From positions 24,454-88,453 of the IMG/VR virus record IMGVR_UViG_3300017773_000002: a stretch of 64,000 bases of DNA. One strand, given 5' to 3'. Below, piece after piece: positions 1-64,000 of the stretch. Origin of the DNA: a virus. The first letter of the stretch is position 1. Each line of letters opens with the position of its first letter. The position numbers were made by a program, and so were the translations under genes. The notes under the pieces are model-generated. The model searched no databases. It saw nothing but the letters and a program-made list of their open reading frames with translations, and was not told where the DNA came from.

Positions 1-102
1 GGTCATTATGAAATAGAAGCTATAAAAAAATTAAGAAATGACCCAAATTATGATTATTATGGAAATTACATTGGAGAAAATATAAATGATGAATACGAAT
101 GA
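1..102 (+). CDS. 3' end of a hypothetical protein (partial)
   Basis: Frame 1 open from window edge to TGA 100-102 (GHYEIEAIKK...DEYE*). Confidence 0.5.
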   Translation, partial: GHYEIEAIKKLRNDPNYDYYGNYIGENINDEYE

Positions 103-307
103 AAATTTAAAAACTGTTCTACTAGGATTTCTGTTGCTTTTTGTAACATTCTTATTTTTTGTAACACTAATAAACTCTATAACTATACCTGACGTTTATG
201 TTAGCAACTCTACTGAGGAATGTGTCAAGGTTATTAATTATGATTCTAATGATAATTATTCATGTGATAATCTTCCTAGTAAGTACCACAAAGTATGGGT
301 GAAATAA
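86..307 (+). CDS. Small membrane-anchored hypothetical protein
   Basis: N-terminal hydrophobic helix, Cys pair, GGAG upstream. Confidence 0.6.
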   Translation: MMNTNENLKTVLLGFLLLFVTFLFFVTLINSITIPDVYVSNSTEECVKVINYDSNDNYSCDNLPSKYHKVWVK

Positions 308-308
308 T

Positions 309-521
309 ATGACCATGGCCTACTGCGACTACATCGCTTACACTATACTTCAACCAGCACTAGAAAAAGATAGGATTGGTGAAGGTGTTGTTAAATCTGT
401 TGGTAAGGTTAATATGGATCTTGAACCAGAAGAGGGTTATATGGTATCTACATCAAAATGGGTAGATGTTGTCGATGTAAATGGAAAGACGTACAGAGTA
501 ACTGTAGAGGAAATCGACTAG
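309..521 (+). CDS. Hypothetical protein
   Basis: Tightly packed 70-aa ORF. Confidence 0.6.
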   Translation: MTMAYCDYIAYTILQPALEKDRIGEGVVKSVGKVNMDLEPEEGYMVSTSKWVDVVDVNGKTYRVTVEEID

Positions 522-757
522 TGACACCGCAAGAGATATCAGACTTCAAACAATCTTGGATGGGTGAGACGACTTATACGTACTCCACTATGGCGTATTG
601 GACGGCTACATACTTTTGTAAGAATAACTTCGAATCCCAAAACTACCACCGTCAAAGACACGCTAACCCAGATGACTCTCACAAATTTTTATTCTTTAAA
701 GTCGAAGACTACCGAGAATTCGTAAACTTCTTTGAAGGATTCGAGTTCGAATATTAA
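521..757 (+). CDS. Hypothetical protein
   Basis: GTG overlapping previous TAG, GAGG upstream; start trimmed from 458. Confidence 0.55.
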   Translation: MTPQEISDFKQSWMGETTYTYSTMAYWTATYFCKNNFESQNYHRQRHANPDDSHKFLFFKVEDYREFVNFFEGFEFEY

Positions 758-785
758 TTTTTTTCACTTATTTTGAAAATAATAC

Positions 786-845
786 TTGACAATACTTGCC
801 CAATGAAGTATAATACTTGTATTGATTATGAGAACTGAGAGAGAA
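786..845 (+). promoter_or_regulatory. Early sigma70-type promoter and leader cassette (family B)
   Basis: TTGACA 786-791, 17 bp, TATAAT 809-814; 807-845 identical to inverted copy 52663-52701. Confidence 0.85.
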
Positions 846-851
846 AATATT

Positions 852-1022
852 ATGAAAGTTATTAAAGTAGATATAAAAGATGTTAGAGAATTTCGTTCTG
901 GTTATGAACTAGTAGAATATGAAGCTGGTACTGATCCTTTAGATGGTTTCTGTCTTTTAGGTTTTGACGAAGTTGGAATGTTCTGCGAAAATCCTCGATA
1001 TGCTTTTGTTGGAGGTCAGTAA
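852..1022 (+). CDS. Early hypothetical protein
   Basis: ATG after the GAGAGAG leader of the cassette. Confidence 0.6.
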   Translation: MKVIKVDIKDVREFRSGYELVEYEAGTDPLDGFCLLGFDEVGMFCENPRYAFVGGQ

Positions 1023-1711
1023 TGTATAATTACTTTGACTACCCTGACTACGACTCTGATGAATATAAGTATAATCAGTACTTAGGGAACCACATAAACA
1101 AACAAAATAAAGGCAGTCGTGGTAGAGATACTGAACGAAGTAAGACCTATAGTGCTGAGTGGGCCTTTCAGAGAAAGATCGAAGACATCGAGTTCAGTAC
1201 TATCGAAGAAGCTAAAAAATATGCAAAGCGAATATACAAGTCTAAGACTTGGAGAAAGCTTTGGATGGAAAGTGTCGAAGAAGACGTGTTGTCATTGATT
1301 AGAAGTCAACCTAAGATAGTTGAGATGCAAAGAAAGAGCACTCGATTTAGTGGTAAGACTGATGGATTCACTGTAGTACTAAACTCTGATGGTGGATTCA
1401 ATAGGTACACTCTCATTCATGAACTTACGCACTGCCTAGGTCATATGCATCATGGTAGATCTTTTCGAAGAACTCTTCTGAAATTAGTTGGTACCTTTAT
1501 GGGAACCAAAGAAAGAGATATTCTTAAGTCCCAATTCAAACGAAGAAAGCTGTCCGTAGGAAAATCTAGAACTCCTCTCACATTTGATGCGTGGATGGAG
1601 TCTCGAAAACGTATGGAGAAGCTTCGAGAAGAGAAAGAGTTCCGTGCCGAGTGTCTTGCAATGCACGAGAAACTAGAAAAAAGAAGACTAAGAAAATTAG
1701 AAAATGCTTGA
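1022..1711 (+). CDS. HExxH zinc metallohydrolase (SprT/Rv0185-like)
   Basis: RDTERSKTYSAE N-motif; LIHELTH...HHGRSF. Confidence 0.7.
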   Translation: MYNYFDYPDYDSDEYKYNQYLGNHINKQNKGSRGRDTERSKTYSAEWAFQRKIEDIEFSTIEEAKKYAKRIYKSKTWRKLWMESVEEDVLSLIRSQPKIVEMQRKSTRFSGKTDGFTVVLNSDGGFNRYTLIHELTHCLGHMHHGRSFRRTLLKLVGTFMGTKERDILKSQFKRRKLSVGKSRTPLTFDAWMESRKRMEKLREEKEFRAECLAMHEKLEKRRLRKLENA

Positions 1712-1736
1712 CAATGAATGAAAAGTGTGTTATAAT
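1708..1736 (+). promoter_or_regulatory. Early sigma70-type promoter
   Basis: TTGACA-17-TATAAT; the TGA within -35 is the upstream stop codon. Confidence 0.85.
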
Positions 1737-1771
1737 TCCCCCTACATTAATGATTAAAGTGAGAACTTGTT

Positions 1772-2452
1772 ATGTTCAATCATGTTGATATTGAATTGAA
1801 AGAGATGACTGCGGTAACTACCGATAAAGGTCGTCAGTACAGAACACCCGAAGGTGTGAACTTACCTTCTATAACTACAGTCCTATCTATTCTAAGTAGG
1901 GACTCTATTGCCAAGTGGCGAGCTCGAGTTGGTGAGAAGGAAGCTAATAGGATTTCCTATCGTTCATCTACTCGTGGAACTGCCGTTCACGAAATCATTG
2001 AAAAGTATATCGACAATGATCCAGATTATCGTTTGGGTTATACTCCCGATATTGTCGCTTCTCTTAATGATGTCAAACCAATTCTCGATAGTAATATCGA
2101 TAATGTCTATGCCCAAGAGGCACCCCTCTACAGTAACCATCTTGGTGTTGCTGGCCGAGTCGACTGCATTGCAGAATATAACGGAAAACTTTCCATCATC
2201 GACTTCAAAACTTCTATGAAACCAAAGCGAAAAGATTGGATCAATAACTACTTCATGCAAGAAGCTGCTTATGCTATTATGTTTGAAGAAAGAACTGGTA
2301 GACCAATAACTCAGTTGGTTACCATTATATCGGTTGATGGTGCGAATGAACCACAAATATTTGTCGAACATCGTGACAATTGGGTTCGTCCTCTCAGAGA
2401 AACTATCGCAAAATATAATAAGGAACAAGAATCCACTTGCGTTTTATTATAA
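1772..2452 (+). CDS. PD-(D/E)XK exonuclease (Cas4/RecB-like, typical of T4-like phages)
   Basis: PSITTVL, RGTAVH, AGRVDCI, IIDFKTS, QxAAY motifs. Confidence 0.85.
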   Translation: MFNHVDIELKEMTAVTTDKGRQYRTPEGVNLPSITTVLSILSRDSIAKWRARVGEKEANRISYRSSTRGTAVHEIIEKYIDNDPDYRLGYTPDIVASLNDVKPILDSNIDNVYAQEAPLYSNHLGVAGRVDCIAEYNGKLSIIDFKTSMKPKRKDWINNYFMQEAAYAIMFEERTGRPITQLVTIISVDGANEPQIFVEHRDNWVRPLRETIAKYNKEQESTCVLL

Positions 2453-2465
2453 ATAGTGGTATAAT
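2437..2465 (+). promoter_or_regulatory. Nested early (TTGCGT-17-TATAAT) and late (TATAAATA) promoters
   Basis: TATAAATA 2448-2455 lies inside the spacer of a sigma70-like promoter. Confidence 0.65.
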
Positions 2466-2496
2466 AATCCACTATAATAAAATAAGGCGTTAGACA

Positions 2497-2865
2497 ATGT
2501 TAGTACATAAACATTTGATAATACGTGCTGAGTGCATGGACCCTCCTACATGTCCTGAATATGTGGAACGGTGGTTGAAAAATATGGTAGAATTGATAGG
2601 TATGAAAGTATGTAGGGGTCCTATCAGCGCATATGTCGATGTAAAGGGCAACGAAGGAGCTACAGGAGTTGTTATTATAGAAACTTCTCATATCGCAATT
2701 CATGTCTGGGATCACAGATCTCCCGCTCTAGTGCAACTTGATGTGTATACTTGCGGTGATTTTGAACCACAGAAGATTTTCAATGCACTTAAAGAGTTTG
2801 ATGTCACTAAACTAGAATACAAATATTTGGATAGAGAACACGAATTAGTTGAAATACCATTATAA
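2497..2865 (+). CDS. speD: Pyruvoyl-dependent S-adenosylmethionine decarboxylase family proenzyme
   Basis: HKHLI, GATGVVIIETSHIAIHVW, LDVYTCG. Confidence 0.85.
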   Translation: MLVHKHLIIRAECMDPPTCPEYVERWLKNMVELIGMKVCRGPISAYVDVKGNEGATGVVIIETSHIAIHVWDHRSPALVQLDVYTCGDFEPQKIFNALKEFDVTKLEYKYLDREHELVEIPL

Positions 2866-2870
2866 AGGGC

Positions 2871-2899
2871 TTGACAATTTTTATTTCATAGTGTATATT
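2871..2899 (+). promoter_or_regulatory. Probable early promoter
   Basis: TTGACA-17-TATATT with TG extension. Confidence 0.6.
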
Positions 2900-2934
2900 A
2901 TGATTATAAATTAAATTTTACAGGATATTTTAAA

Positions 2935-4002
2935 ATGGCTTATAATTTTTTTCCAAAAAACGGAGTTGAGCTTTCTGAGGGCATAAAAAATCTTAGTGGT
3001 AAGGAACAATCTGAAATTACTACATTGTTTCACTATCTTAAGGAGACCACTGGAATGGAGTCTCCAATCAATATAGATAAAAATAAACCTAGAAATGTTA
3101 ATGTTTCTCGTGCTATTGATGGTACTATAACTTTACAACAAATAAAAAGAAACGCAAAATTAGATAAAATAAAAATTAAATTCGGAAATGGTAGTTCGGG
3201 AAATCGTGGAGTAAACAACCGAGGAAATCTCTTTGAACCTCAGTTTGCTGATGCTATATTAAAATGGTGGGAAGGTGATACTACAGGTATTAACAAAGAA
3301 ATGTTAGATGCTATTGAGGATATCGATAATACATATAATCTTCGAGGAAGTTCTACATTAAAAATTGATGTTGTTGGTGGGGAAAATACCAAAAGGCCTT
3401 TAAAATTCTCTCCAACTATATTGTTGACTAACACTAAGGGTACTGGTAATGATATAGGAAAATCTGTTACTGATATTACATTGCACACAGACTCCGAAAA
3501 AATATACCTTTCTCTTAAACTAGGTACAACTACCACCTTTTTCAATGTTGGGGTTAGAAAAATTTTAACTCCTACCGAAATAAAGAATAATAATATAACA
3601 AATGTTAATGGTCTGAAATTATTAAAAACCTTTGGGATAGATTCCGATATATTTTGTTCGGTATTTAATCAAACTTTTGATGGGAGAAATTTTCAGAGAA
3701 AAATTATTAAATATGACAATAATGCTGTAAAAAAACTTTTAGAAAGTGGTGTCGGTTACGGTTATCATATCATTCATAAGATGCGTGGAAAGATATTATC
3801 TAAACAGATGAATAAAAAATCTATGCAGATAGCATCCAAACCGCAATCTCTAACAGTATTTTATGGTGGAAAAACTGGTCGAGGCAGAAGAGTTGACATG
3901 GTATTAGAAACTCCAACCTACACCATGAAACTTAATATAAGAGACACTCAGGGTGGTGATGGTTATCCTACGCGAATGATGTGCGATTTTACTTATAAGT
4001 AA
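2935..4002 (+). CDS. Putative PD-(D/E)XK-fold nuclease-like protein
   Basis: GNLFE...TDITL...YLSLK pattern. Confidence 0.5.
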   Translation: MAYNFFPKNGVELSEGIKNLSGKEQSEITTLFHYLKETTGMESPINIDKNKPRNVNVSRAIDGTITLQQIKRNAKLDKIKIKFGNGSSGNRGVNNRGNLFEPQFADAILKWWEGDTTGINKEMLDAIEDIDNTYNLRGSSTLKIDVVGGENTKRPLKFSPTILLTNTKGTGNDIGKSVTDITLHTDSEKIYLSLKLGTTTTFFNVGVRKILTPTEIKNNNITNVNGLKLLKTFGIDSDIFCSVFNQTFDGRNFQRKIIKYDNNAVKKLLESGVGYGYHIIHKMRGKILSKQMNKKSMQIASKPQSLTVFYGGKTGRGRRVDMVLETPTYTMKLNIRDTQGGDGYPTRMMCDFTYK

Positions 4003-4007
4003 CTATT

Positions 4008-5228
4008 ATGCAATTTAATCAATTTATAACAGAACAAAAGAACACTCACATGACCCACATAGAGGATAAGGTTCTCTATGGGGGCGTGAATGGTACACGT
4101 CAGGCTATCTTTGCATTAAGGAGTTTGCGAGATATGTTGGCTGGGAAGAAGTCTTCCAAACTCTCAGTAAAATGGGATGGCGCACCCGCTGTGTTCGCTG
4201 GACAAGATCCTTCGGACGGCAAGTTCTTTGTAGCGAAGAAAGGAATCTTCGCCAAGAACCCAAAGGTTTATAAGACAGACGAAGAAATTGATAAGGATAT
4301 GTCTGGAGACTTGGCTTCAAAGATGAAAGATGCATTAAAGTATCTTCCAGAATTAGGAATCAAAGGAGTTGTCCAAGGTGACTTCGTATTTTCAAAACAA
4401 GATTTATCTAAGAAAAAGATTGACGGTACAAGTTATGTTGTGTTTCATCCAAACACTATTGCATATGCGGTTCCGGTAGAACAAGCTAAAGAAATACTTC
4501 GTGCTAAGATTGGTATTGTATGGCACACTACTTATACCGGAAACACCTTCGAGTCTATGAAGGCTTCATACGGGGTTGATGTTTCTAGGTTCAAAAAATC
4601 TACCAATGTATGGTCACAGGATGCAATGTTGCGTGATGTCTCTAGTGCCACAATGAATGAGAAGGAAACTGAGGAAGTTAATAAACACCTAAGTACTTGT
4701 GGAGTCTTGTTTAATAAGATATCTGGAACTACTTTACGACAACTGGAGAGTAACCAAGATCTCGCACAACTACTGGAACAATACAACAACACTTTAGTGC
4801 GCAAAGGAATGATCATAGGTAACACTTCTATGCACGTAAAAGGATTGTTGAAATGGATAGAATCTAAGTACCAGAAAGAGATAGATAAGAGGAAGACTGA
4901 GAAGGGTAAAGGTGTTCAGCAGAAGAAGTTAGACGAAATACTAAAATTCTTCTCTCCTCAGAACAGAAAATCTCTTATTAGTATGTACGAATTACAGAAA
5001 AGTATCGTACTTGCGAAGTTAATTCTTATAAATAAACTTAACAGATTGAAGAAAATTGACACATTTGTCAAAACACCCAATGGTTACAAGGTAACTGGAG
5101 AAGAAGGTTACGTAGCTATTGATGTAATTGGTGGTGATGCGGTGAAGTTAGTTGATCGTATGGAGTTCTCATACAATAACTTTTCACCTGATATACTTAA
5201 AGGATGGGATAAACCAACTAGGAACTAA
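4008..5228 (+). CDS. Ligase-like covalent nucleotidyltransferase (DUF6267-like) with capsid-targeting N-terminus
   Basis: NTHMTHIED; KWDG (motif I), QGD, EGYV (IV), KLVDR (V); N-terminus MQFNQFITE. Confidence 0.7.
   Translation: MQFNQFITEQKNTHMTHIEDKVLYGGVNGTRQAIFALRSLRDMLAGKKSSKLSVKWDGAPAVFAGQDPSDGKFFVAKKGIFAKNPKVYKTDEEIDKDMSGDLASKMKDALKYLPELGIKGVVQGDFVFSKQDLSKKKIDGTSYVVFHPNTIAYAVPVEQAKEILRAKIGIVWHTTYTGNTFESMKASYGVDVSRFKKSTNVWSQDAMLRDVSSATMNEKETEEVNKHLSTCGVLFNKISGTTLRQLESNQDLAQLLEQYNNTLVRKGMIIGNTSMHVKGLLKWIESKYQKEIDKRKTEKGKGVQQKKLDEILKFFSPQNRKSLISMYELQKSIVLAKLILINKLNRLKKIDTFVKTPNGYKVTGEEGYVAIDVIGGDAVKLVDRMEFSYNNFSPDILKGWDKPTRN
5017..5024 (+). promoter_or_regulatory. Possible T4-type late promoter
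   Basis: TATAAATA about 200 bp upstream of 5230; lies inside a CDS. Confidence 0.45.
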
Positions 5229-5229
5229 A

Positions 5230-5694
5230 ATGGCCAAGAAAATTCTAGGATTAAAGGATTTTATTGCTGTTGATTACACCATGACTGGTGACGAACAGTT
5301 AGCAAAAAAATCAAAGAAAAGAAAGAACGAAGAGGTAGAAGATACCAACGAAGTTCTTGACATTGCCCAGAGACGTGCGCGTGGTAGAATGATGAAGCGC
5401 ATGAAGTCTAAAATTGCTATGGGTAAAAGACGTGCCGCACGTAAAGTGGCATCCATTGACAAACTCAAGGTTCGTGCTAGAAGACAAGCACGAAACATGA
5501 TGGTCAAAAAAATTACTAAAGATATTCCTAAAGCTGACCTCTCAATGGCCAGAAAGAAGGAAATTGAAAAGAGATTAGAAAAACCTGCCTTTAAGAATCG
5601 TATAGATAGAATTGCACGTAAATCATTACCCAAGGTAAGACGTGCAGAGATCGAGAAAAAACGAGGAAGTAAGAATAAGGAAGGTAATAAGTAA
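5230..5694 (+). CDS. Highly basic putative internal head/core protein
   Basis: Acidic pro-segment then Arg/Lys-rich body (QRRARGRMMKRMK). Confidence 0.6.
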   Translation: MAKKILGLKDFIAVDYTMTGDEQLAKKSKKRKNEEVEDTNEVLDIAQRRARGRMMKRMKSKIAMGKRRAARKVASIDKLKVRARRQARNMMVKKITKDIPKADLSMARKKEIEKRLEKPAFKNRIDRIARKSLPKVRRAEIEKKRGSKNKEGNK

Positions 5695-7508
5695 TGCCAA
5701 TTAAGAATTTTTCTCAATATCTAGTTGAAGAAGAACGATCGGTATTTTTTACGTTTGGGAGAATGAATCCTCCTACTATTGGTCATGGGAAAGTCATGGA
5801 CACTCTTGCCGCAAAGTCTGGTAAGAATGACTATAAAGTATATGTGTCTCAATCACAAAACTCCAAGAAAGACCCACTCTCTTATGGAGACAAGGTAAAA
5901 CATATTCGAAAGATGTTCCCAAAACACGGTAGGAACATCATGATTGACAAGAAAGTTAAGACAGCATTTGATGCGGTTGTATCTCTTTATGATCAAGGTT
6001 ATAAGAGTGTAACTATGATTGTTGGTGCTGATAGAGTTCGTGAGTTTGATGTACTCCTAAAGAAATACAACGGAGTCAAAGCTCGACACGGATTCTACAA
6101 CTTTAAGAATATTAACATTGTTTCTGCTGGTGCAAGAGACCCTGACGCTGAAGGTGTCGAGGGTATGTCCGCATCTAAACAAAGAGAGAACGCCAAAAAG
6201 AATGACTTTGTCTCATTCTCTCAAGGTGTTTCTAAGTCTATGTCTAATTCGGACGCACGTAAGTTATTCAACGATGTTCGTTCGGGTATGGGACTAAAAG
6301 AAACTACCGAATTCCGAAATCATGTGTCACTTACTCCTCTTTCAGAAGAAAGAGAAGCGTTTGTACGTGGAGAATTATTCTCCGTTGGCGATATGGTTGT
6401 CATCAAAGAATCTGAAGAAATCGGTAAGGTTATTCAATTAGGCGCTAACTTTGTTATAGTCGAGTCTAACGGTAAGGAATACCGAAAGTGGTTGAATTCG
6501 ATTGAAAAACTGGATGAAGCTTGTTGGAAAGGTTACAAACAAGTTGGAATGAAGAAGAAAGGTGCTAAGATGGTACCTGACTGCGTACCAGAAGAGTCTG
6601 GTGCTGGTGAAGAAGGAACTGATAAGTTAGTTAAAAAGTATAAGAAAGATACGCCTATGCAAGAAAAGAAACGAAAGGTTTCTGAGGGATTATCTATTAG
6701 GAGTATGATGGAAGAAGTTTCTCAAAAAGAGTTAAATGACTTAGAGAAATTTGCTGACAGACTACTAAATAAGTTTGATGTTGATATAGAATTCACTCGT
6801 CACTTTGCTGATCGAATGAATGATAAAAGAAACAAACCATCCATTACTATCGCTGAACTACAGCGTCTGTTTAAGAAGATGGCGATGAACAAAGGTAAAA
6901 AGATAAAGAAACATGGTAACAGAGAAGCAATCCTAAAGGATATGCAGTCTGACCTAAATTTACCTGTCGTGGTTAACTGGAAGAATGGTGAGTTTGAAGT
7001 TGTAAATAAAACGATTATGCGGAAGAAGGCATTCAAATCTCCTGATCCACAAATTAAATACGAAGCACAAGACCCAGATATTAAGGATCGTGAAGGTACA
7101 CAACCAGCACGATACCATAAAGGATTGAAGAAGTCTACAAAGGCTAAGAGAGACGCCCATTTTAAGAAGCATGGTAAGAAAGCGGACGATGATTCATCTG
7201 CATACAAACCAGCTCCGGGCGACAAATCTGCCGAAACTAAACCTTCAAAGTACACTAAGGCTTTCAGAGATATGTACAACGAAGAACATAGTATGGAAAA
7301 TGTTAATGAATCTTCTTTTGAAGACAAGTCAAAGAAGAGTGGAATATCAGTTGCGACACTTAAGAAGGTATATCGACGAGGTGTTGCTGCATGGAAAACT
7401 GGCCATAGGCCCGGCACGACTCCGGAACAATGGGGTCATGCAAGAGTGAATGCGTTTATAGTAAAGAAGAAAAAGGGTGGTCTTAACCACGATAAAGACT
7501 TAGCATAA
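5694..7508 (+). CDS. HIGH-family nucleotidyltransferase (cytidylyl/NMN adenylyltransferase-like) polyprotein with C-terminal DUF5824-like domain
   Basis: GRMNPPTIGH, GADR, MSASKQR; C-terminal RGVAAWKTGHRPG..QWGHARVN. Confidence 0.75.
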   Translation: MPIKNFSQYLVEEERSVFFTFGRMNPPTIGHGKVMDTLAAKSGKNDYKVYVSQSQNSKKDPLSYGDKVKHIRKMFPKHGRNIMIDKKVKTAFDAVVSLYDQGYKSVTMIVGADRVREFDVLLKKYNGVKARHGFYNFKNINIVSAGARDPDAEGVEGMSASKQRENAKKNDFVSFSQGVSKSMSNSDARKLFNDVRSGMGLKETTEFRNHVSLTPLSEEREAFVRGELFSVGDMVVIKESEEIGKVIQLGANFVIVESNGKEYRKWLNSIEKLDEACWKGYKQVGMKKKGAKMVPDCVPEESGAGEEGTDKLVKKYKKDTPMQEKKRKVSEGLSIRSMMEEVSQKELNDLEKFADRLLNKFDVDIEFTRHFADRMNDKRNKPSITIAELQRLFKKMAMNKGKKIKKHGNREAILKDMQSDLNLPVVVNWKNGEFEVVNKTIMRKKAFKSPDPQIKYEAQDPDIKDREGTQPARYHKGLKKSTKAKRDAHFKKHGKKADDDSSAYKPAPGDKSAETKPSKYTKAFRDMYNEEHSMENVNESSFEDKSKKSGISVATLKKVYRRGVAAWKTGHRPGTTPEQWGHARVNAFIVKKKKGGLNHDKDLA

Positions 7509-7530
7509 AAATTTAAGGAATTTAAAACAA

Positions 7531-10500
7531 ATGGCAAATCAAATTTTAGCGGGTGCTGTATTTCAAGCTGGTCAGGTAATTGCTGGTGTCGATGCAGATA
7601 CCATCCTAGACACATTCATTGCACCATCATCCTCATCTAGTACTGTAGCAAATAAAATCTTCATGTGGAGTTCAGATGCTGCTGCTTACCAAAATGGTGT
7701 TGGACGTTCAGATGTAGGTGGTCTGGTAATGACGGATGGTGACTTCAGTAATCCTACCACTATACAGTTAGACTCTCCACAAATGGTAGTTGGTGGAGAA
7801 GGTAAAGTCGTAACTATCGCTCAACTTGGTGAAATTAAAGTTTATGACGAATCTACTGGACAATTAGAACAAACATTCAATGACTCATACCTTGATTCAG
7901 CAAAAGCAAATGGACCATCCGCTCCGTGGGATTCCGCAAATGATGCTGTCATTGGAGCAGGAAAGATATTCATTAGTGCACCTGAATACAATCCTCAAGG
8001 AGTTGGTTCAATAATTGTTGTCGATCTATTGGATCGTAATGTAGCTACATATTTAATTACACCGACATTGGGTAACTATAGTCGACTGAGCGCAACTGGT
8101 TGGGGTGGAATTAGATTCATTGATGGTAGAATATATGGTCATACAAGTCAGTGGTCTTCTGCTGATCAGGGAATATGGCATTTTGCCCCAGATGGTTCGG
8201 ATGAACAGTTTATTCCTGTGCCAGGATTGAGTAATGCTTCAGGATTTGTGAAATGGGGAGATAACTTTGTAGTGCCAAAAGACAACACTATTGAAGTAAT
8301 TGATTCATCAGGTACAACTTTACATAGTGTTACTAAAACTTATGCATCTCAAACATATCAGTTCGGTAAAGATATTGGTCTCACCTCTACTGGTAAATTA
8401 GTTGTTTCAAACAAAATACATTATAACCCAGAAGAGTACTCGATTTTCTTATATGATGAAGGTCTGACCAATGAAATTGAGTTTAAACCGGCAGATATAT
8501 CAAATGGTATTGCTTCAAAGTGGGGTTATGGAACTACAGAAAATAGTGGTAGTTTTGAAGTCTTCGGTGAATATATCTTAGTATCTGCTAAAGAAACGGA
8601 TTATAATGGTATCACTAATTGTGGTGCGGTATATCGTTATAATGACTCTGGTGTTCTACAGGATATATTCTATGGAACTGTCGCCGATCAAAAGATTGGT
8701 ACCAACATATCAGTAGGTACTGCAACAACAACTACTGCACTACCAACATTCATTGCACCATCATCAGTCACAACTTCACAAGAAGTTATTGTTAGAGGTC
8801 AAAGTCATTATAATAGTGATATGGGTCGAGTTATAGTTTATAGTGCTGTAGATAATTCTATAATATCAACTATCGACGGTACTGATGCTGGAAGAAAACT
8901 GGGTACTCAAGTTTTAGTAACAGATGATTATATTTTAGCATCAACCACTAAAGGTGTTTGGGATGATGATACCACTAGTAGTATTCATGCATATTCAACA
9001 AGTGATCTGACAGCGGATCCAATAATTATTGGTCACCCACTGGGTAAAGGTCATAGAGAATTTGGTCAGGCTGAAGGACAATTAGTAGTAGGTAATGGAA
9101 AATTATTTATTAATGAGGGTAATAGACTTTATATTTGCGATTTATCCAATCTTTCTGCTGCTCCTGTTCCATTCGAATTTAATTCCTCTGACGGTGGTTT
9201 TGATTCAACTGGAAATCTCAATCTCGCTCAAGCAATTCTAGTATTTAATCCATACGACAATTACTTATATGTTGGTCAAAAGAATGCTTATGGTGGAGAT
9301 GGTGCAATTACTCGTTTAGATACTAATACTATATTAACAACTGGTGGATCTCCTGAAACCATCTATAGTGTTGATGCTGCTTCAATTAGTTCTATGAATT
9401 TCGGTAGAAACATTGCTATATTCGAAGACTGTCTGTATGTTTCAGCTAAACATGCTGAAGGTTCACCCCTTCAAGCAGTCTATAAGTACAATACTTCATC
9501 CTTTGTTTCCGGTCATACTGCCGTACCTTACTTAGCGAAATGGTCTGGATCAACACAAAGTCTTGGTTCAAATGATGATTTTGGTTCTTATATTGGTTCT
9601 ATATCAGCAAGTTCTAAGGGTACTATAATTGGAGCACCTAATTACGGAGCTTCAGATTGGAATGGTGGTTATGTTAATACAGGTCGTGTTTATTACATGC
9701 AAAATTACTCAAATGGAACAAGTAGTGGTCTAACTCAATTAAATACGAGTTCCATGAATTTACAACATAATGAATGGGCAGGTGACGAGGTTTACACTGA
9801 CGAAAACTATGTATATGCTAAATTCACTGGAAGAAGTTTCTCTGGTGCAAGTGCTGTTGCAGTATGGTCGTGGGATGATATATCTGCGGCTCCTACTATA
9901 CTACAGACTGAATCTGGGTCTCTTGATATAGGTTCTTTAGTTTCCAGAGAAGCACTACCAACATTCATTTCACCGCCATTACCGCCTACGCCTGCGACAT
10001 GGGTAGCTGTGGGCGCATGGGCTGACGACGACAATGGAGAGACCTCTGGTTCAACATATGTTTATGACATAAATAATTTAACCGCACAACCAACTAAACT
10101 AACCGCATTTGATGGTGCTGGTGGTGATTACTTTGGATGGTCGGTATCTGGTAATAATGATAAGATCGTTGTGGGCGCAAAGTATGACGGTGATAATGGA
10201 CTTTACTCAGGTTCGGTTTACGTCTTTGATGCCAACGACTTATCTGCACAACCAACTAAACTAACCGCATTTGATGGTGCTAGTGGTGATCAATACTCAC
10301 TTTGTACCGTTACTACCAATGATAAGGTAATTGTTGGTTCTGCGTATGATGATGACGATGGGACTAATTCGGGTTCAGTATACGTTTATGATGCAAATGA
10401 TCTATCCGCTGCACCGACTAAACTGAAAGCATTTGATGCTGCTTCGGGTTCTTGGTTCGGACAAGCAGTAGCATCTAATGATGATAAAATTCTTGTTGGT

Positions 10501-11136
10501 GCACCATCTGATAGCAATATTGGTGCATACTCTGAAAATGGTGCCGTATACGTTTATGATGCAAATGATCTATCTGCGCAACCAACTAAACTAACTGCAT
10601 TTGATGCGGCTAATGTCGATCTCTTTGGATCTTCTATATCTGCTACTGCTGATAAGATAGTAGTTGGTGCATATAGTGACGATGACATGGGAAATACTTC
10701 GGGTTCGGTTTATGTCTTTGATGCCAACGACTTATCTGCGCAACCTATTAAGTTAACTGCTTTCGATGGGGAATCGGATGATTACTTTGGATGGTCGGTA
10801 TGTGTTAATTCTGATAATATATTTGTTGGTGCACATGGAGACGACGATGAGGCAAATGCTGCCGGTGCGGTTTATGTCTATGATTTAAGTGACCTATCTG
10901 CACAACCAACTAAACTGACAGCGTTTGATGGTGCTAGTAGTGATAACTTCGGAAGATCTTTAACCGTTAGTGAAGATAATCTATTTGTTGGTTCATATCT
11001 TGACGATGACAATGGAGGTGAGTCTGGTTCAGTATATGTCTATGATTTAAGTGATCTATCTGCACAACCAACTAAACTGACAGCTTTTGATGCCGCTAGT
11101 GGTGATAGATTTGGTGCTTCAGTTGCAGTAGGTTGA
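7531..11136 (+). CDS. Multi-beta-propeller (FG-GAP repeat) putative virion surface protein
   Basis: FGxSV...VVGA...GSVYVYD repeats; three modules separated by TFIAP-type linkers. Confidence 0.8.
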   Translation: MANQILAGAVFQAGQVIAGVDADTILDTFIAPSSSSSTVANKIFMWSSDAAAYQNGVGRSDVGGLVMTDGDFSNPTTIQLDSPQMVVGGEGKVVTIAQLGEIKVYDESTGQLEQTFNDSYLDSAKANGPSAPWDSANDAVIGAGKIFISAPEYNPQGVGSIIVVDLLDRNVATYLITPTLGNYSRLSATGWGGIRFIDGRIYGHTSQWSSADQGIWHFAPDGSDEQFIPVPGLSNASGFVKWGDNFVVPKDNTIEVIDSSGTTLHSVTKTYASQTYQFGKDIGLTSTGKLVVSNKIHYNPEEYSIFLYDEGLTNEIEFKPADISNGIASKWGYGTTENSGSFEVFGEYILVSAKETDYNGITNCGAVYRYNDSGVLQDIFYGTVADQKIGTNISVGTATTTTALPTFIAPSSVTTSQEVIVRGQSHYNSDMGRVIVYSAVDNSIISTIDGTDAGRKLGTQVLVTDDYILASTTKGVWDDDTTSSIHAYSTSDLTADPIIIGHPLGKGHREFGQAEGQLVVGNGKLFINEGNRLYICDLSNLSAAPVPFEFNSSDGGFDSTGNLNLAQAILVFNPYDNYLYVGQKNAYGGDGAITRLDTNTILTTGGSPETIYSVDAASISSMNFGRNIAIFEDCLYVSAKHAEGSPLQAVYKYNTSSFVSGHTAVPYLAKWSGSTQSLGSNDDFGSYIGSISASSKGTIIGAPNYGASDWNGGYVNTGRVYYMQNYSNGTSSGLTQLNTSSMNLQHNEWAGDEVYTDENYVYAKFTGRSFSGASAVAVWSWDDISAAPTILQTESGSLDIGSLVSREALPTFISPPLPPTPATWVAVGAWADDDNGETSGSTYVYDINNLTAQPTKLTAFDGAGGDYFGWSVSGNNDKIVVGAKYDGDNGLYSGSVYVFDANDLSAQPTKLTAFDGASGDQYSLCTVTTNDKVIVGSAYDDDDGTNSGSVYVYDANDLSAAPTKLKAFDAASGSWFGQAVASNDDKILVGAPSDSNIGAYSENGAVYVYDANDLSAQPTKLTAFDAANVDLFGSSISATADKIVVGAYSDDDMGNTSGSVYVFDANDLSAQPIKLTAFDGESDDYFGWSVCVNSDNIFVGAHGDDDEANAAGAVYVYDLSDLSAQPTKLTAFDGASSDNFGRSLTVSEDNLFVGSYLDDDNGGESGSVYVYDLSDLSAQPTKLTAFDAASGDRFGASVAVG
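10000..11130 (+). repeat. Seven ~54-aa FG-GAP tandem repeats
   Basis: Recurrent LSAQPTKLTAFD / gcacaaccaactaaact about every 160-170 bp. Confidence 0.9.
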
Positions 11137-11177
11137 TATTAATTTAACAATAGAGAATTAGAAAATGGTTATTATAT

Positions 11178-11753
11178 ATGAAACCTGAAGTTTGGATGAT
11201 ACAGATACCCAGTAATCCAATATCAATGTACTACCGTGGTAGAGTTGAAAATTCTTGGTCAAGATATAATTTAAATTTTTTTAATGCAGTAACTCCCGAA
11301 GATTTGAAAAATAAAAAAATTTTAAACTTTGGAAAGAAACGAGGATTGGTTGAGTTTAGTCTTACTGAAAAGGCTACTTGGTATAGTCATTTTGAACTTT
11401 GGCAAATGGCACTAAAAAGGCCTATATTAGTAATAGAACATGATGCTTTGTTAACTAAAGAAATTTCGGAAAAATTTTGGAAAAAATCTATGGTTTGTTT
11501 GGGTTACGCTAATGTTAAAAATCATCCTTTAGGGAATAATCATAAAGCTAAACTTGCTGGACTTGCATATTACATTACGCCAAATGTTGCAAGAAAAATG
11601 ATCAAAAGTGCTGTGGAAACTAACATTATAGAATTTAATTCTGATGCTGTTATACATGATTTTTGTAGGAAGAATGGGGTACTTGAATGTACGCATGTTT
11701 TTCAATTTGAAAATAAACTAATAGGAAATACAATAGAGCATTATAAAAAATGA
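11178..11753 (+). CDS. Glycosyltransferase family 25-like
   Basis: FNAVTP, SHFELW, LVIEHDA, AYYITPNVA. Confidence 0.7.
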   Translation: MKPEVWMIQIPSNPISMYYRGRVENSWSRYNLNFFNAVTPEDLKNKKILNFGKKRGLVEFSLTEKATWYSHFELWQMALKRPILVIEHDALLTKEISEKFWKKSMVCLGYANVKNHPLGNNHKAKLAGLAYYITPNVARKMIKSAVETNIIEFNSDAVIHDFCRKNGVLECTHVFQFENKLIGNTIEHYKK

Positions 11754-12385
11754 AAACATTTAAAGAAATAAGAGAAGGTGCAGAAAACTACACCATGAAG
11801 AAAGGACCTTACACTCGTAAGGTTGATGGTAAGACTGCTGACCGAATGAAAAGACAGGGTTGGAAACTAGTTGCTCGTGAAGAGGTTGAAGAAGCCCGAC
11901 AGATGAAAGATCCTAAGAAGGACTCTATGGTTCAGAAGGGTGGTAAGACAATCGTAATCGATAAGTCCAAAGAAAAGGAATACCTAAGAAAAGGTTGGTC
12001 TTTGGCAGAGGCTTTCGAACCTCACAGTTACTCTCACGAAAATCCAGAAGTGAAGGAATCTGTTGAAGAAGCAATCTCATATGGTCGTCCTAAGAAATCT
12101 ACAGAAAAGGACTCTGCTGATGTTGATGATTACAAAGCAACTTCTGATGATCGTAAAGCTGCGGATAAGAATGTGATTATGCAGATTCGTCGTGGTGTTG
12201 ATATGCCTAAGGGTTGTACTGTAACTTTTCAGGATGGTAAGACTCAGAAGTTTCCACAAAAGGCTTGTCAATTAGTTGCCAAGAAATTTGATTCTTTCAA
12301 GAAACCTGCTGTACGTAAGAAGTTTCAAGATGAGATTAATAAGTCATTGCCTTCTATGAAGAAAGCAATGAATATGAAAGGATAA
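11750..12385 (+). CDS. Putative internal head protein
   Basis: MKTFKEIRE N-terminus; basic modules separated by xxE sites. Confidence 0.6.
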   Translation: MKTFKEIREGAENYTMKKGPYTRKVDGKTADRMKRQGWKLVAREEVEEARQMKDPKKDSMVQKGGKTIVIDKSKEKEYLRKGWSLAEAFEPHSYSHENPEVKESVEEAISYGRPKKSTEKDSADVDDYKATSDDRKAADKNVIMQIRRGVDMPKGCTVTFQDGKTQKFPQKACQLVAKKFDSFKKPAVRKKFQDEINKSLPSMKKAMNMKG

Positions 12386-12389
12386 TACC

Positions 12390-12743
12390 ATGAAAAGATT
12401 TTCACAGTTTCTATCAGAATCTTGTTGTGACGATTGTTCTACCTTAGATGAAGAACTTGTCATTGAGGATGCGGAATACGTATCTGAAGAGGGTAAGAAA
12501 GAAAACGTCAAGTTGAATAAGATTCAACGTGGTGGTTCTAAGAAGTTTTATGTGTATGTAAAGAACGATAAGGGTAATGTTGTAAAGGTATCTTTTGGTG
12601 ATCCTAATATGGAGATCAAAAGAGATGACCCTGAAAGAAGAAAAAGTTTCCGCGCAAGACATAATTGTTCAGATCCAGGCCCTAAGTGGAAAGCTAGGTA
12701 CTGGAGTTGTCGTCAGTGGCGTGCTAGTGCAAAGGTAGAGTGA
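12390..12743 (+). CDS. Conserved basic protein (DUF6321-like), putative internal head protein
   Basis: MKRFSQFLSE; KVSFGDP...RRKSFRARHNC...ARYWSC. Confidence 0.65.
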   Translation: MKRFSQFLSESCCDDCSTLDEELVIEDAEYVSEEGKKENVKLNKIQRGGSKKFYVYVKNDKGNVVKVSFGDPNMEIKRDDPERRKSFRARHNCSDPGPKWKARYWSCRQWRASAKVE

Positions 12744-13003
12744 TGAAATCTTTTAGAGAGTATACCTCTTCAGATGTTGTAACTGAAGCGCCTACAGGTA
12801 AACTGATAAAAAGAATGATGGCGAATACAGTTCAAAAGAAAAAATATGATGCAGCTCTTAAAGTTTTGAGAGATATATGGACCAGAAAGAGCAAAGAAAA
12901 ACCCGGCAGACATGGTCTTCCGTATTATGCCAGCGGTGTGGCTAATCAGTATAATATCGATACTAGAGTTTTGGTCGGTATCGCAAAAAAAGCAGGACTT
13001 TAA
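12743..13003 (+). CDS. Putative internal head protein
   Basis: MKSFREY...VVTE N-terminus; basic. Confidence 0.55.
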   Translation: MKSFREYTSSDVVTEAPTGKLIKRMMANTVQKKKYDAALKVLRDIWTRKSKEKPGRHGLPYYASGVANQYNIDTRVLVGIAKKAGL

Positions 13004-13006
13004 TAT

Positions 13007-13014
13007 TATAAATA
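13007..13014 (+). promoter_or_regulatory. T4-type late promoter
   Basis: Intergenic TATAAATA. Confidence 0.75.
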
Positions 13015-13047
13015 GAATAATAAATTTAATTTAGATGGAACTTTTTA

Positions 13048-13347
13048 ATGTCGGAATCACAAGAAAATTGGAGAGATGATCGTCTCAGTAGAATTGAAGA
13101 GAAGATAGATAAACTATCCGATGCAATGATATCTTTGGCTAGAGCTGAAGAAAAACTCATTGCGATAGAGACTTCAAATCAGAATCAGTACAAAAGAATT
13201 AATAGAATGTCTGAAAAAATAGACAATCTAGAAAGTAAAGCCGATGAATCTCATCGTGCGGTAAAAATCCTATACGGTATTATGTATGTTGTTGCTACTG
13301 CCGCGTTAGGTACAATGTTTAAAATTTTAACAATGAATATACACTAA
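13048..13347 (+). CDS. Coiled-coil protein with C-terminal TM helix
   Basis: RLSRIEEKIDKL heptads; hydrophobic C-terminus. Confidence 0.65.
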   Translation: MSESQENWRDDRLSRIEEKIDKLSDAMISLARAEEKLIAIETSNQNQYKRINRMSEKIDNLESKADESHRAVKILYGIMYVVATAALGTMFKILTMNIH

Positions 13348-13356
13348 GAGGCTAAA

Positions 13357-14094
13357 ATGTCAAATAATAAATTAATCGGTGCGATAGAGGCATATAAGTC
13401 AATGGTCTCTAAAGAAGAAGCACTAGAAGAAAAGAAAACTCTCGACCCTGTCGATGATAAAGCGAACGATAAAAAGTTCAAAGATCGAAAAGATAAGGAT
13501 ATTGATAACGACGGAGATGTTGACTCTTCTGACGAGTATCTACACAAGCGTCGTAAAGCTACCGATGATGCTATTGATGGCGGTAAGAAACCAGCAAAGA
13601 ACGAAGCTGTAGATGATACTGAAGCGGAAAAGGACGATAAAAAGAAACCTTTCCCGCCCAAGAAGAAGGGTAAGGAAGATGATGGAGAGACTGAAGTTGA
13701 GAAGGATGATGATGAAGCAGATCCAGTTGATACCGATAAAGAACCTGAAGTAGATGGCGGTTCTGATATGAAGAAAAACCCTAAGACTGCGGACAAGAAA
13801 GCGGAGATATCAAAAATCAAAGAATCTTTTGATGCTATGTGGGATCAGATTGTAGAAGCTCATGGTAAGAAAGCTCCTGAGTCTGCCGCTAAACCTGAAG
13901 GTATTATGGACAAAGAGTCTCCTAAGTCCAAAGAATTCGCAAAGCAACATGACGCGGACACCCCAGAAGTTGTTGCTGATGGTGAAAAGGCTGCGGAGAC
14001 AGCGTCTAAAGCTGGAAAGGGTGGACCCTCCAAGAAGAAGAGACCTAATGATAACGAGATTGGTGATAAAAAACCAGTAAAAGGTTCTAATTAA
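13357..14094 (+). CDS. Highly charged, probably disordered virion/prohead protein
   Basis: K/D/E-rich; DIDNDGDVDSSDEY EF-hand-like loop. Confidence 0.6.
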   Translation: MSNNKLIGAIEAYKSMVSKEEALEEKKTLDPVDDKANDKKFKDRKDKDIDNDGDVDSSDEYLHKRRKATDDAIDGGKKPAKNEAVDDTEAEKDDKKKPFPPKKKGKEDDGETEVEKDDDEADPVDTDKEPEVDGGSDMKKNPKTADKKAEISKIKESFDAMWDQIVEAHGKKAPESAAKPEGIMDKESPKSKEFAKQHDADTPEVVADGEKAAETASKAGKGGPSKKKRPNDNEIGDKKPVKGSN

Positions 14095-14116
14095 GGGTAA
14101 ACTTTGAGATTTTATT

Positions 14117-14386
14117 ATGGAAATTGATACTTTATTTACATACGTATTAATATCTTTGGTTATTGGTATCATAGGGTATATAATGTTATTTAAGAAAACT
14201 GATCCTAAAACTGGACAATTGACCTCAAGATTTTTGACGGAATCTCCCCCTAAAAAATCCATCGATAAGATGACTAAAAGAGAACTTATCGAACTCGCCA
14301 GTCATCATGGAATAGATATAGTAAAGGATTTGAAAAAGGGAGATATGTTGACCACATTGAAAAACTGTGGTCTTAAGTCAGAATAA
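14117..14386 (+). CDS. Membrane protein with C-terminal Rho_N/SAP-like helix pair
   Basis: N-terminal TM; MTKRELIELA...KKGDM. Confidence 0.55.
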   Translation: MEIDTLFTYVLISLVIGIIGYIMLFKKTDPKTGQLTSRFLTESPPKKSIDKMTKRELIELASHHGIDIVKDLKKGDMLTTLKNCGLKSE

Positions 14387-14392
14387 ATTTCT

Positions 14393-15265
14393 GTGAAGTT
14401 TTACATTCTCACTTCTAATCATATAGAGTGCCTAAAAAGACACTTTTATAAAATACCTACTGGTGAAGCCGTAGTCGTCATTAATTCTTTGGATGAGAAT
14501 TATATAGATGCTGCGGTTTCTTTTTGTGTAAAACATAAAATAGAACACTATGTTACTGAATCGGATGGAACTCCAGCAACTGGTAAAAACTCTGTACTAA
14601 AATTATTCCTAGAAAGCGATAATGAATACATGGTGCATATTGATGGAGATGATATATTAACTGAATATGGAATAGACCTTTACAAACGCATGTCTATGTG
14701 GTATAATGCACCAGATTGTTTGGTTTTATATCGACAAAAAGCAGTAAAAAAATCTAAAAGGGGAGACTGGTATGTACATTATTTCCCATTTGATAAGTCT
14801 TCTTCAGAAAATCAAAATATATCTAAAGAAGATCTTATAGATTTTTTTATGGACAAAGAATATGGAAACTACTCAAAAAGTAAGGCACAAAAATTAACTG
14901 AAGAAAGATTAAAATTTAATGACACTGTAAAAAAATATAGTGAATCTCACGAATCTATGTGCAGAATAGTTTTCTTCTCTAGAAAATGTGCGGAAATGAT
15001 GAATTATGATAACTCTTTAGTTATTGGTGAAGATACAATACAATTTTTAAAACTTAAAAGGATCGCACTTAGTGGTGGTCTAAATATGGTAAGATACAGA
15101 GAAAGAACTAAACCCACATATTTCTATATGCAAGACTATGAGGGAACTGTTAAAAAAAATAATTGGGACTGGGTTGGACCATTTAATAAAATGGTAGAAC
15201 AATTGGGGACTTTACCGGAATATCAGAGCTTACCAGAGTTTTTAGATGATGGAACTAACAAGTAA
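14393..15265 (+). CDS. GT-A fold glycosyltransferase (GT2-like)
   Basis: ESDGTPATGKN, HIDGDD, GED. Confidence 0.65.
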   Translation: MKFYILTSNHIECLKRHFYKIPTGEAVVVINSLDENYIDAAVSFCVKHKIEHYVTESDGTPATGKNSVLKLFLESDNEYMVHIDGDDILTEYGIDLYKRMSMWYNAPDCLVLYRQKAVKKSKRGDWYVHYFPFDKSSSENQNISKEDLIDFFMDKEYGNYSKSKAQKLTEERLKFNDTVKKYSESHESMCRIVFFSRKCAEMMNYDNSLVIGEDTIQFLKLKRIALSGGLNMVRYRERTKPTYFYMQDYEGTVKKNNWDWVGPFNKMVEQLGTLPEYQSLPEFLDDGTNK

Positions 15266-15611
15266 AAATTTAATATTATATGCAGCACAACATTATTATA
15301 ATCCAACATGTATAGACAGTGAAGAATTCTTTTCTGATTTAAAAAGATTCAAGTACGTAAAAAGATTATTAAATAAATATGTATCTTCTAATGAATTGTC
15401 CGAAAGACTTATATTGAATCATCTCATCGTGATTTTTAATGTTTTCGGGAATGAAGCTGGAGTAGAGATGTTAGCATTAAAAATAGAAGGTATTGAACAG
15501 TGGAACGCATTAAAACCTTTCCTTATATTTTTAAAGGCGATAAATAATGATGATCTGACTGGTATTAATATGGACAAAAACGTAATAAAGACACTAAGAG
15601 ATATGAGATAA
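15246..15611 (+). CDS. Conserved T4-like phage hypothetical protein
   Basis: YYNPTC..EEF..DLKRFKY..ERLILNH..FNVFG. Confidence 0.75.
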   Translation: MMELTSKNLILYAAQHYYNPTCIDSEEFFSDLKRFKYVKRLLNKYVSSNELSERLILNHLIVIFNVFGNEAGVEMLALKIEGIEQWNALKPFLIFLKAINNDDLTGINMDKNVIKTLRDMR

Positions 15612-16210
15612 TGGGACTATTAAAATCAGCAGCAGATTTAGTTTATACGGTAAGATTTTTAAAACTATTGGTCACACCCATAGAAGAAACCGAAACTTTT
15701 AAGGCTGGAATTATAGACAAGGATGGTAAAAAACGTAAAGACTATAGTATGAATACTATGGACGAAAGAGAAGCTTACCGAAACTATTACACTCCTTTTC
15801 ATAGACTTGTTTTCAATATAAAGAAACTTATGGCAAAGGCTCCGGGCGGAAGTAGTCGTTTAGCATCATACGCAGCTGCGTTATATTTGATCAAAGAACA
15901 TGGAGAGTTAAACGACAAAGGAATAACGAAAATTCATAAGGATACTGGGATAGATATTCTAGACATCCTACAGGAACAGTCTGAATGGTTTATGTTAGAA
16001 AATCATCAGGTATCTCCTGGCGTTTACAGAATAAAGGAAGAAACTGTAACTTCAAATTTTGTAGAGTTAGTTTCCTCTAATGACCAGATAAGAATAACTG
16101 AAGATAATTCTCAACCTTGTGGTGAGATTTTTGGTATAAACATATATGAGGCAATACACATAAAATCTCAACAACCCATGTATGTAACCACAGGTGAACT
16201 AAAAAAATGA
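15611..16210 (+). CDS. Conserved T4-like phage hypothetical protein
   Basis: RFLKLLVTP...GIIDKDG...FHRLVFNIKK. Confidence 0.7.
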   Translation: MGLLKSAADLVYTVRFLKLLVTPIEETETFKAGIIDKDGKKRKDYSMNTMDEREAYRNYYTPFHRLVFNIKKLMAKAPGGSSRLASYAAALYLIKEHGELNDKGITKIHKDTGIDILDILQEQSEWFMLENHQVSPGVYRIKEETVTSNFVELVSSNDQIRITEDNSQPCGEIFGINIYEAIHIKSQQPMYVTTGELKK

Positions 16211-16791
16211 ATCTCGTCGAAGACTGCGAGTTTCTCACCGAAGGTTGGCCTAAAAGAGAGGGTCATGTTGTTCCTAGTGAGGTAACGTGTCTTATTTTTT
16301 CTGCAATACTAAAACAAACTAACTGCAATAACTTATTTGAGATTGGTTTTAATTATGGACATAGTGCTTATACCTTTATGAGTGTTATGAAAGAACTGAA
16401 TTTACATTCCGTGGATATCGGTCAGTATGATCATACCCTTGTAAATGCGGAAAAAATTAAGAATATGTTCGGAGAGAGATTTACTTTTTCTCACAGAAAT
16501 TCACATTCTATAGAACCCCACGAGATAGAAAATTACGATATGGTTTTTATTGATGGTGATCATAGAACAGACGCAATGTCTAGAGATCTTAATTTATGTA
16601 ATAATGCGAAAGTAAAATATATATTGGTCGATGATTATGTACGGTGTATGTCAGAAACAGATAAGATATATCCAAGAGATTTGGTCGATCACTATCTTAC
16701 AAAACTAGATTTTCCGTATCATAAATTAAAAGAGTATATATATCCAGCAACAGACAGACAAAATCACATGATTTTATTGGAGAGAGATTAA
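16207..16791 (+). CDS. Class I SAM-dependent methyltransferase (Methyltransf_24-like)
   Basis: EIGFNYGHS, SVD, FIDGDH, LVDD. Confidence 0.8.
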   Translation: MNLVEDCEFLTEGWPKREGHVVPSEVTCLIFSAILKQTNCNNLFEIGFNYGHSAYTFMSVMKELNLHSVDIGQYDHTLVNAEKIKNMFGERFTFSHRNSHSIEPHEIENYDMVFIDGDHRTDAMSRDLNLCNNAKVKYILVDDYVRCMSETDKIYPRDLVDHYLTKLDFPYHKLKEYIYPATDRQNHMILLERD

Positions 16792-16982
16792 TGAGAACAT
16801 TTAAACAGTGGAAAGATAATTTTGAGGAAACAGCCTCAACATCTACGACTTCGGTTGTAGGAACTGGAGACGATAGTTCTACAGTTGTCGTTAGAAAAAA
16901 ATATGACAGAAAAAAGAAAAGAAAAGATGTACCACCTATATTACAAAGAATGATTGACAGAAGAGAAAATCCTGAAATTTAG
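16791..16982 (+). CDS. Small putative internal head protein
   Basis: MRTFKQW...FEE N-terminus; basic C-terminus. Confidence 0.55.
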   Translation: MRTFKQWKDNFEETASTSTTSVVGTGDDSSTVVVRKKYDRKKKRKDVPPILQRMIDRRENPEI

Positions 16983-16983
16983 C

Positions 16984-17012
16984 TTTACAAAATTATTTTT
17001 TTATGTTATAAT
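16984..17012 (+). promoter_or_regulatory. Early promoter of the nrd operon
   Basis: TTTACA-17-TATAAT with TG extension. Confidence 0.75.
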
Positions 17013-17039
17013 GTAGTAATATTATTTTGGAGTATTGTA

Positions 17040-17411
17040 ATGTCAATTTTAAACATGGAACTGGTCTTGATGACCATAGAAGAAAAATCTGTAGTATTTT
17101 TTAATGGTAATCAAAAAAGTTTAGATGACGTAAAAAAAATATTTAAGTCTCAAGATTATGATGAAAATTCTATAGTACTTGTTAATATAGAAGGTGTTTG
17201 TGACACAGATCTACCCAAAAATATATTTTTGTTAGAGAATCCGGAAAGTTCTCTTAGAAATCATATTTTATGGCAAGGTATTTTTGAGGATGTTGAATCT
17301 AATAAGTATATAATGAATAAAGTGAAAGATTTTATTTTAAATGGAAATCAACTTCTAGTGGAGAATTATGATTTTGAAGAAAGTGAACCATTTTATGACT
17401 ATAGTAAGTGA
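17040..17411 (+). CDS. Hypothetical protein
   Basis: ORF with GGAG RBS. Confidence 0.6.
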   Translation: MSILNMELVLMTIEEKSVVFFNGNQKSLDDVKKIFKSQDYDENSIVLVNIEGVCDTDLPKNIFLLENPESSLRNHILWQGIFEDVESNKYIMNKVKDFILNGNQLLVENYDFEESEPFYDYSK

Positions 17412-17420
17412 AGATTGATA

Positions 17421-19409
17421 ATGTCTATAAGAATAAATAAAAAAAGAGACGAGTTACTGACAGACTACGCTCTATCAATGTTACAAGACTTCTACATGCA
17501 AGAAGGTGAAGTTAGTCCACAAAATGCATATGCCCGTGCTGCCACAGCGTGGTCGACCTATAATGGAGAACTCGAAGAGGGTCTCGCACAGAGACTCTAT
17601 GAGTATGTGAGTCAGAAATGGTTCATGTTTGCCTCTCCAGTATTATCTAATGCCCCTAATCCCAGAATAAAAAAGAAAAACAAGGGTCTTCCGATATCTT
17701 GTTTCCTCACCTATGTGCCTGACACAGTCGAGGGACTCATAGAGCACTCTTCCGAACTAAGATGGTTGTCTATTATGGGTGGTGGAGTAGGAGGTCATTG
17801 GTCGGATGTCAGATCAGTTTCAGATATAGCTCCCGGCCCTATGCCCTTTTTACATACTGTCGATGCGGATATGATCGCATATCGTCAAGGTAAAACTCGG
17901 AAAGGTTCTTACGCGGCATACATGGATGTCTCCCATCCAGAAATAATCGAATTCCTTAATATGCGTATCCCCACTGGGGATGTTCAACGTAAAGCTTTGA
18001 ATCTCCATAACGCCATCAATATCAGTGATGATTTTATGGAAGCCGTAAAAAATAACAGAAACTTTCATCTAGTTTGTCCTAAAGGAAATACTATAAAAGA
18101 TACTGTCAACGCTCGTAAATTGTGGGAACGTATTTTAGAAACGAGATTTCGAACAGGGGAACCTTACCTAAATTTTATAGATACCGCCAATAGAGATCTC
18201 CCTCAACCATTAAAAGACTTGGGTTTAAAAATTCAGGGAAGCAATCTATGTAATGAAATACATTTACCCACAGACAAAGATCGTACTGCGGTTTGTTGTT
18301 TGTCCTCCCTCAACCTTGAGTATTATGAAGAATGGAAAGATACTAATATCGTTAGGGATTTGGTTCGTATGTTGGATAATGTTTTAGAACATTTTATTCA
18401 GAATGCTCCAGATAGTATAAAGAGAGCCAGATTCTCTGCGTATAGAGAAAGATCCATAGGCCTTGGTGCAATGGGTTTTCACTCTTTATTACAGAAACAT
18501 GGTGTAGCTTGGGAATCGGAGACCGCCAGAAATATAAATAATGCGGTCTTTAGTCATATCAACTCTGAGGCTGTTGCGGAGACAAAACATCTTGCAGAAA
18601 TAAGAGGAGAATATCCGGATGGTCTGGGTAGTGGTCGCAGAAACGCCCACTTAATGGCTATTGCTCCTAACGCATCTTCTGGTGTTATTTTGAGTACAAG
18701 TCCTTCTATAGAACCATCAAAGGCGAATGCTTACACACACAGAACTCGTGCTGGTTCTTTTTTAGTTAAGAATAATTACCTTATAAAATTACTAGAGGAG
18801 AAGGGGGAGAATAACGAATCCAATTGGACATCAATTATAACCAATAAAGGTTCGGTACAACATTTACCATTCCTCACAGAAGGAGAGAAAGCGGTATTTA
18901 AAACCGCACAAGAACTTGATCAGACTTGGGTTGTTCAACATGCTGGAGATCGACAAAAATATATTTGTCAAGGACAATCCGTTAATATATTTTTCCCAGC
19001 TGGGGCAGATAAACATTATGTCAATAGGGTTCATCTTATGGCTTGGAAAATAGGTTTGAAGGGATTATATTATTTAAGAACTGAAGCTAAGAGTCGTGCA
19101 GAAAATGTTTCGGAGAAGGTAGAACGAGTTGCTCTTGGGGAGGATACAAGAACTCTTGTTTATGGTATACCCAATTGTCCTTTCTGTCAGTTAGCGAAAG
19201 ATGAATTAAAATTACGTGGCATATATTATGATTATATAAACCTAAAAGAAGTGGGTAAGACTGCGGCCGAAGTCACTGGTCGAAAGGTAAAAAGTGTACC
19301 TCAAATATATGTCTCCGGAAAATATGTTGGTGGGTACGAAGATTTAATGAAGTTCTTGGACAATCCGGTCCAAGAAGAATCCGAAGAATGCAGAGCTTGT
19401 GAGGGATAA
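17421..19409 (+). CDS. nrdA: Class I ribonucleotide reductase alpha subunit (no ATP cone) with inserted glutaredoxin domain
   Basis: ISCF, SNLCNE, APNASS, GLYY; Grx CPFC...SVPQI..GGY; terminal CRAC. Confidence 0.95.
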   Translation: MSIRINKKRDELLTDYALSMLQDFYMQEGEVSPQNAYARAATAWSTYNGELEEGLAQRLYEYVSQKWFMFASPVLSNAPNPRIKKKNKGLPISCFLTYVPDTVEGLIEHSSELRWLSIMGGGVGGHWSDVRSVSDIAPGPMPFLHTVDADMIAYRQGKTRKGSYAAYMDVSHPEIIEFLNMRIPTGDVQRKALNLHNAINISDDFMEAVKNNRNFHLVCPKGNTIKDTVNARKLWERILETRFRTGEPYLNFIDTANRDLPQPLKDLGLKIQGSNLCNEIHLPTDKDRTAVCCLSSLNLEYYEEWKDTNIVRDLVRMLDNVLEHFIQNAPDSIKRARFSAYRERSIGLGAMGFHSLLQKHGVAWESETARNINNAVFSHINSEAVAETKHLAEIRGEYPDGLGSGRRNAHLMAIAPNASSGVILSTSPSIEPSKANAYTHRTRAGSFLVKNNYLIKLLEEKGENNESNWTSIITNKGSVQHLPFLTEGEKAVFKTAQELDQTWVVQHAGDRQKYICQGQSVNIFFPAGADKHYVNRVHLMAWKIGLKGLYYLRTEAKSRAENVSEKVERVALGEDTRTLVYGIPNCPFCQLAKDELKLRGIYYDYINLKEVGKTAAEVTGRKVKSVPQIYVSGKYVGGYEDLMKFLDNPVQEESEECRACEG

Positions 19410-20411
19410 ATGTCACTATTAGAATTTAGTAAATCGTACAAACCTTTCGCCTATCCTTGGGCGGTAGATATGGTAAAAAAACATGAAGAGATTCATTGGG
19501 TAGAAGATGAAGCCGAACTTTCTGAAGATATTCAGGATTGGAAGACTAAACTTTCTGAACAAGAAAAGGAATTCATAACTCAGATATTGAGACTGTTCAC
19601 GCAGTCAGATGTTCAGGTAGGAGAAAACTATCACGAACTTCTTATACCCAAATTCAAGAATAATGAAATAAGAAATATGTTAGCGTCTTTTGCTAATCGT
19701 GAAGGTGTTCATCAACGTGCTTATGCGTTGTTAAATGACACTCTAGGTTTACCTGATGAAGAACATCACGCATTCCTAGAATATAGTGAAATGGCAGATA
19801 AGTTAGACTTCATGAAAGAGGGGAATATAAACTCCCATACCGGACTAGCACTTGTTCTAGCTCAGTCCGTATTCAATGAAGGTATGTCTCTGTTTGCATC
19901 ATTCGTGATGCTACTAAACTTCCAACGTTTCGGTAAGATGAAAGGTATGGGAACTATTGTAGAGTGGTCTATCCGTGACGAGACTATGCACGTACAGGGT
20001 AATGCAAAACTATTCCGTGAGTTCTGTGAAGAACACCCACGTATTGTTAATGACGAACTCAAGTCTAAGATCTATGAGATGGCAAAGAACGCTGTTAAGT
20101 TAGAAGACCGATTCATCAAACTTGCATATAAGTCGGGTACCATTGAAGGTCTAACTGAAACAGATGTTAAACAGTACATTCGTCACATCGCTGATCGTAG
20201 GCTTCTTCAACTCGGAATGAAACCAAAGTTTGGAGTTAAGGATAACCCATTGACTTGGTTAGATTGGGTCCTTAATGGTGCCTCGCATGATAACTTCTTT
20301 GAAAAAAGAGTGACAGAGTATTCCGTAAATGGCATGGATGGAGAATGGGGATGGGAAGAGGAAGAAGAAAGTCCGGTTTGTGGCCTAGATGGTAAAGGTT
20401 GTTTAGCATAA
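19410..20411 (+). CDS. nrdB: Class I ribonucleotide reductase beta subunit
   Basis: FTQSD, EGVHQRAY, EGMSLF, RDETMH, NFFE.RVTEY. Confidence 0.95.
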   Translation: MSLLEFSKSYKPFAYPWAVDMVKKHEEIHWVEDEAELSEDIQDWKTKLSEQEKEFITQILRLFTQSDVQVGENYHELLIPKFKNNEIRNMLASFANREGVHQRAYALLNDTLGLPDEEHHAFLEYSEMADKLDFMKEGNINSHTGLALVLAQSVFNEGMSLFASFVMLLNFQRFGKMKGMGTIVEWSIRDETMHVQGNAKLFREFCEEHPRIVNDELKSKIYEMAKNAVKLEDRFIKLAYKSGTIEGLTETDVKQYIRHIADRRLLQLGMKPKFGVKDNPLTWLDWVLNGASHDNFFEKRVTEYSVNGMDGEWGWEEEEESPVCGLDGKGCLA

Positions 20412-20551
20412 TGTGGGAGATAGAATGCCCAATATGCGACATTTTTACAATAGTAAAGATAAGGTACGAAATAGATGAGGATGAAGTCCCTCGTTTTTGT
20501 CCTATGTGTGGTTCTGATATAGACGCTGAAGAGGTAGATGATTACGAGTAG
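20411..20551 (+). CDS. Small zinc-ribbon protein (46 aa; not in ORF track)
   Basis: CPIC...CPMC; ATG overlaps the nrdB stop. Confidence 0.7.
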   Translation: MWEIECPICDIFTIVKIRYEIDEDEVPRFCPMCGSDIDAEEVDDYE

Positions 20552-20575
20552 TTAATATAGACATATATAATTGTT

Positions 20576-20998
20576 ATGTGGATATATGAAGATAAAGAAT
20601 TTAAACCCGACGATGAGTTCCTCAAAACTTATGTCGGGTTTGTTTATATGGTGACCGAAAAAGATAGTGGTAAAAAATATATTGGTAAGAAGTTATTTTG
20701 GAAACCCAAGACTTTGCCCGTCACCAAAAAGAGAAAGAGAAGAGTTAAAACTAAAGTTCAATCTGATTGGATGGATTATTATGGTTCAAGTGAGAATGTT
20801 AAATCTTTAGTTGAACAGAAAGGTGGTGAAGCTTTTAGTAGGGAGATACTTAGATTATGCAAATCTAAAGGAGACTGTTCTTACTATGAAGCTAAGTACC
20901 AATTTCAATACGAAGTACTAGAGTCTTCGGACTTTTACAATGAGTTTATTGGGTGTAAGGTACATTCCAAACACCTATCTATTAACATGAAAAAATAG
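20576..20998 (+). CDS. GIY-YIG endonuclease, T4 endonuclease II (DenA)-like
   Basis: GFVY...KYIGKK, YYGSS; position after nrdB as for T4 denA. Confidence 0.7.
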   Translation: MWIYEDKEFKPDDEFLKTYVGFVYMVTEKDSGKKYIGKKLFWKPKTLPVTKKRKRRVKTKVQSDWMDYYGSSENVKSLVEQKGGEAFSREILRLCKSKGDCSYYEAKYQFQYEVLESSDFYNEFIGCKVHSKHLSINMKK

Positions 20999-21008
20999 GA
21001 AATTTATT

Positions 21009-21203
21009 ATGCCAATCAAATGGAAACCCGATACAAAAGACAGGAAAAGAAATATTACTCGGTATTATATACACACTGTTCCTACCGAAGAACTCCAAGA
21101 ATCTATTGCCAAAGATAACACTACGGGTAAGAAAAAACAAAAAGCCAGAAATGAACTGGTTCGTCGGAAGGCACCCCTAGTAGCGGAAACTGTTGAAGAT
21201 TAA
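21009..21203 (+). CDS. Small basic hypothetical protein
   Basis: AGGA RBS, 64 aa. Confidence 0.6.
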   Translation: MPIKWKPDTKDRKRNITRYYIHTVPTEELQESIAKDNTTGKKKQKARNELVRRKAPLVAETVED

Positions 21204-22069
21204 TGAAAATTGCTTTACTTATAAATGGAAATTTTCATCCATATTTAAGACGAGAAATACTTAAAGAAAATTTAAGTTCTCTTCAAAAAATATTTTCCGG
21301 TTGTGATATATTTTATCAAACTTGGGATAGTGATGAAGATCGACATATATTTAAGGATATAAGGAATATTGTTGATATAAAGTGGGTACCTAAACCTCCT
21401 TTAGCTACTTACGATCCTTATCTTAAGGCTGTAGAAAATCTTCCTAAAAAAGATTTTTCCGGAATTAATAGAATAAAGAACTCTTCAGAGTCCGGAAAAC
21501 TTATGAGAGCTCACGGTTGTTTCCAACACATATCTCTATTGGAACAGTTCAATTCTATTCCTAAAGATTATGATTTTTATATAAGAACTAGGTGGGATGC
21601 TTATTTTAATAATGAATTTCCTCTTTCCGATATTTTAGAATTAGCTAAAGATAATGTCATAGGGATAGCTACTATACCTAATCATAGTAGTGTTTTAGGA
21701 AAAACGGTTCGTAATCAAAATGATAATTACCTTCGAGTTAGGTCTAGAAGAGAATCCGTAAAAAAACAGGTAGATGGGGGCATCTATTGTATCATAGATG
21801 AAGTCGGATCTAATAATGATTATTCTCCATGCAAATGGAACAACTACCTAAAAGATTTTTGTATAGTATTTAAAAAGGATGACATAATAGATTTTGACAT
21901 AATGGATCACTATGTGAAAGAAAATTTGTATGGAGCTGAATATGGTTGGCATCAAATTCTATGTAGAAAAAGAAAACATATTAATATAGATGGACTTGTT
22001 TCAATATATAGAAATATAGATACGAGTAAAAGGAGTTATGATAGATTAAATAGAGCTAATATGTTATGA
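21203..22069 (+). CDS. Putative glycosyltransferase-like protein
   Basis: KIALLING...DIFYQTW...YDFYIRTRWD pattern. Confidence 0.5.
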   Translation: MKIALLINGNFHPYLRREILKENLSSLQKIFSGCDIFYQTWDSDEDRHIFKDIRNIVDIKWVPKPPLATYDPYLKAVENLPKKDFSGINRIKNSSESGKLMRAHGCFQHISLLEQFNSIPKDYDFYIRTRWDAYFNNEFPLSDILELAKDNVIGIATIPNHSSVLGKTVRNQNDNYLRVRSRRESVKKQVDGGIYCIIDEVGSNNDYSPCKWNNYLKDFCIVFKKDDIIDFDIMDHYVKENLYGAEYGWHQILCRKRKHINIDGLVSIYRNIDTSKRSYDRLNRANML

Positions 22070-23424
22070 ATCGTCCTATAAAATTAATTCTTTTTGATTT
22101 AGATGGAGTATTAGTAGATGCTAAAAGTATACATTATAAGGCTTTAAACAAAGCTTTAGGTGAAAAATATTCTATAACCGAAAGGGAACACCTTTCAATT
22201 TATGATGGATTAAAAACTATACAAAAATTAAATATGTTAACAGAACGTAAAGGTTTAGATCCAAAACTACATCCACAAATAAGTGAAAATAAACAAAAAC
22301 TCACTAGAGAAATGTTATCCGAACAAAAACCAATAGAAGAAATATGTGAGTTATTTTTAGAGTTAGAAAAACTCGGATATAAAATTGGAGTATGTTCAAA
22401 TTCAATAAGAAGGACGGTTTTAACTTCACTTTCACAAGCAAAAATAATACAACATTGTTCAGTAATTCTTTCCAATGAAGATGTCAAAAATGCTAAGCCT
22501 CACCCAGAGATATATTGGAAGGCTATGTCTATGATGGGGGTTTTGCCGGAAGAAACTGTAATCGTTGAAGATAGTCCAGCTGGATTACTATCTGCACAAA
22601 GATCTCGCGCTAATTATATACGAGTGGACAATCCTTATAATACAAATATAAATAATATAATCCCAAAAATTGAGGGTGCACCTATGATAAAAAAGTGGAA
22701 AAATGATAAATTGAATGTTCTTATACCAATGGCTGGAGCTGGTAGTCGTTTCAAAGAGGCGGGTTACACTTTTCCTAAACCACTGATAGATGTAAATGGT
22801 AAACCTATGATCCAGAATGTTGTTGAAAATCTGGGATTAGATGCTAATTATATATTTGTAGTACAAAAAGAACACAGAGAATATTATAACCTAGATACTA
22901 TGTTAGGACTAATATCCCCAAAATGCAAAATTATTGAGGTGGATAAGATGACTGAGGGAGCGGCATGTACCGCACTTTTAGCAAAAGAATATATAAACAA
23001 TGAAAATCCACTATTCTTTGCCAATTCTGATCAGTATGTTGAATGGGAAGTTATGGAGTTTATGTATTCAATGAACGAAAAGAATGCTGACGGTGGTATT
23101 GTCACATTTGAGGCTACTCATCCAAAATGGTCTTTTGCCAAAATAGATAATTTTGGTCTTGTAACAGAAGTTGCGGAAAAAAATCCTATAAGTAATCTTG
23201 CTACAGTCGGTTATTACTATTGGAAGAGTGGTAGTGATTTTGTTAAATATGCTGAACAAATGATAGAAAAAAATATTAGAGTAAATAATGAGTTTTATGT
23301 GTGTCCAGTTTTTAATCAGGCGATCGAAGATTGTAAAAAAATATATACACATAATGCTTCCAAAATGTGGGGATTGGGAACCCCAGAAGATTTGAAATAT
23401 TTTTTAGAAAATTATAAAAAATAA
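22066..23424 (+). CDS. HAD phosphatase fused to sugar-phosphate nucleotidyltransferase
   Basis: DLDGVL, KPHP, EDS; then IPMAGAGSRF...PKPLI, NSDQ, EK, GTPED. Confidence 0.85.
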   Translation: MNRPIKLILFDLDGVLVDAKSIHYKALNKALGEKYSITEREHLSIYDGLKTIQKLNMLTERKGLDPKLHPQISENKQKLTREMLSEQKPIEEICELFLELEKLGYKIGVCSNSIRRTVLTSLSQAKIIQHCSVILSNEDVKNAKPHPEIYWKAMSMMGVLPEETVIVEDSPAGLLSAQRSRANYIRVDNPYNTNINNIIPKIEGAPMIKKWKNDKLNVLIPMAGAGSRFKEAGYTFPKPLIDVNGKPMIQNVVENLGLDANYIFVVQKEHREYYNLDTMLGLISPKCKIIEVDKMTEGAACTALLAKEYINNENPLFFANSDQYVEWEVMEFMYSMNEKNADGGIVTFEATHPKWSFAKIDNFGLVTEVAEKNPISNLATVGYYYWKSGSDFVKYAEQMIEKNIRVNNEFYVCPVFNQAIEDCKKIYTHNASKMWGLGTPEDLKYFLENYKK

Positions 23425-23427
23425 TAT

Positions 23428-23456
23428 TTGACAAATATTTTTTATTGTGTTATAAT
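23428..23456 (+). promoter_or_regulatory. Early promoter of the tRNA cluster
   Basis: TTGACA-17-TATAAT. Confidence 0.85.
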
Positions 23457-23468
23457 ACACGAATTAAT

Positions 23469-23544
23469 GCTCGGATAGCTCAGTTGGTAGAGCAGCTGAC
23501 TTGTAATCAGCAGGTCGCAGGTTCGACTCCTGTTCCGAGCTCCA
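23469..23544 (+). tRNA. tRNA-Thr(UGU)
   Basis: Cloverleaf, anticodon TGT, TTCGA, encoded CCA. Confidence 0.95.
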
Positions 23545-23548
23545 TTTT

Positions 23549-23624
23549 GGGGGTATAGCTCAGCTGGGAGAGCGTCGCCCTTGCACGGCGAAGGTCTGCG
23601 GTTCGATCCCGCATACCTCCACCA
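23549..23624 (+). tRNA. tRNA-Ala(UGC)
   Basis: Cloverleaf, G3:U70, anticodon TGC, CCA. Confidence 0.95.
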
Positions 23625-23628
23625 AACG

Positions 23629-23801
23629 AGTCCTATGATTGAGGACTAGTAGTTATTTGTTTCTCCTATGATGAGAATGGGATTAATCATCCCAAATAGA
23701 AACACGACACCAAGTAGGTCGGTAGCTGGTACCGTTAGTCAGAAGGCTTGGAGACTATGCACGTGCAACGTATAAGGTCAAAGAAGAGTTTTGTGTCACC
23801 A
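23629..23801 (+). ncRNA. Putative structured ncRNA(s) with tRNA-like CCA end
   Basis: Several hairpins; GACAC/GTGTC-A-CCA acceptor-like stem; no ORF. Confidence 0.55.
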
Positions 23802-23812
23802 GACAAATTTAT

Positions 23813-23888
<76 letters not shown>

Positions 23889-23895
23889 TTAACTA

Positions 23896-23972
23896 GGACT
23901 GGTAGTTCAGTTGGTTAGAATGCCGGCCTGTCACGCCGGAGGTCGCGAGTTCGAGTCTCGTCCAGTCCGCCA
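23896..23972 (+). tRNA. tRNA-Asp(GUC)
   Basis: Cloverleaf, anticodon GTC, CCA. Confidence 0.95.
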
Positions 23973-23987
23973 ATATAGGAAAACATC

Positions 23988-24104
23988 ATGGACCCTATAA
24001 ATATTTGGGAATCACTCAGTTACCTAGACGGAATACTCTTCTCTGTTTGGTTGGGAATTTTGTACTATGGTAAATGTTGGATTGATAACAAGTTTAAAGA
24101 TTAA
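23988..24104 (+). CDS. 38-aa single-TM peptide (not in ORF track)
   Basis: AGGA RBS; MDPINIWESLSYLDGILFSVWLGILYYGKCWIDNKFKD. Confidence 0.6.
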   Translation: MDPINIWESLSYLDGILFSVWLGILYYGKCWIDNKFKD

Positions 24105-24113
24105 TCTAATCGG

Positions 24114-24197
24114 GGGGGGATTCCCGAGCGGCCAAAGGGATCAGACTGTAAATCTGACGCGAAAGCTTCGGTGGTTCGAATCCACCTCCCCCCACCA
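24114..24197 (+). tRNA. tRNA-Tyr(GUA)
   Basis: Class II cloverleaf, anticodon GTA, CCA. Confidence 0.95.
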
Positions 24198-24207
24198 TAA
24201 AATTTTC

Positions 24208-24298
24208 GGAGAGGTGGCAGAGCGGTTGAATGCACCAGTCTTGAAAACTGGCATACGTTAATAACGTATCGTGGGTTCAAATCCCACCCTCTCCGCCA
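24208..24298 (+). tRNA. tRNA-Ser(UGA)
   Basis: Long variable arm, anticodon TGA, CCA. Confidence 0.95.
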
Positions 24299-24336
24299 CC
24301 TTTCTCATAAAAAAACTTCATTTAATTTCAAGAAAC

Positions 24337-24393
24337 GCTTGACAAACCTTGTTGGCTGTTGTATAATGGTTACATAAATTGATAAAGAGAGAG
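24337..24393 (+). promoter_or_regulatory. Early promoter and leader cassette (family A)
   Basis: TTGACA-17-TATAAT-GGTTACATAAATTGATAAAGAGAGAG; 57-bp exact inverted copy at 56229-56285. Confidence 0.9.
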
Positions 24394-24399
24394 TATGTT

Positions 24400-24753
24400 A
24401 TGGGAATTCATGTTAGTGTTTACAAACAAGTTCCGTATGGAAACAGTTTTTTAGATAATGTCGACTGCACCGCTGGTGGTGAGTCTTCATATAGTAAGGG
24501 TTTTACTATAGTTAATGCAGAGGGTCCTTTCGAACCGTGTTCAGATTACCCAGCTGCGGAATTAATTATGGAAGAACCTATCGGTGGTCGTAAGTGTCTT
24601 AGAGTTGTTCCCTCATCGAAGAAGGATAAATGGACAATGTTCGGTGGTAACTATGCCGCAACATCTGACTCACGATTTTCTCAACTTTGTGACCGATTGA
24701 TTGGTGGTCACTTCTATGGTGCTGTTGCTGTCTTTGACCGAGTGGAGTTTTAA
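24400..24753 (+). CDS. Early conserved hypothetical protein
   Basis: DCTAGG...MFGGNYAATSDSRF..AVFDRVE. Confidence 0.65.
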   Translation: MGIHVSVYKQVPYGNSFLDNVDCTAGGESSYSKGFTIVNAEGPFEPCSDYPAAELIMEEPIGGRKCLRVVPSSKKDKWTMFGGNYAATSDSRFSQLCDRLIGGHFYGAVAVFDRVEF

Positions 24754-24754
24754 T

Positions 24755-24991
24755 ATGACTTTTGATGAAGCCTGTCACTATTTGTGGCGAGAAGAGTTGA
24801 CCGATTGGGGTGAGTACAAAGTCCCCAATCACGTGTATATAACTAAGGGTACGGACCTTGTGGGTTATGTTCCTTATGGTACAAAGGATGTTAAAATATT
24901 TAATTCTCCTATGAAGTCTTGGAGTGCAAGTAGACGAAAGTTTCGCAAGTTTAACAAGAAAGATATTAAATATTATTTTGAAAATAAGTAA
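24755..24991 (+). CDS. Hypothetical protein
   Basis: GGAG RBS; ELTDW...PNHVY...RRKF. Confidence 0.6.
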   Translation: MTFDEACHYLWREELTDWGEYKVPNHVYITKGTDLVGYVPYGTKDVKIFNSPMKSWSASRRKFRKFNKKDIKYYFENK

Positions 24992-24999
24992 TAAATGTG

Positions 25000-25028
25000 T
25001 TGACAAAGTGTGTAAAATATTGTATAAT
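25000..25028 (+). promoter_or_regulatory. Early promoter (family B-like leader)
   Basis: TTGACA-17-TATAAT then TGTATTGAT..GAGAGAG. Confidence 0.85.
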
Positions 25029-25063
25029 ACCTATGTATTGATAATTGAGAGAGAGTGTTTATT

Positions 25064-25396
25064 ATGAGTTATTTTGTTAAAGAAGATTTCCAATGGGACG
25101 GTATGTACTTGACATACAAAGGTGATTTCGAAGGTGCCAAGTTTATGCAAGATGTTCATCCTAACTGTCACGTAGGTTGGCACGGTAAGTTAAAGCCTGC
25201 TTTTGTCGCGAGATTCAAACATGGTTACAAACCTTGGAAAGCATGGGTTAACTTCCTAGTGAAAAATGTTCATGTTGAGGAGTATATGTATCTTTCTGAC
25301 CACAACAACAAATTCTTCGATGAAGATTATGGGTACGAAGTCGGAGGTTCTCCGGTCTTCGCGATGGAAACTCTTGGATATAAGGGGAAGACATAA
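25064..25396 (+). CDS. Early hypothetical protein
   Basis: ORF following the cassette. Confidence 0.65.
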   Translation: MSYFVKEDFQWDGMYLTYKGDFEGAKFMQDVHPNCHVGWHGKLKPAFVARFKHGYKPWKAWVNFLVKNVHVEEYMYLSDHNNKFFDEDYGYEVGGSPVFAMETLGYKGKT

Positions 25397-25593
25397 TGTA
25401 CGGTATAGTTGGTGAGACAATTCAATGGGACACTCCTAGTGGTGTCCTTTCTGGTGAAATAATGTTTGTGCACACTCCTGAAGATATTGATTACTACAGT
25501 ATTGCTACTGGACCCAATCTAATGGACAGACATTTTCTTGATAGTGATACAATGAAAGAACTTAATGTAAAAAACTTAGGAGAAATAAAATGA
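25396..25593 (+). CDS. Hypothetical protein
   Basis: Translationally coupled ORF. Confidence 0.55.
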   Translation: MYGIVGETIQWDTPSGVLSGEIMFVHTPEDIDYYSIATGPNLMDRHFLDSDTMKELNVKNLGEIK

Positions 25594-25730
25594 GTAAAAT
25601 GAGTACGGTAGTTTTTGAAGTTCAAGAGTTATATGAACAAGCAGTTTCAGTACAGGATATTTCTAATAAGTTAGACCTCCCTTTAGAATTTGTTAAAGAT
25701 ATTGTTTCTTGTATTTGGGATTACGAATGA
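25590..25730 (+). CDS. Small HTH-like protein (46 aa; not in ORF track)
   Basis: AGGAG RBS; SVQDISNKLDLPLEFV; ATGA overlap with next gene. Confidence 0.55.
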   Translation: MSKMSTVVFEVQELYEQAVSVQDISNKLDLPLEFVKDIVSCIWDYE

Positions 25731-26272
25731 ATATTTTTAGATTACATGACGACCCTGTTATATCAGCTCAAATGATGTGTGACAAACATGTGGTCAAAAT
25801 GGTCATTGAATATGCCCAGTTACTATCAACCGCTCATCGCGTTATTGATGGTGAAGAATATACTGATAGAACTAAAAGTGGTCGTAGAATAAAACGATGG
25901 AGACTCAATGGTGATGCTCAAGAAAGACTCCTATACAAAGCTTGTCATGTTAACCATCCCTCCGCTATCTGGACAAGAGAAAACAAAAGAAACTACCGAT
26001 GGTTGTATGATCATTTTGTAGCTTGCGCTAAAGAATATACGCACCGTTATGGAAGAATACACGCTACCTATGATAAACTATCTAGTCAGTTGTGGTTCGC
26101 CCCTAAGAATATTAATCAAGTAGGACCTGAGACTGTTATGCCACAATGTATGCCCGAATATTGCAAAAATGATAATGTTACTGAAGGTTACCGTAAATAC
26201 TATCGAGAAGAAAAAAAGTACTTCGCTAAATGGTCTAACCGAGAGGTACCAAAATGGTTTCAAGAAAAGTAG
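25727..26272 (+). CDS. Pyrimidine-dimer DNA glycosylase (DenV-related) family protein
   Basis: MNIF...DKHVVKM..E.AQLLST, NHPS..W, EY..RY...H. Confidence 0.7.
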   Translation: MNIFRLHDDPVISAQMMCDKHVVKMVIEYAQLLSTAHRVIDGEEYTDRTKSGRRIKRWRLNGDAQERLLYKACHVNHPSAIWTRENKRNYRWLYDHFVACAKEYTHRYGRIHATYDKLSSQLWFAPKNINQVGPETVMPQCMPEYCKNDNVTEGYRKYYREEKKYFAKWSNREVPKWFQEK

Positions 26273-26421
26273 GCGTTTGGATACTAAGAATAATGCTTAT
26301 ATTTTGGTTAAGTTTTTCTCAGAAAGCTGACGATGAATTGTTTGGTGTTTTAACAAGTATTCGTAGATTTAACGAATGTCGTAGATTAGTAAAAGATAAA
26401 CCTAATAAAAAGTATATATAA
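26254..26421 (+). CDS. Small hydrophobic hypothetical protein (55 aa)
   Basis: GAGG RBS; fills the intergenic gap. Confidence 0.45.
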   Translation: MVSRKVGVWILRIMLIFWLSFSQKADDELFGVLTSIRRFNECRRLVKDKPNKKYI

Positions 26422-26443
26422 TATTAACAGAGGCAATTAAATT

Positions 26444-26881
26444 ATGGCATATACTACAAGAAATCCTGAAGTTTTTGAGATACTTGAAGAGTTCAGTAAA
26501 TCTAAAAATAAAAAATCTCGATTAGAGGTTCTAAGTAAATATTCTGATGTTCAGGCACTTAAGGATGTTTTAAGAGGAACTTTTGACGATTCTTTAGAGT
26601 TTCTTTTACCCGAAGGAAAACCTCCATTCACCCCGAATAACGAAAGAAGTGTTCCCTCCACTCTATTGAGAGGGCATAAAATGTTTGGTATTTTTGTAAA
26701 TGGTGGGCCTGGCACTGATCTCCCTGCCTACAAAAGAGAAAACAAATTTATAGAACTACTAGAGTCTATCCATCCTAAAGATGCTGATTTAGTTCTCTCT
26801 ATGATAGAGAAAAAATCACCAATAAAATTCTTAACTAAAAAACTTGTACAGGAGGCATTCCCCGATTTGATCCGTAAGTAA
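26444..26881 (+). CDS. Conserved T4-like phage protein (DUF6433-like)
   Basis: LPEGKPPF...KRE..FI.LLESIHP.DA. Confidence 0.7.
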   Translation: MAYTTRNPEVFEILEEFSKSKNKKSRLEVLSKYSDVQALKDVLRGTFDDSLEFLLPEGKPPFTPNNERSVPSTLLRGHKMFGIFVNGGPGTDLPAYKRENKFIELLESIHPKDADLVLSMIEKKSPIKFLTKKLVQEAFPDLIRK

Positions 26882-26926
26882 CCCAAGGTAGCAGCTTAAA
26901 CCCACTCGACCTATAAGGAATCTACT

Positions 26927-27070
26927 ATGTCGAATAATAAAGTAAGTAATAAAACTGCAACAATTCATAGAACGTCCATGTCACTCTCCCAAACGACATA
27001 CAATTATTATTGTAATTCGAATGTGACAACGGATAATTATTATACTACAACAAAGGGTTCCAACTGCTAA
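26927..27070 (+). CDS. 47-aa Thr/Asn/Ser-rich peptide
   Basis: TAAGGA RBS; low complexity. Confidence 0.35.
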   Translation: MSNNKVSNKTATIHRTSMSLSQTTYNYYCNSNVTTDNYYTTTKGSNC

Positions 27071-27152
27071 ATAGGGGGTGATCATATCTCTTCAGGATCA
27101 GATCTCGCGTATCCTGTCGTATTGATCTACTTTATGACCAGTGAATTTTATT

Positions 27153-27389
27153 ATGGCAATTTACAACTTTAAAAATAAAGAAACCGGAGAGATCTTTGAA
27201 AAGACTCTTCGGATTTCTGACTTAGACGAATTTAAAAAAAATAATCCGGAACTGACTCAGGTTATATTATCTGCGCCTAAACTCGTTTCTGGACATACTA
27301 CAGCTCGTCAGTTGGCCGGTTCAGAATGGAATGACCATCTGAAAAATATCAAGAAGGGTGCTGGTAAGCACTCAACAATCAACACTTAA
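27153..27389 (+). CDS. FmdB-like small protein (Cys-less)
   Basis: MAIYNFKNKETGEIFE...W.D.LK.IK. Confidence 0.6.
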   Translation: MAIYNFKNKETGEIFEKTLRISDLDEFKKNNPELTQVILSAPKLVSGHTTARQLAGSEWNDHLKNIKKGAGKHSTINT

Positions 27390-27404
27390 TATAGGAATAT
27401 ATAC

Positions 27405-27851
27405 ATGAATAGAGAAAATGTCTTTGAGACGTTAAAAATAGATGAAGGCGTTAAGTATGAAATTTATCTTGACCATCTTGGTTACCCTACTTTTGGTGTG
27501 GGGCATTTGGTCACGGAAAATGATCCGGAATACGGACAAGATGTTGGAACAGAAATCTCTGAAGAGAGAGTCTGGGAATGTTTCGAAACCGATCTGGACA
27601 CCGCGATTTCCGAGTGCGAAGCTCTATACGAAGAGCGGACTTATGGAGATTTCCCCGACGAAGTCAAAGAGATACTGGTTAATATGATGTTCAATATGGG
27701 AAGGACTCGTCTTAGTAAGTTTAAGAACATGACTGCTGCATTACTGGATGGTGACTGGGAAAGAGCTGCTGTAGAAGGTAGAGATTCTCGTTGGCACAAA
27801 CAAGTAACGAATCGAGCAGAACGATTAATGGTGAGACTAGAGAATGTCTAA
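27405..27851 (+). CDS. T4-type lysozyme (GH24) endolysin
   Basis: IDEG..YLDHLGYPTFGVGH (E-D-T triad), NMMFNMG, SRWHKQV.NRA. Confidence 0.9.
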   Translation: MNRENVFETLKIDEGVKYEIYLDHLGYPTFGVGHLVTENDPEYGQDVGTEISEERVWECFETDLDTAISECEALYEERTYGDFPDEVKEILVNMMFNMGRTRLSKFKNMTAALLDGDWERAAVEGRDSRWHKQVTNRAERLMVRLENV

Positions 27852-28689
27852 AAACGCTATCTTCCAATATATGATAACAAGTAGTGTTGTCGACCAACGT
27901 GGAGACATCAAAGGAAGAAACCGATCAGAACTCTATCAAGAGTGCGCATCAATATCTAGGAAATCTTTTGAAGCATATGCAGATTTGATTTGCGCTGACC
28001 ATCACTACTCGGATAAAAGAGTATTCACTGAAGGACATGGTTGTTCGACATCACTTCTTTATGAATGTCTTCGAGTGATTTATGATCCAATGTTTGACAA
28101 ATATGATAACGTTCTATTTGTTGATACTGATATTGTAGTGAACACAACAAAAAATATATTTGATGAATGTTGTGTTGGCGCAGAAGTCTATGGTGTATTG
28201 GAATCAGATATAGTTACATCAAATGGCGGTGGGTATAATTCTTGGGACTATAAAGAAAGTACATACAATGACTTCTGTTCTAAGTTTGATATGCATAACT
28301 GTCCTATATTGCCGACATTACCTCCCAGTAGACCATCTAAGTTGACAATCCTCAATACTGGAGTGGTTATCTGGACTAAGGAAGCCAGACTTCGTGCGAG
28401 AAAGGAGTTTGATTCTTGGGAAGATTGGTGTTATTCTCAACCATCTTTTCATATGTCTATAATGAACGATCAACCCTATATTTCCGCACAACTTGGAAAA
28501 CATGAATTCGACCTAGAATGTTTGGGTCAAGAATGGAACGATTCTCCGCATTATAATACAGAAGAAGAATTCTTCGAAAAGGCTAACTTCTGTCATTATA
28601 CCGGAGGAGACTGGAAGATAGATATGACTCGTCATTGGCATCAAAGAAAGTATAAAGTAATGCCTTGGGAAAGAACTTTAGTTCCATAG
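27844..28689 (+). CDS. GT-A glycosyltransferase (GT8/GT34-like)
   Basis: FVDTD, LNTGV, NDQ, WN, CHY. Confidence 0.7.
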   Translation: MSKNAIFQYMITSSVVDQRGDIKGRNRSELYQECASISRKSFEAYADLICADHHYSDKRVFTEGHGCSTSLLYECLRVIYDPMFDKYDNVLFVDTDIVVNTTKNIFDECCVGAEVYGVLESDIVTSNGGGYNSWDYKESTYNDFCSKFDMHNCPILPTLPPSRPSKLTILNTGVVIWTKEARLRARKEFDSWEDWCYSQPSFHMSIMNDQPYISAQLGKHEFDLECLGQEWNDSPHYNTEEEFFEKANFCHYTGGDWKIDMTRHWHQRKYKVMPWERTLVP

Positions 28690-28694
28690 AACAC

Positions 28695-28723
28695 TTGACA
28701 TTTCTTGTTCAATGGGTTATAAT
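28695..28723 (+). promoter_or_regulatory. Early promoter
   Basis: TTGACA-17-TATAAT. Confidence 0.85.
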
Positions 28724-28746
28724 ACCTGTATTGAATGGAGATATAA

Positions 28747-29328
28747 ATGAAAGAAAAAGTAATATTAGTAGACTGTGATGGTGTTTTGTTGGATTGGGTC
28801 TACGCATTCACTCAGTGGATGGATCGTCACGGATATAAGTTAGATCCTAATGCTGACAAGATTTACAGTATCAACCAAAGATACAACATAGAAAAATTAG
28901 AAGGTAAAAGGCTCGTAAGAATGTTCAATGAGAGTGCGGTAATTCGTAAATTACCTCCTCTTAGAGACGCTATGAAGTATGTTAAGAAGTTGCATGAACA
29001 ACATGGTTATGTTTTCCATGCAATAACTAGTTTGAGTAACGATCAGTATGCACAACATTTAAGAACTAAAAATCTTATTGAATTGTTCGGTCCAACACCC
29101 TTCGAGAAGTATGTTTATTTAGATACTGGTGCTGATAAAGACGAAGCTTTAGAAGAGTATCGTGATACTGGATGTTACTGGATAGAAGACAAACCTGAGA
29201 ACTGTGATGTTGGTTCTAAGATGGGTTTAGAAAGTTTATTGGTTGCTCATGAGCACAATGCAAATTACAAGGGACACGCAACACGTGTTCAAAACTGGAA
29301 AGAGATCTATAAGATCATAACTGAATAA
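28747..29328 (+). CDS. HAD 5'-nucleotidase-like protein (T4 gp30.2-like)
   Basis: LVDCDGVLLDW, AITS, WIEDK, HN. Confidence 0.8.
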   Translation: MKEKVILVDCDGVLLDWVYAFTQWMDRHGYKLDPNADKIYSINQRYNIEKLEGKRLVRMFNESAVIRKLPPLRDAMKYVKKLHEQHGYVFHAITSLSNDQYAQHLRTKNLIELFGPTPFEKYVYLDTGADKDEALEEYRDTGCYWIEDKPENCDVGSKMGLESLLVAHEHNANYKGHATRVQNWKEIYKIITE

Positions 29329-29337
29329 GGAGTCAAT

Positions 29338-29613
29338 ATGACTATTAAAGCGCCTAACTGGTGTCCACATGCGGTACCTACTTCAAGAGGATGGGAGAAT
29401 CCCGTTACTGGAGAAGTGTATAAAAAACAAGTTTTAACAACTGAACAAATCGCTGAATTTTTTACTGCGGCTGCTCCTTCAGAACCACCCGTGGTTCAAA
29501 AGGTTGTTTTCGATTCTTTTGACGTAAAACCAACTTCTTCTATGCAGTTAAATGAAGTTATGTACGACAATAAAATGGACGAGAACAATTCAAATAAGGA
29601 ATGGGCAGATTAA
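29338..29613 (+). CDS. Conserved hypothetical protein
   Basis: PNW...PTSRGW.NP.TGE; AAGGAG RBS. Confidence 0.6.
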   Translation: MTIKAPNWCPHAVPTSRGWENPVTGEVYKKQVLTTEQIAEFFTAAAPSEPPVVQKVVFDSFDVKPTSSMQLNEVMYDNKMDENNSNKEWAD

Positions 29614-29615
29614 AA

Positions 29616-29927
29616 ATGCTTAAACACAATGACTCCGCCACTGAACTATTGACTATTCTTCAAGAAGAGTGTGCGGAAGTCATACAAGAAGCCTCTAAAG
29701 TTAAAAGGTTTGGTCAAGAACAATCCAATATAAGTAGACTCGCTAAAGAAGTGGGTGACTTAGTTTGTATGATTGAACTTTTACAAGAATGGGAAGTTGT
29801 TTCTCATAGTGCTGTAGAAAATTCTAGACAACAAAAATTAGATAAATTAAAAATATGGTCTAATTTATTTTCAAGTGAAGAAGAAAGGTCCCTATATTAT
29901 GACGACATTGTTGTCTCTGAGAACTGA
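29616..29927 (+). CDS. MazG-like NTP pyrophosphohydrolase
   Basis: QEECAE...SK..RFG...EVGD. Confidence 0.7.
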   Translation: MLKHNDSATELLTILQEECAEVIQEASKVKRFGQEQSNISRLAKEVGDLVCMIELLQEWEVVSHSAVENSRQQKLDKLKIWSNLFSSEEERSLYYDDIVVSEN

Positions 29928-30150
29928 TAAAAACATATCTATCCTTAAGTGGATAGGAACTATATTATTTTTCACAGCTGGAATTTTACTAAGTAGCAAG
30001 ATAGGAATAAGTCGATGGGGGTATATTTTATTCTTTATCGGACACTTAATTTTTATCTATGTTTTTTGGAAAGATCGTCCCATGCTTACACAAAATATTA
30101 TGTTTACGACAATAGACTTATGGGGAATTTATCGTTGGTGGTTGATATAA
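29899..30150 (+). CDS. Small 3-TM membrane protein
   Basis: Three hydrophobic segments; GIYRW end. Confidence 0.6.
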   Translation: MTTLLSLRTDKNISILKWIGTILFFTAGILLSSKIGISRWGYILFFIGHLIFIYVFWKDRPMLTQNIMFTTIDLWGIYRWWLI

Positions 30151-30157
30151 AATAATA

Positions 30158-30165
30158 TATAAATA
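30158..30165 (+). promoter_or_regulatory. T4-type late promoter
   Basis: Intergenic TATAAATA. Confidence 0.75.
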
Positions 30166-30193
30166 AACATATCACCAATTTAAGGATAAATCG

Positions 30194-31645
30194 ATGAAGT
30201 ATGTGGGTTTTAGTGAACATTATCATGATGCTGGTTTTGTAATTATAGATGAGTCCGGAAATGTAGATTTTGCTACACATTCAGAACGATATAGTAAGAA
30301 GAAAAATGATCCCAGAATAAACTCAGAAATATGGAAAAGAGTTTGTGAGGGGGATCATATTTCCTTTTATGAAGACCACTCCTTAAAATTTAATGTTAGG
30401 GGTGGTCTTGGTACCTCAAACTATAGACCAGAAAATAATAGACATTTTGATATCTCGTATCTTCATCATCAATCTCATTGCGCTACAGCTTTCTACACTC
30501 GTCCTTGGGATAGTGTGGATGATACTGTTCAGGTTTCTATAGATGGAGTTGGTGAACTTCAGACAGCCTGTATTTTAGATAAAGATTTTAATTTAATTAA
30601 AGAATGGCATTATCCTAAATCTGTGGGTTTGATTTACACGCTAGTAACAACATTTTTAGGTTTGCGTCCCCTCGAAGACGAATATGTTGTAATGGGACTA
30701 TCCTCCTATGGAGAGGATAAATTCAGTAATTGGATAATAGAACAATATAAAAATTTTTCTGATACCGCTGATGAAGTTTCTATGGGAATTTTGGTTGGTG
30801 ATCCGGAAAAATCCGACAGAGAAAAACAAAGAATAAATTTTCGTGATGTTTTAAAACAAAAAGTCGAATCTAACTCTAGAGAAGATGCTGCAGCATCTTG
30901 TCAGGCATTTGCCGAATGGGCTATTATGGATATAATGCAAGAAGCCCGAAAACACGGTAGTAAGTTGGTGTATAGTGGCGGATGCGCACAAAATGTAATT
31001 ATTAATTCATTACTTCCTAAAATATTTGATGAAGTTCATATCGCAGTATCCCCCACTGATGCCGGTTCAGCTTTAGGTTGTGCCGCACTTTCTTGGGCAA
31101 AAGAAACTGGTAAGAATAAACTTATTTGGACCCCGTATTCCGGTTATAATATCGAAAGAAAAATCAATCCCAAAAAAATTGTCGATCATTTAATAGAAAA
31201 AAAAATATGCGGTATAGCTAACGGTAAAGCTGAATTTGGACCTAGAGCTTTGGGCAATAGATCTTTGATTGCTGATGTCAGATACGATGTTAAAGATACG
31301 GTAAATAATATCAAACGAAGACAAATGTATCGTCCTTTCGCTCCAGCTATATTAGAGGAATATGTGGAAGACTACTTCCTTGGATGTACTAATGAATATA
31401 TGCAATATACTTCTATTGCGTTACATGACTATAAGTCAGTTACTCATATAGACGGTACTGCTAGAGTACAAGTGGTAAAGAAAGACTGTAATTCTATATT
31501 TCGAAAAATAATTGAAGAGTATTATGAACGTACTGGAGTCCCCATGTTACTAAATACTTCTTTAAATATACGTGGAAGACCTATGGTCAACGACGAAAAT
31601 GACGCTAAACTTTGGCAACAACAGTATAATGTAAAGGTATTTTAA
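30194..31645 (+). CDS. O-carbamoyltransferase (NodU/CmcH/TobZ family)
   Basis: HDA, ERYS, HHQSH, DGVGE, GGCAQN, EFGPRALGNRS, RPFAP, HIDGTARVQ, LNTS. Confidence 0.92.
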   Translation: MKYVGFSEHYHDAGFVIIDESGNVDFATHSERYSKKKNDPRINSEIWKRVCEGDHISFYEDHSLKFNVRGGLGTSNYRPENNRHFDISYLHHQSHCATAFYTRPWDSVDDTVQVSIDGVGELQTACILDKDFNLIKEWHYPKSVGLIYTLVTTFLGLRPLEDEYVVMGLSSYGEDKFSNWIIEQYKNFSDTADEVSMGILVGDPEKSDREKQRINFRDVLKQKVESNSREDAAASCQAFAEWAIMDIMQEARKHGSKLVYSGGCAQNVIINSLLPKIFDEVHIAVSPTDAGSALGCAALSWAKETGKNKLIWTPYSGYNIERKINPKKIVDHLIEKKICGIANGKAEFGPRALGNRSLIADVRYDVKDTVNNIKRRQMYRPFAPAILEEYVEDYFLGCTNEYMQYTSIALHDYKSVTHIDGTARVQVVKKDCNSIFRKIIEEYYERTGVPMLLNTSLNIRGRPMVNDENDAKLWQQQYNVKVF

Positions 31646-31646
31646 A

Positions 31647-32003
31647 ATGGCAAAAGCAACAAAAGAAAAAGAAAAAACGCTCACGGTAGATAGTGATGGT
31701 TCTCTAGCCAAAGCTGATACCAATGGTGATGGTCATGTAACAGAGACCGAACTGGAAATGCATATGGAGTTCAAAAGAAAAGAACTTGAAGATGCTGATG
31801 CGATGCGAGATGCACAACGAAAGATGGCTTGGTTCTCTCTATATGGAATGTTGTTATATCCTTTCGCGGTTGTTCTTGCATCTGTCGTAGGTTTAGATGA
31901 AGCGACAAAGACACTGGGTTCTATGGCTCCCACATACTTCGTTTCGGTTGCTGCTATAGTTGCGGCATTTTATGCGAAGGAAGCAATGGGTACTAAAAAA
32001 TAA
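31647..32003 (+). CDS. EF-hand plus two-TM membrane protein (holin candidate)
   Basis: DTNGDGHVTETE loop; two hydrophobic helices. Confidence 0.55.
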   Translation: MAKATKEKEKTLTVDSDGSLAKADTNGDGHVTETELEMHMEFKRKELEDADAMRDAQRKMAWFSLYGMLLYPFAVVLASVVGLDEATKTLGSMAPTYFVSVAAIVAAFYAKEAMGTKK

Positions 32004-32013
32004 GGATTGATAG

Positions 32014-32493
32014 ATGTCACATAAAGATGTAAATCCACATATATTATTTCCTTTTTTAATTTCTTGTGCGGCTGCTTTTATTATTTCCTTCGCATTTGAT
32101 AACGTAAAACATAGAGGTCATAACCCCCAAAGTGCATGTATAAATGAGTGTTATGAAAAGTTGTTAGAAAGACGAGAAGTTGCTAGGGTCGCTAAAATAG
32201 AAGAAGAAAGACTTATCGCAGCAGGCGTTATTGAAGCTCCTGTAGTCGTGGAAGACCCCACCCCACCTATGTGGAATGGATGTGCTGGGTGTCATGGCAC
32301 GAAGGGTGAAGGAATGGGAATGTTTCCAAAGATCGCTGGTCAAAGTAAAGAATACATTACAACTGCTTTACTGGAATATAAAAATAGACAAGAGAGGGGA
32401 AGACAGTCCATGATAATGTGGTCACAGGCATCTTTTTTGTCTGATAGAGATATTGACACTCTCGGAAATTTCATTAGTAATTTGGAAAACTGA
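32014..32493 (+). CDS. Membrane-anchored class I c-type cytochrome (c4/c553-like)
   Basis: N-terminal TM; CAGCHG heme motif; PKIAGQ..YI...L..YK; axial Met candidate IM. Confidence 0.85.
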   Translation: MSHKDVNPHILFPFLISCAAAFIISFAFDNVKHRGHNPQSACINECYEKLLERREVARVAKIEEERLIAAGVIEAPVVVEDPTPPMWNGCAGCHGTKGEGMGMFPKIAGQSKEYITTALLEYKNRQERGRQSMIMWSQASFLSDRDIDTLGNFISNLEN

Positions 32494-33353
32494 TGACTGA
32501 ACTCGTTACTTGGAGAGGAACTCCGGGCGTAGGTGATTTTATGTGGGCACTTAACTGCTCTCATTTACACTCTTGGAGATCAAAAACACCAATAAATTTA
32601 GAGATGCATTGGTCTCACGACGAAAACCATCTTCATCATTTTGAAGATCCAGAAACAATTATAGAAAGGATGCAATATATACATAATTTCTATGACAGAA
32701 AGAATGATGTAAGAATATCACATGTTATAAATGCTAAAGGTAGATATAGTTTTTGGAAGTATGAAGACGATATAAAATTACTGGAAGACGGTTCAAAGGT
32801 TCAAGTGGCTAGAAATATAGAAAAAACAAGATTTTATTTTCAATCGGGAATATATTCTGATAAGAGAGGAAATAAAGCTCCAGAAAATGATTGGTTGTTT
32901 AGGAGTGATTCATTCCAAAAAACTATATCTAATAAAATAGTTTTTTGGAGACCCACATTTAATGCAGAAACGCCAAGAACATGGAAAAGGGGTTTAACAA
33001 ACCGAGATTGGGAAATTATAATAGATAAATTAAAATCTCATGGTTTTCAGATGGTTGAACTGACATACAGAACTCCCATACGAGAAGCTATGTGGCATAT
33101 TGCAACTTGTAGACAAGTTATATGTTATGATGGTATGTGGCATTATGTCGCTAAGAATTTTTGTAAACCTTTATTGGTAGTTAGTGAAGAAGGTATAACT
33201 AAATACCACACTAAATATGCGGTAAGGTCAAGTCACAATATCAAAACTAACGCTAATATTTGGTTTTGGGTAGATAACCCTAAAATAATGTTGAAACACT
33301 CTCAAAAGAAGGCCGACAATTTTAGAGAGAAAATGAGAGAGATTAGACAATGA
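32493..33353 (+). CDS. Possible GT-B (GT9-like) glycosyltransferase
   Basis: GVGD near N-terminus; CYDGMWHYVA..KP. Confidence 0.45.
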   Translation: MTELVTWRGTPGVGDFMWALNCSHLHSWRSKTPINLEMHWSHDENHLHHFEDPETIIERMQYIHNFYDRKNDVRISHVINAKGRYSFWKYEDDIKLLEDGSKVQVARNIEKTRFYFQSGIYSDKRGNKAPENDWLFRSDSFQKTISNKIVFWRPTFNAETPRTWKRGLTNRDWEIIIDKLKSHGFQMVELTYRTPIREAMWHIATCRQVICYDGMWHYVAKNFCKPLLVVSEEGITKYHTKYAVRSSHNIKTNANIWFWVDNPKIMLKHSQKKADNFREKMREIRQ

Positions 33354-34342
33354 AATTACCATTACATATAGACAGAGCTGTAATAGAGATTGTGGGTGGC
33401 TGCAATTACTCTTGTAGTATGTGTCCACAAGATTTGCGTGAGGGTGGCAGAGACAAAGGGTTTCGTCGTATGATGAAACTTGAAGAGTTTGAAAGTTATG
33501 TAGCCGACTGTGCGAAATACGGAGTAAGAGTTATAAATTTAGACGGTTCCGGTGAAGCAACTATGCAAAAGAAACTTCCTGAGTTCATTAAAGTTGTTAA
33601 AAAATACGGAGCTAAATGTTTTATCTTTTCTAATGGATTTAAAATGGAAGGTAAGTACATGAGAGATTGTGTTGATGCCGGTCTTGATTTTTATAGATTC
33701 TCCTTCATTGGTTCAAACCAAGAAGACTACACTAAATGGATGCACAATGCAGTAGGAGGGACATACGCTGGTATTCGTCAGAATATTGAGGAAATGGTAG
33801 AGTATGTTAATTCTAGTGGTTCTGATTGTGTAATTTCTACATATCATCTCATCACTGATAATAAAAATATCGATCAAGAGTTAGAACAGTATAAAAGAAT
33901 TGTCGATGAACTGGGTGTAAAAACTGAGATATGGAAAATGCACAACTGGTCTGGTGTGCAAGATATTGAGGATGTAGGTGTTAGGTCAGGTTCAGTAAAA
34001 ACATGTGGTCGTCCATTTTCTCCTGATGTGGTCATTCGCGCTGGTGGATTGGATGGTAAGAAGGGTGCGGTTCATCCTTGTTGTCAAGTTCTTGGTAGAG
34101 ATACTGAGGCTGTATTGGGACATATGGAAGACAACACTATAGAAGAGATATGGAATGGTCCTCAATATACTGAACTTAGAGAACAACATACTTCCGGAAA
34201 CTACCCAGACTTCTGTAAAAACTGTGATTTCTTAATTGACGATCCAGAAGTTTTAGTGTATACTAACCATGAGAGAGATCTTATGAAAATGCATGGAACA
34301 GAATTTGATTTAAAAGATTTCCAAAACCCAGAAAACTTGTGA
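33350..34342 (+). CDS. Radical SAM enzyme with SPASM/twitch domain
   Basis: CNYSCSMC; GSGE; C..PF...PCC...LG...IW...CxxC. Confidence 0.9.
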   Translation: MKLPLHIDRAVIEIVGGCNYSCSMCPQDLREGGRDKGFRRMMKLEEFESYVADCAKYGVRVINLDGSGEATMQKKLPEFIKVVKKYGAKCFIFSNGFKMEGKYMRDCVDAGLDFYRFSFIGSNQEDYTKWMHNAVGGTYAGIRQNIEEMVEYVNSSGSDCVISTYHLITDNKNIDQELEQYKRIVDELGVKTEIWKMHNWSGVQDIEDVGVRSGSVKTCGRPFSPDVVIRAGGLDGKKGAVHPCCQVLGRDTEAVLGHMEDNTIEEIWNGPQYTELREQHTSGNYPDFCKNCDFLIDDPEVLVYTNHERDLMKMHGTEFDLKDFQNPENL

Positions 34343-34369
34343 AAATGTTGATATATAGTTGGTTATTTT

Positions 34370-34377
34370 TATAAATA
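34370..34377 (+). promoter_or_regulatory. T4-type late promoter
   Basis: Intergenic TATAAATA. Confidence 0.75.
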
Positions 34378-34435
34378 GTATTAGAAAATACCTTTCTTAA
34401 AGGGCAAACGTAGAAGAACTAACGAGGAAAATTCT

Positions 34436-35089
34436 ATGAAAACACAAGAACAGCGTTCAAGATTTGCTGTAAGTTATCCAGAAGGAGGCGCCTTTTTGGT
34501 TGCTTCTTTGGTCGGTCAGTACATTATTGAAAAGTACAGAGTTACAGGTAAATCTTCAGTAGAAGCTGCTTTCAATAGTAGTGACTATGGATTCCATCCT
34601 CTAGTTCCTACGCACTTAAACTTTGATGGTAATGATTCTTTTACTAATATAGACACTTTAATGAAGGTTTGTCCCGAACAAAAGTTTCTTATCAAAAGAG
34701 ATCCTGTCGATTGTCTTGCTTCTAGGTACATTAAATACACAGAAAATCATGGAGATCTTCCCTTAGAACACTTTTTGTCTGAGGATTATATGACAAAATC
34801 AATAAGAGATTTTGACGATAGTATTAAAGATATTGATTTTTGTGATGTATTTTATTATGAAAATTTAACAGAAAATCCAGAATCAGTTATTACAAAAATA
34901 CTTCATAGATGCATAGGGGAACTAAATAACGACAGTGTAGATCTAGCTGTAGTTGATTTTATAATTAACTCGTCTAATATTAAAAGTTTTAGAAAGGATA
35001 TATCTGTATTTTCTAGTGATAGTGTCGGAATTTCTGAGAATATTTTCACGCCATTACAGATAGAACGTATAAAAATTAATTTAAGTTAA
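34436..35089 (+). CDS. Sulfotransferase-fold protein (degenerate 5'-PSB loop)
   Basis: SYPEGG, RDPVDCLAS, YENL..NP. Confidence 0.55.
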   Translation: MKTQEQRSRFAVSYPEGGAFLVASLVGQYIIEKYRVTGKSSVEAAFNSSDYGFHPLVPTHLNFDGNDSFTNIDTLMKVCPEQKFLIKRDPVDCLASRYIKYTENHGDLPLEHFLSEDYMTKSIRDFDDSIKDIDFCDVFYYENLTENPESVITKILHRCIGELNNDSVDLAVVDFIINSSNIKSFRKDISVFSSDSVGISENIFTPLQIERIKINLS

Positions 35090-35126
35090 AACTAAAAATG
35101 AATTTTATATTATGAATAACAATTAC

Positions 35127-35160
35127 AAAGGACAGGTGGATATTTTCGTCTGTCCTTTTT
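35127..35160. terminator. Intrinsic terminator
   Basis: AAAGGACAGGTG...CGTCTGTCCTTTTT stem-loop. Confidence 0.65.
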
Positions 35161-35205
35161 ATTATCTGTAGAATAGTAATATTTATTCTATGTGTATATA
35201 GATGT

Positions 35206-35862
35206 ATGAATAATATATTTCTTACAGGTTGCGATAGAAATACAGAATGGCAACTACCTTGGTTTCTAAATAATTATTTTAGAAACAATAGTACTCCCAT
35301 AAGAGTAGCTAATTTTGGTATGTCCGAAGAAATGTTGGATCACCTTTCGTCCATCGACGTTGATGTGTATATTCCATACAAAGTAGATCAAGTTGGAAAG
35401 GGTCTGAAGGGTTGGTTCAAAAAACCTAGGACTATATACGAGGCAACATATCCAAACAAACTAGTTTGTTGGTTAGATACTGATTGTGAAGTTGTTTCTG
35501 ATATAAGTTCTATATTTGACTACTACGTAGAGGATAAGATTGGTATGGTACATGATCGACCTTGGTCCAAAAGAAGACCCGATAATGGACCTTGGTACAA
35601 TAGTGGTGTTGTACTTACCAACAGAAATTGGAATCTGAGAAATTGGGTATTGGCTTGTGAAAAAAACCCCGTCGAGAGTGATCAACAAGTCCTACATTAC
35701 TCTATGTCGGAAATAGAGAAGATAGGGGTTATAGAACCCTTACCCCATAAGTTTAACTCTCTTAGATTGGATTATGTGGACGGTATAGAGGTTAAAAACC
35801 CTCTTATTATCCATCACACCGGAAGTAAGGGTAATGATAAAATTAGGAGTATGATGTCATGA
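35206..35862 (+). CDS. GT-A glycosyltransferase (GT8-like)
   Basis: WFKKP, WLDTD, YNSGV, SDQ, HHTG. Confidence 0.75.
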   Translation: MNNIFLTGCDRNTEWQLPWFLNNYFRNNSTPIRVANFGMSEEMLDHLSSIDVDVYIPYKVDQVGKGLKGWFKKPRTIYEATYPNKLVCWLDTDCEVVSDISSIFDYYVEDKIGMVHDRPWSKRRPDNGPWYNSGVVLTNRNWNLRNWVLACEKNPVESDQQVLHYSMSEIEKIGVIEPLPHKFNSLRLDYVDGIEVKNPLIIHHTGSKGNDKIRSMMS

Positions 35863-36113
35863 GTAAGTATTCTGTGTTATTTTGTATTTTTATATGCGTT
35901 TGTTTTGGTATTCATTACAAGTATTCTCAATATAAAATAGAAACATTAGAAGAGAAAATCTCTATTCAAGAAAAGACTATGGGGACACAAAGAAAGACCA
36001 TAGAAGCATTAATGATGACAACTGACAAAGCAACAAGAGCTTACAATATAGTACTACAGAATAATCGAAGAATTGGAAAGGAAAATAAATCATGTTCAAC
36101 CAACTATTCATAG
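35859..36113 (+). CDS. Membrane-anchored coiled-coil protein
   Basis: N-terminal TM followed by heptads. Confidence 0.55.
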   Translation: MSKYSVLFCIFICVCFGIHYKYSQYKIETLEEKISIQEKTMGTQRKTIEALMMTTDKATRAYNIVLQNNRRIGKENKSCSTNYS

Positions 36114-36475
36114 GGATAATACTGATTCTCGGACTTGGGTCTTGGTGGTTGTATTCTGAGAATGAAACATTAAAAGAAAACGCAGTAAAATTAGAAACTG
36201 CATTCGAAGAACAAAAAGAAACTATAAATGTTCTCCAAAGGTCCTATGAGAAACAGGGAGAATCTCTCACAAACCTACAAAGAAATTATAGCCAAATAGA
36301 ACAGGAGAAAGATCAGTATCTTGCTATATTTTCGAGACATAATTTTGATAAACTTTCACAGGTAAAGCCTGGTCTTATGGAGATAAGATTTAACAATGGA
36401 ACAGCAGAAGTATTCGGGGATATAGAGAATGACAGTAAAAAAATTAGTGAGCTTGACGCTCCTGACACTCCTTAG
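36092..36475 (+). CDS. Inner-membrane spanin (Rz-like)
   Basis: N-terminal TM, long coiled coil, KPGL motif; overlaps a lipoprotein gene. Confidence 0.75.
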   Translation: MFNQLFIGIILILGLGSWWLYSENETLKENAVKLETAFEEQKETINVLQRSYEKQGESLTNLQRNYSQIEQEKDQYLAIFSRHNFDKLSQVKPGLMEIRFNNGTAEVFGDIENDSKKISELDAPDTP

Positions 36476-36953
36476 TGGTTGTAGTACTCTCCAAAATATG
36501 TTTGGGGAGAAAGAAATTCAGGTTATAACAAAACCTGTAAAGATTGAGATAATACAACCGACACTACCGAGACCAATTCAATTGGAAAATCCCAAGTGGT
36601 ATGTTGTATCTGAGGTTGTTGTTGCGAATCCTTGTAAAGCTACATTATCATTTGATCCAAAGAGATTTGATGATAAGGGTAACGAGAGATTTAAAAGACC
36701 GAAAGATTGTGACATGGATGAGAGAGAAAATCCCAGTTGGCCTGTGGGTTATACATACTTAGATAGATTCTTAGACGAGATGAAAGATAAGAATGATGGT
36801 AAAGTTGTGTTTGTCGCTATGACGGTTGGAGACTATAAAATGATGTCAACCAATACACAAGAATTAAGAAGATACATACGAGAGCTCGGAGAAGTGATTG
36901 TATATTATAGAAATGTCACTATTGATGACAACATAGAAGAAGGTGGAGAATAA
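36429..36953 (+). CDS. Outer-membrane spanin lipoprotein (Rz1-like)
   Basis: Signal peptide with LSGC lipobox; Pro-rich segment. Confidence 0.75.
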   Translation: MTVKKLVSLTLLTLLSGCSTLQNMFGEKEIQVITKPVKIEIIQPTLPRPIQLENPKWYVVSEVVVANPCKATLSFDPKRFDDKGNERFKRPKDCDMDERENPSWPVGYTYLDRFLDEMKDKNDGKVVFVAMTVGDYKMMSTNTQELRRYIRELGEVIVYYRNVTIDDNIEEGGE

Positions 36954-36955
36954 TA

Positions 36956-37429
36956 ATGTATGAATACAGTGCGAAAATTATTAGAGTCGTTGACGGTGAT
37001 ACTGTGGATGTTGACATTAATCTTGGTTTTGGTGTCGTTTTTGCTAATCAACGCGTTAGGTTATATGGTATCGATACTCCTGAGTCGCGCACGAGAGATC
37101 CTATCGAGAAAATCTTTGGAAAGACTGCATCAAAGTTTCTTACAGAGAAATTGGGGGAGAAATGCACACTCCGCACTAGACTGGACAACAAAGGAAAGTA
37201 CGGAAGAGTCCTCGGAGAATTTGTTGTCTACGATCACGAAACTGATTCAGAAATGACAGTAAACAATATTATGATACGAGATCACTATGCTGTCGCATAT
37301 TTTGGTCAATCTAAGGATGACATCGAAGATGAACATCTGGTAAATAGAGATTTATTGATGGAGAAACTCGGTCTTCCAAAATGCGAAGACGGAGAATATA
37401 CCATGTTAGCTGAGAAGATGGGTCTGTAA
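36956..37429 (+). CDS. Thermonuclease (SNase) family nuclease
   Basis: RVVDGDT, RVRLYGIDTPE, KYGR. Confidence 0.9.
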   Translation: MYEYSAKIIRVVDGDTVDVDINLGFGVVFANQRVRLYGIDTPESRTRDPIEKIFGKTASKFLTEKLGEKCTLRTRLDNKGKYGRVLGEFVVYDHETDSEMTVNNIMIRDHYAVAYFGQSKDDIEDEHLVNRDLLMEKLGLPKCEDGEYTMLAEKMGL

Positions 37430-38070
37430 TGAGAGTTAATGTTTTAGGTAATGGTGATTGGGCGGATATCTTTCAGAGAGGGACTGAAGGTAAATTGTTA
37501 GTATGTAATATGCCTCCAATGCAGTTAACTAAACAAGAAGTATACGCTAGTTGCATGGTAGACTTTAAGATGATGGCTGCCTTGCAAGAGGGTAGTGTGA
37601 ATCTAGGAATGTATGATTGGATATTAGGGAACAGACCTAGAAGGTGGATGGAACAAAATCCAACATTCTACTTAAAATACTCTCAGAATATTAAAGGATT
37701 TTGGACACATGTTCCTCCATATGCACAACTGCCGGGTCACGCTAAATCTCAGGCAGCGACCAACTATAGTTGTGGTCATATGGCAGTAGATTATGCCTGT
37801 AGAAAGATGCGAGCAACCGAGGTACATCTATATGGATTTGATTCTATGTTTGATCTAAATCTAAGAAGTTGTACAGATCTGGTATTAGAGTCCGATAGAA
37901 GTTCTTTAAACACTCACAGACTCGCCACAAACTGGAGACCTATCTGGTCAAACTTTTTTAAAGAATTTTCAGAAATAAGCTTTACAATTTATCACAGACA
38001 TGATAAAATAAAGTTTCCTATTGGAAAAAACGTGAAAGTAATTGCTACTAAAGAGGATAAAAATGATTGA
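37429..38070 (+). CDS. Sialyltransferase/MAF-like Rossmann-fold transferase
   Basis: VLGNG, CN, SCGHMA, VHLYGFD. Confidence 0.5.
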   Translation: MRVNVLGNGDWADIFQRGTEGKLLVCNMPPMQLTKQEVYASCMVDFKMMAALQEGSVNLGMYDWILGNRPRRWMEQNPTFYLKYSQNIKGFWTHVPPYAQLPGHAKSQAATNYSCGHMAVDYACRKMRATEVHLYGFDSMFDLNLRSCTDLVLESDRSSLNTHRLATNWRPIWSNFFKEFSEISFTIYHRHDKIKFPIGKNVKVIATKEDKND

Positions 38071-38218
38071 TATTATGAAAGAATTTGCAGAAGATAATCT
38101 GCCTAAAGTGAAGAGTTTTATTGAATATACTTTACACGACTTTAAGAACGTTTGGCTATATAAACCAAACGTCCTAATTTGGTGTGCAGTCGCTTTTATT
38201 TTAGCATTAATATACTGA
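38063..38218 (+). CDS. 51-aa peptide with C-terminal TM (not in ORF track)
   Basis: GAGGA RBS; hydrophobic C-terminus. Confidence 0.5.
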   Translation: MIDIMKEFAEDNLPKVKSFIEYTLHDFKNVWLYKPNVLIWCAVAFILALIY

Positions 38219-39076
38219 AATAATACGATCCATTAACATATACTCTTCCGGTCTACCACCAGAAGATTTTATATCAGAGTCCCATTCGCTACGATTTGAG
38301 AAGACTGTAGTCAGGGATTCTGTGTTGTCTTTCTTTCTAGCCAGAACAAATTTCTCAGAATCTCCCTGATTATAGTACATATCTACTAAATCAAAATCCG
38401 GAGTACATATCGGAGAAAAACATTCTTTTACCGCAATCTCTGCGAAAGCTCCATCATTCTTAGGAACACCCAAGAAAACTACAGCGTCAAACTTTTCCTG
38501 TCCTTCAGATAAAGATACATTCCACTCAAACTTATCCATACCGTGACGATATTGTTTGTTACTTTTTATAATATAATCCTTTAGTCCGTTGTTCCTATAT
38601 AAAGAATGCATTATTCCTCTGTGACGACTTTCTGAAGGACTACAGACCTTTATTTCTCCTTTGTATCCAAACATTTTCCATATCATAGGAATAAACTGTA
38701 ATACTATATTGGGATCTGATACCTGATCTAAATGAGCTCTTTCTGGAGGCATTAGATCTACATTCCTATCGGCATCGAAAGGCATAAACCAAGATGTCTG
38801 ATTATTATTAAAATGTCCCACAAAAAGAATATTTTTATAACCTTTAGTTTTTAAAAAGTTACAGTACATTGGACCTTTAGATATAGCTTCTTCCACCGTA
38901 TTTACTTGACGAGAAGAATGACGAAGATAGACCTTGTTAGTTTTTATATTTTTGTTTATCAGGTCATTTAATCTTATTGACATATCCTCCTTTTCATGTC
39001 CCATAACATACTGATAGACCGGACCGTTCTCGTTGGTCTCTCTTAAAATTGTTTCGTCTTTTGTATTGAAAAACAT
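38207..39076 (-). CDS. Hypothetical protein (late operon)
   Basis: 289-aa ORF downstream of a minus-strand late promoter. Confidence 0.7.
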   Translation of the reverse strand: MFFNTKDETILRETNENGPVYQYVMGHEKEDMSIRLNDLINKNIKTNKVYLRHSSRQVNTVEEAISKGPMYCNFLKTKGYKNILFVGHFNNNQTSWFMPFDADRNVDLMPPERAHLDQVSDPNIVLQFIPMIWKMFGYKGEIKVCSPSESRHRGIMHSLYRNNGLKDYIIKSNKQYRHGMDKFEWNVSLSEGQEKFDAVVFLGVPKNDGAFAEIAVKECFSPICTPDFDLVDMYYNQGDSEKFVLARKKDNTESLTTVFSNRSEWDSDIKSSGGRPEEYMLMDRIISVY

Positions 39077-39079
39077 TTA

Positions 39080-39346
39080 TTAATTTCCCTTGTAGATATT
39101 TTGGATATAGTTTTCAAATTCTTCGATTTTGTTTAATCGATTAGGCCATAAAATATATTCCTTCTCAGGGTTCTGTTTTAGATTATTGAGAAGAGGTTGG
39201 ATCGCATTAAACAAACTGTCTAACCGATCTTGTGTAGCGTCCACAGTAGAAGAAACGGATTCCAACTTAGAAGAAGCGTGTTGCACCGCCTCAAGTTCTT
39301 CCTCGTTTACTAGTGTGAAACCAAAGTCAAATAATTGTTCTGTCAT
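39080..39346 (-). CDS. Conserved T4-like phage hypothetical protein
   Basis: FDFGFT...PLL.NL..NPEKEYI.WPNR. Confidence 0.7.
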   Translation of the reverse strand: MTEQLFDFGFTLVNEEELEAVQHASSKLESVSSTVDATQDRLDSLFNAIQPLLNNLKQNPEKEYILWPNRLNKIEEFENYIQNIYKGN

Positions 39347-39351
39347 GCGTA

Positions 39352-39359
39352 TATTTATA
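39352..39359 (-). promoter_or_regulatory. T4-type late promoter
   Basis: TATAAATA on minus strand. Confidence 0.65.
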
Positions 39360-39370
39360 CAAATTAAACC

Positions 39371-39399
39371 TTGACTTTTGTTGTTTATGCGTGTATAAT
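39371..39399 (+). promoter_or_regulatory. Early promoter
   Basis: TTGACT-17-TATAAT. Confidence 0.8.
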
Positions 39400-39428
39400 G
39401 TACTTATTATTTAAATGGGAGCGTATAT

Positions 39429-39725
39429 ATGCAATATGGAAATATGAGATGTTACCCTAGTGGTCGAAAGAAATCCTTTAATGCTTGGACTACTAAGAAG
39501 AAACCCACCCCCAAATTTGTTCCTATGGAAGTGGTAAACGAACCTTATCGTAGGCCCACACCAGTGTACCAATCTGTGGATTGTGGCACTGTACATACCA
39601 CAAAGGAAGAGAGATCAGTCTATACTGGTACTCTTGTTAAAGGTATCAGTACCATGCACAAATCTAATATGGTTCCTATTATAAACGATCAGGAAGCTAA
39701 AGACCACGCGAGTATGAGGAGGTAG
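39429..39725 (+). CDS. Conserved hypothetical protein
   Basis: YTG..VKGISTMHKSN.VP...MRR. Confidence 0.7.
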   Translation: MQYGNMRCYPSGRKKSFNAWTTKKKPTPKFVPMEVVNEPYRRPTPVYQSVDCGTVHTTKEERSVYTGTLVKGISTMHKSNMVPIINDQEAKDHASMRR

Positions 39726-39726
39726 T

Positions 39727-39882
39727 ATGGGACGTTCTCAATCTAAAAGGAGTGGTCGAAAGAACACGATAAAGGACTTTGACTTTGGTAACCCCGTGGC
39801 TAAGAATATGGAAAAGTTTAATCGTCCTTCTACTCATACTGACAAGAAGAAAGAAGCTAAAAAAACGGGAGACTACAAATAA
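39727..39882 (+). CDS. 51-aa basic protein (not in ORF track)
   Basis: AGGAGG RBS; NPVAKNMEKFNRPSTHTDKKK. Confidence 0.65.
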   Translation: MGRSQSKRSGRKNTIKDFDFGNPVAKNMEKFNRPSTHTDKKKEAKKTGDYK

Positions 39883-39887
39883 AACAC

Positions 39888-39916
39888 TTGACAATAATGT
39901 TTTATTGTGTTATAAT
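39888..39916 (+). promoter_or_regulatory. Early promoter
   Basis: TTGACA-17-TATAAT. Confidence 0.85.
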
Positions 39917-40000
39917 GTGTAACATATGTCGATATACGAAGATTCCTATATATTGGTATGGAATCGACATAAATTTTAATATGGATAAAGTGAGAATAAT

Positions 40001-40231
40001 ATGACAGCAACTATTAGTAAGGAAGAACGATACGCTATGATACGACGAGCAGCTAAAAAAGTGCAGAAAGGTCGTAATTTGAAAAATAGTTCTAAAAAAC
40101 TAACGGAAGAAGTTATACGAATTGATCGTCAAGATCATAAAGAGCGAATATCTTGGAGTGACGCTGATGAATATGCTAAAGCTCATTACGGTGATATTTA
40201 CAATGCAAATGTAAAAGAGGAATGGAATTAA
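40001..40231 (+). CDS. Hypothetical protein
   Basis: ORF downstream of promoter. Confidence 0.6.
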   Translation: MTATISKEERYAMIRRAAKKVQKGRNLKNSSKKLTEEVIRIDRQDHKERISWSDADEYAKAHYGDIYNANVKEEWN

Positions 40232-40232
40232 G

Positions 40233-40517
40233 ATGGATAATCTTATTGATTTGGGTAACTACCCACGTAATGATGTTGACCTAATATCTCGTGAATTTAT
40301 TCGAATGGTATATCTTGATGTATTAAAAGATTATGCTAAAGAGTCGGAAAAAGAAGATAAAGAAGAAAATGTCATAAAGAATATCGAAGAACTAATTAAA
40401 TCTCTTGAGATGGTAATCATTATGTTAGATAATAGTGATGATTTTCTTAAATTCATACATTCGGGTGGAGAAGTTAAAACTTCTTCCGAAGAAGATGAAG
40501 AATACGATAGATTTTAA
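40233..40517 (+). CDS. Hypothetical acidic protein
   Basis: Packed ORF with GAGG RBS. Confidence 0.55.
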   Translation: MDNLIDLGNYPRNDVDLISREFIRMVYLDVLKDYAKESEKEDKEENVIKNIEELIKSLEMVIIMLDNSDDFLKFIHSGGEVKTSSEEDEEYDRF

Positions 40518-40530
40518 TTGGAGATCTGAT

Positions 40531-40797
40531 ATGATTGAATTATATGATGATGTTGTACGTGCGTTACAAAGTGGTAGTGCTAACGTGAAATTCATGAAGG
40601 TCAATGGAGATTTCCGTGACATGACTTGTACTCTAGAAGAGTCTGTTATCGGAAAACAGGAAGTTGATCCTAATGGAAAGACAAAGGTCAATCGTGAGGT
40701 TGTCCGTTGTTATGATACGAATGCTGAAGGGTGGCGTTCGTTTAGATTAAACTCTGTCCTAGAGTTTAGTAGTAGAACCCTAAGTTGGACTCTATAA
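40531..40797 (+). CDS. WYL_2/SH3-like beta-barrel protein
   Basis: F.KVNG..R.M.CTL...YD....GWRSFR. Confidence 0.75.
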   Translation: MIELYDDVVRALQSGSANVKFMKVNGDFRDMTCTLEESVIGKQEVDPNGKTKVNREVVRCYDTNAEGWRSFRLNSVLEFSSRTLSWTL

Positions 40798-40798
40798 G

Positions 40799-41317
40799 AT
40801 GCCTAGAAAACCAATGACAGAAGAACAACGTGCAGCTGCGGTCGAGAGACTTGCAAAAGCACGTGAAGCTCGGGGTCACGATGGATCTAAGTCAGTACAT
40901 GAAAATCTTCGTGACATGGATAAGGATAGTCCTATACATTGGAAGAAGGTGAAGGGTTGGATAACGGAAATACAGACTGAGTTGAAATCAACTAAGGCTA
41001 AGAAAACATCCAAGGACAGAAAAGAACGTGCAGAATATATTAATCTGGAAGTTTACCTTTCTAATCTTAAGAAGTATATTGCGAGTGGTATCTACCATGA
41101 CTCTCGTTATGGTCGACACCGTGAAGGTCGCATGAATACTGTAGTCCGTACCCTAGCATACCATCCAGATGGATTTCCTAAAAGAACAGTAGGATTTTAT
41201 TACCCTGATCTTGGTGGACAAGTCTGGACAAAGGAGATGGATGATGAGTATAAAAGAAGTAGAAGTCTCGAAAGGAACCGAGGACGAAAACAAGTTTCTG
41301 AACAAGAAAGCGTTTAG
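40799..41317 (+). CDS. Conserved hypothetical protein
   Basis: RKPMTEEQR.AA.ERLAKARE. Confidence 0.7.
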   Translation: MPRKPMTEEQRAAAVERLAKAREARGHDGSKSVHENLRDMDKDSPIHWKKVKGWITEIQTELKSTKAKKTSKDRKERAEYINLEVYLSNLKKYIASGIYHDSRYGRHREGRMNTVVRTLAYHPDGFPKRTVGFYYPDLGGQVWTKEMDDEYKRSRSLERNRGRKQVSEQESV

Positions 41318-41507
41318 TAAACTTATAGAGACCACAGTTTTCACAAAGAGACTTAGTTACATGGATGCTATATTACACGTATGTGAGAAAAACAATATTG
41401 AACCCGAAGATGTCAAACGGTACCTCAATAAAGCTATTCTCGAAAATGTTGAAGCTGAGGCAAGATCTTTGAATTTCTTGCCAAAGATGAATACATTAGA
41501 TGTATAA
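41241..41507 (+). CDS. 33: Late transcription coactivator gp33
   Basis: FS..IE...SYMDAI...CE.N.IE...EA..LNFL; adjacent to gp32. Confidence 0.8.
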   Translation: MMSIKEVEVSKGTEDENKFLNKKAFSKLIETTVFTKRLSYMDAILHVCEKNNIEPEDVKRYLNKAILENVEAEARSLNFLPKMNTLDV

Positions 41508-41562
41508 ATATAGTAGTAAACGCCAAATAATAGTTTACAAAACATACGATGTGTGGTATAAT
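41503..41562 (+). promoter_or_regulatory. Tandem late and early promoters of gene 32
   Basis: TATAAATA 41503-41510; TTTACA-17-TATAAT 41534-41562. Confidence 0.75.
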
Positions 41563-41608
41563 AAACCACAATACAATTTAATACACTGTTAATACTAAGG
41601 AAATATAT

Positions 41609-42529
41609 ATGTCTTTTGCAAGTCTAAAGTCCAATTCTATGGACATCTCAAAACTCGTCAGTGCCGCAAACGAAGCGTCTGGCGCAACTCAACAAACCAA
41701 TAAGTACCAAGACGACCGTATCTGGAAACCCACTGTAGATGATTCTGGTAATGGCTATGCTGTTATTCGTTTCTTGCCTGCGATGGAAGGTATGGAGCTC
41801 CCTTGGGTTCGATACTGGGATCACGGTTTTAAGGGACCAACTGGTAAGTGGTATATCGAAAAGTCTTTGACCAGTATTGGTCAGAATGATCCTGTAGGTG
41901 AGTTAAACTCACGACTATGGAACTCAGGTATTGAGGAGGATAAGGAAACTGCTCGTAAACAAAAGCGTCGGTTACACTACGTCTCTAACATATTGGTGTT
42001 GAATGATCCTTCAAACCCATCTAACAATGGAAAGGTCTTTATGTACCAGTATGGTAAGAAGATCTTTGATAAGATTATGGATTTGATGCAACCAGAATTC
42101 CCTGGCGAAACTCCAGTAAACCCATTTGACCATGAGAGTGGTGCAAACTTTGAACTTAAGATTCGGAATGTTGCCGGTTATCGTAACTATGACAAATCAG
42201 AGTTCAAGTCTCCTTCTGCATTATTAGAAGGTAATGAGACTGCACTTACGACTGCATACAACTCTATGCACGAAATCTCAGAATATGCAGATTCTAGTCA
42301 GTATAAGTCTTATGATGAGTTAAAGCAAAAACTAGAGATGGTCCTTGGGCTGTCTACTGGTGTTGGTTCAACTGTTAAGAATGAGTCCTTGAGTCAGTCC
42401 GCTGAGTCTGCTCCTCTTAAAGCAGTAGGAGAACCTACTATTGTTGAAGCACCCACACCAGAGATTCAGTCTGCCTCTGATGAGGAAGACACTCTATCTT
42501 ACTTTGCTAAGATGGCCGCTGAAGATTAA
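41609..42529 (+). CDS. 32: Single-stranded DNA-binding protein gp32
   Basis: DDRIWK...GNGYAVIRFLP, YGKKIFDK, GANF.LK, NYDKS; acidic C-terminus. Confidence 0.95.
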   Translation: MSFASLKSNSMDISKLVSAANEASGATQQTNKYQDDRIWKPTVDDSGNGYAVIRFLPAMEGMELPWVRYWDHGFKGPTGKWYIEKSLTSIGQNDPVGELNSRLWNSGIEEDKETARKQKRRLHYVSNILVLNDPSNPSNNGKVFMYQYGKKIFDKIMDLMQPEFPGETPVNPFDHESGANFELKIRNVAGYRNYDKSEFKSPSALLEGNETALTTAYNSMHEISEYADSSQYKSYDELKQKLEMVLGLSTGVGSTVKNESLSQSAESAPLKAVGEPTIVEAPTPEIQSASDEEDTLSYFAKMAAED

Positions 42530-42550
42530 TTTTCGGTGTCATGTGTTACG

Positions 42551-42579
42551 AAGAGGGACTCGAAAGAGTCCCTTTTTTT
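42551..42579. terminator. Intrinsic terminator between convergent operons
   Basis: AGGGACTC-GAAA-GAGTCCCT followed by T run. Confidence 0.9.
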
Positions 42580-44266
42580 ATGCAGTTCTTGTTCCCATAA
42601 ATGGGTCCATAGAATCGTGTGAAGATAAACCATTACTCACAAAACTAGTACTATTGTTATTAGTATTGTTTGTGGAATTATTGGAGGGTGCGAATACTGC
42701 GTTTCCTCCAGTTTTATTTGCGGCAATTTGACTGGCGGTATCAGCACCTTCTTTCATTCTTGGTGCTTGTGTGGGGACTGGTTTAGCTATGGATGACACC
42801 ACACTAATTTTCTTTATATCTTCTGCCGAAAATGAGTCTAGTCCTGAACCAAAATCTAGACTTGGATAACCATCAAATATTTCTTGACCAAACTTACCAC
42901 CCTTTTTGGCAGCTTCTAACATAGGAATGGTGAAACCAAGTGTTTTACCTAAATCTTTTACCGAATCCTTTACATCACCATAATCCACATCGGACAATCC
43001 TTCTAACGAGGAGGTCAAACCTGAGATAGTTTTTGATATATCTTTTAAACCATTTAGATTATCTGCATTTAGAGTAGATAGCGGTTGCAATCCTTTATAC
43101 ACTTGTGTAAATACATCATCGTCATCTGAGGATCCAAACAGTCCCGTCACAAAATCTATGACTTTAGTGATGCCTTTGGCGCCCATGAGTGCAACCATTC
43201 CTAAACCGACAGCTCCCATACTATCTGCTACAGAGGATAAATTCTCACCATTTATACCAGCTAATGCTCCGAGACCCGTCGCCATATTGGTTAGTATATC
43301 TTTAAGACCAGTACCATCAGCTCCCAACGCTGCCATTACGTCTGTTACACCAACTAATGCTGTTAAAAATCCAGCTAAACCAACTCCAAATAAAGGTAGT
43401 CCTATTGCCGCGGCACTTCCAAATGCAGTTCCGAGTGCCAGTAAACCACCCAATGCTACCAAAGATTTTGCATCAAAAGCATTTAATCCTTGACCTAAAC
43501 TGGTCATAATTTTCGCTAAAGAAGATCCGTCTGTATTTAACATAGACATCCCTTTATCGCCTAACGCTAAACCACCGAAGAACGCACTCAAACCAGCACC
43601 AAAGAATCCCATTTTAAGAGCCCCTTTCATACTACCAAACTTTGCTCCTATTGCAGCAACTGCGCCCATTTTGAGTAAACCTTCCGTGGGAGTTTCTGCA
43701 AAGGCTTCCCCAAGAGTGATCATACTCTTTTTGGTTGATGACATATCTGTACCAATCATAGCTTGAGCTTTATCACCAAGGGACAATCCAGTGAAAAATG
43801 CACCAATACCAAAACCTAATGCACCAAGTGTTGCGACTGCACCCAATCCTTTCATGGCAAATCCAAGACCAGCACCCACTCCAGCTCCAACACTAGATCC
43901 AAAACCGCCCGAATTATTAACAGTTTTCGATTTATCTACGGTCTTGTTTGAAACCTTTCCTCCGCCTTGAATTCCTTCTATAGCCTTGAGTAACCTACTC
44001 TCGAAAGTTTCCCTATCTTTCTTTTCTTCTAGATCATCTCCAGTTTCTTTACCTTCTTGAAATCCTCTTATTGCCTTTAGTATACCACGATTACTTTTTT
44101 CTATTGATTTGATTAAATCATTGGCGAATATGGATCGAACAGCAGAATCACGTACACGACCGGATATAATGTGTATGCCCATGTCTATGGTGCCTACCTT
44201 TTCTAGCATCTTATCAGTAGTGATCTTCTGGGATTCTAGTTGTTGTGCTATTTTTTTAAGGCTCAT
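42578..44266 (-). CDS. Tail tape-measure protein (gp29-like)
   Basis: Gly/Ala/Leu-rich amphipathic repeats, Asn/Ser C-terminus; synteny. Confidence 0.7.
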   Translation of the reverse strand: MSLKKIAQQLESQKITTDKMLEKVGTIDMGIHIISGRVRDSAVRSIFANDLIKSIEKSNRGILKAIRGFQEGKETGDDLEEKKDRETFESRLLKAIEGIQGGGKVSNKTVDKSKTVNNSGGFGSSVGAGVGAGLGFAMKGLGAVATLGALGFGIGAFFTGLSLGDKAQAMIGTDMSSTKKSMITLGEAFAETPTEGLLKMGAVAAIGAKFGSMKGALKMGFFGAGLSAFFGGLALGDKGMSMLNTDGSSLAKIMTSLGQGLNAFDAKSLVALGGLLALGTAFGSAAAIGLPLFGVGLAGFLTALVGVTDVMAALGADGTGLKDILTNMATGLGALAGINGENLSSVADSMGAVGLGMVALMGAKGITKVIDFVTGLFGSSDDDDVFTQVYKGLQPLSTLNADNLNGLKDISKTISGLTSSLEGLSDVDYGDVKDSVKDLGKTLGFTIPMLEAAKKGGKFGQEIFDGYPSLDFGSGLDSFSAEDIKKISVVSSIAKPVPTQAPRMKEGADTASQIAANKTGGNAVFAPSNNSTNNTNNNSTSFVSNGLSSHDSMDPFMGTRTA

Positions 44267-44269
44267 TTC

Positions 44270-44452
44270 TTATCCTTGTTGCTTGGCCCTTTGATTTTTT
44301 TCGTTGATATCGTCCATCAACATTGTTAGGTAAATCTCTCTCTCCCAAGGTATCATTCCTTCCACTTCGTTCAACGAGTAATTAAAATTATTTAACAGTT
44401 GGAAATTTACCTGATAATAATTAGTCAAAGTGTCGTGAGAGAGATTTATCAA
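44270..44452 (-). CDS. Baseplate hub assembly protein (gp51-type short ORF); possibly a frameshift extension
   Basis: NF.L...NYSL.E.E.MIPWERE.Y; TTG start lies within a T8 run. Confidence 0.7.
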   Translation of the reverse strand: MINLSHDTLTNYYQVNFQLLNNFNYSLNEVEGMIPWEREIYLTMLMDDINEKNQRAKQQG

Positions 44453-45156
44453 AAAAAATCGTCCATGCCTCTTAATGTTTTCTTATTATTATGATTACAA
44501 GATTCACATTTGAATTCCACATCCTTTGATAAGGTTGGTATGGAAACAGCAAACTGTGATATCTTTTCGAATTGATCCGTTGTCATAGATTCTAAGAAGT
44601 TTATAATTTCTTCTTGGGGTTCATCTTTTATAGAGATTCTTTCATCATCTGTTAATACAGAATCCATACAACTAACGACCAGATGAAGTAAAGCTTCTGT
44701 TGCAGTATTACTATCTAATAGTTCTTGATTTGATAAAAAATCTTCATATGTGGGAAACTTCATCTTTACAACAATATCGTCTGTTACAGCTATAGTCATG
44801 TCGGGCATATCACCAACAACTTCAACTTCGTCCAGATCAATATTTACTTCATTATCAGTCTCACACTCTTCACATTTCATCAACACCGTAGAAACTTCTC
44901 CTACAGATTTAGAACGAATTTTAGTAAACATATAATCAACATCAAATGTTGATAGAGTCTCCTCAATTTTATCCTCAACACAGATATTAATTGTATTGAC
45001 TATAGATCTTAATAGATCTCCTCTATTCTGTGACTCAAAAGCTATGAGTAAATTCTTTTGTTCCTTAACTAGGAATGGTCTGTAAATAACCTTCTGTCCT
45101 GACGAAGGTATTGTCATTTCATATGTGGGTGTTGAGTTTAACTTTGGTAATGCCAT
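44449..45156 (-). CDS. Baseplate hub assembly chaperone (gp26-type)
   Basis: MALPKL..P.Y, YRPFLVKE.K, RSKSVGE, two CxxC; ends DFF*. Confidence 0.85.
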   Translation of the reverse strand: MALPKLNSTPTYEMTIPSSGQKVIYRPFLVKEQKNLLIAFESQNRGDLLRSIVNTINICVEDKIEETLSTFDVDYMFTKIRSKSVGEVSTVLMKCEECETDNEVNIDLDEVEVVGDMPDMTIAVTDDIVVKMKFPTYEDFLSNQELLDSNTATEALLHLVVSCMDSVLTDDERISIKDEPQEEIINFLESMTTDQFEKISQFAVSIPTLSKDVEFKCESCNHNNKKTLRGMDDFF

Positions 45157-45175
45157 TTTATAAATCCTATATAAT

Positions 45176-45940
45176 TTAAATTATTCCACCGGATAGACTT
45201 ATTTTAGGAGAGAATAGACCTCTTTCATCTTTGATCACTCTCCAGTTTGTGTATGAAAATTGTACACTAACTTCTACTAATCCATCCGCATCATTTGATA
45301 GCTCGATACTACTTATAGTTGTCGGAAAGGCATCTACAAGTTCTACGCTGTATATTGATGCTCCCAACAAATCAAAATCTATACTTAAAGGTCCTAGATC
45401 AAAACCCACTCTCATAATAGGTTTTCTTAATTGGTGGATTTTGATCGGAGATACATAATCATTTTTGTATGCTACTGTTCCTTTTCTTAATGGGTTTCTA
45501 GTATTTCCTATTTCCTCGGTCTTTCTTTTTTCATTTTCTATGGACTCTGGTGTTTGTTCTGTGTCTGTAGAAGCTTCTTTAGATTGCAATGCCGCATCTG
45601 ATAATCTTTCTTCTCCTACCATAACTCTTCTCCAAGAGTCAAAATATTTCTTTATTCCATAGTCATTCAACGCATAAAATGTCATGCTGACATCGTCTAC
45701 CGCAAAACCATTAACTACCTTTTCGTTAAATAGTCCCATTTGCCGATCTAAGGTGAGTATTTGTTTGCCAGGCATGGATACATTCTTACATAGAATATTA
45801 GCATCTCTTGGGTCCAAACCTGATAGTTTGGATTTGTTATTTATTCCTACTGTCGTGGGCATCTCTACCGAATACTGATTGGTCACAGCAATTCCATTTT
45901 TGGATATTAGTGCACCTTTTAGTTGTTCTATTCCAGCCAT
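45176..45940 (-). CDS. Tail-tube-fold baseplate/tube initiator (gp54-like)
   Basis: C..VSMPG, F..W, L.DAFPTTI..L...V.FSY..W. Confidence 0.7.
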   Translation of the reverse strand: MAGIEQLKGALISKNGIAVTNQYSVEMPTTVGINNKSKLSGLDPRDANILCKNVSMPGKQILTLDRQMGLFNEKVVNGFAVDDVSMTFYALNDYGIKKYFDSWRRVMVGEERLSDAALQSKEASTDTEQTPESIENEKRKTEEIGNTRNPLRKGTVAYKNDYVSPIKIHQLRKPIMRVGFDLGPLSIDFDLLGASIYSVELVDAFPTTISSIELSNDADGLVEVSVQFSYTNWRVIKDERGLFSPKISLSGGII

Positions 45941-45943
45941 TTA

Positions 45944-46531
45944 TTAACCCACCATCTTTTGAGAGTCGTTATATACTTTGAAGTTGTTCGCTTTACGGAA
46001 GTCTGCGGTTGGTAGAAATGTTGCGATTTCCCACTCAGGTGCAGGCACTAATGCGAACTGCGATTTTACCTGTTTATTCAGGTAATGTTTTACACATGGT
46101 TTATAATACTTCAACTTAGAAGAACTTTGTAAAAGAGAATACTGCGCCTTGAACCGTGTGGTGCTATTGAATGCCTTGTTAGTGGTAATACCCATCAATC
46201 CATCTAACATCTTTGCACGTAGTATAGGCGGTAAGTAATGTAGGTTCAAACCTAAAAAACCACCCTCCGCCGGGCCAATGACAACAACCAAGGGGAACAG
46301 ATCGTAATACGGAAGAGTATCCTTATGCTTGGGATCGTATTGAAACATGTACATACTACCCACAATCTCATTACTGGTTCTTTTCAAAGGTTCTTCTTTC
46401 ATCAACGCTTCTCGGTTGATACTACGAAGGTTCTTAGCCTTCTTTTGAAACCAAGCACGAGATTCTCTGGTACGGGGAGTTATGCCCGCCTTGAACGCTT
46501 GAAGTTCTAACCTGTTGAATATATTTGACAC
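45944..46531 (-). CDS. 2: DNA end protector gp2
   Basis: YDPKHKDTLPYYD.FPL, GLNLHYLP. Confidence 0.9.
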   Translation of the reverse strand: MSNIFNRLELQAFKAGITPRTRESRAWFQKKAKNLRSINREALMKEEPLKRTSNEIVGSMYMFQYDPKHKDTLPYYDLFPLVVVIGPAEGGFLGLNLHYLPPILRAKMLDGLMGITTNKAFNSTTRFKAQYSLLQSSSKLKYYKPCVKHYLNKQVKSQFALVPAPEWEIATFLPTADFRKANNFKVYNDSQKMVG

Positions 46532-46559
46532 TATATAACTCTCTTAAAATCTATAGTTC

Positions 46560-46567
46560 TATTTATA
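46560..46567 (-). promoter_or_regulatory. T4-type late promoter
   Basis: TATAAATA on minus strand, upstream of gp2. Confidence 0.75.
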
Positions 46568-46586
46568 AGAATATTAAGATAATGTG

Positions 46587-47105
46587 TTATTTCTTTTTCT
46601 TCTTGCGAAATGGTGATAGGGGTTTAATGATTTTCTTGGTCTTAGGCCTCTGCGTAGATTTGGGCATGATACCCATCGCAGTTAGTTCCTTCTCGGTCCA
46701 CACTTCAAAGTGCCATCCTCGGTCCAGACAATACTCTCTTGCAGTCTTCCACTTAGATTGATTCTTAACGTATGTTAGACCCTCACTCAATAGTCTCTGA
46801 CGGGTCTTACCTCGACTACTTTCGGGTTTTTGTGTTTCTTTGAATGGCTTTACTTCAACTACGACAGTACGACCAGTGTCATATTTTATAACAAAATCGG
46901 TGTAATACCGATGCATCTGTTTGTCGGTCTCGCATATATATGGGATGATGAGTTCTTCAGATACCCATTGGACGACAGAACTATTGCTGTCGCACCATTT
47001 CATTACATGACGTTCCCACATACTGCGATACACAATATCATCTGAATTACCAGCATATTTTTTGGGGTTTAGTGGTTTGTATCTACCTTTATATGTTTTC
47101 ATCAT
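46587..47105 (-). CDS. 4: Head completion nuclease gp4
   Basis: KG.Y.P.NP.KY.G, YRS.WE, SEE..IPY, HRY..DF, VEVKP. Confidence 0.9.
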   Translation of the reverse strand: MMKTYKGRYKPLNPKKYAGNSDDIVYRSMWERHVMKWCDSNSSVVQWVSEELIIPYICETDKQMHRYYTDFVIKYDTGRTVVVEVKPFKETQKPESSRGKTRQRLLSEGLTYVKNQSKWKTAREYCLDRGWHFEVWTEKELTAMGIMPKSTQRPKTKKIIKPLSPFRKKKKK

Positions 47106-47113
47106 AAATTGTG

Positions 47114-47138
47114 TATAAATAGTATTATAATATTTATA
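47114..47138. promoter_or_regulatory. Face-to-face late promoters for gp48 (+) and gp4 (-)
   Basis: TATAAATA 47114-47121 and TATTTATA 47131-47138. Confidence 0.75.
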
Positions 47139-47157
47139 ACCCACAAAGAGTAGTAAA

Positions 47158-48255
47158 ATGAGCGATACAGTAAATACTTCTGGAGATGAAAACGGACAAA
47201 AGGAAGAAGTTGAAGAAAAATTTTCTGACGATGAAATTTCAGGACCTTTATCATATCCCATAGATGAAGGTTCTCAATACAGCTCTAGGGTTGTTTTTAT
47301 GATAGGAGAAATTGTTCCTCCACAAGTATCAGGAAATACCTCTGCTGGTGATGCTTTGAAACAAGTTAGTAGTAGCATTGTCCAAAGAGGTAAGGAGGCC
47401 TCATCATCAGATGACAATAACAATAGGATTCTTGGTTTTTTGTCCGGTATTGCTGAAGATTTTACGTCAATATTAGATGATTCTAAAGTAAAAATTGTTA
47501 AAGGTTCTGATGGAAAGGACATTACACGAGAAAAGGGAACGGGATTTGACCCTAATACTAGAAAATTAACAGGAAAATCTATAAGCATATACTTACCTGT
47601 AGGATTCGCTTCTACTGACACATTAAACTATGAAAGTCCTCAATTAGGTGTTCTGGGAGCTTCCGTACAATCAGCAATAAATAGTGGTTCTGATTTGGCG
47701 TCCTCTACAAAAACGGGAATAATGGATCTGATAAGTTCATTTTCTACTGCTGAAGGTGGCGATCTCGCATCTTTAGGGATGACGAAACTAGCAAGTAAAG
47801 GTCCGGCAGAGGTTAGTTTAGGTGCTTCTGCGGCTTTAAGAGTTACTGCTGACCCAAATATAAGGACACTATTTAAAGGTGTCGGTGTTAGACAATTTCA
47901 ATTTCAATTTAAATTCATAGCTAAGTCCAAACAGGAAGCTGTGATGGTAGAAAATATAATAAAACGATTTAGATATTATTCTTATCCTGAGAGTATAACA
48001 TTGGGAGAGTCCATAGGTGCTGGTTTTAAATTTCCCAACCCTTTCAATATTGCAATAGAGTCTACTGACGAAACCGGAAAAATGGTAACAATTGGTCATA
48101 GAATATTGGGTTCATATCTAACAACTATAAACACAAACTATAACGCATCTTCAATGTCCTTTCATTCTGATGGCAGACCTGTAGAGATTGATCTGAGTCT
48201 TACATTCACAGAAGAGACTACCTTGAACAGAACAAAGATTAAGGAGGGTTTCTGA
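47158..48255 (+). CDS. Baseplate tail-tube cap gp48-like
   Basis: LSYP, ISIYLP, PN..LFKG...R.F.F.F...KS..E, NY...F..DG.P. Confidence 0.8.
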   Translation: MSDTVNTSGDENGQKEEVEEKFSDDEISGPLSYPIDEGSQYSSRVVFMIGEIVPPQVSGNTSAGDALKQVSSSIVQRGKEASSSDDNNNRILGFLSGIAEDFTSILDDSKVKIVKGSDGKDITREKGTGFDPNTRKLTGKSISIYLPVGFASTDTLNYESPQLGVLGASVQSAINSGSDLASSTKTGIMDLISSFSTAEGGDLASLGMTKLASKGPAEVSLGASAALRVTADPNIRTLFKGVGVRQFQFQFKFIAKSKQEAVMVENIIKRFRYYSYPESITLGESIGAGFKFPNPFNIAIESTDETGKMVTIGHRILGSYLTTINTNYNASSMSFHSDGRPVEIDLSLTFTEETTLNRTKIKEGF

Positions 48256-48959
48256 TGGCATATTTTAAAAATTTCCCGAAAGTAGGTTATCTATTTCAAG
48301 CAGAACCTGTGGTAATGACTAATCTGTCTGTGTACGCTGAAGTCATCGACGAAATTAGATTATCTTCGAGTTTTTATCAAGATTATTATATAAAAAATGG
48401 TGAGAGACCTGATCATATCGCATATAAAATGTATGATAATCCTCAACTTTATTGGGTATTTTATCTTATGAACCCAAAACTGAGGGAACAGGGTTGGCCT
48501 ATGTCTCAAGAAGAGGTAATGACTAAAGTTAAGAGGGATCACCCTAATCAAACATTCCGATTCATCACCAATACACCATCAAAATTGCATGTAGGTCAAG
48601 AGATAGAGGGGTATACTTCTGGATCTAAAGCTACTATACTACACATAAACTTGGATCTCGGTCAGGTAACTGTGGATTCGAATGAATCATTTGCGACAGA
48701 TCAATTGATAAAATTAGTTGAAAACAATTTAACTTACTCTTTCTTCTCTATAGAAAGTGAACATCTTGCTGCTCATCATTATACGTTAAACGGAGAAATA
48801 GTTGACGTAAATCCATATCTACCCGTGCCTGTTGATCATGTCAAAGTTACTAATTCGAATTTTTATATCAGTGAGAATGATAAACTAAAACAGATAAGAG
48901 TAATAAAACCAAGAAATATTAATACGGTTGTCAATGCATTCAGAGATGCCATAAGGTAA
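48255..48959 (+). CDS. 53: Baseplate wedge subunit gp53
   Basis: YF..FP...Y, GERPD.IA..YD....W....N, EN...I. Confidence 0.85.
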   Translation: MAYFKNFPKVGYLFQAEPVVMTNLSVYAEVIDEIRLSSSFYQDYYIKNGERPDHIAYKMYDNPQLYWVFYLMNPKLREQGWPMSQEEVMTKVKRDHPNQTFRFITNTPSKLHVGQEIEGYTSGSKATILHINLDLGQVTVDSNESFATDQLIKLVENNLTYSFFSIESEHLAAHHYTLNGEIVDVNPYLPVPVDHVKVTNSNFYISENDKLKQIRVIKPRNINTVVNAFRDAIR

Positions 48960-48966
48960 TTTTATA

Positions 48967-50289
48967 ATGAGTGAAGCAAATCTTAGTGCTATCGAGACTG
49001 TAGATCCTATAGAATTCAAATCTATTGTCATCGAATCTGATAAAATGGGAAAGAATCCTGTCGATATTACTGATATGACAGTGGAGATACAGATTTTTGA
49101 ACATATCGACAAACCTTATCTCACTGCCTTGTTAGCTTTTGCTGATACCAATGATTTAGTTTCTACCACTGATATTTCCGGTGGCGAGAAGGTAACCATA
49201 ACCTTACAACTAACCAGACCGGACACGATAGAGGTGTCTAAAACATTCTACATAGACAAAATTGTTAGTTCTAGTAAATCTAATGAGAACTCAGAGTTCT
49301 TCATATTCCATCTTCTGGAAGACATTGCATACACGGCAAGTCTTAGCAATATCAATAAATCTTACTCTGGTAATCCCGAAAAAATAATACAAAAGATATC
49401 CAAAAATTCTCTTGGTAACAAAGAGATCTTGGTGCCTAGTCAGTCACAACAAAATATGAAGGTCATTATTCCAAATCTAAATGCAATTGAAGCTATGTCT
49501 TGGATTAAAAACAGGACATGTACCAGTGATGGTTACCCCTTTTACCTATACTCGACTATAGCAGATGATTACCTAACTTTTATTGATTTAAAGACTATGT
49601 TGCAAGAAGGTTCAATGAATCCGAATCACCCTTACACTTATTCAAAGTCTAGTGCTTCTACAGGTTCTACAATTTCAACTAAAAACAGAAGAACTATTTT
49701 ACAATATAAGTCGTCGGACAATGAGGATCTCTTATCTTTAATACGCAAAGGGCTTATTGGTGCTGAGTATAGATTCATTGACCCCACAGAGAATGATAAT
49801 AATAAATTTACATTTGATGTTCAGACTGATGTTATAAAGAAGATAAAAGGAGATCTTAATGTGGAATCTCTGGTATACGATGAAGTTTATAAACACGACG
49901 GAAAGTCTTTCAATAAGTATCAGTCTCGAAGTATTTCTATGATTGGTAGTACTCAGGCATACTCCATGAACTCTTATATGCAGAGCGATAGTAAAGAGTA
50001 TTATAAGTCAAACATTATCAATAAGGCTCTGGATCAACTGCTTAAAAAGAACTCTATCGAAATCACTGTCAATGGTACAGATCTACTTGGGGGTGACAGT
50101 AACTACACTATCGGTAGGAAATTAACCACACGATTCCTGAGAAACATGGCACCCGAAGACACTGACTATTTCTTTGATAATAAGAAGTCCGGTGACTTCC
50201 TCATATTCTCAGCCAAACATAATATTAGTAGAGAGTCCTATACGGTCTCACTATCATGCGTTAAACTTGACAATGGTGATGTAAAATGA
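48967..50289 (+). CDS. Baseplate hub protein (gp27-like)
   Basis: IFE.I.KPYLT..., SG.FLI...H; lies between gp53 and gp5. Confidence 0.65.
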   Translation: MSEANLSAIETVDPIEFKSIVIESDKMGKNPVDITDMTVEIQIFEHIDKPYLTALLAFADTNDLVSTTDISGGEKVTITLQLTRPDTIEVSKTFYIDKIVSSSKSNENSEFFIFHLLEDIAYTASLSNINKSYSGNPEKIIQKISKNSLGNKEILVPSQSQQNMKVIIPNLNAIEAMSWIKNRTCTSDGYPFYLYSTIADDYLTFIDLKTMLQEGSMNPNHPYTYSKSSASTGSTISTKNRRTILQYKSSDNEDLLSLIRKGLIGAEYRFIDPTENDNNKFTFDVQTDVIKKIKGDLNVESLVYDEVYKHDGKSFNKYQSRSISMIGSTQAYSMNSYMQSDSKEYYKSNIINKALDQLLKKNSIEITVNGTDLLGGDSNYTIGRKLTTRFLRNMAPEDTDYFFDNKKSGDFLIFSAKHNISRESYTVSLSCVKLDNGDVK

Positions 50290-51011
50290 TACCCAATACT
50301 TTTGTTGATTTCTATGGTGACCAGACACGTTGGTTCCTTGGTGAAGTTGTTAATGTGAAGGACGATCCCCTGAAACTCGGTCGCGTGAAGGTTAGAGTTT
50401 TCGGGGTTTACGACGATATCGCCGACGAAGATCTACCTTGGGCTCAGATCGTTGTACCAATCACTCAAGGTATCCACAAAGGTAAGGGACAGAACCTAGG
50501 TATCCTTGTAGGTTCACAGGTGTTCGGTATGTTCTTGGATGGTCAGAACTCTCAGTTGCCTATGGTGATTGGTACTGTACCCAAGGAAGGAGATGCAAAC
50601 TCCAAGGCGGAAGAGAACTATCCTCAAAACAAAGTCTATGAGACAGAGAGTGGACACTACAAAGAGTGGGATGATACTGAAGGCAAGGAACGCATTCGTG
50701 AACAACATAAGTCGGGTACGTACTACGAGATGCAACATGATGGTTCGAGAGTAACTGAAATAGTCAAAGATAATTATACTTTGGTGGCTGGAGATGATAA
50801 ACTTCGTGTATCTGGTAATGTCATGATAATAGTCGATGGTGGAGATACTACTATAGATTGTTCGGAGGTAAAAATGACCGGAAATTTACGTGTGGATGGT
50901 GGAATTACTGTGGGGGATGACGTAGAAACTGATGAAGGAATATCACTTAATGATCATAAACATAAGATAAAAAGTGGTTCTTCTGCTGGAGTTACCGATA
51001 AACCACAATAG
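50286..51011 (+). CDS. 5: Short baseplate spike gp5 (OB fold plus beta-helix, no lysozyme)
   Basis: DPLKLGRVKVR, LPWA, V.G.FLDG, YP.N...ESGH..E.DDT; C-terminal LNDHKH. Confidence 0.85.
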   Translation: MIPNTFVDFYGDQTRWFLGEVVNVKDDPLKLGRVKVRVFGVYDDIADEDLPWAQIVVPITQGIHKGKGQNLGILVGSQVFGMFLDGQNSQLPMVIGTVPKEGDANSKAEENYPQNKVYETESGHYKEWDDTEGKERIREQHKSGTYYEMQHDGSRVTEIVKDNYTLVAGDDKLRVSGNVMIIVDGGDTTIDCSEVKMTGNLRVDGGITVGDDVETDEGISLNDHKHKIKSGSSAGVTDKPQ

Positions 51012-51185
51012 AGGTATGATAGACACACCCTGAAATATGGCAACAAAAACTCTGAAAATCCCTTCAAAGTAAGAAGAAACACTCCAAAAACACACAAAAA
51101 TAATCAAAAAACATAATAAAATTAGGATATACGAAATTCCAATGGAAATATTTCTAATATTGTGATGTAGAGAGAAGGATACCTA

Positions 51186-51569
51186 ATGGCGTATAGTGAC
51201 AAAGTAATCGACCACTACGAGAACCCTAGGAACGTAGGTGTGTTGGACGAGAAGTCAATCAACGTAGGGACAGGGATGGTAGGTGCACCAGCCTGTGGTG
51301 ATGTGATGCGACTACAGATACAGGTGAGTGATGATGGTATCATAGAGGATGCTAAGTTCAAGACCTATGGGTGTGGTTCAGCGATTGCATCTAGTTCTCT
51401 CCTAACGGAATGGGTTAAGGGGAGACATATAGACGATGCAGAACAAATAAAGAATACCGAACTGGCAGAGGAGTTGGCATTACCGCCCGTGAAGATACAC
51501 TGTTCGGTGTTGGCAGAGGATGCTATTAAGACTGCTGTCAAGGATGTGCGAGAGAAGAGAAAGAAATGA
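51186..51569 (+). CDS. iscU: Fe-S cluster scaffold IscU
   Basis: [36 protein letters not shown]. Confidence 0.95.
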
Positions 51570-51886
51570 TTACTATGACATCAGCTGCGGAACAACAAAT
51601 GGTAAAACATTTGGAGCATCGTTCTACGGGTGTTGGTGTTAGGTTGGGTGTACGTACTAATGGGTGTTCTGGTTTGTCTTATCTATTAGAGTTTGTTGAT
51701 ACTCCAGAGGGGGGTGATGTTGTCATGCAATGTGGCGATGTTATGTTAGTGATTGACCCTAAGAGTTTGATCTACCTAGACGGGACTGAGTTAGATTATG
51801 TTAGAGAGGGATTGAACGAAGGGTTCCAGTTTAGAAACCCTAACGTCAAAGATGAATGTGGTTGCGGAGAAAGTTTCCACGTCTAG
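51566..51886 (+). CDS. iscA: A-type Fe-S carrier IscA
   Basis: GCSGLSY, GTELDY, NPN...CGCGESF. Confidence 0.95.
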
Positions 51887-52296
51887 GCAGCAGTGCGATG
51901 ATACTCTAGACGTTCACGTTGTCGACCCATTACAAAAGATTCTGTAACGCCTTCAGGGAACAACAACTCGCGAGTAGCGATGTAGTTACCATAGAAGTTT
52001 TTTGTTAGGTAGTGTGGTTTATCCCACGAATCCCACGCGACGGTATCCACGTCTTCGATAGACCAATCAATAACTTTATTCTCTGCATAATCATTAGCAG
52101 ACTCGATAAGCGGAGTGATAGACTCCATCATGTATCGAACTGAAGTGTGGTCCTCGAACTCGAACTCGTACACATAAGTGTCGCCACCCTTAGCCTTCCA
52201 ACACTGTGGGCATTCGCCTTGACCGTCCCAATCGTGGGCGCCATAGTTTTCCCAATTCTGTGTGTGTATTACTAGATTAACTCTACCATGATTCAT
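51883..52296 (-). CDS. Early hypothetical protein
   Basis: [20 protein letters not shown]; ends TAA. Confidence 0.7.
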
Positions 52297-52298
52297 TA

Positions 52299-52421
52299 TT
52301 ATACCTCTCGTATGTCAATTGGTTTGGACGGATCAATCTTGATGGCGTCGTACTCTTCCTGTGTGAGGAAGGTAGCATCTTCCCAAGCTTCGGTGTTGTC
52401 TGTCCAGTTTTCGTTATTCAT
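52299..52421 (-). CDS. 40-aa acidic peptide (not in ORF track)
   Basis: MNNENW...IREV; coupled to neighbouring ORFs. Confidence 0.5.
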   Translation of the reverse strand: MNNENWTDNTEAWEDATFLTQEEYDAIKIDPSKPIDIREV

Positions 52422-52657
52422 TATTTTCTCTCCCATTCAACTCTTGATTCAGTCATTATTCTGCGATTACTTGAGATCTTACGAACGTTTCTGTTACCGC
52501 TACCTTCAATGATATGACCACATGTTGTTACGATATCAGAAACAAAACCATCATCATTGATAAAACTTTCGATGGTAAAGGTGCGAGAAATATCATCCCA
52601 TCGACCCAAAGTAAATCCGTCAACGTTAATTACTTTGCCGATCCTCGCATCTGTCAT
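52421..52657 (-). CDS. Early hypothetical protein
   Basis: First ORF after a promoter cassette. Confidence 0.6.
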   Translation of the reverse strand: MTDARIGKVINVDGFTLGRWDDISRTFTIESFINDDGFVSDIVTTCGHIIEGSGNRNVRKISSNRRIMTESRVEWERK

Positions 52658-52662
52658 ATTAA

Positions 52663-52722
52663 TTCTCTCTCAGTTCTCATAATCAATACAAGTATTATAC
52701 TACACTTAACGGGCTTTGTCAA
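52663..52722 (-). promoter_or_regulatory. Early promoter cassette (family B)
   Basis: TTGACA-17-TATAAT; 39 bp identical to 807-845. Confidence 0.85.
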
Positions 52723-52742
52723 GCGTTTTATAAAAATAAATT

Positions 52743-52768
52743 AAAAAAAAACCCTTCCGAAGAAGGGC
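52743..52768 (-). terminator. Intrinsic terminator with C(UUCG)G loop
   Basis: GCCCTTC-TTCG-GAAGGG followed by T9. Confidence 0.9.
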
Positions 52769-52789
52769 AAAGGTTCCTTGAGAGAAAGG

Positions 52790-52942
52790 TTATGAAACAT
52801 CTTTGAGATAGATATCGATCCGTGTGGGGTCCATACCTAGGTCAATTAAATTTTTTCGGAGACTCTCAGGGTCTCGAACGCCCCATTCTATGTGACGTTC
52901 ATCGTTATCGTCATACCACTCGACGCACCATACCTCACTCAT
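52790..52942 (-). CDS. Hypothetical protein
   Basis: MSEVWCVEWY...; overlaps upstream stop. Confidence 0.5.
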   Translation of the reverse strand: MSEVWCVEWYDDNDERHIEWGVRDPESLRKNLIDLGMDPTRIDIYLKDVS

Positions 52943-53126
52943 TAGGTAGGTTCGTGTAGTCAAGAGTCTCACTGATGTAGTCTAACGCGATCGGAGACTT
53001 AGCTGCGATTACCGACAGCATAGAACTCAGGTAACCAATCACATAGTGTGGGGAATCGTTTTCGATCTCTAGGTTACTTACAATCTTTGAGACCAGTTCT
53101 TGTTCAGTGTATTTAAAGTTCATCAT
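52935..53126 (-). CDS. Hypothetical protein
   Basis: AGGAG RBS before MMNFKY. Confidence 0.55.
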   Translation of the reverse strand: MMNFKYTEQELVSKIVSNLEIENDSPHYVIGYLSSMLSVIAAKSPIALDYISETLDYTNLPNE

Positions 53127-53136
53127 AATATATCTC

Positions 53137-53670
53137 CTATGCAGCCATCGCTGTCTTTTGTGATTCAATAATTTGTTCAGCACGTTGGTTAAGTTCTTCG
53201 ATCTCTGGAGTCCAGTCACGAGGACTATCAGTGCAGATGTATGGTTTGTCCCATGATCCAACATTGATGTCGATATAGTGTGATCGGTGGAAGTAGTCAG
53301 TCTGAATATCATCTTCGCAGAAGTAGTCTGGTCCGTGCATCGCTTCTTTCAACTCAAGTAGGAATGCCAACACAACGGGGTCAGACTTGTAGTTCTCTTC
53401 TAACCAGTACTCATTCACTTGGACATATTGTTCAGCGAGTCGAGCAGCAGTAGTCTTACAGTCGTGTGCATTACACCTTAGGTCAAGACGAGTTCTTTCT
53501 AGTTGACTCTCATTCACAGCAGAGATAATATCTAGTGGACTAGACTTAATATTCACAACAAGGGTAGAGTGATGACGAACAGCGATTGACGCTTTGACGT
53601 TATACTTCTTTAGAACTGCTTTGATCGCAGGGGCTAGATTCTTTTTGTCTTCTTGGGATACATATGCCAT
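53137..53670 (-). CDS. Early conserved protein (large-polyvalent-protein-domain-like)
   Basis: AYVSQE.K...IKAVLKKY...DDIQTDYF...WDKPY; ends MAA. Confidence 0.7.
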   Translation of the reverse strand: MAYVSQEDKKNLAPAIKAVLKKYNVKASIAVRHHSTLVVNIKSSPLDIISAVNESQLERTRLDLRCNAHDCKTTAARLAEQYVQVNEYWLEENYKSDPVVLAFLLELKEAMHGPDYFCEDDIQTDYFHRSHYIDINVGSWDKPYICTDSPRDWTPEIEELNQRAEQIIESQKTAMAA

Positions 53671-53676
53671 AACTTT

Positions 53677-53736
53677 TTTCTCTCTCTCTTTATCAATTTA
53701 TGTAACCATTATAATACATTAGGCAACTTTTGGCAA
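53677..53736 (-). promoter_or_regulatory. Early promoter cassette (family A)
   Basis: TTGCCA-17-TATAAT-GGTTACATAAATTGATAAAGAGAGAG. Confidence 0.8.
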
Positions 53737-54345
53737 GCGTAAATAATATTTTTCTTTTTCTAAAATATATTGTGGAATATCTAACATCTCTTCCAAATAA
53801 TCTGTAGACATTCTTTTAGTGCCATTACCAATAAAAACGTAATCGAATAAGTGTTTGTATCGTTCCATAAAACCCATTTCCAAATAAAAAATTCCGTCCT
53901 TATTACAAGTAAAGTTTGAAAGTTGAGTGTTTTCGCTATTTGTCACTAATATTGTTTTTCTACAATATTGAAATATCTCATTGAATAATAAAAATCCAGC
54001 AGACCCTAATCCCCCTTCGAAGTCTTCCCAATTTTCTATTATCATACGAGCGATAGTTTGTGGAGTTATAAAATGATCTTTAGTGGTTTTGATTTTCTCA
54101 TCAAACTTATTTTTATTGCACACCGCGTTTCTAGCTTTTTCTGTCATAATTCCAGTATCATCTTCCTGCCAATAAGGAACAGAAAAAACTTTATCATAGA
54201 AACCATGTGTTGTCCCCATCATCTTGTAACGACAAATATGACCATTATCATCCATGTGATCTCTAACTAAGCCTTCAATTTCAGTGTAAGCAAGTTCTGT
54301 GTAGGCCTTTGCTTTCTTTTCATGTTCTGATTTACTTTTTGTCAT
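53719..54345 (-). CDS. Hypothetical protein, possible His-Me/HNH-like nuclease
   Basis: TKDHFITP...LVT.SEN..L. Confidence 0.5.
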   Translation of the reverse strand: MTKSKSEHEKKAKAYTELAYTEIEGLVRDHMDDNGHICRYKMMGTTHGFYDKVFSVPYWQEDDTGIMTEKARNAVCNKNKFDEKIKTTKDHFITPQTIARMIIENWEDFEGGLGSAGFLLFNEIFQYCRKTILVTNSENTQLSNFTCNKDGIFYLEMGFMERYKHLFDYVFIGNGTKRMSTDYLEEMLDIPQYILEKEKYYLRLPKVA

Positions 54346-54362
54346 TTCTTTTTTCCCATTAA

Positions 54363-54402
54363 CTTATGTAACCATTATAGTATATGAAACAACTTTTGTC
54401 AA
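54363..54402 (-). promoter_or_regulatory. Early promoter cassette (family A variant)
   Basis: TTGACA-17-TATAAT-GGTTACATAAG. Confidence 0.8.
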
Positions 54403-55598
54403 GCCGCTATCGCTGTTATTTTTTTCTTAGGATATCGCTTTCTTAGTAAATGCTTTTTTTCCCAAGCTTTTATCTTGCCTTCAATTTCTTGAATTTGCTT
54501 TTCCCAAGTTTCGGGATCAGCGCTTACATAATCTTCATCATCCCCTTCAATTTGAGGAAGATAACGAAGATCAATACGTCTAAGTCCACCATCTTTAATA
54601 AAAGATAGAAGGTCTAGAGCCTTATCTACTTCTTGAATCATAATTTGTGAATCTTTAACTTCTCTAACTTTGATTATTTCTTTAGTTAATAATCCATCCC
54701 AGTGAAAGTAAGAAATAATTGGTTTAACCTTATCAATTACTTTGGAGAGGTTTAAAACTCTGCGTATCCATCTTGGATCTCTATCTGAATCCTTTCCACT
54801 TTTACTTTCCATCATCACAGGGGTTAAAACATTTACGTCACTTTCTAATCCATGATCTTCCAAATGTTTATCAGCGTCTGTATATACGCGAGGAATTCCT
54901 TTATATTTTCCACTTTCTCTTTGAATTGTCCGTAACATTGGCAAGAATTTGCTACTCTTTCTTGAAATACCTCTATGAACTAAGACTGTTTTTATCTCCT
55001 CTTCATTAGTAACGTCTACTAAACCTTGTCTACAACAATGAAGAATATTACTGATTATATCGTCTTCGGTTCGAACTTCTTTGTCAACTTTGTTTTTGTC
55101 TTCTTTATTCTCAATGTCTTGCCACGTGTATAACCAATATTCAGCGTTGAAGTTTTCGCAATCGTTAAACTCCACTATGATAACGAACATATATGCACAC
55201 CCAACATTATAATGTGCTTCAAAACGATGATGACCAGAAACTAGTCTGTATTTGCCATTACGTAATTTGACAACCACTGGAGGAACATCATCTCCATGTT
55301 TAAATTCACCACGTTTTATAATGTCTTCGAATTTTCTTACCTTATCGGGATTGTAACCCTTAGATCTACTAACATTTTGATGAATGGCTGTGGGATGGTC
55401 GCCAGGAACATATTTCCCATCTTTAGTTTTTAAAACGATATCTTTTATAAGGATAAATGTTCCATCGCGATTATCCTTTGAAATAGTCATTCCTTGTGAT
55501 TCGGGAACTATGCTCGCTTTGTACTTTCCTTTTCCATTACCTTTGGAGGGAAATTTATCTTTCGATTTAGGACTTGAATTTATCAGCGAAACTTTCAT
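54399..55598 (-). CDS. ParB/Srx N-terminal domain protein
   Basis: PPVVV...YRLVSGHHRFEAH; ends IAA. Confidence 0.7.
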   Translation of the reverse strand: MKVSLINSSPKSKDKFPSKGNGKGKYKASIVPESQGMTISKDNRDGTFILIKDIVLKTKDGKYVPGDHPTAIHQNVSRSKGYNPDKVRKFEDIIKRGEFKHGDDVPPVVVKLRNGKYRLVSGHHRFEAHYNVGCAYMFVIIVEFNDCENFNAEYWLYTWQDIENKEDKNKVDKEVRTEDDIISNILHCCRQGLVDVTNEEEIKTVLVHRGISRKSSKFLPMLRTIQRESGKYKGIPRVYTDADKHLEDHGLESDVNVLTPVMMESKSGKDSDRDPRWIRRVLNLSKVIDKVKPIISYFHWDGLLTKEIIKVREVKDSQIMIQEVDKALDLLSFIKDGGLRRIDLRYLPQIEGDDEDYVSADPETWEKQIQEIEGKIKAWEKKHLLRKRYPKKKITAIAA

Positions 55599-55607
55599 AA
55601 TTTTTAT

Positions 55608-55660
55608 CTCTCTTTATCAATTTATGTAACCATTATAATATACAGTGCAACTTTTGTCAA
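55608..55660 (-). promoter_or_regulatory. Early promoter cassette (family A)
   Basis: TTGACA-17-TATAAT-GGTTACATAAATTGATAAAGAGAG. Confidence 0.85.
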
Positions 55661-55677
55661 GCGTTTTTAAAAATTTT

Positions 55678-55950
55678 TTATGCCGCAACCTTCGCAGAGA
55701 ACCGTGGGTATAATCTGAATGGAGCTTGTTCATTAAGAGTCTCCATATAGATAGTAGGTTCTGCTAGACCGCGTTCGTCTAAAGCATCAAAGTATAATTG
55801 TGAATCACAGTCGCACTCTAACCACACATACTTATTATTGAAGAACGAGTACTCAGAGATCTTGTTCATGAACCCTAGGTTCTCTACAGTGCGTACATCA
55901 ATCTTTAGGTACGAATGGCTTGGATCAGATATATAAGTAATTGGTTTCAT
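55678..55950 (-). CDS. Early hypothetical protein
   Basis: DPSH..L...IS.YS....LE.DCD; ends VAA. Confidence 0.65.
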   Translation of the reverse strand: MKPITYISDPSHSYLKIDVRTVENLGFMNKISEYSFFNNKYVWLECDCDSQLYFDALDERGLAEPTIYMETLNEQAPFRLYPRFSAKVAA

Positions 55951-56222
55951 TATGCGGCCTCTCTAACTTTAAGTTTACTGGAAGTTGTATCAATAATAAG
56001 ATCACGAACACGTTCACGGTCAAGTGAATCACCCTGACCCCAAGTTTCATGGCGAGTGGTACTAGAACATATCTCTAGATACTCCATTATAGCACGTTCT
56101 ACGGCATCGACAGACAGACCCTCTATAGGGTATAGACCATCATAGGCATAGAATGATAGAACATAGTTTCTGAAGTGAACTAGTTCGGGATTAGATCGCA
56201 TTGCGATATAGTTAGTTTTCAT
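55950..56222 (-). CDS. Early conserved hypothetical protein
   Basis: YVLSFY..DGLY...GDS.DRERVRD; ends EAA. Confidence 0.7.
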   Translation of the reverse strand: MKTNYIAMRSNPELVHFRNYVLSFYAYDGLYPIEGLSVDAVERAIMEYLEICSSTTRHETWGQGDSLDRERVRDLIIDTTSSKLKVREAA

Positions 56223-56228
56223 ATTTCT

Positions 56229-56285
56229 CTCTCTCTTTATCAATTTATGTAACCATTATACAACAGCCAACAAGGTTTGTCAAGC
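56229..56285 (-). promoter_or_regulatory. Early promoter cassette (family A)
   Basis: 57-bp exact inverted copy of 24337-24393. Confidence 0.9.
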
Positions 56286-57068
56286 AAAAAATATTAAATT
56301 GTCAGGTTTCCAATTATTGTAGAGAGAGAAAAAATCTTCCTTTGTTTTAACTTCTCCTCTATCCCATGCATACAACCATTGTTCTGCTAATTCGGTAGGG
56401 ACCCATCCCCTTTCTTTATGTGGATGATTCTCAAAAAACAAACAGATAGCATGGATACATGCCTTATGAAATGCATCCTTTTCGTGAGGTTTTAATACAA
56501 GACTACTTTTTTTCTTTTTAGGTTTTGCATTCGGGTGAGGATTTCTTCTAATCATGTAATGACTATGGTAAGCACTCTTCCCCTCCGGAATATCAACAAG
56601 AATAGTATCCCCTATATTTGCGGTGTCTCGTGCAGTTATTGGGTTGGTTATTTCATGCATCTCTTGAATATCACCAGAGGCGACACGTTGATCATAATCT
56701 TGCAGTTTGACCATTATAATCATATCTCGCTTAGTGATATACTTATCTTTCTTCCAGAGACGAGACAAATATTCCAACAAATCATCTTGATTTTCTTTGG
56801 GAGTTCCCCAATAAATATGTTGTGGATTTACACACCTACCATCATTACAAGCATGACAGGCATGATAGTCGTTTCCCGTGGGCAGATTAGTATTAGTAAA
56901 CTCCGCTAGTGCATTTCTATATTCGGGACTTGCGGCACGAGGTTTATCACCGACTTTTTTAGTATACAATTTATCACTAATAACACAAGGCGTGTTTAAA
57001 TCTATATGAGTCATTCTATAGTGACGAGATTTTGTATCCACTAGAAGTTCTGCATCTATCATAGTCAA
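56280..57068 (-). CDS. HNH (His-Cys) endonuclease
   Basis: ACHACNDGRCVNPQHIYWGTPKENQDD. Confidence 0.8.
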   Translation of the reverse strand: MTMIDAELLVDTKSRHYRMTHIDLNTPCVISDKLYTKKVGDKPRAASPEYRNALAEFTNTNLPTGNDYHACHACNDGRCVNPQHIYWGTPKENQDDLLEYLSRLWKKDKYITKRDMIIMVKLQDYDQRVASGDIQEMHEITNPITARDTANIGDTILVDIPEGKSAYHSHYMIRRNPHPNAKPKKKKSSLVLKPHEKDAFHKACIHAICLFFENHPHKERGWVPTELAEQWLYAWDRGEVKTKEDFFSLYNNWKPDNLIFFA

Positions 57069-57490
57069 GCCTTTACACCAAAGAATTTTTTAACGTCATT
57101 CCAATTTCCTACAACTAAAGCCTTTTCGAAATTGTTATCACGACCATATACACTTGCTTGTCCTTTCTCCCACGTATCTTTAGGAGTTATAGTGTACTTA
57201 ACATCTCCAGTCTCTATATCGCATATACGGAAATCATCATACAAACTCCCGAATGAAGGACAATTGTTCCTAAAGAATACATAGTCCTCGTAGATATTAA
57301 TTTTACTAGAGGTAATAAGAGACTTAATTTTTGGTACTAGTCTATAGGTCTTGTTCTTTAAAGATGAATCGTTACAGAACCAGTCAAACCATCCAGCATT
57401 ACACTGAGTAGCTTTATCCGAATTATTGTACATTCCGTTTTCGAAGTTTACTAGAAACTCCTGTATCGATTGTTGGTTATAATAACTCAT
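57065..57490 (-). CDS. Conserved hypothetical protein
   Basis: GWFDWFC..SSL.NK...NNCP..G.LYDDFRICD. Confidence 0.7.
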   Translation of the reverse strand: MSYYNQQSIQEFLVNFENGMYNNSDKATQCNAGWFDWFCNDSSLKNKTYRLVPKIKSLITSSKINIYEDYVFFRNNCPSFGSLYDDFRICDIETGDVKYTITPKDTWEKGQASVYGRDNNFEKALVVGNWNDVKKFFGVKA

Positions 57491-57926
57491 ATCCCTTTTC
57501 CTTTTTCCATTCCTTTCTAAACTCTTTGAACGCCCATTCTCTTGTAGAATGATTTAAACCGTTATGCCCAAAATGTATTGAGGTTTTGTCCATGACACTT
57601 TTCACTACTTTTTCAATTTCCCAAAAGGTATCATAAGTTGAAACACTTGTGTCTTTAATCCATTCATCCATTGCGTGAGGATCGTCAACATTAGGTGCTT
57701 CTTGGTGACAGTCTTCGCATAATAGTCTATAGTTATAAGGTTCATCAGGTCCGCCTAAAGAGTGCGGAATGACATGACACCTTTCGGTGTTCCTAACATA
57801 ACCACACCTCCAACACCGGCGATGATATTCATCCGCATCGCAACCCATACCACATTCGTCTAAGTTACGTATCGCCCATTCTACAATCTGTTTCTTTGTA
57901 GTTTTGTCTTGTCGTCGTTTACTCAT
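57477..57926 (-). CDS. HNH endonuclease
   Basis: CWRC...ERCHVIP.SLGG.D...N..LLCEDCH. Confidence 0.8.
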   Translation of the reverse strand: MSKRRQDKTTKKQIVEWAIRNLDECGMGCDADEYHRRCWRCGYVRNTERCHVIPHSLGGPDEPYNYRLLCEDCHQEAPNVDDPHAMDEWIKDTSVSTYDTFWEIEKVVKSVMDKTSIHFGHNGLNHSTREWAFKEFRKEWKKEKGYELL

Positions 57927-58149
57927 GATTCTTGTAGTCCCTAGTTATTTGGTCATTGTATTCTATCTCAGTTGCGATCTCATCGAACAACTTGTAGAAT
58001 AGAGATACGGTGTTTCTAACTGGGTTTATACGTGCGTACACATCTGCATCAACTAGATTCCAATTGATATCACCCGAAAGTTTCCGGTTCTCAGGCAGTT
58101 CTACAGCTTCTCGGATGTAATCCTCTATTACTCTTTTTAAATCTTCCAT
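57919..58149 (-). CDS. Hypothetical protein
   Basis: EN....G.INWN.VDAD.Y. Confidence 0.6.
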   Translation of the reverse strand: MEDLKRVIEDYIREAVELPENRKLSGDINWNLVDADVYARINPVRNTVSLFYKLFDEIATEIEYNDQITRDYKNHE

Positions 58150-58313
58150 TACGAAATCCTCTCTACATTGTTGGGAGCATAAAGACCTTCGACAGATCTA
58201 GACTCGTTAAAAACTCTAACTCTCTTAGCGGTATTACCAGTAACAACACCAATAACCCACGTGTCAGTACCAGCGCATTTTACCCAAACTTTCTCACCGA
58301 CTTTGTAATTCAT
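58149..58313 (-). CDS. 54-aa SH3/Tudor-like protein (not in ORF track)
   Basis: MNYKVGEKVWVK...W..G.V; first ORF after a cassette. Confidence 0.6.
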   Translation of the reverse strand: MNYKVGEKVWVKCAGTDTWVIGVVTGNTAKRVRVFNESRSVEGLYAPNNVERIS

Positions 58314-58323
58314 TATTCTCAAT

Positions 58324-58377
58324 CTCTCTTCTCATTCTCAATACAAGTATTATACAACACTTTATATCAATTGTCAA
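58324..58377 (-). promoter_or_regulatory. Early promoter cassette (family B variant)
   Basis: TTGACA-17-TATAAT-ACTTGTATTGAGAATGAGAA. Confidence 0.85.
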
Positions 58378-58422
58378 GCGTTTTTTACAAATAAATTAAA
58401 AAATAAATCGTCACTATATCTG

Positions 58423-58430
58423 TATAAATA
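58423..58430 (+). promoter_or_regulatory. T4-type late promoter
   Basis: TATAAATA upstream of gp25. Confidence 0.8.
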
Positions 58431-58451
58431 GTACTAGAGGAATTTAACCCT

Positions 58452-58892
58452 ATGGCAAAAATATTTTCAATACAAGATGGTAACCTATCTAAGAGACCGA
58501 TTACTACATCTATCTCTCGTACATACTCAGATGTAGACTGTTCATTCGAACCCAAACCATCTGGTGATCTGTATAAGAAGACAGATGCAGCTGCGGTGTT
58601 TCAGTCTGTAAAGAATCTATTGATGACTAATCATGGTGAGATTCCATACAGACCTTTGATGGGTGGTAACCTACAGGATCTATTGTTCTCTCTTTCTACA
58701 GAACCCGTGTCTTCGGACATTGAAGATAATATTCGTTATGCTATAAATGCATATGAACCTAGAGCAACAATAAGAACTATTAAGAGTGTATTAAGACCCG
58801 ACTATAATTCGATCGATGTAACAATAACCTTCGCAGTAGTAAGCGTACAAAGAGTTGTTACATTGAATGTTAATATTGCAAGGAATAGATAA
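58452..58892 (+). CDS. 25: Baseplate wedge subunit gp25
   Basis: AV.QSVKNL..TN.GE.P..P..G...LF...I..YEPR. Confidence 0.9.
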   Translation: MAKIFSIQDGNLSKRPITTSISRTYSDVDCSFEPKPSGDLYKKTDAAAVFQSVKNLLMTNHGEIPYRPLMGGNLQDLLFSLSTEPVSSDIEDNIRYAINAYEPRATIRTIKSVLRPDYNSIDVTITFAVVSVQRVVTLNVNIARNR

Positions 58893-60782
58893 ATGGCTAT
58901 ACAGAACTCCGAGTTGGATTTCTTTCAGATTAAATCTCAACTACAGACTTATTTAAAACAACAATCCGAGTTTCAAGATTATGATTTCGGTGCGAGTGGT
59001 CTGTCTAACTTACTAGACGTTTTAGCACACAATACTCATATCAATGGGTTGATTGCTAATATGGCTATCAATGAATCCTTTCTGAGTTCTTCACAGTTGC
59101 GTTCTTCTGCGGTATCCCATGCAGAGACACTGGGTTATTCTCCTAGATCTAAGACTGCGGCTACAGGTGCGGTGTCTATATCCCTTACAAGTACGACCGG
59201 GCCGTCAACTCTAACTATTCCTAAAAACACAGAGTTCACTGGAACTGTAGATGAGAATGTATATTCGTTCTTTTCTACCGAAGAATTTTCTGCAACTAAA
59301 GATGTTAATAATACCTACGAGTTTAAGACAATAGGAGGTTCTACCGAGTTGCAACTTAAAGAGGGTCGCGCCAAGACTAAGTCATTCATTGTGGGTAGTG
59401 TTAATGATGATTCTGTGTATGTAATACCAGATACCTCTATAGATACTTCGACTATGGAAGTTCGCGTATATGATAACTATCTGTCAGGTACCTTCCAAGA
59501 GTACAGCGAAATAAATACCGTATCTTCTATTACGGATAACTCTAGAGTGTACATCATTCGCGAATCGTCTAATGGTTACTATGAATTATTCTTTAGTGAT
59601 GGAAATGTTTTGGGTACTGGACCCGATGCAGATAATAGAATAGAAGTTACTTATATCTCCACTTCAGGTGATGAAGCAAATGGTGTGCAGAGTTTCTCTA
59701 CCGCATATAGTATGCCCGACGATATTGTTTTGAATCCGGTAACAGTTTCACCATCAGCTGGTGGAGACGAAAAAGAATCTATGGAATCAATCAAATTAAA
59801 TGCTCCTAGGACCTACAGTGCACAGAATAGACTTGTTACTGCGAATGATTATACTGCATTGATCTCACGTAACTATAGTGGGTACGTAAAGGATGTAACT
59901 ACTTGGGGTGGTAATGATAATGTTCCTCCCGAATACGGAAAGGTATTTGTCGCATTGAACTTTTTAACTGGAGTATCTGAAGCTACAAAAACTGATGTTA
60001 AGAATCAAATTCATAGTCAGTTAACTTCCAATCTTTCGATTATGTCTATTAACACAGAGTTTGTTGAACCTAAGGAAACTTTCTTAGAATTACAAACAGT
60101 ATTTAACATTGACCCAGTAAAAACATCTTTGCCTGCGGAATCTTTACAAAATACTATTGATGATTTCATAGAACAATACTTTGAGGATAACTTGACTTCT
60201 TTTGATAAAGTATTCCGTAGAAGTAATTTATTAACTCAAATAGATCAGTTGTCTACCGCAATCATTAACTCTAAGATGTCTGTGCGTATACAACAAAGAA
60301 TTGATGTGGATTCTATCATCTCAGAAATAGAAACTGCAAAGAACGAATTCAATGCTGTGTCTGGCGTTACTCAGTTACCAATATTGACCTATGTGGAACA
60401 GGATCATACTATCAGTTTCCCAGTGATGTTGGCTACTCCAGATAAGGATGACCACATAGTTACATCATCTGTATTTAAGTCTGATGGAATAGATGTTATT
60501 ATAAAGAATGAACTGGGCAGCACCAAATTACAACTACTAGATCTAAATGGTATTGTTAAGTCTCCTAATGTAGGTTACTATGAACCCAATACAGCCACAG
60601 TTAAGTTAAGTTCTTTGCGAGTTGATAAGTCGGGTTATGTGGGAACAGGAATAAAAATATCTGCAACTCCAGCGAATCAAAGTACTATCAGTCCATTAAG
60701 AAATTATATAATTACTTTAGATGAGGATTTCTCTTCCACCATAGGTTATATTGATATTGGGTCCTCTAGGATTAGTTTATAA
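58893..60782 (+). CDS. 6: Baseplate wedge subunit gp6
   Basis: LDF..IK..L..YL, DYDF..S.L..LLDVLA.N, QNRLVT..DY, WGG....P.YGKV. Confidence 0.92.
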   Translation: MAIQNSELDFFQIKSQLQTYLKQQSEFQDYDFGASGLSNLLDVLAHNTHINGLIANMAINESFLSSSQLRSSAVSHAETLGYSPRSKTAATGAVSISLTSTTGPSTLTIPKNTEFTGTVDENVYSFFSTEEFSATKDVNNTYEFKTIGGSTELQLKEGRAKTKSFIVGSVNDDSVYVIPDTSIDTSTMEVRVYDNYLSGTFQEYSEINTVSSITDNSRVYIIRESSNGYYELFFSDGNVLGTGPDADNRIEVTYISTSGDEANGVQSFSTAYSMPDDIVLNPVTVSPSAGGDEKESMESIKLNAPRTYSAQNRLVTANDYTALISRNYSGYVKDVTTWGGNDNVPPEYGKVFVALNFLTGVSEATKTDVKNQIHSQLTSNLSIMSINTEFVEPKETFLELQTVFNIDPVKTSLPAESLQNTIDDFIEQYFEDNLTSFDKVFRRSNLLTQIDQLSTAIINSKMSVRIQQRIDVDSIISEIETAKNEFNAVSGVTQLPILTYVEQDHTISFPVMLATPDKDDHIVTSSVFKSDGIDVIIKNELGSTKLQLLDLNGIVKSPNVGYYEPNTATVKLSSLRVDKSGYVGTGIKISATPANQSTISPLRNYIITLDEDFSSTIGYIDIGSSRISL

Positions 60783-61789
60783 TGTTGAACTTGATTAACA
60801 GTCAGTATAGGTCTGAACCTAACTTCCATAGAAGTCAGGTCACTCAGGTATTGCCTGAGTTCTTTCAGACAGAGTATCCCAGACTTATTACTTTCCTAGA
60901 GAAGTACTATGAGTATACCGGAGAAGACGGAAGTGTTTCATATGATGATCAAATCCATAGTTTGTTTGGTATAAGAAACATATCTAATGCTGAATTAAGT
61001 ACTCTCGATTTGTTGATAGGTGAGATAAGTGAAGGATTAGAAACTTCATCTTTCTATCAGAACCCACGATTGATGACAAGACTTCTTTCTAATTTTTACA
61101 GAAATAAAGGAACTCAATTATCAGTAGAACAATTTTTTAAAGCTTTCTTTAATGAGGACGTAGAAGTATCCTATCCAAAGAAAGATATATTTATTTTAAA
61201 TGATAAACCTGGCGGCTCTTTGATAGGTCCACAATCTTTAAAGTATGTTCAAGACGATAAGAAATATCAAATATTTTCTATTCTTTTAAAAACTGGAATA
61301 GCTTTTAGTGAGTATGAAGACTTTTATAAAAGGATGGTACACCCAGCCGGATGGCATTTATCATCAGAAGTAGAAGTTCAAGAAGTTGCTTCTATGGGTT
61401 TTTCTGCTGGGATAGGAACTGATCCATTAGAGGTTCAAAACTACGCGGTTGTTGTTCAAGGAAGTATGGTCAGGTCATCATTCACTCCTCTATATTCTCT
61501 ATTAACTATGGAAGAAACGGATTCTGTAGATGCTAGAGATAGTGATCAAAGAGCTAACGCTGAAGGAATAGTGATTAGTTCTCTAGAGACATTAGAAAAA
61601 TATAAAGATATAACATTACAACAAATTCAAGATGTATTCTCTACAACAATGGTAGATTCTAATGGTAGTTCTATAACTATTAAAGGAACTATCGGGGATT
61701 GGGCTGGAGTTACTCCAAGGACTTTAGATAATGGAACATTATCACTATCCTCCGAATATCAGACCTTGGATGACGATGACTATTTGTAA
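60782..61789 (+). CDS. Baseplate wedge subunit (gp7-like)
   Basis: LPEF...YP....FL..YY, FY..KGT..S...FF...F, VHPAG. Confidence 0.75.
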   Translation: MLNLINSQYRSEPNFHRSQVTQVLPEFFQTEYPRLITFLEKYYEYTGEDGSVSYDDQIHSLFGIRNISNAELSTLDLLIGEISEGLETSSFYQNPRLMTRLLSNFYRNKGTQLSVEQFFKAFFNEDVEVSYPKKDIFILNDKPGGSLIGPQSLKYVQDDKKYQIFSILLKTGIAFSEYEDFYKRMVHPAGWHLSSEVEVQEVASMGFSAGIGTDPLEVQNYAVVVQGSMVRSSFTPLYSLLTMEETDSVDARDSDQRANAEGIVISSLETLEKYKDITLQQIQDVFSTTMVDSNGSSITIKGTIGDWAGVTPRTLDNGTLSLSSEYQTLDDDDYL

Positions 61790-61792
61790 ATT

Positions 61793-61800
61793 TATAAATA
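61793..61800 (+). promoter_or_regulatory. T4-type late promoter
   Basis: Intergenic TATAAATA. Confidence 0.8.
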
Positions 61801-61824
61801 CAGAGACTACTTACGAGGACTCTA

Positions 61825-62712
61825 ATGTCTAGACAAATTCTTAATACTGGTGGTGCCGCGAATGATGGACAAGGCGATACTCTTCGTAATGCGAGTCAGA
61901 AAATTAATGACAACTTCGCGGAACTATATAACCTTATCACACTTACCGGAGGTGGTGGAAGTGGTGGTGGAGGTCTAACTACCGGAGAACTTCAACAACT
62001 TGTAGAAGACGAAATAACTTCTCAATTGTCGAATATAGATCCTGACGGAGGAAGTGCTAATATACTATTGTATAAAAGTTATGATCAATCCGATCTTCCT
62101 AGTGATCAAGATATTAATGTTTCTACAACATATAACTTTGAAACTGGATCTTTATTTGTAACTAATACGATAAGTACAGATTTTAATGGTTGGAGTTTTG
62201 ATCTTCCCACTACAGGAAGATATGTTTTCTTAATACGAGTTGTAGTCACTTCTAATGATATAACTAAGAACATAGAAGTATCTGATTGGTCAGATCCAGT
62301 ATTGGCTTATGACCGTGGGTTACCTAATCTAGAAGTCGATATATTGGCCACTAACGGGGTAATCTTTCGTAATGATACAGGTCAAACAGAAATAAAAGCA
62401 TTTATAACATCTGACGGTACAGAAATATCGTCGAATGACTATAAGGAATTTGATTATGAATGGACCAATGATGGAGTACCTGTATGTGTCCATGAAACAA
62501 CGCGATATGTCTCTCACATTGACGGTAATATTGTCACAGTAGGGTCTGATGGTACATGTCCCATAGGGTATGGCGTTCCTGCCACCAACTCTGGAGTCAC
62601 GGACAATTTTCCTAACGGAGAATTAAAATCTATATTCATAGAAGCTCAGGCGGTTCCCAATTCAGGTACCCTACCTTTGCAATTAACAATTAACGATAAA
62701 CAAGAGGATTAA
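61825..62712 (+). CDS. gp9/gp10-like N-terminal trimerisation domain; tail-fibre connector
   Basis: Q..N.G..ANDG.GD.LR....KIN.NF.ELY. Confidence 0.75.
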   Translation: MSRQILNTGGAANDGQGDTLRNASQKINDNFAELYNLITLTGGGGSGGGGLTTGELQQLVEDEITSQLSNIDPDGGSANILLYKSYDQSDLPSDQDINVSTTYNFETGSLFVTNTISTDFNGWSFDLPTTGRYVFLIRVVVTSNDITKNIEVSDWSDPVLAYDRGLPNLEVDILATNGVIFRNDTGQTEIKAFITSDGTEISSNDYKEFDYEWTNDGVPVCVHETTRYVSHIDGNIVTVGSDGTCPIGYGVPATNSGVTDNFPNGELKSIFIEAQAVPNSGTLPLQLTINDKQED

Positions 62713-62714
62713 TA

Positions 62715-63932
62715 ATGGCAATTAGAACGGCAACGGCCGCCATAACTTTCACGGACTTAGCCGATGGTCAAAGTTCCGTAACTGCGTTCTTGACAAATGA
62801 GAATCATACCTTTGCAGCTAATGATGTGGGTGTAGTATCAAATGAGACAAGACGCGATTTTTCATGTTCTGTAAAAGTATTTATTGGTGGTACTGAGCAG
62901 ACATTCACAACAAGTGCCTCTCCTTCAGATGGACAATTTAGTATTGGTTCTATTAACACGGTAAGTGGTTGGGAATTCCTTGTATCACAAGCCAACGGAA
63001 CTGACATAGGTAGTGGAGTACTCAAAGGCGCTGGTGTTATATACGCTGATGCTATCGGTACTCCTTCTTCAGCTACTATCCTAATACCAGTTACATATAA
63101 TAACAATGGAACTACGGGATCTTTTGATTTAGCACTTTCAGTCAACCGTATTCAGGATGGTGCTGGTGGTACAATTATCAGTCTTGTACCTTCTAGTCAA
63201 ATCTTCTCTGCGGATGCGGATGGTGTTTTACTAGGAAGTCAGAATAATAGTACTATTCTATTTGATATTGCCGGTAGTCCAGGCGCTCTCACCTATGAGA
63301 CAGCGTTAGACGGTGGAACATGGTCAACACAAACTGCAACTTCAAATGGTGCTGGTGGTATTGGTGGATACGATACAGACTACACTGGTTCATTCTCTAC
63401 AGGATCTTTACCCACCACTGCCGTATCTGGTGCTAGATTAGAGATTAAACCAGAAAATATTGGAGACTCTAATGCGACATTAACAGTTCGTGTAAGTGGT
63501 GAACAGGGTAAGGATGCTGTAACATTTAGTAAAGTTCGTTCTGGTCGTGCCGCAGTATACGTTGAAATAGAAGCAGATAATCCAGTAGTATTCCGAAATA
63601 ACTCAGGTAATCCAGTAACATTGACAGCAAAAGTTTATGATGCAAATGATGGTGCTCAGATCAGTGATGGTGTTGGTGGAGTTTTAGTCAAACATGATTG
63701 GGAATGGATAACTGGAGAACAAGTCTATGTAGGAAATTCAAATCTAGAAGTTCAGACAGATGCTTCAGGAACTCCTCTGGGTTCGGGTGGAAGTCCTGTA
63801 AGACGTTCAGCTAACGGAAGTACTAGTGCAAGTGAAATTAATACTAATCAAGTAATCGTTGGTCCTTCTGATATTCCGGATACTGGCGCGCCAATCAGTA
63901 TTCGTTGTAACGTTACAGTAACTACACCTTAA
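62715..63932 (+). CDS. Beta-rich tail appendage/fibre protein
   Basis: Gly/Ser/Thr-rich; ITFTD N-strand; shares C-terminal module with the upstream protein. Confidence 0.65.
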   Translation: MAIRTATAAITFTDLADGQSSVTAFLTNENHTFAANDVGVVSNETRRDFSCSVKVFIGGTEQTFTTSASPSDGQFSIGSINTVSGWEFLVSQANGTDIGSGVLKGAGVIYADAIGTPSSATILIPVTYNNNGTTGSFDLALSVNRIQDGAGGTIISLVPSSQIFSADADGVLLGSQNNSTILFDIAGSPGALTYETALDGGTWSTQTATSNGAGGIGGYDTDYTGSFSTGSLPTTAVSGARLEIKPENIGDSNATLTVRVSGEQGKDAVTFSKVRSGRAAVYVEIEADNPVVFRNNSGNPVTLTAKVYDANDGAQISDGVGGVLVKHDWEWITGEQVYVGNSNLEVQTDASGTPLGSGGSPVRRSANGSTSASEINTNQVIVGPSDIPDTGAPISIRCNVTVTTP

Positions 63933-63959
63933 TAAGTAAGTTAATTAGTAGGAAGTAAA

Positions 63960-64000
63960 ATGGCAACCATAAGAGCCTCACAGTCTATAACCTTTACAGA
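63960..64000 (+). CDS. 5' end of a paralogous tail appendage protein (partial)
   Basis: MATIRASQSITFT(D) resembles MAIRTATAAITFTD. Confidence 0.55.
   Translation, partial: MATIRASQSITFT

What the first reader, a model, noticed from the sequence alone, without database searches (positions are those of the whole stretch)
23706..23801. Non-canonical tRNA-like RNA with CCA end inside the tRNA operon
Seen, in 96 nt: acceptor-like GACAC/GTGTC plus discriminator A and CCA; a D-like arm CGGTA-GCTGG-TACCG with the GG; an anticodon-position stem TAGTC/GACTA closing a 12-nt loop; a variable-arm hairpin ACGT-GCA-ACGT; and only a degenerate T-loop (GGTCAAA). Established: T4 encodes stable species 1/2 RNAs of unknown function in its tRNA cluster. 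Inference: a tRNA mimic processed by tRNA machinery but unable to decode, for example a decoy for anticodon nucleases or synthetases.
Basis: partly seen in the sequence, partly recalled or inferred. Interest (0 to 1): 0.7.

Follow-up and report, generated by a model that had tools for sequence, protein, structure and literature searches.

The report
Folded RNA gene among phage tRNAs
The flagged 96 bases are the back half of a roughly 185-base folded, non-coding RNA that a small group of marine T4-like phages keeps inside its tRNA operon; it is not a tRNA look-alike, matches no catalogued RNA family, and its job is unknown.

Summary
The cloverleaf drawn from them fails comparison: its acceptor, anticodon and variable stems each break in 3-4 of 8 distinct relatives, and the 96 nt fold no better than shuffles (z +0.46).

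The conserved unit is the whole tRNA-Ala/tRNA-Asn spacer, window 23625-23809, on the + strand. It recurs in 11 further IMG/VR contigs and some extra metagenome contigs, in three subgroups, always in a tRNA region. One copy each was found in the two virus records searched.

Comparison supports a different fold. Eight pairs changed on both sides and stayed paired, and 97.5% of cells pair against 36-46% when the partners are slid. The fold has:
- a 5' domain with hairpin P1, helix P2/P2a, a 6-7 bp loop-loop (kissing) pairing and a possible pseudoknot;
- a 3' domain closed by a 12-layer long-range helix, followed by an invariant ACCA and an AU-rich tail.

ARAGORN, Rfam 15 and models built in both directions against T4 rnaD give no match.

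Best reading: a new stable structured RNA excised from the tRNA precursor, like T4 species 1/2 in position only. Its function is unknown, and the decoy idea is untested. The scan found this family before on other DNA (e1-5861839).

The parts
23428..23456 (+). Sigma-70-type promoter (TTGACA-17-TATAAT with TG) 12 nt upstream of tRNA-Thr; likely drives the whole tRNA/RNA operon
   Evidence: 12 of 12 consensus matches; use as a promoter is inferred
23469..23624 (+). tRNA-Thr(UGU) and tRNA-Ala(UGC); the CCA of tRNA-Ala ends at 23624, directly before the RNA
   Evidence: ARAGORN; Rfam tRNA 74.3 and 65.1 bits
23625..23809 (+). The conserved unit: a structured non-coding RNA of about 185 nt (about 207 nt in subgroups 2 and 3)
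   Evidence: Alignments; model R1 scores 194-235 bits in all members; 83% identity to G001 against 65-76% for coding DNA
23626..23650 (+). P1 hairpin (23626-34 with 23642-50); its 7-nt loop is 23635-41
   Evidence: 2 pairs changed on both sides (columns 12:22, 13:21), 96.9% of cells paired
23635..23690 (+). Kissing-loop pairing: P1 loop ATGATTG (23635-41) with P2a loop TAATCAT (23684-90)
   Evidence: 7 pairs, 3 changed on both sides, 2 on one side, 100% of cells paired
23658..23704 (+). P2 helix TGTTTCT/AGAAACA (23658-64 with 23698-704) enclosing hairpin P2a (23678-81 with 23691-94) and the invariant loop GATGAGAA
   Evidence: P2: 1 compensatory pair (41:80), 100% paired. P2a: 2 one-sided changes, 100% paired.
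23665..23718 (+). Candidate pseudoknot CCTAT (23665-69) with GTAGG (23714-18)
   Evidence: 5 pairs, 2 one-sided G-C/G-U changes, 100% paired; weak, with no change on both sides
23720..23734 (+).
   Evidence: Never varies in the stem; the alternative comes from RNAalifold; undecided
23738..23797 (+). Long-range helix GTCAGAAGGCTT (23738-49) with GAGTTTTGTGTC (23786-97). It encloses P5 GACT/GGTC (23753-56 with 23776-79) and a variable apical hairpin that carries a 22-nt insertion in subgroups 2 and 3
   Evidence: 2 compensatory pairs (126:191, 128:189), 90.8% paired. P5: 2 one-sided changes, 100% paired.
23798..23809 (+). Invariant ACCA directly after the long-range helix, then the conserved tail GA(C/T)AAATT. 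The RNase E-like reading of the tail rests on a consensus I recalled
   Evidence: Invariant columns; processing is inferred
23813..23972 (+). tRNA-Asn(GUU) and tRNA-Asp(GUC). The 5' end of tRNA-Asn is the presumed RNase P site that frees the 3' side of the RNA
   Evidence: ARAGORN; the RNase P role is inferred from general tRNA biology

Best explanation
Window 23625-23809 (+) encodes a structured non-coding RNA of about 185 nt that belongs to a new, narrowly distributed family of marine T4-like (Kyanoviridae-like) phages. It is made as part of the tRNA operon transcript from the strong promoter at 23428-56. Inferred: it is cut free by the host's tRNA-processing enzymes, with RNase P acting at the 5' end of the next tRNA, an endonuclease acting in the conserved AU-rich tail, and 3' exonucleases trimming back towards the helix-ACCA end. 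Shown by comparison: it folds into two domains. The 5' domain has hairpin P1 and helix P2/P2a, tied together by a 6-7 bp loop-loop pairing and possibly a second pseudoknot. The 3' domain is closed by a 12-layer long-range helix, with a variable-length apical hairpin, and its 3' strand runs straight into an invariant ACCA. Inferred: it accumulates as a stable RNA and acts in trans through its three-dimensional fold and its long invariant unpaired stretches, most likely by binding a protein or another RNA. It would not act as a decoding or tRNA-shaped molecule. It resembles T4 species 1/2 RNAs in position and presumed processing only.
For: Conservation:
- The unit is kept as a block while its flanks differ. 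It lies between tRNA-Ala and tRNA-Asn in the window type, and after a 143-aa ORF and before tRNA-Asp in L088 and L102. In L083/L084 no tRNA touches it.
- Against G001 it is 83% identical over 123 nt, while 15 coding segments are 65-76% identical.

Structure:
- 51 pairs were scored and 97.5% of 403 cells pair, against 35.7-46.3% with the partners slid.
- 8 pairs changed on both sides: P1 2, kissing loop 3, P2 1, long-range helix 2.
- 0 of 500 shuffles reach the observed covariation score.
- 49 G-U cells would be A-C on the other strand, so the + strand is the RNA.

Non-coding: the 35-aa ORF 23668-23775 is broken by an indel in subgroups 2 and 3.

Not a known family: ARAGORN and Rfam find nothing.

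Transcription context: a 12/12 promoter lies upstream.

Weak hint of expression: contigs with 0-2 other letters from 4 RNA libraries of 3 studies cover parts of it. One contig spans 23559-23816. Depth is 2.5-3.7.
Against: - No mapped ends and no proof of transcription. The RNA-library contigs are shallow, two of the four libraries are oligo-dT, DNA carry-over cannot be excluded, and some contigs bridge the RNA/tRNA-Asn junction, so they come from unprocessed RNA or DNA.
- The 8 distinct sequences fall into only two deep lineages, so each compensatory pair is about one event.
- 4 pairs have non-pairing cells: 8:26 and 13:21 in one sequence each, 119:198 and 127:190 in four each.
- Minimum-free-energy folds of single sequences differ from the comparative model and from each other. 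The 188-nt fold has z -1.42 only.
- Whether the ACCA is free or paired with the CTGGT loop cannot be decided, because both are invariant.
- No function is shown.
Confidence: 0.6

Rival explanations
1. One reading: a 96-nt cloverleaf-like tRNA mimic (23706-23801) with acceptor GACAC/GTGTC, D arm, 12-nt 'anticodon' loop and variable arm, acting as a decoy for anticodon nucleases or synthetases.
For: All the strings exist. ACCA follows a helix and is invariant. The setting in a tRNA operon would give access to tRNA enzymes.
Against: Acceptor pair 87:198 and anticodon-stem pair 117:136 are each unpaired in 4 of 8 sequences. The variable hairpin pairs in 68.8% of cells. Only 1 cell has changes on both sides, and 240 of 500 shuffles do as well. 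GTGTC covaries with 23738-49 instead. GACT pairs with GGTC. There is no T arm and no tRNA-model hit at E<=10. ARAGORN finds nothing down to 80%. The 96 nt give z +0.46. The conserved unit is twice as long.
Confidence: 0.04
2. A cis-acting part of the polycistronic tRNA precursor: a structured spacer that guides or times RNase E/RNase P cleavage, blocks exonucleases or partly terminates transcription, with no life of its own.
For: It is always on the tRNA strand in a tRNA region. It directly abuts the next tRNA in the window type, L088 and L102. P1 plus its T-rich tail is the one terminator-like site in the scan of 22500-25000. The AU-rich tail after ACCA is conserved.
Against: In L083/L084 no tRNA touches it on either side; in L084 the next tRNA starts about 215 nt downstream. 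Five helices, a kissing loop and a 42-nt invariant core are far more than a processing spacer needs. The other spacers of the same operon are 4-11 nt.
Confidence: 0.15
3. An RNA that assembles with copies of itself. The complementary P1 and P2a loops pair between molecules, as in the RNA-only cages and rings of manA, ROOL and GOLLD.
For: Two loops are complementary over 6-7 nt and covary. The manA RNA, which is under 200 nt and is described as frequent in cyanophage leaders, builds pentamers and a 60-mer through intermolecular kissing loops (sections 7-8 of bioRxiv 10.64898/2026.07.01.735769). ROOL and GOLLD cages appear in the abstract listing.
Against: Sequence cannot tell pairing within a molecule from pairing between molecules, and neighbouring hairpins usually kiss within one molecule. 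There is no Rfam similarity to manA, ROOL or GOLLD.
Confidence: 0.12
4. A decayed tRNA gene or pair of genes (pseudogene remnant) drifting in the spacer.
For: The length is about that of two tRNAs. It sits in a tRNA array. It contains a hairpin and a CCA of tRNA flavour.
Against: It has 8 compensatory pairs and is better conserved than coding DNA. Runs of 42 invariant nt are kept between lineages. No tRNA model score appears.
Confidence: 0.03
5. A new self-cleaving ribozyme that helps cut the tRNA precursor.
For: The fold is compact and pseudoknotted, with invariant junction nucleotides. GATGAG...GAAAC recalls the hammerhead core.
Against: No known ribozyme family appears at E<=10. By the recalled hammerhead consensus, the first core position is A here, the second is C in subgroups 2 and 3, and the 'GAA' lies in P2, where column 80 covaries with column 41. 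An RNA-library contig runs uncut through the whole unit.
Confidence: 0.05

Closest known systems
Phage T4 species 1 and species 2 stable RNAs (139 and 119 nt, NC_000866 70908-71171; the record labels them rnaC and rnaD)
   Same: Both are non-tRNA RNAs encoded on the tRNA strand inside the phage tRNA cluster, directly abutting tRNAs, with function unknown. Species 2 also has a 5' hairpin followed by a long-range helix closing near a CACC(A) 3' end.
   Different: No homology is detectable. R1 gives nothing in the T4 cluster or in 6 T4-like rnaD loci at E<=10. R2, built from 7 rnaD sequences, gives nothing in the window or 4 family loci. With filters off there is only a reciprocal, non-significant match of one hairpin each (3.6 bits at E 0.68; 2.4 bits at E 1.2). 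T4 rnaD has no kissing-loop domain, and its CCA is not conserved: the end reads CACAG in JS98 and AlbertHofmann. T4 species 1 has a true T arm; this RNA has none.
manA RNA motif (the Rfam accession RF01745 comes from an earlier scan note, not from a call of mine), and the larger ROOL and GOLLD RNAs
   Same: These are short or ornate structured RNAs associated with phages, with complementary loops that form kissing contacts.
   Different: There is no Rfam match. manA contacts are shown to be intermolecular; here it is unknown. manA is described as a 5'-UTR element, whereas this RNA sits between tRNAs.
YrlA / bacterial Y RNA (Rfam RF02553)
   Same: It is a non-coding RNA with tRNA-like features that some phages carry and that tRNA enzymes process (abstract listing of PMC4201824).
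   Different: The only YrlA match lies on tRNA-Thr/Ala (23489-23608, 21.3 bits against a gathering score of 69). There is no T arm. No Ro60/TROVE gene was found in G000 or G001.
tRNA (Rfam RF00005)
   Same: Same operon and strand, and an ACCA after a helix.
   Different: No cloverleaf, no T or anticodon arm, and no model score.

Membership tests
tRNA (RF00005) | Cloverleaf recognised by ARAGORN or the Rfam covariance model | tested here: not met
   0 calls in 23625-23812. 0 of 8 family members at ARAGORN thresholds of 100, 90 and 80%. At 70% with introns allowed, only inconsistent minus-strand calls in 4 of 8.
tRNA (RF00005) | Acceptor, anticodon and T stems kept by compensatory change | tested here: not met
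   The acceptor and anticodon stems each have a pair broken in 4 of 8 sequences. There is no T stem. 240 of 500 shuffles do as well.
T4 species 2 RNA (rnaD) | Sequence and structure homology to the T4-like rnaD family | tested here: not met
   R1 against T4 and 6 T4-like loci: nothing at E<=10. R2 against the window and 4 family loci: nothing. With filters off, the best matches on the element are 3.6 bits at E 0.68 and 2.4 bits at E 1.2.
T4 species 1/2 RNAs (as a kind) | A non-tRNA gene on the tRNA strand inside the phage tRNA cluster | tested here: met
T4 species 1/2 RNAs (as a kind) | Accumulates as a discrete stable RNA processed from the tRNA precursor | not testable with these tools
   Only shallow contigs from RNA libraries, with no ends.
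YrlA / Y RNA (RF02553) | Match to the Rfam model | tested here: not met
   There is no match on the element. The only match covers the real tRNAs, at 21.3 bits against a gathering score of 69.
YrlA / Y RNA (RF02553) | Partner Ro60 (TROVE) gene in the genome | tested here: not met
   PF05731 matched 0 of 2 records (G000 is 53% complete, G001 88%). The control rang in 2 of 14 known genomes. Incomplete records weaken this result.
manA, ROOL and GOLLD RNAs | Match to the Rfam models | tested here: not met
   No such match at gathering score or at E<=10.
manA, ROOL and GOLLD RNAs | Homo-oligomer held by intermolecular kissing loops | not testable with these tools
   Complementary, covarying loops exist. 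Whether they pair within or between molecules is unknown.
Hammerhead ribozyme | Core CUGANGA ... GAAA with three helices (consensus recalled) | tested here: not met
   No Rfam match. The first core position is A, the second is C in subgroups 2 and 3, and the 'GAA' is inside P2, where 41:80 covaries.

The most novel reading that the evidence does not exclude
The covarying complementary loops of P1 and P2a pair between molecules, so this 185-nt phage RNA builds an RNA-only ring or cage, as shown in 2026 for the phage-associated manA RNA. That would make small self-assembling RNAs a recurring cargo of phage tRNA operons. A second bold reading is also not excluded: the helix-ACCA end is a true acceptor-end mimic that host CCA-adding, 3'-trimming or charging enzymes act on.
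Probability: 0.12. Interest if true: 0.75.

Novelty: new variant of a known kind. Interest (0 to 1): 0.45.

Why it matters
The two stable non-tRNA RNAs in the T4 tRNA cluster were still described as having unknown roles in the 2010 review and the 2022 study I read. This finding shows that unrelated marine T4-like phages independently keep an elaborate, pseudoknotted RNA in the same genomic niche, under stronger constraint than their protein genes. That supports the view that tRNA operons serve phages as launch pads for structured RNAs with functions still to be found. The family is small and well defined, with a testable fold: a kissing loop, a helix-ACCA end and a variable hairpin that tolerates insertions. 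This makes it a practical target for probing, cryo-EM and processing assays. Its distribution is narrow and no host or isolate is known, which limits immediate impact.

Tried and rejected
- **Known families.** Rfam gave only the 6 tRNAs at gathering score over the whole window. At E<=10 it gave nothing on the element in window 23400-24400 or in L088 and L083. The weak tmRNA_permuted (13.6 bits), CLRN1-AS1 and YrlA rows lie on or at tRNAs.
- **Cultured phages.** blastn of the 188 nt against 50,697 phage records gave 13 chance matches of 19-24 nt. The operon query matched tRNAs only.
- **Neighbour-gene route.** 80 loci were fetched with the upstream HAD/nucleotidyltransferase protein. Only 2 of the 80 (L002, L003) hold the element by nhmmer. 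ARAGORN found tRNAs in only 3 of the 80. That script ended with a KeyError after printing every row.
- **Pattern scans.**
  - Viral searches returned the same three subgroups. L113, L114, L115 and L117 were chance coding hits. L116 is a truncated member.
  - Metagenome: 8 of 14 were true by R1 and 6 were chance.
  - Genome contigs: 0 of 4 were true.
- **Related deposited phages.** R1 found nothing in Phage C48C1 or Melnitz-1.
- **Other readings rejected.** T4 homology, a hammerhead reading (by eye), a small ORF and a Ro60 partner.
- **Closing stem.** The TCTGGT/ACCAGA stem seen in the minimum-free-energy folds of L083 and L088 has no counterpart in the window type.
- **RNA libraries.** Depth and missing cover cannot rank expression or show ends, and bins without cover prove nothing.
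- **Papers.** Searches found no description of this RNA. Supplements were not opened.

Full report
**Setting.** The window is part of an 88-kb IMG/VR virus record that is 53% complete, with about 36% G+C. By its ribonucleotide reductase, the nearest deposited relatives are Phage C48C1 (76.6% protein identity) and the OM43 myophage Melnitz (64%), both filed under Kyanoviridae. A perfect sigma-70-type promoter (23428-56, 12 of 12 matches) precedes six tRNAs on the + strand: Thr, Ala, Asn, Asp, Tyr and Ser. Most spacers in this operon are 4-11 nt. The two exceptions are a 188-nt gap between tRNA-Ala and tRNA-Asn (23625-23812), which holds the finding, and a 141-nt gap that holds a 38-aa ORF.

**The observation.** The 96-nt piece is no more stable than shuffled sequence (z +0.46). 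The 188-nt gap is only slightly better (z -1.42).

**Relatives.**
- Pattern scans of IMG/VR found the element in 11 further contigs, one of them truncated.
- A metagenome scan gave 14 hits, of which 8 are true by the covariance model R1 and 6 are chance coding matches.
- A scan of one genome for each of 185,579 prokaryote species gave 4 hits, none true.
- The neighbour-gene route fetched 80 loci, and only 2 of them carry the element.
- Members fall into three subgroups: the window type; subgroup 2 (L083, L084, L102, L110); and subgroup 3 (L088, L103).
- There is one copy in each of the two virus records searched, and none in C48C1 or Melnitz-1.

**The conserved block.** The conserved block is 23625-23809, not 23706-23801. 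It starts right after the CCA of tRNA-Ala and ends in AAATT. Its flanks are free to change. In subgroups 2 and 3 a 143-aa ORF lies upstream. In L088 and L102 tRNA-Asp follows directly. In L083/L084 no tRNA touches it. Against the 145-kb relative G001 the element is 83% identical over 123 nt, while 15 coding segments are 65-76% identical. The only ORF in it (35 aa) is broken by an indel in subgroups 2 and 3.

On 8 distinct sequences the cloverleaf fails.
- The acceptor pair at 87:198 is unpaired in 4 of 8.
- The anticodon-stem pair at 117:136 is unpaired in 4 of 8.
- The variable hairpin pairs in 68.8% of cells.
- Only one cell shows a change on both sides, and 240 of 500 shuffles do as well.
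- The 'D arm' never varies, so it is uninformative.

**A different fold is supported.** This rests on RNAalifold, my own scan of all column pairs and pair counts.
- P1, 23626-34 with 23642-50: two compensatory pairs.
- P2, 23658-64 with 23698-704: one compensatory pair. It encloses hairpin P2a.
- Long-range helix, 23738-49 with 23786-97: two compensatory pairs.
- P5, GACT with GGTC: two one-sided changes that keep pairing. It carries a variable apical hairpin with a 22-nt insertion in subgroups 2 and 3.
- Loop-loop pairing: the whole 7-nt loop of P1 (23635-41) is complementary to the loop of P2a (23684-90). Three pairs changed on both sides, two changed on one side, and none is broken.
- A further pairing, CCTAT with GTAGG, is compatible through two one-sided changes but is weakly supported.

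Overall 97.5% of 403 cells pair, against 35.7-46.3% when the partners are slid. Eight pairs have changes on both sides, and 0 of 500 shuffles reach the observed covariation score.

**Caveats on the fold.**
- The sequences form only two deep lineages.
- Four pairs have unpaired cells.
- Single-sequence minimum-free-energy folds disagree with the model and with each other.
- The 49 G-U cells fix the + strand as the RNA strand.

**The 3' end.** The 3' strand of the long-range helix runs straight into an invariant ACCA (23798-801), followed by the conserved tail GA(C/T)AAATT. RNAalifold instead pairs ACCAG with the CTGGT of the invariant hairpin loop. Both segments are invariant, so this stays open. 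From general knowledge of tRNA maturation (recalled, not tested here), RNase P at the next tRNA, an AU-rich endonuclease site and 3' trimming would release an RNA ending near ACCA.

**Comparison with known RNAs.**
- T4 carries species 1 and species 2 RNAs at the same kind of place. Their roles were called unknown in 2010 and 2022 (passages read).
- Models in both directions find no homology. With filters off, only a reciprocal, non-significant match of one hairpin remains.
- The CCA of T4-like rnaD is not conserved.
- YrlA, manA, ROOL, GOLLD and ribozyme models give nothing. No Ro60 gene is present in the two records searched.
- A 2026 preprint shows that the phage-associated manA RNA, under 200 nt, forms cages through intermolecular kissing loops (outline, section 7 and passages read). 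This keeps an assembly role open for the covarying loops here.

**Expression.** Four RNA libraries from three studies hold shallow contigs with 0-2 other letters on parts of the element. One 258-nt contig spans 23559-23816. This is only a hint, because DNA carry-over is possible and ends cannot be read.

**Verdict.** This is a real, selected, structured RNA gene of a new and narrow family. The tRNA-mimic and decoy idea has no support so far. An earlier follow-up in this scan reached the same overall reading on another genome (e1-5861839).

Noticed in passing
window 23988-24104 (+): A 38-aa hydrophobic ORF (MDPINIWESLSYLDGILFSVWLGILYYGKCWIDNKFKD) sits inside the tRNA operon between tRNA-Asp and tRNA-Tyr. 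It is kept at 95-100% identity in 10 loci from other window-type contigs (some overlap one contig) and is absent from subgroups 2 and 3. It has no Pfam match.
   Followed up: partly
window 23469-24298: The six phage tRNAs are Thr(UGU), Ala(UGC), Ser(UGA) plus Asn(GUU), Asp(GUC), Tyr(GUA). From memory, the last three belong to the queuosine (GUN) family that some anticodon nucleases target. Whether the set answers a host defence was not examined.
   Followed up: no
L092 (T4 NC_000866) 3146-3172 and 2909-3047, minus strand: The invariant loop and 3' stem of the T4 species 2 hairpin (CGCUAC) is complementary to GUAGCG, which occurs twice in the neighbouring species 1 RNA. A possible contact between the two T4 RNAs; seen by eye only.
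   Followed up: no
L088 539-970 and 1275-1544: In subgroup 3 the tRNA region also holds a 143-aa ORF directly upstream of the RNA and an 89-aa ORF after tRNA-Asp. By eye they look like DUF3310 and GroES/Cpn10 respectively. These names are from memory; no family search was run.
   Followed up: no
window 22066-23424 (+): The gene upstream of the operon is a fusion of a HAD-type hydrolase and a sugar-nucleotidyltransferase domain. It is widespread: 239 relatives in IMG/VR. It is not linked to the RNA: only 2 of the 80 loci kept carry it.
   Followed up: partly
window 24339-24367 (+): A second perfect TTGACA-17-TATAAT promoter lies right after the tRNA operon, ahead of a 124-aa ORF without a Pfam match.
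   Followed up: no
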